A stretch of DNA of 33,000 bases, taken from contig OZ286473.1 in the NCBI GenBank assembly GCA_965644265.1, forward strand, positions 30,814,001 to 30,847,000, in the 5' to 3' direction. Source of the stretch: Glycera tridactyla. Lineage: Eukaryota. The translations under genes were made by a program, and so were the position numbers. Position 1 is the stretch's first letter; every line of letters starts with the position of its first letter. Shown here piece after piece: positions 1-33,000 of this stretch. The notes beneath the pieces are model-generated. The model searched no databases and was not told where the DNA came from. It saw nothing but the letters and a program-made list of their open reading frames with translations.

Positions 1-589
1 GCTCTATGGTGAGGCGCTAGACAAGAACTCAATGTGAATAGAGAGGTATTTATACAAAAGGAAACACTACCCAGATAAAACCAAACCAATTTCCTTAATA
101 AAATTTATAATACATCTAGTTCTGAAATTGATGCACTTGGACAATCCAGGGACGTTCACAATGTTTTTGAAAGCGAAAATGTGGAAAAAGGCACAGACCT
201 TTGATGTATCCTGAACTTCATCATGAAAGACATTTCTGACATCAAGTTTGATTTGTTGATGTACTCTACATCATTTCATGAAATAGGTTGAAATTAACTT
301 TTTTCATTTCGATCTCGTTCTAGATCTCCACACCAGAAATTCAACAGACTCGCTGCCAATGCTAGTGCCACCCATCATCATCATCACTCTACCTCAATGT
401 TACAATTATATGTACATCATTTCAGAGTCATATCATATTTCGTTGATTTACTTGTTCTGATAATTTGTAATTCATTGATACCACTGAAACGCTCATTCAC
501 CTTAACTTGACTCCACTATCTTCTAATCTGACTGACATTCTGACTGAAAATGTTGCCATGTGATGTAACAGAATTATTGACAAGATAAT

Positions 590-775
590 AACGAAGATCT
601 CCAAGCATCCTGATGCTCTCGTGATGATCGTGACCTAATTAGAATGATGTCTTTCTACCAAGTAGCTGTCTCATTAATCAGTAGAGATAAGGAGAGTCTG
701 GTGAGGAGCTTATATTCTGTCATTATAACATCGATGATTAGACGCTAGTAGCAGCTAAATTTGATGTCACATATT
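590..775 (-). pseudogene. Diverged paralog of 18715-18885 (part of the TRIM-like relic family)
   Basis: Shares long near-identical tracts with 18715-18885 in the same orientation (gagtctggtgag.agcttata; gatgattagac.ctagtagcagctaaatt). No open frame. Confidence 0.4.
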
Positions 776-942
776 TGTGATGCTTATCACTCAAACGACC
801 TTTTTCCATCAAGCCTAGACTAACTCCTACCAACTGCCTCAACCGAACCAAAGGATATCCGAAGAAACTTTTGTGACTAATAATATGATGATAGATAAAT
901 CGTGTCACCGTTTGATGATGATACTGATGTTCATTATCATGA

Positions 943-1254
943 NNNNNNNNNNNNNNNNNNNNNNNNNNNNNNNNNNNNNNNNNNNNNNNNNNNNNNNNNN
1001 NNNNNNNNNNNNNNNNNNNNNNNNNNNNNNNNNNNNNNNNNNNNNNNNNNNNNNNNNNNNNNNNNNNNNNNNNNNNNNNNNNNNNNNNNNNNNNNNNNNN
1101 NNNNNNNNNNNNNNNNNNNNNNNNNNNNNNNNNNNNNNNNNNNNNNNNNNNNNNNNNNNNNNNNNNNNNNNNNNNNNNNNNNNNNNNNNNNNNNNNNNNN
1201 NNNNNNNNNNNNNNNNNNNNNNNNNNNNNNNNNNNNNNNNNNNNNNNNNNNNNN
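943..1254. other. Assembly gap (312 N)
   Basis: Run of N flanked by GAT/AAT-rich simple sequence. Confidence 1.
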
Positions 1255-1819
1255 TAGTAAAAGTAATAATCACAATGATGATAATACTGCTAATAACAAT
1301 AAAAATAAATGCAATAATCGTGACCGAGAAAATAGTTAAGACGATGATCTGATTATATGCACAGTAATCACTATTTCCCCCATCCACCAATTTATTGGAT
1401 TTATCGATTAGCATGTTATTGTACTATGGGGCAAAAGTTTGGAGGAGGACCTTCCTGTTCTGCTAGGTGGATTGAAATTCTACCCATGAACACAACTGTC
1501 TTCCATACATTGATACCATTATGAAATGAACAAAGACCGACGTGTACAGTATCGTATAGTGTGCTGTATTATGATGTTGAGGATATTACAGAGGAGTATG
1601 TTGAGTAGATGTTTTCAAAGGTTTCTGTAATGTGCTGCACTCCTGTAAGAATCTGTAATCCTGAATGTATGGTGTTGAAGAAACAGTGGCTTCTATGGTC
1701 CTGTGAGCCTCCTGAATGTTGTCTGTGCTCTGGAGAAAGAACAAACGAGAATGGAAGAAGAAGTGAAAAGACGGGGTGCGAGAGCAAGACAAACGAATAG
1801 ATGTCAAAATGAGATCAAA

Positions 1820-2540
1820 TGAGTTCAAAACTGGAAGTGAATGAGTGAGAAGGAGAGAGGAATGTGAGAGCTTGAGTGAGCAAAAGAAAAGGAGTCAGTG
1901 AGAACAGAGAAAGTGAGAGAAAGTGGTGAATATGAGTCAAAGAGATAAGGAGGGCAGATATGGTTACAGAAAAGCAGAGATAAAAAGGCACAAAAGTGGA
2001 TGTGTGGAAAGTTGCAGCTGATTCAGCATAGTGCGTAGATCGGTGGATGGCAGCTATTGCTTTATTTAGTGGCATGACCTGACATGACATGACCTATTAG
2101 TTTGCATCATAGATGAGAAGGTTGCACCATATTTTAACCAACAGTCATTATAGTAATTGTGCCTCATGCAAAGACTGACGGTCACTGATCGAAGTACTAT
2201 TAGCATATTTTCTCTGCTTTGTCTTGCAGCACATATATGTCTGACCAGGTCTGCCTGTGTCTGCTTCATGTCCGTATTTATCTATATGCTTGTCCAAATG
2301 TTCATTAATTTGTTTGTCTCTCTTAGATGTGTCCATATACCAGGGCTTGTGGGTGAGTCTGCCTTTTCACATCTACATAGCCATTGATTGTATGTCTATA
2401 TGATATCCTATCGATCATGTGTTGATATCTATTTCCGACAGCATGCATTCTTCGTCTTTCAACCTTCCAATGGCAGAGATATATCAAAATGGAAAGCAAC
2501 AACAGTTTCACGTTGTTTTGTATAGTTTGAACCATATTCA
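1820..2540 (-). pseudogene. Decayed TRIM-like (B-box/coiled-coil) relic; inverted diverged paralog of 6570-7600
   Basis: Its reverse complement aligns by eye with 7050-7600 (gcatgaggcacaatta.tataatgactgttggttaaaa.atggtgcaac; gcaatagctgccatccac). Fragmentary frames read KRDKQINEHLDKHIDK and QADLVRHICAARQSRENMLIVL, which are coiled-coil-like. Many stops and frameshifts. Confidence 0.45.
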
Positions 2541-3036
2541 CCTAATAGGTTATACACTTACTTCTCTACATACGTAGTTACTCCCTCACTCACTCACTCA
2601 CTCACTGGCTCACCCACCAACTCACTGACTTTCAGCACAACCACCAAAACACCCACGCACAGAGTTGATTAACAATTAATACATCCACTCATTTACTCAC
2701 TGACTCACTCAAAACAATCCATGAACAGTTTGACACTGGCTGATTGAATTTGAATAATGGACTGACTGTAACTGATTGTCTAACCTACTGGCCTTTTCAT
2801 ACATTATTGGGGATTCAGGCTCCGATCATTCTTATACTTGAAGTTGTTGAGGCGCAAGAATCGCCGAATCTCCCTCCCACTACTACAACTTTATCCCACA
2901 TGACAATCAGCTACATAGTAGGAACATCCGATGTACAAAAACAAATGAAACATGTCCAATTTAGTGAGTGCAAACTCATTCACAATCATGTGTGCATGGT
3001 TGGGTATGCTCACTGTATATCCTGTTATCAGTAGGA

Positions 3037-3480
3037 TTTGTTTGTTTGTTTCTTTGTTTGTTTGAGGTTTAACGGCATGTATCAACCCACAGGATTATGT
3101 ATGCCATGTGTTCCTGGTCAATGAAAGCTAGTTGTTCTCTCCCCTGCAGACATCACTCTCACAAACCCTGGACACAAGATGATGGGGAACCTAAAAGGTT
3201 GTCAAGTGGAAGTAGCTGACAGTTCAGACACACCTCTACCTACTCTCATGAACAAAGTGAATCTGATGATGGCATATCTAACTATGTAACTGGCTGGAAG
3301 CTAACACTCAAGCCTGATAGCAATGTTTTTTTTTTGCAAAGCGCAGCACTTGACACTAGGAAAAGCATTAGATTCGGAGAATACTCGACCAATGTGTTCA
3401 ATCACAAACTGTGAACTTCAAGTCAGTTTTACAATCATGGTATGTCCTATGCTTGCAGTACAATGCCATCACACAACCTA
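3037..3480 (-). mobile_element. Interspersed repeat family C, copy 1 (probable SINE or non-LTR 3' end with (AAAC)n tail on the minus strand)
   Basis: Begins with (GTTT)n-gaggtttaacggcatgtatc on the + strand. Homologous copies lie at about 5443, 15358, 23780, 25752, 28381 and, inverted, 31340-31725. Confidence 0.55.
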
Positions 3481-4253
3481 GTAACCTAGTCGCAGCCCTA
3501 GTAACCCAGAACTGGTGTGCCTAGTACCTGCTTTTTGCATGGTGACAATATCTACTACAGGCAAACCGTCAGCTACCTACACCTGAGACCATTTCACTGA
3601 AGAGATAAGAAAGAGCTTAGAGGGATAGGAAAGAGGAAGAGAAAGAAATCTGGTGATAGTGTAATTTTGGTAGAAAATGCCTAAAGACAGATGATAGAGA
3701 ATTTTGAAGGTATGTTTTCATTGAACCCCCCACTCCAAAAGATATTGAGAAGAAGAGAAGGGATGATGCTACACCTAGGCCACATCATCTCCGATGGCAA
3801 CATTTCAAAGAAAAAGCCCCGCGCCCATTTGTGGCTGCCATCTATAGAGACCCTGGACTCCCACCCTCCCCCCTGTAATCAGTAGGAAATTTGCTGTTGT
3901 TGATAATAACACAAACATCAACACTTGATCTATGGTGACATGGTACATGCATGAAAAGGAATAACTGCTGATTAAGGTAGACAATCTATCAAGAATATGA
4001 GATAAAATATTGGATAGGAGAGAAATGTATCCTTTGGATAATTGACAGACATAAAGTGACGAATGATGTGGACGGTGTCCCTAATATAATCATGTATCTC
4101 TGCTCAATCATAATCATCAGTAAACTAAGGTGTTCATATGGTTATATTTCAGCATTTCATCCCATGCTTAGTCATGATGATGTCTCTATCTCCCCGGTCT
4201 CATCACCCCGAATCAATTTGGATGATGTTCTCTCTACTTCAATAACCCTATCA

Positions 4254-4255
<2 letters not shown>

Positions 4256-4286
<31 letters not shown>
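4256..4286. repeat. (TA)n microsatellite
   Basis: Direct reading. Confidence 0.95.
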
Positions 4287-4290
<4 letters not shown>

Positions 4291-4349
4291 CAGTCGTTCA
4301 TTGCGCATATGTCAGTCCTATCCCATAGAATGTACCCTCAGGCCACCTA

Positions 4350-5260
4350 TCATGGTGTCATTCCATATGTGGCCAGGTCTCATGGAATGCTTAGCTGCAT
4401 GAAACAATTCTGAAGTGTAATAGAATAAAATTGCAATTGAAAGAAGTTTCTTCAATACCCGGGGCATTCTCTCTATGGTGGAATGTCCCTGTTCTATTAG
4501 AATGGGTCTGCAATCATTTAGCATCGTCATGCATCCCCAGAATTTACCCGACCAATCTTTCCCGATAATTTCTTCTCCATCTTTTCAGATGCAAATGTCA
4601 TTCTCATTTTAATCTAATCGGCATCACTTCAGCTCATACGTTTGCTTGAGTAGATGAGTGATGTTGCCATTGTGGTTTTCCACCTACCAGCATTGTTACA
4701 CATTGGTTGCAGACAGAGTTCAGATTGGTGACCAGCATGAACAAGGATGCCATTAATCACCACGCCTTCACCATTATATAGATCTACAGTCAAACCTACT
4801 CTAGTGACCACCTCTCTACAAAGACCATCTATCTATAAAGTCCAATCTAAACTTCGACCGTAGTAGTATTTTGAACAGGAAATAACCTCCCTATGAAGAC
4901 CACCTGTCTGTAAACGCCACTTTTTGTGTGACCGAAGGTGGTCTATATAGACAGGTTCGACTGTATATTATCAGCACCCTTCTCCAAAGAGGCAATTCTG
5001 TGGGTGGGTATATGACTGCAAACTATACCACTTGATTCAGTGGGCATGTATGACATGACTAGCATACTCGCGAATGAATGAAACTTATGAACAAGTGTCT
5101 ACCAGTACATTACAGTTACGAGAGCTACATTGCTATATATTCCTGGAACGCTGTAGCTACGAGGGAAACACCGAGAGTGGCTCTTTCGTCAATCAATGTC
5201 GATGGAATCTACTGGGAAATCAACATCAAAGTTTTGCACTCAGGAATAGAATCACAATAG
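4350..5260 (-). pseudogene. Possible decayed NACHT/NLR NTPase relic, interrupted by a MITE
   Basis: Degenerate Walker A-like PECKTL (5227-5244). Walker B-like RVLII..DLY about 82 codons downstream once the MITE is removed (needs a 1-nt shift). HD1-like MPRVL..LL..TSELF at about 4400-4470. Motif order and spacing fit NACHT, but key residues are mutated. Confidence 0.3.
4787..4963. mobile_element. MITE, Tc1/mariner-type non-autonomous element (177 bp)
   Basis: TA on both flanks. Imperfect ~27-bp TIRs: cagtcaaaccta...gaccacct on the left, aggtggtc...aggttcgactg on the right. Related copies at 27793-27970 and 32661-32710. Confidence 0.85.
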
Positions 5261-5442
5261 TCATTGCTATAATTGTCATAACATCAATGAACATTTTATT
5301 GTCGAATTGCTTGTTAATTGCTGTATATCGCCTATATGATATCATTAGTAAAAAGTATTGTCATTGTCATTTGTATACATGGGACGCCATGCGATTTGTT
5401 GTATTTATTAGATAGAGAAAGGTCTTTGAATACTATATACGG

Positions 5443-5690
5443 CTGAACACAAGATGATGAGGAGCCTGAAAGATTGTCAAGTAAAGTAGGTGACAGTTCA
5501 AATGCACCTCTACCTACTCAACATGAACAAACAATATCTAATGGTGGCATCTCCTCCTTTGTAACCGGCTGATAGCTGACACTCACGCCTGATGGCAATT
5601 CTTTCTTTCTTTTTATCAATGCGCAGCACTTGAAACAAGGAAAGCATCAAATTAGGTATGAAAACACACCGCAGAATATTTGACCTTGTA
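5443..5690 (-). mobile_element. Repeat family C, copy 2 (internal fragment)
   Basis: Aligns with 3170-3390 (gaacacaagatgatg; cctctacctactc; gcgcagcacttga). Confidence 0.6.
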
Positions 5691-5739
5691 GAAAGTATAC
5701 TTGTGATGAGAAACTCCATGGAGTCAGGCTAGGCCTTGG

Positions 5740-6195
5740 AACATCACATTGCAGTGTGATTGTCCTTTGCGAAGCCTTTATGAAGTCTGGCCAGGACAAG
5801 GGCTCAACCTAATTGAAAAAAGTTATTCTGTCGTTGTGAGAAACGGGTATGCCACAGGTCTAAACGTCAGTGCAGACCCTATTGAAAGGAGAACCTGGTT
5901 AAAAGAGTGGGCAATTCGTTGGCTACACACTTCAGAACAAAATACAATAGAAAGATGGAGTAACCACACTCATGGACAGGCTCTCACCATAGTGACGCCA
6001 CGACAAGAAAGATATATAAAAAATCCCCAACAGATTGACCAATCATTCAGAGTGTTAGGAGAGAGAATGAGAAGAGAGCAGCTTCCAGTAATTACATTAC
6101 AGCTGAAGAGATATATAGACATGGAGTGTCTCTTGACCTAAATGCAACATTCAAACAGACAGCTTTGTCATATATGCGATCCCTCTGCACACATG
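5740..6195 (+). pseudogene. Decayed TRIM-like B-box plus coiled-coil relic
   Basis: One frame gives KLFCRCEKRVCH (5820-5855, B-box-like), then IIQSVRRENEK and TALSYMRSLCTHG (6159-6197, like a coiled-coil end), with in-frame stops. It runs into a GGT microsatellite. Confidence 0.4.
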
Positions 6196-6445
6196 GTTGT
6201 GGTGGTGTTGATGGTGATGGTAGATGTGGTGATGATGGTGGAGGTGGTGGCGGTGTTGGTGTTGGTGGTGTTGGTGATTATGGTGGTGGTTGTGATGATG
6301 GTTTTGGTGGTGGTGGTAGTGGTGGTCTTGTTGTTGTTGGTGGTGGTGGGATGGTAGTGCTAGTGGTGGTGGTGTTGTTGTTGGTCGTGGTGGTAGAGGT
6401 GGTGGTGGTGGTGGTGGTGGTGGTGGTGGCGGAGGTGGTGGTGAT
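6194..6445. repeat. (GGT)n/(GAT)n imperfect trinucleotide microsatellite
   Basis: Direct reading. It explains the poly-G/V/P/H ORFs at 6126-6483. Confidence 0.95.
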
Positions 6446-6569
6446 GGGAGAGGCGATCTATCTTTGAGGAGTATACAAATCATGAAAACAGCACCCTTGT
6501 CACATACAATGAGCTCACATTCGCGTCTGAGTATTGAGAGAGTTTTGAAGTAGAGCCATTTCCCTCAAT

Positions 6570-7310
6570 TACTTTCACATCAAGTTGCCTTTTCTATCAG
6601 ATTTGCAGACGGGAAGATCAACCAAAAGCGCTGTTGGGATGGTTTTCCGTATAACCTTGGTTACCTCTGTGGTGCTTGAAGGATAACAGTGGGGGTCGCA
6701 TTGTTGCACCTATAAACACCATGAGTAGATAATCAACTAACAGATGTTCAGTTAACATCTGACTTCATATCACATGACCCTCAATCGTATACAAAGTTCT
6801 GTACACCAAGTAAGTGTTGTACTGGAAAAAACCGCAAGTGGTGTTGTACCGAACAAATACAACATACAACTTTGTGCACTAGCCCAAGGGTGGTGCTGTA
6901 CTGGGGAATATAGGAAGTTATCCTATGTACTAGCCCAATTCTGATATTCACCTGTTACTGAGAGTATCGGATAATCACATATCTTAATCCCAAAATGTGT
7001 TGGCAGACAGACAAAGCAAATAGCAGACCATGGAAAAAGAAACTGGAGGGAGATGGAGGTGAATAAGATGCGGAGATACTCGGGAACAGAGTGATATGTT
7101 CGTCCAGTCAGAGCATGGAAGAGAAATTAATAGTGTCTTTATCAGTATCCGTCAGTCATTGCATGAGGCACAATTAGTATAATGACTGTTGGTTAAAACA
7201 TGGTGCAACATTCTCATCTTTTATGCAAACTAACAGCCCCTATGATTAGGCTATACTGCTGAATAATGCAATAGCTGCCATCCACTGATTCACCTAATGT
7301 GCCGGGTTTG
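6570..7310 (+). pseudogene. Decayed TRIM-like RING / B-box / coiled-coil relic (duplicated at about 8820-9560)
   Basis: QICRREDQPKAL (6598-6633) and LWCLKD (6667-6684) are in one frame with a TAA at 6652. This resembles RING C-x-I-C...P-K-x-L...C-L. It is followed by VQLTSDF and coiled-coil-like SMEEKLIVSL in other frames. Confidence 0.45.
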
Positions 7311-7789
7311 CTGCAGTTGGCCTCTCATCTGCCTTTTTATCTCTGTGCTTCTCTGATTTTCTCTTATGAATCCCTGCCCCTTTATTTCTCTCTCACTCTT
7401 GCTTACCGGTTCATCTCTCACACTCTCTTCCACTGACTATCTCTGTTTTGATCACTCGTGCTTTCTCATTCTACTCGCTTTTTCATGCTCTCTCATTCTA
7501 CTCGCTTTCTCACTCACTCACTCACACACTCACTCCCAAACTTTCACTCACTCATTCTCTCTGTTTTGCGCTTCCTGTCTATCAGAGAGAGACGTGGACG
7601 ATGGGTTCAATTTTAAAGTACATAAGCAAATGTTCTTATGATGCTTGTATTGGTTGTGAACATGAGCTGGACTCAGGCGAAGGACATTGGTGAGTTCTTC
7701 TTGGTTCAAATGAAAAGTGGAATGATATAGAATTCTCAGACATGCAAGATATCATTGCGGGCCAAGTGCAATACAATATCCTAACTCAA

Positions 7790-8410
7790 GTACATTGTTT
7801 TGCAGGCAAGCATAGCCTTCAGGCATTAGTGTCAGTCTCTGGGAAGCTACATCGTTAGAGCTGTCGCATTTAGCTTCATCTATGTTATGTAAGGAGGGCA
7901 TTGTAGCGATGTATGTTCTGACAGTTAGCTCTACTTGACAAATGTTTCTGTCCCTCATCGTCTGTGTAATGGGTCTGTAAAAGTGACGCCAGTGGGAAAC
8001 AAAACATCTAGCACTCATAGATCTTGAACACATGGCAGCCATGAGCTCATTTGAAGTATGTTCGTTTTGCTTGTTGCCTACTGCCCTGAAGGTAGTCATT
8101 TCCTTGATGAATTGAAGTTTTGATAAGTGCTCAATTATGTTGACACAGAGTGATACTTGCAGAAAACAAAGCTTCTGACACTCATGGATCTCGAACACAT
8201 GACAGTCGTGAGCTCATTCGAAATTTGTTCATTCTTTCTTGTCATCTACTGCTCTGAAGAAAGTCATTATTTCCTGGATCAATTGAAATTATATTGAATG
8301 GTTCGCTCATGTTGATGTAATCTGGCGCTTGCAGGGAACAAAGCACCCATAGTACTCATGGGCCTTGAACATATAACAGTCGTGAGCTTATTCGAACTTG
8401 GTTCATTTTT
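7790..8410 (+). pseudogene. Decayed ribonuclease-inhibitor-type LRR array (NLR-like C-terminus)
   Basis: LELSHLASSMLCKEGIVAM (from 7855) fits LxxLxLxxNxLxxxGxxxL, and the next motif starts 28 codons later. HLALIDLEH-type units recur at 167-174 nt spacing, equal to two 28-29 aa LRRs. Multiple stops. Confidence 0.55.
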
Positions 8411-8581
8411 TATTCTTGATGATGATTCATATAAGCATCACGACTAACCCAACTTATTTTATATAAGTACAGTGATGAACACCTGATTTGATGAATCCGA
8501 CCAAAGGTTGCAGCTGAAAAAACAGACCTTCAGAGTCTGACCACATAAAGTTTTTTATCGTCGAATCGCTTGTTAATTGCT

Positions 8582-11358
8582 GTGGTCTTGTTGTTGTTGG
8601 TGGTGGTGGTGGGATGGTAGTGCTAGTGGTGGTGGTGTTGTTGGTGGTCGTGGTGGTAGAGGTGGTGGTTGTGGTGGTGGTGGTAGCGGCGGAGGTGGTG
8701 TGGTGGTGATGCGAGAGGCGATCTATCTTTGAGGAGTATACAAATCATGAAAACAGCACCCTTGTCACATACAATGAGCTCACATTCGCGTCTGAGTATT
8801 GAGGGAGTTTTGAAGTAGAGCCGTTTCCCTCAATTACTTTTACATCAAGTTGCCTTTTCTATCAGATTTGCAGACGGGAAGATCGACCAAAAACGTTGTT
8901 GGGATGGTTTTCCGTAAAACCTTGGTTACCTCTGTGGTGCTTGAAGGATAACAGTGGGGGTCGCATTGTTGCACCTATAAACACCATGAGTAGATAATCA
9001 ACTAAAAGATGTTCAGTTAACATCTGACTTCATATCACATGACCCTCAATCGTATACAAAGTTCTGTACACCAAGTAAGTGTTGTACTGGAAAAAAACCG
9101 CAAGTGGTGTTGTACCGAACAAATACAACATACAACTTTGTGCAGTAGCCCAAGGGTGGTGCTGTACTTGGGAATATAGGAAGTTATCCTATGTACTAGC
9201 CCAATTCTGATATTCACCTGTAACTGAGAGTATCGGATAATCACATATCTTAATCCCAAAATGTGTTGGCCGACAGACAAATCAAATAGCAGACCATGGA
9301 AAAAGAAAATGGATGGAGATGGAAGTGAAGAAGATGCGGTGATACTCGGGAACAGAGCGATATGTTCGTCCAGTCAGAGCATGGAAGATAAATTAATAGT
9401 GTCTTTATCAGTATCCGTCCGTCATTGCAGGAGGCACAATTAGTATAATGACTGTTGGTTAAAACATGGTGCAACATTCTCATCTCTTATGCAAACTAAC
9501 AGCCCCTATGATTAGGTTATACTGCTGAATAATGCAATAGCTGCCATCCACTGATTCACCTAATGTGCCGGGTTTGCTGCAGTTGGCCTCTCATCTGCCT
9601 TTTTATCTCTGTGCTTCTCTGATTTTCTCTTATGAATCCCTGCCCCTTTATTTCTCTCTCACTCTCGCTTACCCGTTCATCTCTCACACTCTCTTCCACT
9701 GACTATCTCTGATTTGATCACTCATGCTTTCTCATTCTTCTCGCTTTTTCATGCTCTCTCATTCTACTCGCTTTCTCACTCACTCACTCACACACTCACT
9801 CACTCCCAAACTTTCACTCACTCATTCACTCTGTTTTGCGCTTCCTGTCTATCAGAGAGAGACGTGGACGATGGGTTCAATTTCAAAGTACATGAGCAAA
9901 TGTTCTTATAATGCTTGTATTGGTTGTGAACATGAGCTGGACCATGAAAGAAGAGGGAAGGAATAACCGCGAGCCAATTTTATGAGGTACCTCCTGGGGT
10001 GATCTGAGAGATGCCGTAGCAAGATGGTCATCCTTTGGGGCCATGATGAATGCCGGCAGGGCAAAATTAGGTCACCACAACACAGCGAATATATGGCAAT
10101 AACAACCTCCCCGTGATAGCCCAGGAAGTGATCATGATTTCCTCGGGAGATCCGCAACCCACTCTCATCTGAAAGGAAATTAGTGTCCAGTTATTCACCG
10201 TGTAGTCAACATGTGTGGGTTGAATTAGATGCAATCCCCTCGAAAATCGGACCAGTAGGGCAATAGTTATGAAGATTCCAAGAAGAAATTACAGGTGGCA
10301 ACCAGTGAAAAAGGTAGAGAAAAATCCTGTTTTCAACTTGCTCAAAGTGTATGATGGAGGTGTTTGTAGAAGTTTATATTGAGATATGTTTTAGAGAATA
10401 TTCTTGTCAACCCATGGTATTTCTCTCATGACTTGCGAAAGTGAGCGAAACCAAGTTTTGGGGAAGAATTCACCTGTAGATTTAGCTCATATATGACATG
10501 GCTAAAGAGCGGGAACACAGAGGATGCAAGGAGTGCGTGCTTCAGCTGACCACAGGGAGGGCGAGTATCACAGGGTGACCTCCCATGGAGAGGTGTCAGT
10601 TACAATGTAAGCTGGTCCCTTTTGATATGAGCGGGCGGTCATTCCTCCCTCCTCTTCTTTCATGGCTGGACTCAGGCGAAGGACATTGGTAAGTTCTTCT
10701 TGGTTCGAATGAAAAGTGGAATGATATAGAATTCTCAGACATGCAAGATATCATTGCGGGCCAAGTGCAATACAATATCCTAACTCAAGTACATTGTTTT
10801 GCAGGCAAGCATTGCCTTCAGGCATTAGTGTCAGTCTCTGGGAAGCTACATCGTTAGAGCTGTCGCATTTAGCTTCATCTATGTTATGTAAGGAGGGCAT
10901 TGTAGCGATGTATGTTCTGACAGTTAGCTCTACTTGACAAATGTTTCTGTCCCTCATCGTCTGTGTAATGGGTCTGTAAAAGTGACGCCAGTGGGAAACA
11001 AAACATCTAGCACTCATAGATCTTGAACACATGGCAGCCATGAGCTCATTTGAAGTATGTTCGTTTTGCTTGTTGCCTACTGCCCTGAAGGTAGTCATTT
11101 CCTGGATGAATTGAAGTTTTAATAAGGGCTCAATTATGTTGACACATGACAGTCATGAGCTCATTCGAAATTTGTTCATTCTTTCCTGTCATCTACTGCT
11201 CTGAAGAAAGTCATTATTTCCTGGACCAATTGAAATTATATTGAATGGTTCGCTCATGTTGATGTAATCTGGCGCTTGCAGGGAACAAAGCACCCATAGT
11301 ACTCATGGGCCTTGAACATATGACAGTCGTGAGCTTATTCGAACTTGGTTCATTTTTT
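8582..11358 (+). repeat. Recent tandem segmental duplication, copy 2
   Basis: Matches 6322-8411, with a 722-bp insertion and a ~52-bp deletion near 11150 that has acac microhomology. Confidence 0.95.
9943..10664. mobile_element. Non-autonomous TIR DNA transposon (722 bp), possibly P superfamily
   Basis: Perfect 14-bp TIR catgaaagaagagg, imperfect out to ~30 bp. The 7-bp TSD gctggac lies at 9936-9942 and 10665-10671. The empty site with a single gctggac is at 7666-7672. No transposase ORF. Confidence 0.9.
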
Positions 11359-11560
11359 CTTGTCATCTACTGCTCTGAAGGTAGTCAGTTCCTGGATCAA
11401 TCAAATCTATATGGAGGAGTTCACTTATGTTAACCTAATGTGATGCTTGCAGAAAACAAATCATCTGGCACTCATAGATCTTGAACATATGGCAGTCGAG
11501 CTCATCTGGAAAATGTGTATCATTCCTTGACATCTACTGCTTTGAAAGTAGTCATTTGGG
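10790..11560 (+). pseudogene. Decayed RI-type LRR array, second and longer copy
   Basis: Paralog of 7790-8410 with an extra ~169-nt unit (cttgaac at 11311 and 11480). Confidence 0.55.
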
Positions 11561-11659
11561 TGTGTGTGTTTTTGCATTTGTGTGTGTGTGTTCGCTTGAA
11601 CTGGTGGTAGCAACCAAGTTGATTGCAGCTTCAATATGATGAGAAATGTCTGCTAATTA

Positions 11660-12000
11660 CTCTTCATGTCTTAAACTAATGCAGAGAAATTCTCTGACGG
11701 TGATTAGAAATGTCCAAAAGTGGCGACCCATATCGATCAAATGTCACCGTTACCTCCAGATTAGCAGGGTGAAGTTTGAGTTTGTCAACCAATGACAATT
11801 ATACTCAGAAAGCAAGAAAAAAAATCTGAGAACTGAATCATCTCCTCAGAGTACAGATTGCATAGCGCTCTATAGAAAGCTATCACCAACATCACATCAA
11901 CATCTTGTCACTACAAATATGTCAGCCATGACATGCAATCACGGAGAGCTATGCAGCCAACCGACTGATGGATGTCCCATGTACCCTTGGCTAGACGTGA
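11660..12000 (-). pseudogene. Decayed NHL-repeat relic
   Basis: Minus-strand VTFDRYGSPLLDISNHRQRI (11688-11750) resembles NHL V-D-x-x-G-x-I-x-V-x-D-x-x-N-H-R. Confidence 0.35.
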
Positions 12001-12267
12001 GGAAATTAGGCAATCTGTGATCATGCGACATCAACACACTTTTTCCACATCTAACAAATATTGATTGAAATACCACCTCTCATTGTGTTCTAAGAGCACC
12101 CAATATACTCACAAAAAAGTCTCTATATTTGGATGCCACACTGTTGTCAGACATATTTTTGTTTGAGGGAAAGTGAATTAGGAAGATGGAGGTTCTAGAG
12201 CTCAGGCGAAAAAGTAATCTGGGAGACAGGAAATTAGTCTTGACACATCCAGTTTCTATATGTATAC

Positions 12268-12315
12268 ATCAATCAATCAATCGATAAACCAATCAATCAA
12301 TCAATCAATCAATCA
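12268..12315. repeat. (ATCA)n tetranucleotide microsatellite
   Basis: Direct reading. Confidence 0.9.
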
Positions 12316-12389
12316 AGCGTCTTCTGTCGTGTTTGTACCAAGTGAAAAAAAGTTCAGTTTCTCTAATGAAACTGGACAAGTACGCTCCT

Positions 12390-12800
12390 CATCAACTTCA
12401 AAAAAATTGTCTTAGTCTGAGTCCATTCATCACCAAAATCAAGGCAACTCGACATCATTAGAGGGTGATTGCTCTGAACCTAGATGACCAGGACATCCAT
12501 GGAACTCCAATCAAGGATTGGTGAATGTTATTATTTGGTCGTTTTTCTAGATGTATTTTGCGTATTGGAATCTCGAGTTTGCAGTGCTCTCAATTACTTT
12601 GGACCGATATTGATGTGTTTAGATAGTCAGAAAAACGCCGTGATTTGGTTGAGCTCGTAGATTGTTACTTGGAATGTGATCACAGTGATTGGCAATCAGG
12701 GATTCCAGGAAAATATTTGATGTTCGAGTATCAGCAGTAGAATATGGGATACTTTATAATAGTCTCTTTTTCGACTACATTTTCCATAGAGATGAAGGCA
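12390..12800 (+). pseudogene. Decayed class A (rhodopsin-family, aminergic-like) GPCR fragment, about TM1-TM5
   Basis: VFLDVFC (12541-12561), then after a +1 shift AVLSITLDRY (12581-12610, TM3 D plus DRY). In the same frame ARRLLLGM* (12653-12679) is TM4-like, with TGA at the conserved Trp. Several stops. Confidence 0.55.
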
Positions 12801-13127
12801 ACCTTTCGAATTCAAGTAACTGATTGGAATCCAAGAGGGATGATGTGACTGACGTATTCGAGGTTGTTGTTGGTGGTGGTGGTGGAGTTGGTGAAGTTGG
12901 TATTATAGTTGTTGCGGTTGTAGTTGTGGTGCTGGTCAAAGGTGGTAATGGTGAGGGTAATGCTGGTGCTAGTGTGTCAGTGTCAGTAAATTCCCTTTAT
13001 CTCACTTCAGGATTTCAATTATGCCCTCCATCAAATAAATATATTTCGACAAATGTCCTGGCATGATGTGGCAGATGACTCATAGTGTGCCATCATCCTA
13101 CATAGTAATTGAACATATGTAGGTAAA

Positions 13128-13272
13128 ACCATCATCATCACCACCACCACCATCACCACCACCACCATCACCAACACCACTACTACCACCACCACTACGA
13201 CCAACACCATCACAACCAAAACCAACATCAGCACCACCAGCACCACCAGCATCATCATCATCATAATCATCA
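13128..13272. repeat. (CAC/CAT)n trinucleotide microsatellite
   Basis: Direct reading. It explains the low-complexity ORFs at 13031-13313. Confidence 0.95.
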
Positions 13273-14060
13273 AAATGATTGCCTGTGCTAGAAACGAAAG
13301 CTAGCGCGTCCATTGATGAGAATATCTGGTGGTCAATTCAGTAAATAACTGGACACCCCTAGCAAGAATGGCCGAAACTAATAAACATTTCTCTGTAACA
13401 AGCTTGAGGTGGCCACATAGAGCTATCGGTATAAGTCTAACATCTTCCATGGTCAGCTGTGACATTAGACAGATGACCTTGCTAACTAGCTCAGTCTGGC
13501 ATGAAATCGGCCCAGACCGGCCGTTCTGGTGAATGAAATAAAGAATTATTAGCATCTATCCTCTCTGAACATACATCGGTTATCGGCGAGTAGTTGCTCA
13601 TTGCCATAACAATCGTTCTGCTGCTTTTTAAAGTATATACCATGCATGGAACCTGCAAATCGCTCTTGGGGACATTAGTATTTATTTTTTCTTGTGTAAT
13701 GCAACTTGCGATATGAACATTAGTGCAATATTTCATATATCAGCGATTCTTCCAAAATCATCCGAGATCCCAGAGGGCCTTTGAGAAGGAAAGATTAACA
13801 ATTGATGCTCCCCAATCAATCCGAGTTGACATATGTATATCAAGGGTCGGTCATCCAGAATTGATATCCGCTTGATAAAGGTACCAACCAAGGCAATGGC
13901 ATACAACCTGGAGGTGCAGTAATGCTGGAGGCACAGAGGCGAAACAGGCTGCAATGAATTGATCCACAGACAGAAAGTAGGTTCTCTTTATCATGACCAA
14001 AAACTCACGTTGACAGTTCCCATGACTGACAGCCATCTTCCTCGGAACTATAGGCCGCCA
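13270..14060 (-). pseudogene. Decayed TRIM-like RING / B-box / coiled-coil relic
   Basis: MAVSH...FLSV...PPALLHLQVVCHCL resembles an eroded RING (P-x-x-L-x-C-L-H-x-F-C-x-x-C-L). MKYCTNVHIASCIT is B-box-like. It is a clear nucleotide paralog of 16860-17400. Confidence 0.45.
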
Positions 14061-14344
14061 CGTCACGGGAATGAACAGACCAGGATTCGCTTCTATCACA
14101 TAGGATTTCACTCATAAACACTGGCGGAATAGGTGATATTTGAGGATATGTATATTTTTCCAGCTAATTATCAGCGGAAAACAGGTGCCACAAAAAAGGC
14201 AAACCGTCTAAAGTTGGCAGAAACAAGAAGAGTCCGGCGCCATAGCTTTGTGATCTTCATCACTCACTAGAAAAAAACATGAGAAAACTATTTCCTGTCA
14301 CATTGAACTGAATCATGACCAGAAAACTCGGCTGAACCAGGTAG

Positions 14345-14560
14345 TATCATAATAATGAGATGATGAAAATAGAACCAGGATGATATAACGATGATGAGAA
14401 TAACGAAAATAGAAATGATCATATGGACTACTGAGATAATCATTACTATGGTGATAACAACAAGAATGACAATAATGGTAATAATGATTATATCACCGTA
14501 TATGATAATCGGAATAATGATGTCAATGATGATGATGATGATCACATAGATATTGATAGT
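14345..14560. repeat. GAT/AAT-rich degenerate trinucleotide repeat
   Basis: Direct reading. Confidence 0.9.
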
Positions 14561-14749
14561 GAAAATTTAATTTTCATGCACCTCGATAATCTCACTATGT
14601 ACATCCGTTTTTACTACTTTTCTATTTGCAATTTTGTTGAATGCATGTACTTTACTCTTTTATCCTATTACTTTGCAGTCCTGTGCAATATGACTCTCTG
14701 CTTTTGGAGGATCTGAAATGCATTCAAAACTCACCTACAAACTCAAAAG

Positions 14750-15250
14750 ACTTGCATTCTGACATAAATTCAAATACTTTTATTCACATTACGGTTCACA
14801 TTCATAAGGATCACAAAAATGCGGCAGAGGATTATCATTCTACCTGTGCATGTAAGGCCCCGTTTTTTTCATTCATTGATTATATGACGATATATAGAGT
14901 TTCCTTGAACCCCATAATCATCTTCGTTTCAGATAAAATTTCACCTCTTCTATGTCTTTCTTTTGATCTCTGGTATCTGCAGAGTGAATTAATGCAGATT
15001 CGAGCACAACTCCGGAGTGACATATCACTGTTTGTTATTCTGGTTGATCTCTCATATATTGTGCACTTGGTCTGATTGGCTGAACACGAGAATGATGGTC
15101 TAACTTCCCGGCCCAGTCTTGCATGCAATTCACCTTACTGACCCACCCACACATCACAGCTCAGACAAAGCAATCAGACTTGTGCTATTTTGGGCTGACA
15201 GAATATGTTTGCAAGGAAGATTATCCCATCAGGTGAATGGATGAAGTCGA
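14750..15250 (-). pseudogene. Decayed TRIM-like B-box relic; paralog of 19430-19790
   Basis: FCQPKIAQV*LLCLSCDVWV...HARL (15120-15203). LLCLSCDVWV is conserved with the 19.6 kb copy. Confidence 0.5.
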
Positions 15251-15357
15251 TATGTCACTCTAGGATGATGCAATTGTACTTGACAGAGCTCACATAATGG
15301 ACACAAATTTTCAGACCTGAGAGCATCGGGAGAGGTTTCGTATTTGGGCTGAAGATG

Positions 15358-15605
15358 GTTTGTTTGTTTGTTTGACGTTTAACGACATGTATCAGCCTGC
15401 AGGAGTATGTATGTCATGTGTTCCTAGTCAATGGGAGCCAGATGATCTCACCCCTGCAGACGTCACTCTCACAAATCCCGAACACAAATTGATGGGGGAA
15501 GATGGAATGTTGTCAAGTGGCACCTCATCATCAGTCATCTTCTGTCTCCTCTTCCTAAACACAGTGAACCAAAAGATGGCATATCCAACTATGTAATTGG
15601 CTGGT
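15358..15605 (-). mobile_element. Repeat family C, copy 3 (tail-anchored)
   Basis: (GTTT)n-gacgtttaacgacatgtatc start; aligns with 3040-3300. Confidence 0.6.
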
Positions 15606-15629
15606 GACTGACACACATGTCTTTTTAGT

Positions 15630-16080
15630 ATTAATGATAATGGTAATATTGACAGTGGATGAGATCGTGAATGCGATGATGTGGGGGTAGTGGTGGTAGT
15701 TTTGATCGTAATGGTGGTGATATATGTGGTGTGTTTTAGGTTTGTGGCAGTGCTTTTCAGTGATGGTGGTGGAAATGGTGTTCGTGGTGATGATAGTGGT
15801 ATTCATGGTGATGTGCTTTAGGATCGTGAAGCTGTGATGCTTGTGATAATAGTTCTGGTGAAGATAGTGGTGGTGTTTCATCTTATGGTGGTCATGATGT
15901 TCGTAGTGGTAGTGATGGTGGTACTTGTGATGGTTATGATGATGATGATACTGATCATGACAGATATGGTGCTGCAATATGATGAGAGTTGAAGTTGTGG
16001 TGATAGTGGCAGTATTTCTGAGTGTGCCAGTGGTTTTCCTAGTGATGCATGAGGTATGTGTGATGATTATGATGGTGCTC
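15630..16080. repeat. Degenerate GTG/GAT trinucleotide tract
   Basis: Direct reading. It is the source of the His-rich 204-aa ORF. Confidence 0.9.
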
Positions 16081-16344
16081 ATACTGTATTGCACAATATC
16101 TGAACGTATCTCACATTTCCTGATAGGATCCACAATGAACTCGTTGGGATGCCAGGGATAAGGAGTCACACCAAGTATGTATATATCCCATGGGAAAAGG
16201 TTTATATCCTCAGCAAAAAATATCCTCTTACCCTGTTATGGCACATATGTGGACTTGAAGTGTGTGAAGTCTTTCATATTCAGATATGGGATATAATCTG
16301 TTATGACTCCATCGTCAACTAGGATAGCATACATAGCCATGACC

Positions 16345-16600
16345 TCACCTACCCGAACACCGCTACCACCATCACCTCAACCACACATGAACCATCATTA
16401 AAGAGCAAAGCAACCTATCACTGCCAACACAGCCACTCCCACCATTATCACCATTCACACCGATGCCACCTTCACCACAATCCATGCCACCACCAATACC
16501 ACCAATCTCATCATCACCAGAAGTAACAACAATGACCCACCGTCACCTGAATCCACAGCAATGACACCATCACCACCACCATCACCATCATACCCACGAT
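16345..16600. repeat. Degenerate CAC/CAT trinucleotide tract
   Basis: Direct reading. Confidence 0.85.
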
Positions 16601-16859
16601 TCATCCCATCAGGATAATTCACAACATTGCTTCTTCCATGAGCAGTCATGAAAGATGGATCACAGACACAGAGACTGCCACAATCACAAAGACAGCCGAA
16701 CTGCTATGATGAAGGCATGGATGGCACGAGTCCCCAAAACGATACATGACAAGCTAGTTACACTTTATAAGCAAGTAATACTCTATGGGAGGTTGATTGA
16801 AATTATAGATCACAATCAATCATCAATATGGCCGAAAAAAAGATGGGAAGAGATTCAAA

Positions 16860-17400
16860 TAATCACTTGTGCTAGTAATGAAAGCTAGTGCCATCGATTG
16901 ATGAGAATGTATGGAGGTCAATTCAATAAACGACTGAATAGGAACAACTAGCAGCTCCTAGTAAGAATGGCAAAAACTATTAAACATTTCCCCGTAACGA
17001 GCTTGAAGTGGTCACATAGAGTTGTTGGTATAAGTCTGACATCTTAGATGATCAGCTGTGACGTTAGCTAACTAGCTCAGTCTGGCATGAAATCGGCCCA
17101 GTCCAGCCATCCTGGTGAATAAAATAAGGAATTGTTGGCATCTATCCTCTTCGAACATATAATGCTTCCTGGCAGGAAGTCATCCATTTTCATGAGGATG
17201 GTTTGAGTGGGCTAATGCAGATACTTTGCTCGGCGGTTTCAAATCATTCTCGGAGATATACGGTGGAGATTTGGTGGCACACTTGATGTCAGGTCAACTG
17301 AAATGAACATCCACTGGCATCTGGTAGACCCAGGCCATGTCTGAAGAACTAGAGATGAGGTAATACTGGGGGCACTGGAACCAAACATGCTGCATATTGA
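16860..17400 (-). pseudogene. Decayed TRIM-like RING / coiled-coil relic; paralog of 13270-14060
   Basis: Shares tracts such as gctaactagctcagtctggcatgaaatcggcccag with 13480-13515. AACLVPVPPVLPHL*FFRHGL is RING-like. Internal deletions relative to the 13 kb copy. Confidence 0.45.
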
Positions 17401-17419
17401 TAGAATGCCATATTGGAGA

Positions 17420-17625
17420 AAGTCAGAAAGAGAACATAGAATGGAGAGATGGAGAGAGGTTAAGAAAGAAGAGACTGAGGACGTCAAGAAAAATATCGCA
17501 GAGGGAGGAAGAAGGGAGAGCAAAGAAAACAGATAAAGGGGAGCAAGAGAGAAGAGATAGAGGAGAGAGAGGGAGATATGGAAAGAGGGAGAGAGAGGGA
17601 GAAGATGAAAGCAGAGGGATGGAAA
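17420..17625. repeat. GA-rich low-complexity tract
   Basis: Direct reading. Confidence 0.85.
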
Positions 17626-17719
17626 AGAGGCATCTTGTTGTTGAAAATAGATTGAAATATCCATCACTAGAGGCTAAGCAAATATCAGCCCTCTGAAATA
17701 TATTGACACAGCATCTCAG

Positions 17720-18230
17720 AAGACTTTTGAAAGAGAAAGTAGGATATGACTGTGTGAATTAGTCAGTAAAAACACTGATGCGCAGTGAGCACAATATCCA
17801 ATCAATGATTCATGGCATCTATGAAGTCGATGATTGGTGGGTGTACTATACAATTAGGCAACAATCCTTTCAGATGAATACTCTGTTCGTGAAATAAGAT
17901 CAAATAATTTTTTTCCAATCCAAAAGCCTCGATTTGTTTCTATGACCAGATAATATTTCTTTGCATACAATATCGTTAAAATCTTTGTCACTCCCACTAT
18001 CGAGTGCTGTGCGATGGACACTTCTCATCAGCACACATCTATATTTGAACTTCAGTAATTTCTATCACTATAGCTGAAATTGATGAGACTTTAGCTGTCG
18101 TTTTTATTTCGGATGAAAACAAACCAATCATAGCATCCGTCATATTTTTCCAGGAGGAATTCATGCCATTGGATACAGTCAATTGGTTAGTTGGGGCCTG
18201 CACGACAGGAAGTGACGTCCACATTGATGC
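17720..18230 (-). pseudogene. Possible decayed TRIM RING-tail and B-box relic
   Basis: HRCHESLIGYCAHCASVF...HSH (about 17740-17830) resembles B-box-2 H-x-E-x-L-x-x-Y-C-x-x-C. Confidence 0.35.
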
Positions 18231-18299
18231 TAGCCGCCCACATAGAAGAGATGAAAAATGTATCGCATGAATGACTTAGGTGGTGCGTTTGTACAGGCC

Positions 18300-19990
18300 A
18301 CTGGCTAGTTACCACCTACATGTACATAAATTGTGATGCTCCTGTCTATTTCATATTTCTCACTTGAAGTAATGATTACATATATGCCCTCTATACCCAA
18401 AACTCCTTCAACTATATGTATATGTTCGTGCCAAGGATAGCATATTGTTGATTGGGATGGGATTTCACATGTTACTTCCATACTGTAACTGGTGTGAGTA
18501 TCACATGGAATGGAATGGTAATGGAATATTCCACCCTCGAATATAATATATACTGATGACACACCTTCTGTTACCACAATCCCAAATGACCGTAATTGCA
18601 TTATACTGTCTTCCTGTCTGATTATACATTTTCTATATGCCCTAAATCCACCCAATCTACTCATCACTCTCAATACATGTGTTCTGCTTATGGCGAATGT
18701 CCACAACAGGGTTATCTGAGCATTCCGATCATCTCATGATCCTGACCCAATTAAGATGATGGCTTTCTTCTAAGTAGCTTTCTCGTTAATCAATGGAGAT
18801 AAGAAGAGTCTGGTGAGTAGCTTATACTCTCTCATTATATCAACGATGATTAGACACTAGTAGCAGCTAAATTCAATGTTATGGCTCTAGAATATTTATC
18901 ACTGAGTGAACCTCAGTATCCCTTCCGTCAGACGAAGCCATAGAGGCCTGATCAGTTAACTCGAGAGGAATCAGATGGTATCACAATAATGACATAATGA
19001 TTTTGCTACAAGATTGCTCACGACAAAACTACAACAGTGTTCATGAGAAAGCATGATTATCAGAATGATATTGAAAATGATTTCGAGAATAATGATAAAG
19101 ATAAAGATGACAATAATGACAATGATAACCAATGATGATAGTGATGAGGGAGAAAAGTTATGATGATGGGAATATTGATAATGATAATGAGGATGACATG
19201 CAATGATATTTGACGATCTCAGTACTCACAACTTCTTGGACTATCTCTCTCATTCACCATTTTGTTGGATCTATGTACTTGATCATGCATCCTGCTGTCG
19301 AGCAGCATTTGTAATAGGACCTTCGGGGTCAGGAAGTTTGTGCAACATTGATTATCAATAATATTTCAGAAAATTTCTCAGAGACTTAATGTCTTTATTT
19401 CTTGATTATATTGTGAGGTGAAGATTCGCTGACACCCAATCTATGGCTCAGATAAATCTCCCTGCCATCCATTTCCTTCTTCTAATCTGGTGTTCAGATA
19501 TTTCGAGCACAGCTCCAGAGTGACGTATTGCTGTTTGTTATTCTGATCAATTTTTTTTTCGTCTAGGATGCACTTGGTTCGATTGGCTGAACGTGAGACT
19601 GATGGCCTAGCTCACTGGCCCAGTCTTGCATCAAATACATCTTGCCAGGCACACCCAAACATCACAACTCAGACAAAGTAATCGGATCAGTGCTATTTTG
19701 GGCTGACAGACCATGTCTGTGAGGAAGATTACCTTATCAAAAAATGGATTATATCAATAAGATTATTCACTTGTGATCAGCTCAGCTCACATTGACAGTA
19801 TAACATCTCTATTGAGGAATACACTTTCTCTGATGACCACTTTGACTATCAATCTAGGAGATGATATGGGAATACCTGTTTCCTAGATATCTGTCATCAT
19901 TTCTTGAGCACATCCAGCTTGAACTATTTCAAGCCAAAAGCATCTTATTCTTCATGGTTGTTGGTGAAAAGCCAGTACTGCATTGCATGA
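18300..19990 (-). pseudogene. Most complete TRIM-NHL-like relic (RING, B-box1, B-box2, coiled-coil, NHL)
   Basis: Domain-like motifs occur in the expected order on the minus strand: eroded RING at about 19990-19800; CQPKIALIRLLCLSCDVWVC at 19648-19710; LKYY...ITNAARQQ at about 19400-19280; a GAT tract at 19070-19210; NHL-like YNQTGR...VIWDCGNRRCV at about 18560-18650. Many stops and frameshifts; no intron-sized gaps. Confidence 0.5.
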
Positions 19991-20049
19991 TTAGTATAAT
20001 TTATCAACTCAGTGAATCGCCGCGGGCATATGAGTTGAATTTCTGACAT

Positions 20050-20860
20050 TACATAAGGCATTTATACAACCATTGAATGTATATGGGGGTGACTGTGATA
20101 TCGAACTCGAATGCTTCATGAAATGACAGATTACATCACTGAAGTACAGACCTGGTCGACTAGAACTGTGGACCTTGGTTTCTTTTCCCTGATCCTTCCA
20201 GATCATGTGAATGAAAATCAATGTAAACATGACCACTTCTTTTGAATTGGGCTAGTGAGGGTGATGGTGTAGCCAATTATGATGTTTTGGCCACAATACA
20301 TCATTGCTCCTTATATAGTCGCAGCAATGTTTGTATATCTCAGACAGACTATGTTTCCTGAGATTAAACATAGGATTTATTACACCATAATGGCTCAAAG
20401 GAGTCATAAATTGTAAGAAAAGTATTATCATGTGATATGATTATCTAATCGCCTCCAACTTCAGGACTGCATTGATCCGAATCTCCTGGATCAACTAGAA
20501 ATCAAGCACTCAATGGGGAGAAACAACTGAAAGCGAATCCACAAGTCAAGATCATGAGCTCCCCATGGTATATAGTTCAGCATGTTATCTATCTGAATGA
20601 TATCCCAATATGGATCCATGTACTTTGTTCTATAACTTTAAAGCATATACAAGTCAATCGACTCCCATCATAGTTAGGATGCAAGTCAATCAAACCATCA
20701 TTAAGAGTCGAATATTTCTGTTGGAATAAATGTAAATATAACATTCTCAGAAGTCTGATGAAGATAGGGTTTAGGTCTTTTGTGACATGACCAAATTTCA
20801 CTTACCACGTTGACTGTTTTGGCAGCTGTCAGCCATCTTCCTCAGAACTACTGCCCACTA
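20050..20860 (-). pseudogene. Decayed TRIM-like RING plus NHL relic
   Basis: F*ECYIYIYSNRNIRLL...LTCI (from 20752 downwards) is RING-like. The start region (gaggaagatggctg) is homologous to 14000-14060. GHVYID and GLYFSD NHL-like motifs lie at about 20130-20240. Confidence 0.35.
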
Positions 20861-21749
20861 GGTGGCATTGCGGCAGTAATGGCACACTCGATTTCCTCAC
20901 CCCTGCCCTCTTTTAGTACTCTAAGGGATCACTTGCTCCCCTACCGTTGACAGTCCAAATGCACTCTTGTCTCTCTTTTGGATACTCTGCTTCACCCAGC
21001 AGTCAAACCCATTGCTTTGAGCAGCTACTACGTTGCTTTTCTCTCAGGTCGTTACATGAGTTTCTGTGAGACGTCCTTCTTATATATTAGGAAAATGATT
21101 CCCTAGTTCGGGGAATTCCAGTCACCTGTTTCTATTTCTTCCGATGTGTTACTTGAAATTCCTGAGCACTTGGCTCGAAATAGCTTCTGATAATTCAGGC
21201 TAGTTGGGACCAACCAACCTGAGTTTTTAGAAACTGTGTAGAGAATACATGAAATGCATTGAATCATAAAAGAATAGATCTTGTATACCTAGAGAATCAA
21301 GAAATTTCGAATCATCCTCTGTGGTAACAGTACACTATGGACCAGGTTGGATGTTTGGGTTTGAAGACCCTATCTGTCCAACATTGATCACAAGTAGCTG
21401 GATCAATACTAGTTCTGAATTGTAAGAAATAACGGTGATATGAAGAGGTAACAATGATGTATGCATACTATGGCCTTCTCATTGGGCCCAGGTTTGATTG
21501 TCCACGACCACCAGCAACAGAAGATGAATAGTCACTATGGGCAGTCATGACCTGTATGAACAAATGAAGAAGTGAAGAAGATGGGGTAGGTATATCAAAT
21601 TATACAAAAAAAGCATACAATTTTAAGCCTAAAATGGTATTCAATTACCTGGGGTTTGTTCGAAGCATTAGACAATTGTGGGGCTTACCTACAGGATTGA
21701 TTTCAGTTGCGGAAATCTACCTTGGTCACAAAAACAATACACCGTGACT

Positions 21750-22520
21750 ACAAATGACACCCGTTCACATCGGACATATACACATGCGGGCATTAGGGAG
21801 GAGGATGTGATTTCAATGAGAATCCCTTATTTGCATCCTTCAAAGAGTGAACTAGTCACCTCGAAGTATGTCACAGAAAACCGTTATTCGGAAGTAATGA
21901 TCGGTTGGTTGCATACATGCTCTACATCCCCTGAGCACCACCTGGGCTATATCAAGATGCCCATACAATGGGAGTTGGTGTGATCATTTATGTACTTCTC
22001 GTTGATCCCCAAAAGAAAGTGAAATTATATGAAAGTCACAAAGACTCAACTTCTGAATTCTGGTATCCATTTTGTGCATGAATGATCACAATCATCGATC
22101 GGAGTATATGTTAAATACTGCGTTGCAATCCTTCGAAGAAAGCTGCTGGTGTCCTATAATGAATTTGTTGTCGACGATATAAAAAAATAATATATATATT
22201 TATATATCCCTATGGGTGTAGTTCGTGCGTCCTGCGTCCTGTGTCACTCCATGGCGCTAGTGCTAACATTCACAAACCGATCGGGATGAAGCCACCCAAT
22301 CAGCACTCGATGCTACTCTGTCATCTTCACATTTATTAACACTAAAGAAACCTGTCCTGTTAGCCCATTCATAGTCTATGTCAGCACTACCGCCAAGGAG
22401 TGGCGCAGGATCTCCATCGAACTACACCCTTGCAACATTTATAAGAAAGCTGCTGATGTCCTACCGAAGAGGTCATGGCGAGCATCAATCTCTCCATTCA
22501 TTGAAAAGACCCAGTTTATA
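21750..22520 (-). pseudogene. Decayed ankyrin-repeat relic
   Basis: IDARHDLFGRT (22457-22489), LLGGSADID (22374-22400) and YGHLDIAQVVL (21933-21965). An internal repeat aagaaagctgctg.tgtccta occurs at about 22138 and 22443. Confidence 0.5.
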
Positions 22521-22809
22521 GTCACTAGATGACCTCCAGTGGATTAGTGATGCTACCATGGATAATGCCATGAAAACACTTTTATCTTCCAAGAGAGTAC
22601 ACTATGCATTGACCTGTTATGGGTTTTATCTTAGAAGTCGCGGGCAATCCTATCCTATTAGATCCACTGATGCAGCCCTGGATAACATTGCATAATGACC
22701 ATCAAGTCACTTATTCTGCTATTTGGCGGTCCCTGTGAGATGCGGAGATGGGGGCAGGAGCCGGCTCCCTAATCAAAGGATATTACATCACATATCCCAA
22801 GAGATCATC

Positions 22810-22990
22810 CCATGATGGGTATTGGGCAGATATCCACAAGGAGCGCTGCAAATATGAGAATCAATGCGATATTCCTCTCATGCTTTCTGAAGGGGCACCG
22901 CCATTTAAAAAAAAAATTCAGCCAACGTGACGTTGATATACCATTACATCTTCATGACTGTATTTTTGGTAGCTTTGATCACCTCAGATC
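22810..22990 (+). pseudogene. Possible short ankyrin-repeat relic on the opposite strand
   Basis: ADIHK...IPLMLS, then after a shift KGH...IPLHL. Confidence 0.3.
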
Positions 22991-23104
22991 CACCATAAAA
23001 TGTCTTGTACACTGCTCATCAATATGATGATATCCACATAAATATGCATTCCCATCAACGACAACAACACCAAAAGCAATGATACTAGTATTAGTTATAG
23101 TAAT

Positions 23105-23262
23105 TCGATGATGATGATGATGATGATGATGATAAAGGTGATAATAATGATGATGATGATAATCACAATTATGATGAGGATAATAGAAATGATAAAAAAT
23201 CATAATAACAAGAATGATTATAATAATGATAATAATAATAATAATAATAATAATAATAGTAG
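23105..23262. repeat. (GAT)n/(AAT)n compound microsatellite
   Basis: Direct reading. Confidence 0.95.
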
Positions 23263-24187
23263 TAACACCATCTCACCTACTCTAGATCCTATCTATAAAA
23301 CTCACTTCGTGCAACTGTGTGGTATCCAATAAATGGGCCAGAACAGCAACTCTATAGAAGATCATATGACTCTACCCACAAGAATGATATTGTGATTGTA
23401 ATAAATTTTATCTTCATATTAGGAAAAAGGAACCCACCAAAGTCACCCGCTACTTCAATATCCCCAACCACAGCCAAGAGGGTCTGACAGTGGAAGCCAT
23501 AACTTTGGCCTCTAGAAATGTGAACACCAGACTACAACAGGAAGGAGAATTTATTGTAACTAAACACAAACAAATTGATTGGACTATAATGGACTGATTA
23601 CACTTCGTCTTGACAGTGACAGTGATGATTTTCCGGTATCCACAATAATACCATCGAAATCTTTGACTCAATCATGGCTGACAGACCCAATGCTGCTACC
23701 AGATCCGTCTCCATCACCATCAGAAACATCTGAACCCAGAATTGACCCATTTGATAAGTGCGAGTCGATGACTGTTCAGACACACCTATATACTCATAAC
23801 GAATAGCTAATCATTCTAATAATGGCATATCAAACTAAGTATAACTGGCTGAAGCTGATACTCAAACATGACAGAAATGTTTTTTGCCGATCCGAATCTT
23901 GATATCAATGAGGTGTGCATCGGGTTCTGAGAATTCCTAAACCAATGTGTTCATCTGTAAAATTTCAATTTGAATCAATACTCCATAATTGCAGTACAAT
24001 GCAATCCCAAGAGATTTCGAGAATACCTTACCAATGTGTTCACCTGTTAAATGTCAATTCGAATCAGTACGCTATGATTGCAGTACAATGCGATCCCAAG
24101 AGATTCAGAGAATAGTAGCAAATAGATTGTTCTTGGTTCCAAGATGATTCATGTTGAAATCATTTTCACTTACTTTGGAACAATGTT

Positions 24188-24715
24188 TTGAAACAGTCAA
24201 GACGTTTCGACCACTCTACAAGCAGTCTTGATCACTTGATGGGTCAGTGGTCACAGCGTATTTACCGGTCACATGGTGTCAATATGTTCCAAAAACCCAG
24301 CAACAAACTCCGATCCATTCTGGTCAACCCCAAAGATCAAACACAGAAGGGGAAAAAATGTGGACTCATATACCAAATAACCTGCGACCAGAACCCCAAC
24401 CACACATATATCGGGGAAACCAAAAGATCTCTCGCTACCAGATTTAAAGAGCACACAAACTTGGATGCCCCAACCGCTATTGGTGAACACTGCCAACAAA
24501 CCGGCCACAGTATCTCTCTAGAAAACACCACCATCCTATCTAGAGAACAGGACTGGACTCTACGTAAAGTCAAGGAGGCCATCCACATAAAGCAGAGAAG
24601 CCCATCGATGAACAGGGACCAAGGGTACGCGCTCCCCCCAGTCTACAACCTGCTCCTTCTACCTGAGCGGCGAGCTGTGACCACTGACCCATCAAGTGAT
24701 CAAGACTGCTTGTAG
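24188..24715 (+). CDS. GIY-YIG endonuclease domain of the Penelope-like element (C-terminal fragment; the first ~23 codons come from the inverted repeat)
   Basis: KPSNKLRSILVNPKD...CGLIYQITC...YIGETKRSLATRFKEH...AIGEHC...GH...EAIHI...NRDQGY.LPPVY is the typical PLE endonuclease. No internal stops. RT is absent, so it is probably not a functional gene. Confidence 0.85.
   Translation: MKQSRRFDHSTSSLDHLMGQWSQRIYRSHGVNMFQKPSNKLRSILVNPKDQTQKGKKCGLIYQITCDQNPNHTYIGETKRSLATRFKEHTNLDAPTAIGEHCQQTGHSISLENTTILSREQDWTLRKVKEAIHIKQRSPSMNRDQGYALPPVYNLLLLPERRAVTTDPSSDQDCL
24197..24239 (-). ncRNA. Minimal type I hammerhead ribozyme, variant core (inverted copy)
   Basis: Exact reverse complement of 24692-24734. 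Confidence 0.7.
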
Positions 24716-24734
24716 AGTGGTCGAAACGTCTTGA
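24692..24734 (+). ncRNA. Minimal type I hammerhead ribozyme with G3:C8 variant core
   Basis: UCAA-GUGAUCA-A-GACUGC-UUGUAGA-GUGGUC-GAAA-C-GUC-UUGA. Stem I is UCAA/UUGA, stem II has 6 bp (two GU), the GAAA core is intact, stem III is a loopless AC/GU, and the cleavage triplet is GUC. It sits at the pLTR position where PLEs carry HHRs. Confidence 0.75.
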
Positions 24735-25059
24735 CTGTTTCAAAACATTGTTCCAAAGTAAGTGAAAATGATTTCAACATTCAGAGAATACCTTACCAAT
24801 GTGTTCACTTGTAAAATGTCAATTTGAATCAGTACGCTATGATTGCAGTGCAATGCGATCTCAATAGATTCAGAGAATACCTAACCAATGTGTTCACCTG
24901 TAATATGTCGATTTGAATCAGTACTTTATGATTACAGTACAATGCGATCCCAAGGAATGAGTACAACTCAATAAAGACGCTCCAGCGATGAGGATAGGCT
25001 CAGATCCATTGAATCATGGTCCTCATCTCAAGCAAATCTGTAAAGGCAATTTGCTTTGG

Positions 25060-25180
25060 CAACAGATATCCAAATGTGTCTGGTGTTATTATTATCATCC
25101 AAGCTCCCTACTTGGATCAGAGCCAAGAGCTCCCCAAAGGTTTTGTCAGCACCACAAAGACCGCCTGCATACTTTGTGAT
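25060..25180 (+). pseudogene. Short B-box-like relic
   Basis: KCVWCYYYH...QRFCQHHKDRL (FCQHH at 25141). Confidence 0.3.
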
Positions 25181-25494
25181 TTTTTTTTTGAATAAACAAG
25201 GTGCATTAAATAGCTTCCTGTTGTTATAAAGAAGCCCCTGGGGAGACAGAAGCACTGGGGTAATGTACATAGGAGACCAGCTTGCTAACTTGTGCTAAAT
25301 ATTCTTTACCCACATGTCTCATTTAGTTGTACAGACAATCGATCTCTAAGGCGCCACCTCATCAACTTAAAACATACTCCATTGTCGATTTTCTGTTTCA
25401 GGAGCCTTAAGAAGTTCCCTGGGTTCGATAGATGTGGTCTTGTGAATAACGTCGCAAATATGGTCTAGTTGATTCATTCGTTCATGGTTGAAGT

Positions 25495-25740
25495 GGACCG
25501 ACCATCCATCCATCCATTGATCCATTCATACATTTGTCCAACTATCCATCCATCCATTCATTCATCTGTCGTCTCATCCGTTTCCCACCCATCAAGCAAT
25601 CCATCTATCCATATCCCAATCAATCCTCCAAACAATTCACCCATCGATCAATCCATCCATGCATCTATGCATTCATCTATGCAATCATCCGTCCCTTCTC
25701 TTCGTCCCCCCTCCCTCCCACCATCCGTCCATCCATGTGC
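25495..25740. repeat. Degenerate (CCAT)n/(TCAT)n tetranucleotide tract
   Basis: Direct reading. Confidence 0.9.
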
Positions 25741-25751
25741 CCAACTACCAG

Positions 25752-26140
25752 GTTTGTTTGTATGTCTGTATGACGTTCGAATGCATGTATCAGGCAAGAG
25801 GATCATGTATGTCGTGTGTTCCTGGTCGATGAAAGCTAGATGTTATCTCCCCTACAGGTATCTCTTAAACAAATCCTGAAGACAAGATGGTGAAGAACCT
25901 GAAAGGTTGTAAGCTGGAAGTAGTTGACACTTCAAACACATCTCTACCCACTCAACATGAACAAACTGAACCTGATATTGGCGAATCTAATTAATCAACT
26001 GCCTTGAAGCTGAAACTTTAGCCTGGTAACGATCTTTCCTTTTCGAGCATGCCACCATATTTTCTTTTCGAACAGATTGTGGCACTTAGAACAAGGAAAA
26101 GCATCAGGTTTGAAGAATACTCCACCAATGTGCTCAATTA
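25752..26140 (-). mobile_element. Repeat family C, copy 5 (tail-anchored)
   Basis: gtttgtttgtatgtctgtatgacgttcg start; aligns with 3040-3400. Confidence 0.6.
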
Positions 26141-27792
26141 TGTAGGTGGGTGGCTCCAGGAAAGGCTCGTCACACTGAGGTCACTTGGTTAAACTCTTGG
26201 AATAAAGGCAACATGTAACTTGTTCAACTAATTCCACTTGACTTGATTGATGATGATGGTGATGATGTGCTTCTACTTTATCATCATGGCCATCCTCATG
26301 GGGATACAAGTACAAGTGTTTATTCAATTAGATTGCTTGTTTACCAAGGCAGGGGTCGGGTGCATGCTGGATATATAGCTTGGCTATATTACATTTGATG
26401 GGTGTCAAGTCAGTACAGTATGTCTAGCTGCTAAATCTCCGAAGGAGACAGAATTCAGACAACCGCTGATCCTAATCGGACTGAATAGCCGGGTCAATAG
26501 ACTTGCACTGACTGCCGTCGATCATGACCAACGAACTTTACACACTGAAATGTCAGAGGAGGGGGAGGGGGGGGGGGATTGTTCCATTTCTATATTCTCA
26601 CGAAGCTGTGTGTCAGTATTTAATTTGGTGTGTTTGCATTTATGATGTGAGTATATCTTCTGTACTTGTACGTTTACCTGATCATAAGGTGTCATAGGGA
26701 GTTGTATAGGGGTCATTAGAGATTACCTTGCCTTGTTCCATCATACATGGTGGTTTTGTAAGAACTCAATCCGGGATGAAATATGCCAATTTCCGTGGAG
26801 AGCATATTGTAGATAGATTAGTGTTATCTGTTATATGCTATCTATATGGAGTTAACCATTTTGAGACTCATTCATTTATACATGGATAGAAAAATCAAAC
26901 AAAAAGGTTCGCAGAATAATTGCCATGATAATAGAAATATATGCTCATCTGATGTCTCACCATCTGATTGTCACAGACACTGTGTCTGATATGCAGTGAC
27001 ATCTTAGGAGTGGTATAATCCCATCAAATCAAAACATATAAGGCCAAAAGATATGAACATAGCTTTTCATCGTTAGGCCAGGATCAGGCCTAGATCATTG
27101 AAATCCATTGATTTCGAGGTGCCATCATTTCAAAAAAGAAGGCCAAGGCATATCTTGGAAAATTTGTCCTGGCGTGTGATCTCAGAAGGCCTTAGTCATG
27201 AAACGAGAGGATAATTTTGCATGGGCAAAGTCACTATTTGAAAAAGCTGTGTTGTTTGGTAATAAGCACTTCATGATCAGGATATTGAATAGCTCTGACC
27301 ACCGATTTGCTCAAAATGCCTGAAGGACAAATTCGATCTGGCACATTAGACTTGATACATGTTCCATAAAGATTATTTTATGTTGATAAAACATTCATGA
27401 TAGCACTCAAACGGTTGGGATATTGCGAAGGAAATATTTGATCATTATACCATAGAATAATTTGTCAGAAAATGATCAAAATGACGAGACCCACTACAAT
27501 GACTATGGTGATGATGAAGACAGAGACGACAACGACGATGAAGAGGCTGTGTTGGAAGAGCCTCAAAGACAACAATGATAATGAAATCGCCTATGGCAAT
27601 AAGAATGCCGTGCACGATACCGCTCATGATATGCATGACCACGATCATGGATCTGAAGGTAATCTGGGAAGATGAGCCGAGAGTGGGCCAGACTCTCTAT
27701 CCAGTGATTAATGTATCAGCGTCTGAAGTAGGGCTCAGGGTTGTCTGGTCTTCAGGGGCTAATGAAGCCTAACCTGGGTAGATGCTAAAGTA

Positions 27793-27970
27793 TACTGACA
27801 AATCTGTCTATAGAGGCCACCTTCAGTTGCATAAAGAGTAGCTTTTATAGGCAGGTGGATTTCATTAAGAGGTCATTTACAGTTGGTCCTACTACCACGG
27901 TCGCTGCTTGGGTGGCCTCTACAGGCAGATGGCCTTTACAGAGAGGTGGTCTCTAGAGCAGGTTCAACTG
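27793..27970. mobile_element. Diverged copy of the Tc1/mariner-type MITE
   Basis: Same size and termini as 4787-4963 in the opposite orientation (right end aggtggtctctagagcaggttcaactg). Confidence 0.7.
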
Positions 27971-27989
27971 GATACTGATGGATCACGCA

Positions 27990-28300
27990 TCGACTCTATA
28001 ATGACCTGCACCTTAAACAACAATATCAATGGCAACTCCGATGGCCTGTTTCGATAGAAATGTGATACCATAATGAAACTACACAGAATAGTACTCACAT
28101 GAAACTAGCTGCACGCAGGATACGAATGCATACATGCAAGGGAAATTCCAGATTTAGAGCCACACACTCATGGAACAAACATCCTTACCATGTTAGATGT
28201 GCCAAATCAGTTTACATATTCAAGAACAGGATTGTTGAATCCTCCAATCCTCGGAAACTCGGCACTACCACATAACGATCATGTACAGTCATGCCAAAGT
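27990..28300 (-). pseudogene. Decayed NHL-repeat relic
   Basis: KQAIGVAIDIVV*GAGHYRV (about 27990-28052) resembles P-x-G-V-A-I-D...D-x-G-N-H-R-V. Confidence 0.35.
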
Positions 28301-28943
28301 ATTATTTGTGAATATTTCCTCTCATCCTACTTTGAATGTGTTGTTGGAGATCTACCTTATTGGTGATACATAGCTAATACACAAACCCTGAACACGAGAT
28401 GATAGGCGACCTGAAAGGTTGTCAAGTTGTGTGGTGTATCATGTGTTTGGGTTGTATGACGGTGACTGAAATTCTCTAGCAAAATATGCCCTCTATAAAA
28501 TGAGGTGAATCAAGCGCGATAATTCTCCCAATGTCAGCTAGACAGGTCAATAAGACTGTGAACATCCAGGCACATCACATTCTCAAATGTCGATGTGACG
28601 ACATGCACCTCTATACAGACCGGATGCGGCAAGTGTCAGTAGCAATTGCTGGCTATACAGCTGCGAGTTACCGCCTGTCTGGCTGGGCTATTCACAGAAG
28701 ATGGATAGTGAATTGTCAGCATTCAGGCACCAATTCCCCTCGGACCTGCTGCTGAGGCTGCCCAACCAAGGTACTGTCAGGTGATAGTATGGACATGACT
28801 CAACCTGTAGGACATTGGGTTGAGAGAGTAGAGAGTAGAGAGAACCAGACAGCTGAGGAGAGGGGAAAAGAGGGAGTAAGATAGATAGATAGATGGATGG
28901 ATGGATGGATAGATGGATGGGAGTATAGCTAGCCAGCCATGTA

Positions 28944-29165
28944 NNNNNNNNNNNNNNNNNNNNNNNNNNNNNNNNNNNNNNNNNNNNNNNNNNNNNNNNN
29001 NNNNNNNNNNNNNNNNNNNNNNNNNNNNNNNNNNNNNNNNNNNNNNNNNNNNNNNNNNNNNNNNNNNNNNNNNNNNNNNNNNNNNNNNNNNNNNNNNNNN
29101 NNNNNNNNNNNNNNNNNNNNNNNNNNNNNNNNNNNNNNNNNNNNNNNNNNNNNNNNNNNNNNNNN
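28944..29165. other. Assembly gap (222 N)
   Basis: Run of N between GATG/GATA and GA simple repeats. Confidence 1.
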
Positions 29166-30298
29166 TAAAGAGAAAGAGAGAGGGAGTGAAAGAGACAACT
29201 GCAGACAAAAGAAGAGACGGAGAAGAAGAGGTGGAAGCTGAATGAGGGGATAGTAGAGTGAGAGCTGATAAGCATTGATCAGGTCAGTTTTCGACTCTGA
29301 AGAACTCACAAGATGCTATGATACCAGTATACAATTATTGTGAACATGTTTGTAGTGGTATCTTGAACAACAACGATGACATTGATCCCTGTGTGTCTTG
29401 TATCACTCACCAACATAATATCTTCGGGTAGCTCAGACTGTGATGATAGCAGGTTGAAAGCGACTGATGCCTCATCGAATAACAGGGATATTCTCCAGGG
29501 TGCACTACTCTCTCCACTGATATCGATTGATAATAATCTTCTTATCCTACTTATTTTAATTGCAGTGGGACTTGATGGGACAGCATATAAGTGGAGATTT
29601 TCTTTTTCAGGAAACCATGGTAACTATTTTGACTGTATTTCCTCTTGGTTGAAATATAGATTTCATGGCCTCTCTACAATCAGTCATCCTCACTGCTATC
29701 CTATTTGTCGAAGCCATCACTGTCATCGCCGTCATCGCTGTTGCCATCGTCATTGTGGTAATGGCCATTGTCGTCTCTGTTGTTGCAGCTCATTGTTACC
29801 CCCTGTCATGTATTTCAGATTAAATGATATGTGATGAAAATATGGAATGGAAAGGAAAAAAGCTGTACAATGAATATTGTGATGATACTATGAAATAATA
29901 ATGTGTGATGTGTAATGATGATATGTGATTGATATGTGTGAAAGATGGTGAACAATAATGAGGAGTAACGATAATATCCCATGTTGATAATGCCATGGTA
30001 ATATATGATCATATTATGTAATGGAAATACATGATAATACTATGTATCTGAAATACGCTGGGAGTATGTGAAGATGTTGGAAAGATAGTGTATAATAATG
30101 GAGGGTAAAGAGAAAACCCTACATGATGATGATGATGTAATGGTAATGTATGATCATGACATGTGATGATGATACATGATGATACCATGTATTTGAAATA
30201 CCCTGAGAGTAGGTGAAGATAACCCTACATGATGATTATTCCAGGGTAATGTATGATTATGACATGTTCTGTTGCACAATAATGATAATAACAATAAT

Positions 30299-31095
30299 AA
30301 CTAGAGCTATTGCCAGAGGCAAATTAATACCCCCTCGCCGCTATCAATGAAGGCGAATTGTGCCAGTGACCTTGACATTCAGCCTCATGACGCCAAAAGT
30401 AACAATTGCATCATAAAACCCGGAACTTATTTAGAATAAATAGCGACACACTGTTCACATACCAAATATCAAAGCAATTGCTCAAGAATTGAGGTCAGGG
30501 GAACCGAAAATGTGATTTCCAGTAAAGTGACCTCCTGTGACCTTGACCTTTGACCTAGTGAAACCAAAATTGAGTGGATTCTTTTGCTTAGTATGGGTAA
30601 TGTGTGCCTGCAATATGAGATCAATAAGGGAAGGCAAACTTGAGATATCATCCGGAAACCATCCGCCTACACACAGGCAGCTCATAGATACATGGGTTGT
30701 GATGACGCCAAAAGTAACAATGGCATCATGAAACCCAGAACTCATGTGGAATAGATAGCGACACACTGTTCACAAACCAAATATCAAAGCGATTGCTCAA
30801 GAATTGAGGTCAAGGGAGCCGAAAATGTGATTTTTATTGACGTGACCCCCGTGACCTTGACCTTTGACCTAGTGACACCAAAATCAATAGGGTACTTTTT
30901 CTTAGTATGGGTGATGTGTCCCTGTAATATGGAATCAATAAAACTAGGCAAACTTGAGAAATCATCCAGAAACCATTCTGCCTACACACTGGCAGCTTGT
31001 ACATACATGGGTTGTATTAGTGACCTTAACATTCAGCCCCATGACGCCAAAATAACAATTGCATCATAGAACCCGGAACTTATGTGAAATAGATA
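30299..31095. mobile_element. Non-autonomous repeat with internal ~315-340 bp tandem units (Helitron/Helentron-associated type suspected)
   Basis: atgacgccaaaa at 30387, 30702 and 31041. The units carry gtgaccttgacctttgaccta, a motif common in marine invertebrate interspersed repeats. Begins aactagagc. The class assignment is inference. Confidence 0.6.
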
Positions 31096-31339
31096 CTGAT
31101 ATTGATATCATGGAGTATGTAAAGTTCCTATGATATCAAGTAGTATGAATCTGATTGACATATCTTCCATTAAAGAATTGAAAATGTTCATGTTCTCAAC
31201 TTATAAACCCATGATATAAGCAGAAGCTGACATCAATGGGATAATCAGGGATGAACAGTTCAGAGTTAGTGGCAGCTGTTTCTACAACGGCCCCACTTAT
31301 GGGACTATAACTGAATCATCATCATGTTGACCAGGTTCA

Positions 31340-31725
31340 CCAGGAAGTGAGTTGGCATTGTACTGCAAGCATACAGCATCCATACGTGTTAAGCTGGTTT
31401 GAAGTTGACAGTTCCTGAATGAACACAATGATCAAGTATCTTTGGCAACAAAGCCTATTCCTCGTTTCCCGGCACTTTGCTTGAAATGAAAGTACTGCTA
31501 TCCTGCTCCCAGTCAGTTACATACATAGATATGCCATCATTAATTCCATTATGTTCGTGTTGAATAGGTAGACGTGTGTCTAACAAGTCAGCTATTTTCA
31601 ACTGACAATGTTTCAGGTTACTCTTCGTCTTGTGTCAGGGTTTGTGAGTGATGTCTGCAGGGAAGAGAACATCCATATCTCATCACCCAGGGATATCAAG
31701 GAACACATGGCATACATAATCCTAT
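31340..31725 (+). mobile_element. Repeat family C, inverted copy
   Basis: Its reverse complement aligns with 3090-3480 (ggattatgtatgccatgtgttcct; ccctgcagacatcact; tatgcttgcagtacaatgcca). Confidence 0.6.
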
Positions 31726-31799
31726 GATATATACGGATATATGTGATATGTATGATTATTCGCTAATCCCATAACGTTATGCTCAAACAATAGTCTGCT

Positions 31800-32140
31800 A
31801 TGGTGTCATCATCATCGTCGTCACCGCCGTTGTTGTCGTAATCATCGAAGCCATCATGGTCATCGTCATCACCACTTTCATCATAGTATTTGTTGAAGCC
31901 ATCATCGTCGCTGTCGTCGTCAGTGTCGTCGTTGTCATTGTCATAATCATCGTCGTTGTCTTCATTATCACAACCGCACTCCTCCTTATTACACCATTTA
32001 TGTCATCGCCGTTGTCTTTGACATCGTTGTTGTAGTCGTCGTCATTATTATCATCGTTTTTGTCATCGTTGCAGTCGTTGTCATCGTCATTGACGTATTC
32101 AGCCGTCATCATCATATTTTCGTTTCCATCGATGTTGTCC
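31800..32140. repeat. Degenerate (CAT/CGT)n trinucleotide tract
   Basis: Direct reading. It explains ORF 31798-32163. Confidence 0.9.
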
Positions 32141-32660
32141 TTCAGTAGCCGTGCTGTAAACATTCAAATTCAATTCGGAGCCAGTTTTATTTCGAATCCA
32201 ATCACTGTTATCAACTTTGCACAATTAAGATAGCATCACGAATGTAAGACACAAATGATCGATGAGGAACTCTCTGAAACAATTCATCACGCACCATCGT
32301 GATTCATGCTGACTTTGCGAACAGAAATTCCAGACATTTGCAATCATTCAACTATTGCAATCATTCAACTGTTCGTTTTACTCGTATGATCAGATTATGC
32401 TAGACATGAGTACAAGTTTTTAATATCATCACGAAAAATGAATGATTCGTTGTATTTGCACTGTTTGCGGTTGATAGATATACAGGATATGATGCTATTT
32501 GTCATGATATCAGGAACTTCTATTTCATCATAGATCAATTATTGTCATGGTCAATCATGGACGCTGTCACAATATGTATATGTTCATTCATTTATATTCA
32601 TTAATTTATCCACTATTCATTCATCCATCCATCCAGTCAATCACTCATTTATTGAATAAT

Positions 32661-32710
32661 GGGCAGGAGGTCTTTATGGAGAGGTGGTCTTTTTAGCAGG
32701 TTTGACTATA
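32661..32710. mobile_element. Partial MITE (one terminus)
   Basis: gagaggtggtctttttagcaggtttgacta matches the TIR of 4787-4963. Confidence 0.55.
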
Positions 32711-33000
32711 TGTGTGCATGGATGCATGTGTGTGTGTGCACGTGCAGAGGGAAGGAAAGGGTGTGTGTGTGTGTTCCTGCAGATCAAACAAGTAGACGAT
32801 ATCAATGAAAGTTTTATAATGAAGAACAACAGAAGCATTGTCCATTACCCGTGAATCTTACATTACAATGAAAAGAAAGCCAGGGGAGAGTGAAACGCCT
32901 CACACCATACATACAGACTTGATGGTTTTGTCAAACTTTCTGTCTCAAAGAATACTGAAGATACAGATACGACGGAACACATGGACACAAATAATCTCCT

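Follow-up and report, generated by a model that had tools for sequence, protein, structure and literature searches.

A naturally flipped G3:C8 core pair in the predicted minimal hammerhead of a PLE subclade

The motif at positions 24692-24734 (forward strand) of a 33,000-nucleotide stretch of Glycera tridactyla DNA (the whole stretch analysed, hereafter the window) is a real minimal hammerhead motif of a Penelope-like element (PLE), a retrotransposon, in which the core pair C3-G8 is naturally flipped to G3-C8; cleavage is predicted. The flipped pair marks a whole PLE subclade rather than being private to the family represented in the window, and it probably reflects one old switch from C3:G8 to G3:C8 that has been retained since. 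Position 8 of the hammerhead serves as the general acid through its 2'-OH, and the C3-G8 pair is regarded as near-invariant. A natural lineage with an inverted pair, both long-lived and recently amplified, amounts to an evolutionary test of base identity against pairing, and it bears on what PLE hammerheads are retained for, be it cleavage or another role. Should the G3:C8 form prove catalytic, the subclade would represent the first hammerhead lineage with a natural G3-C8 pair, and it would expose a blind spot of every survey based on CUGANGA. The variant shows that pipelines for ribozyme and PLE annotation find too few hammerheads when their catalytic boxes are fixed.

Architecture and Folding of the Motif

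The layout, obtained by sequence reading, pattern search and RNAfold, is that of a minimal type-I hammerhead (architecture as in PMC4209133), all parts lying on the forward strand. Stem I consists of a 5' strand UCAA (24692-24695) and a 3' strand UUGA (24731-24734). The core GUGAUCA occupies 24696-24702 and is followed by a single unpaired A (24703) between A9 and G10.1 and by helix II (24704-24722), in which RNAfold draws 8 bp closing a GUA loop. GAAA (24723-24726) and CGU (24727-24729) come next, and the palindrome ACGU that spans them (24726-24729) forms a loopless stem III. C17 of the GUC site is at 24730, with predicted cleavage at 24730|24731. Set against C3-U4-G5-A6-N7-G8-A9, five core positions agree, while 3 and 8 are exchanged (G and C) and the Watson-Crick pairing between them is satisfied as G-C. 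G12-A13-A14, the A15.1-U16.1 pair and a non-G base at 17 are all present (GAAA-CGU-C, 24723-24730). The earlier note had claimed a GUGAUCA core with only positions 3 and 8 exchanged and the remainder intact, and both the sequence reading and RNAfold confirm this. Its placement of the core inside the last codons of the PLE frame is equally correct: in the window frame the ORF ends S-D-Q-D-C-L and then TAG, overlapping the hammerhead core, and the stop (24713-24715) lies within or adjoining loop II.

RNAfold recovers stem I and the 8-bp helix II, with a z-score (-1.1) that is unremarkable because the motif is so small. When two copies of the motif are folded together, RNAcofold returns a domain-swapped duplex; the hammerhead dimer itself is pseudoknotted and lies beyond ViennaRNA scoring. 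The loose pattern TGATNA N{8,36} GAAACGTC matches twice in the window against 0.03 matches expected. An Rfam scan of the window, at the gathering cut-off and at E<=10, matched no hammerhead model; since Rfam likewise fails on four canonical min-HHR controls, its negative is uninformative about the G3:C8 form.

Combinations of Positions 3 and 8 in the Genome

The generic descriptor [3]TGAN[8]ANG-N8-22-CGAAASSTC was run genome-wide for each 3/8 combination, with the reversed pattern as control. G3/C8 yields 873 matches (control 25) and canonical C3/G8 297 (control 16), which makes the flipped form about three times commoner than the canonical one in this genome under the same descriptor. The unpaired combinations are at or near background counts, with 36 matches for G3/G8 (control 23) and 25 for C3/C8 (control 12). 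The G3/C8 matches span several subfamilies with differing helix II sequences, and several hundred copies in this genome carry G3:C8.

All W3/W8 combinations together give 132 matches (control 116). They include a few heterogeneous U3:A8 motifs (L082, L095, L096) and one PLE family of about 20 copies with an unpaired U3/U8 core, UUGAAUA (GAAAGCUC type). Its copies are genuine PLE 3' ends with a long open reading frame, and this family too has been amplified: copies L092-L094 (G000 C4:6033681-6034865, C7:35457009-35458193 and C11:11552754-11553938, respectively) are 91-96% alike, and the RT/EN frame of L092 is uninterrupted over about 350 aa.

Relatives in Other Assemblies and a Probable Single Switch

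The C-terminal 307 aa of a full-length copy of the family, L031, has 831 homologues at E <= 1e-5, many of them with RVT_1, GIY-YIG or HTH_animal, and the DNA of 11 of these homologues, drawn from other assemblies, was compared. G3:C8 and a complete core occur in all seven closest relatives (L039-L042 and L087-L089, six samples, 57-65% aa identity), in the form GUGANCA, extra A, GAAACGU and H at position 17. U4, G5, A6, A9, G12-A14 and A15.1-U16.1 are thus kept in 7/7 independently found relatives, which have U, C or A at position 7 and C, U or A, never G, at position 17. Four relatives at 50-57% identity (two from Dreissena, one from Mercenaria and one metagenome contig) have canonical 3/8, with CUGANGA downstream of the stop, and the core of one Dreissena copy is degraded. 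Canonical C3/G8 is also found in a paralogous PLE family of this genome (L034/L038), whose intact 845-aa ORF shares about 42% identity over 820 aa with the G3:C8 PLE. The place of the hammerhead within the element is the same as that of the canonical min-HHRs in sister PLE families.

Some further features of the relatives concern details of the motif. The ORF stop of the canonical sister family (L034:463-495 and 3070-3102; L038) is U4-G5-A6 of its own hammerhead core. In L041:1069-1118 and L042:995-1045, each from a sample of its own, an additional A separates helix II from G12, G10.1 stands opposite A, and the cleavage site is GUA. The C-terminal peptide 'HVT' was considered as a proxy for G3:C8 and rejected: the motif of L086 is canonical and lies downstream of the stop.

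In a maximum-likelihood tree of 13 C-terminal regions, a single branch separates the eight G3:C8 elements from the others (UFboot 89, SH-aLRT 95). The tree comprises 13 proteins, the degraded subfamily copies of this genome being left out as their ORFs are too broken. Because the sampled tree requires one switch only, the change is treated as a single event, and the argument is built on how long the flip has been retained rather than on covariation that recurs.

Helix Covariation and Overlap With the Coding Sequence

An alignment of 26 G3:C8 motifs (A1) contains 18 rows from this genome that were chosen by a core-fixing pattern, so that only the external relatives gauge core conservation without bias. 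Positions 3 and 8 are G-C in 26/26 of the aligned clade members. In the helices, 82% of cells pair in the named structure, compared with 22-43% when the partners are slid. Ten of the 12 helix pairs (helices I and II) have changed on both sides, a count to which no probability is attached since the 26 motifs are related; with the same caveat, none of 500 shuffles reaches the observed covariation score.

Members of the G3:C8 clade differ in how the motif relates to the reading frame. In L088 the stop precedes the core by 8 nt, in L089 it coincides with U4-G5-A6, and in the window copy, L039-L042 and L087 it falls in loop II. As the stop occurs in three places while the core is unchanged, coding cannot explain the conservation of the core, and we infer from these alignments that conservation reflects selection on the RNA rather than on codons. 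The earlier note had read the motif as a natural covariant selected under simultaneous coding constraint. The covariant itself is well supported by the relatives, the genome counts and the stem compensations, and the part concerning selection holds insofar as the motif persists across a diversified PLE subclade while stems I and II change in a compensatory way; the coding overlap, however, is no general constraint, given that the place of the stop varies.

Full-length Copies and Recent Activity of the Family

The elements of the family show the structural traits of PLEs: a pseudo-LTR or tandem structure, an inverted 5'-truncated arm, a variable tail and a target-site duplication. L031 is ordered as inverted arm, spacer, hammerhead (583-617), 48 nt, ATG (666), RT-EN frame, second hammerhead (3114-3148), short tail and a 13-bp target-site duplication. 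The two hammerheads are spaced 2,531 nt apart in two full-length copies, and the genomic 5' pseudo-LTR of L031 contains the complete, uncleaved motif. PF01541 passes in the PLE (24.9-25.4 bits against a cut-off of 22.6), and the match to PF00078 is weak (17.2 bits, under the curated cut-off of 29.6).

A first look at the 181-nt 3' end of the family gives about 2,000 candidates genome-wide, the best 40 of which are 98-100% identical. The exact family-specific pattern has 153 genome copies, and some family copies keep open RT-EN frames; together with the identity of the 3' ends, these observations suggest that the family was recently amplified. The earlier note had asked whether G3 and C8 co-occur among family copies or whether most copies are canonical or unpaired. 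All but one of the 153 are G3/C8, and within the family the co-occurrence represents identity by descent, not independent covariation.

Several peculiarities of the copies deserve mention in their own right. In L031 and L032 the RT-EN frame breaks in a run of nine C just upstream of YVDD (L031:2161-2180); the cause is a polymorphism of the homopolymer or else a mistake in the assembly. Frames broken by a frameshift entered the searches piece by piece. Among the copies compared at this poly-C run (L001, L004, L010, L026 and L090), those with seven C stay open as far as the TAG of loop II, and the open frame of L090 is 751 aa long. Some 20-80 nt past the cleavage site there is a conserved hairpin, GUUCCAAAG ... 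CUUGGAAC in its family form (window 24745-24780; L031:632-700; L039-L089). Its loop contains a GUAAGU-like 5'-splice-site consensus and in L031 also the start codon ATG 666. Genomic 3' ends fall inside this hairpin, just before GTAAGT in L031 and at 24780 in the window copy; the hairpin may mark the starts of reverse transcription or act as a translation control element. When public assembled contigs, none of them recorded as RNA, were compared with L031:380-3300 (2,921 letters), they yielded no usable ends; one 967-nt contig (run X5, for which the DNA or RNA kind is unrecorded) was seen to join L031 position 3102 to position 572 (2269-3102 + 572-704), that is, back by 2531. The junction indicates a tandem or circular PLE unit.

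The Insertion in the Window

The copy in the window (24116-24780) is a dead, 5'-truncated PLE 3' end. Its body (24258-24780, forward strand) holds the C-terminal part of the GIY-YIG endonuclease, the hammerhead and a 50-nt tail, as defined by PF01541 (25.4 bits) and by comparison with L031; the profile search places the GIY-YIG domain in a 175-aa frame of the window. Upstream of the body lies an inverted partial pseudo-LTR copy (24116-24257, reverse strand), identified by comparison with L031 and corresponding to the usual 5' inverted structure of PLEs (PMC8557442, Figure 2 legend); such inverted arms, like tails of variable length, are ordinary in these elements (PMC8557442). The arm and the 3' end form a perfect inverted repeat of 107 nt, 24151-24257 being 100% complementary to 24674-24780. 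Since the end of the PLE carries this inverted duplicate, the pattern search finds a second, identical G3:C8 motif on the minus strand (24235-24201), a segment of the inverted arm that runs from the core to C17. The insertion is flanked by 10-bp target-site duplications, TCAGAGAATA, on the left (24105-24114) and on the right (24781-24790), and it breaks an 89-bp tandem repeat into a left part (23925-24114) and a right part (24779-24953). A microsatellite block rich in GAT/ATA is located about 0.9 kb upstream of the insertion, at 23107-23258.

Because the copy is truncated and its inverted duplicate would lock the motif into a long hairpin, the locus in the window represents a fossil of this family rather than a working ribozyme site.

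Proposed Mechanism and Rival Explanations

We regard as likely the reading that this is a PLE min-HHR with a flipped pair, switched once in an ancestor and then kept as an RNA fold, probably for self-cleavage, under selection in the source copies. Two sense copies of the motif, separated by 2,531 nt when full-length elements are transcribed in tandem or by read-through, would pair through ACGU to give an extended stem III, as proposed for other PLE min-HHRs. The predicted cleavage after GUC would then release unit-length RNA; it would probably be slow and possibly aided by the element's protein. Such behavior has parallels, as cleavage by PLE min-HHRs requires a dimer or an extended stem III and is weak in vitro (PMC4209133). 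The more specific proposal, that a PLE subclade of aquatic invertebrates runs on a catalytically competent hammerhead with an inverted 3-8 pair and a pyrimidine at position 8, is a tentative prediction, somewhat less secure than this main reading. Compared with the canonical form, the balance between cleavage and ligation or the dependence on protein may be altered. G3 might also mispair with C17, a problem hinted at in the literature (PMC3884650), and this would count against an active G3:C8 form. The amplified family of about 20 copies with U3/U8, the single switch and the extra A before G12 in L041 and L042 were likewise weighed against the reading.

A hammerhead resemblance arising by chance within coding sequence is scarcely credible. 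The missing Rfam match would speak for it, but Rfam equally misses the canonical controls, and the two window matches against 0.03 expected, the 873 genome-wide matches against a control of 25 and the position of the motif, where sister PLE families hold canonical min-HHRs, all speak against it; genome counts, element position, the cores of the relatives and helix covariation together rule it out. It is also quite improbable that the flip inactivated the ribozyme and was tolerated, the motif persisting by descent and through its overlap with the ORF end rather than by selection on the RNA. Some PLE clades do seem able to dispense with hammerheads (PMC8557442), the codons S-D-Q-D of the window family coincide with the core, and the tree needs a single switch. 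Against such tolerance, G3:C8 and the full core persist at only 57-65% protein identity, lineages differ in whether the stop precedes the core, coincides with U4-G5-A6 or falls in loop II, and stems I and II show compensatory changes.

More weight, although still on the unlikely side, belongs to the possibility that the hammerhead-like fold, its 3-8 pair included, is retained for a purpose other than catalysis, G3:C8 then existing without cleavage in vivo; a candidate for this purpose is a recognition or assembly site for RT-EN near the 3' end of the template. The Anolis PLE lends it some plausibility: there cleavage depended on protein, target-primed insertion in vitro did not require it, and RNA-seq ends were absent at the hammerhead site (PMC11167929). 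An essential catalytic role is also called into question by the ready proliferation of PLE clades that lack hammerheads (PMC8557442). Within this genome, the entire uncleaved motif in the 5' pseudo-LTRs of L031 and the amplification of the U3/U8 family point in the same direction. On the other side, every position of the catalytic core (U4, G5, A6, A9, G12-A14 and A15.1-U16.1) is kept in 7/7 relatives, and a position 7 that is free together with a position 17 that is never G is the pattern expected under catalysis.

Comparison With Known Hammerheads

Minimal hammerheads of this kind were reportedly also the subject of work by Lunse, Weinberg and Breaker in 2017. The published PLE min-HHRs (Cervera and De la Pena, 2014, PMC4209133) have a helix II of 7-8 bp, a helix I of 4-5 bp, a base between 9 and 10.1, a G10.1-C11.1 pair and a palindromic 15.2-16.2 without loop 3, and pairs on opposite strands 100-700 bp apart are frequent. 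The motif described here has all of these traits, and it shares with the published ones the pseudo-LTR location, the type-I topology and the high copy number (PMC4209133). It differs in the box, which is GUGANCA instead of CUGANGA, and in the ORF, which enters the motif in this family. The warning of the earlier note that searches requiring CUGANGA would miss the variant is borne out, as such descriptors were used in PMC8557442 and the U3-A8 form needed a separate one in PMC4209133.

Natural U3-A8 covariants have been described (Perreault et al., 2011, PMC3088659), among them the Schistosoma Cercyon PLE with about 1,300 copies (PMC4209133). These hammerheads likewise show a compensatory 3-8 change, and the Schistosoma case is likewise a PLE. 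U3-A8 differs from the canonical pair by two transitions, whereas here the pair is inverted to G-C and a pyrimidine stands at position 8. A full-text literature search, exclusive of Lunse et al. (2017) and of the figures and supplements of PMC4209133, found no natural G3-C8 hammerhead. The natural form is apparently unpublished in that we found no report of it; natural U3-A8 and engineered G3-C8 have both been published.

Other counterparts are engineered. In the hammerhead of the Anolis Poseidon PLE, cleavage is lost with either single change, C3G or G8C, and regained in part when both are combined (PMC11167929), a biochemical precedent for the cleavage predicted here. Earlier C3G/G8C doubles are those of Martick and Scott (2006), as recounted in PMC11167929, and of Przybilski and Hammann (2007) and Nelson and Uhlenbeck (2008), as recounted in PMC3884650. 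The core change is identical to the one described here, but those molecules are laboratory constructs, whereas the G3:C8 form of the PLE subclade is natural, found across the clade and recently amplified.
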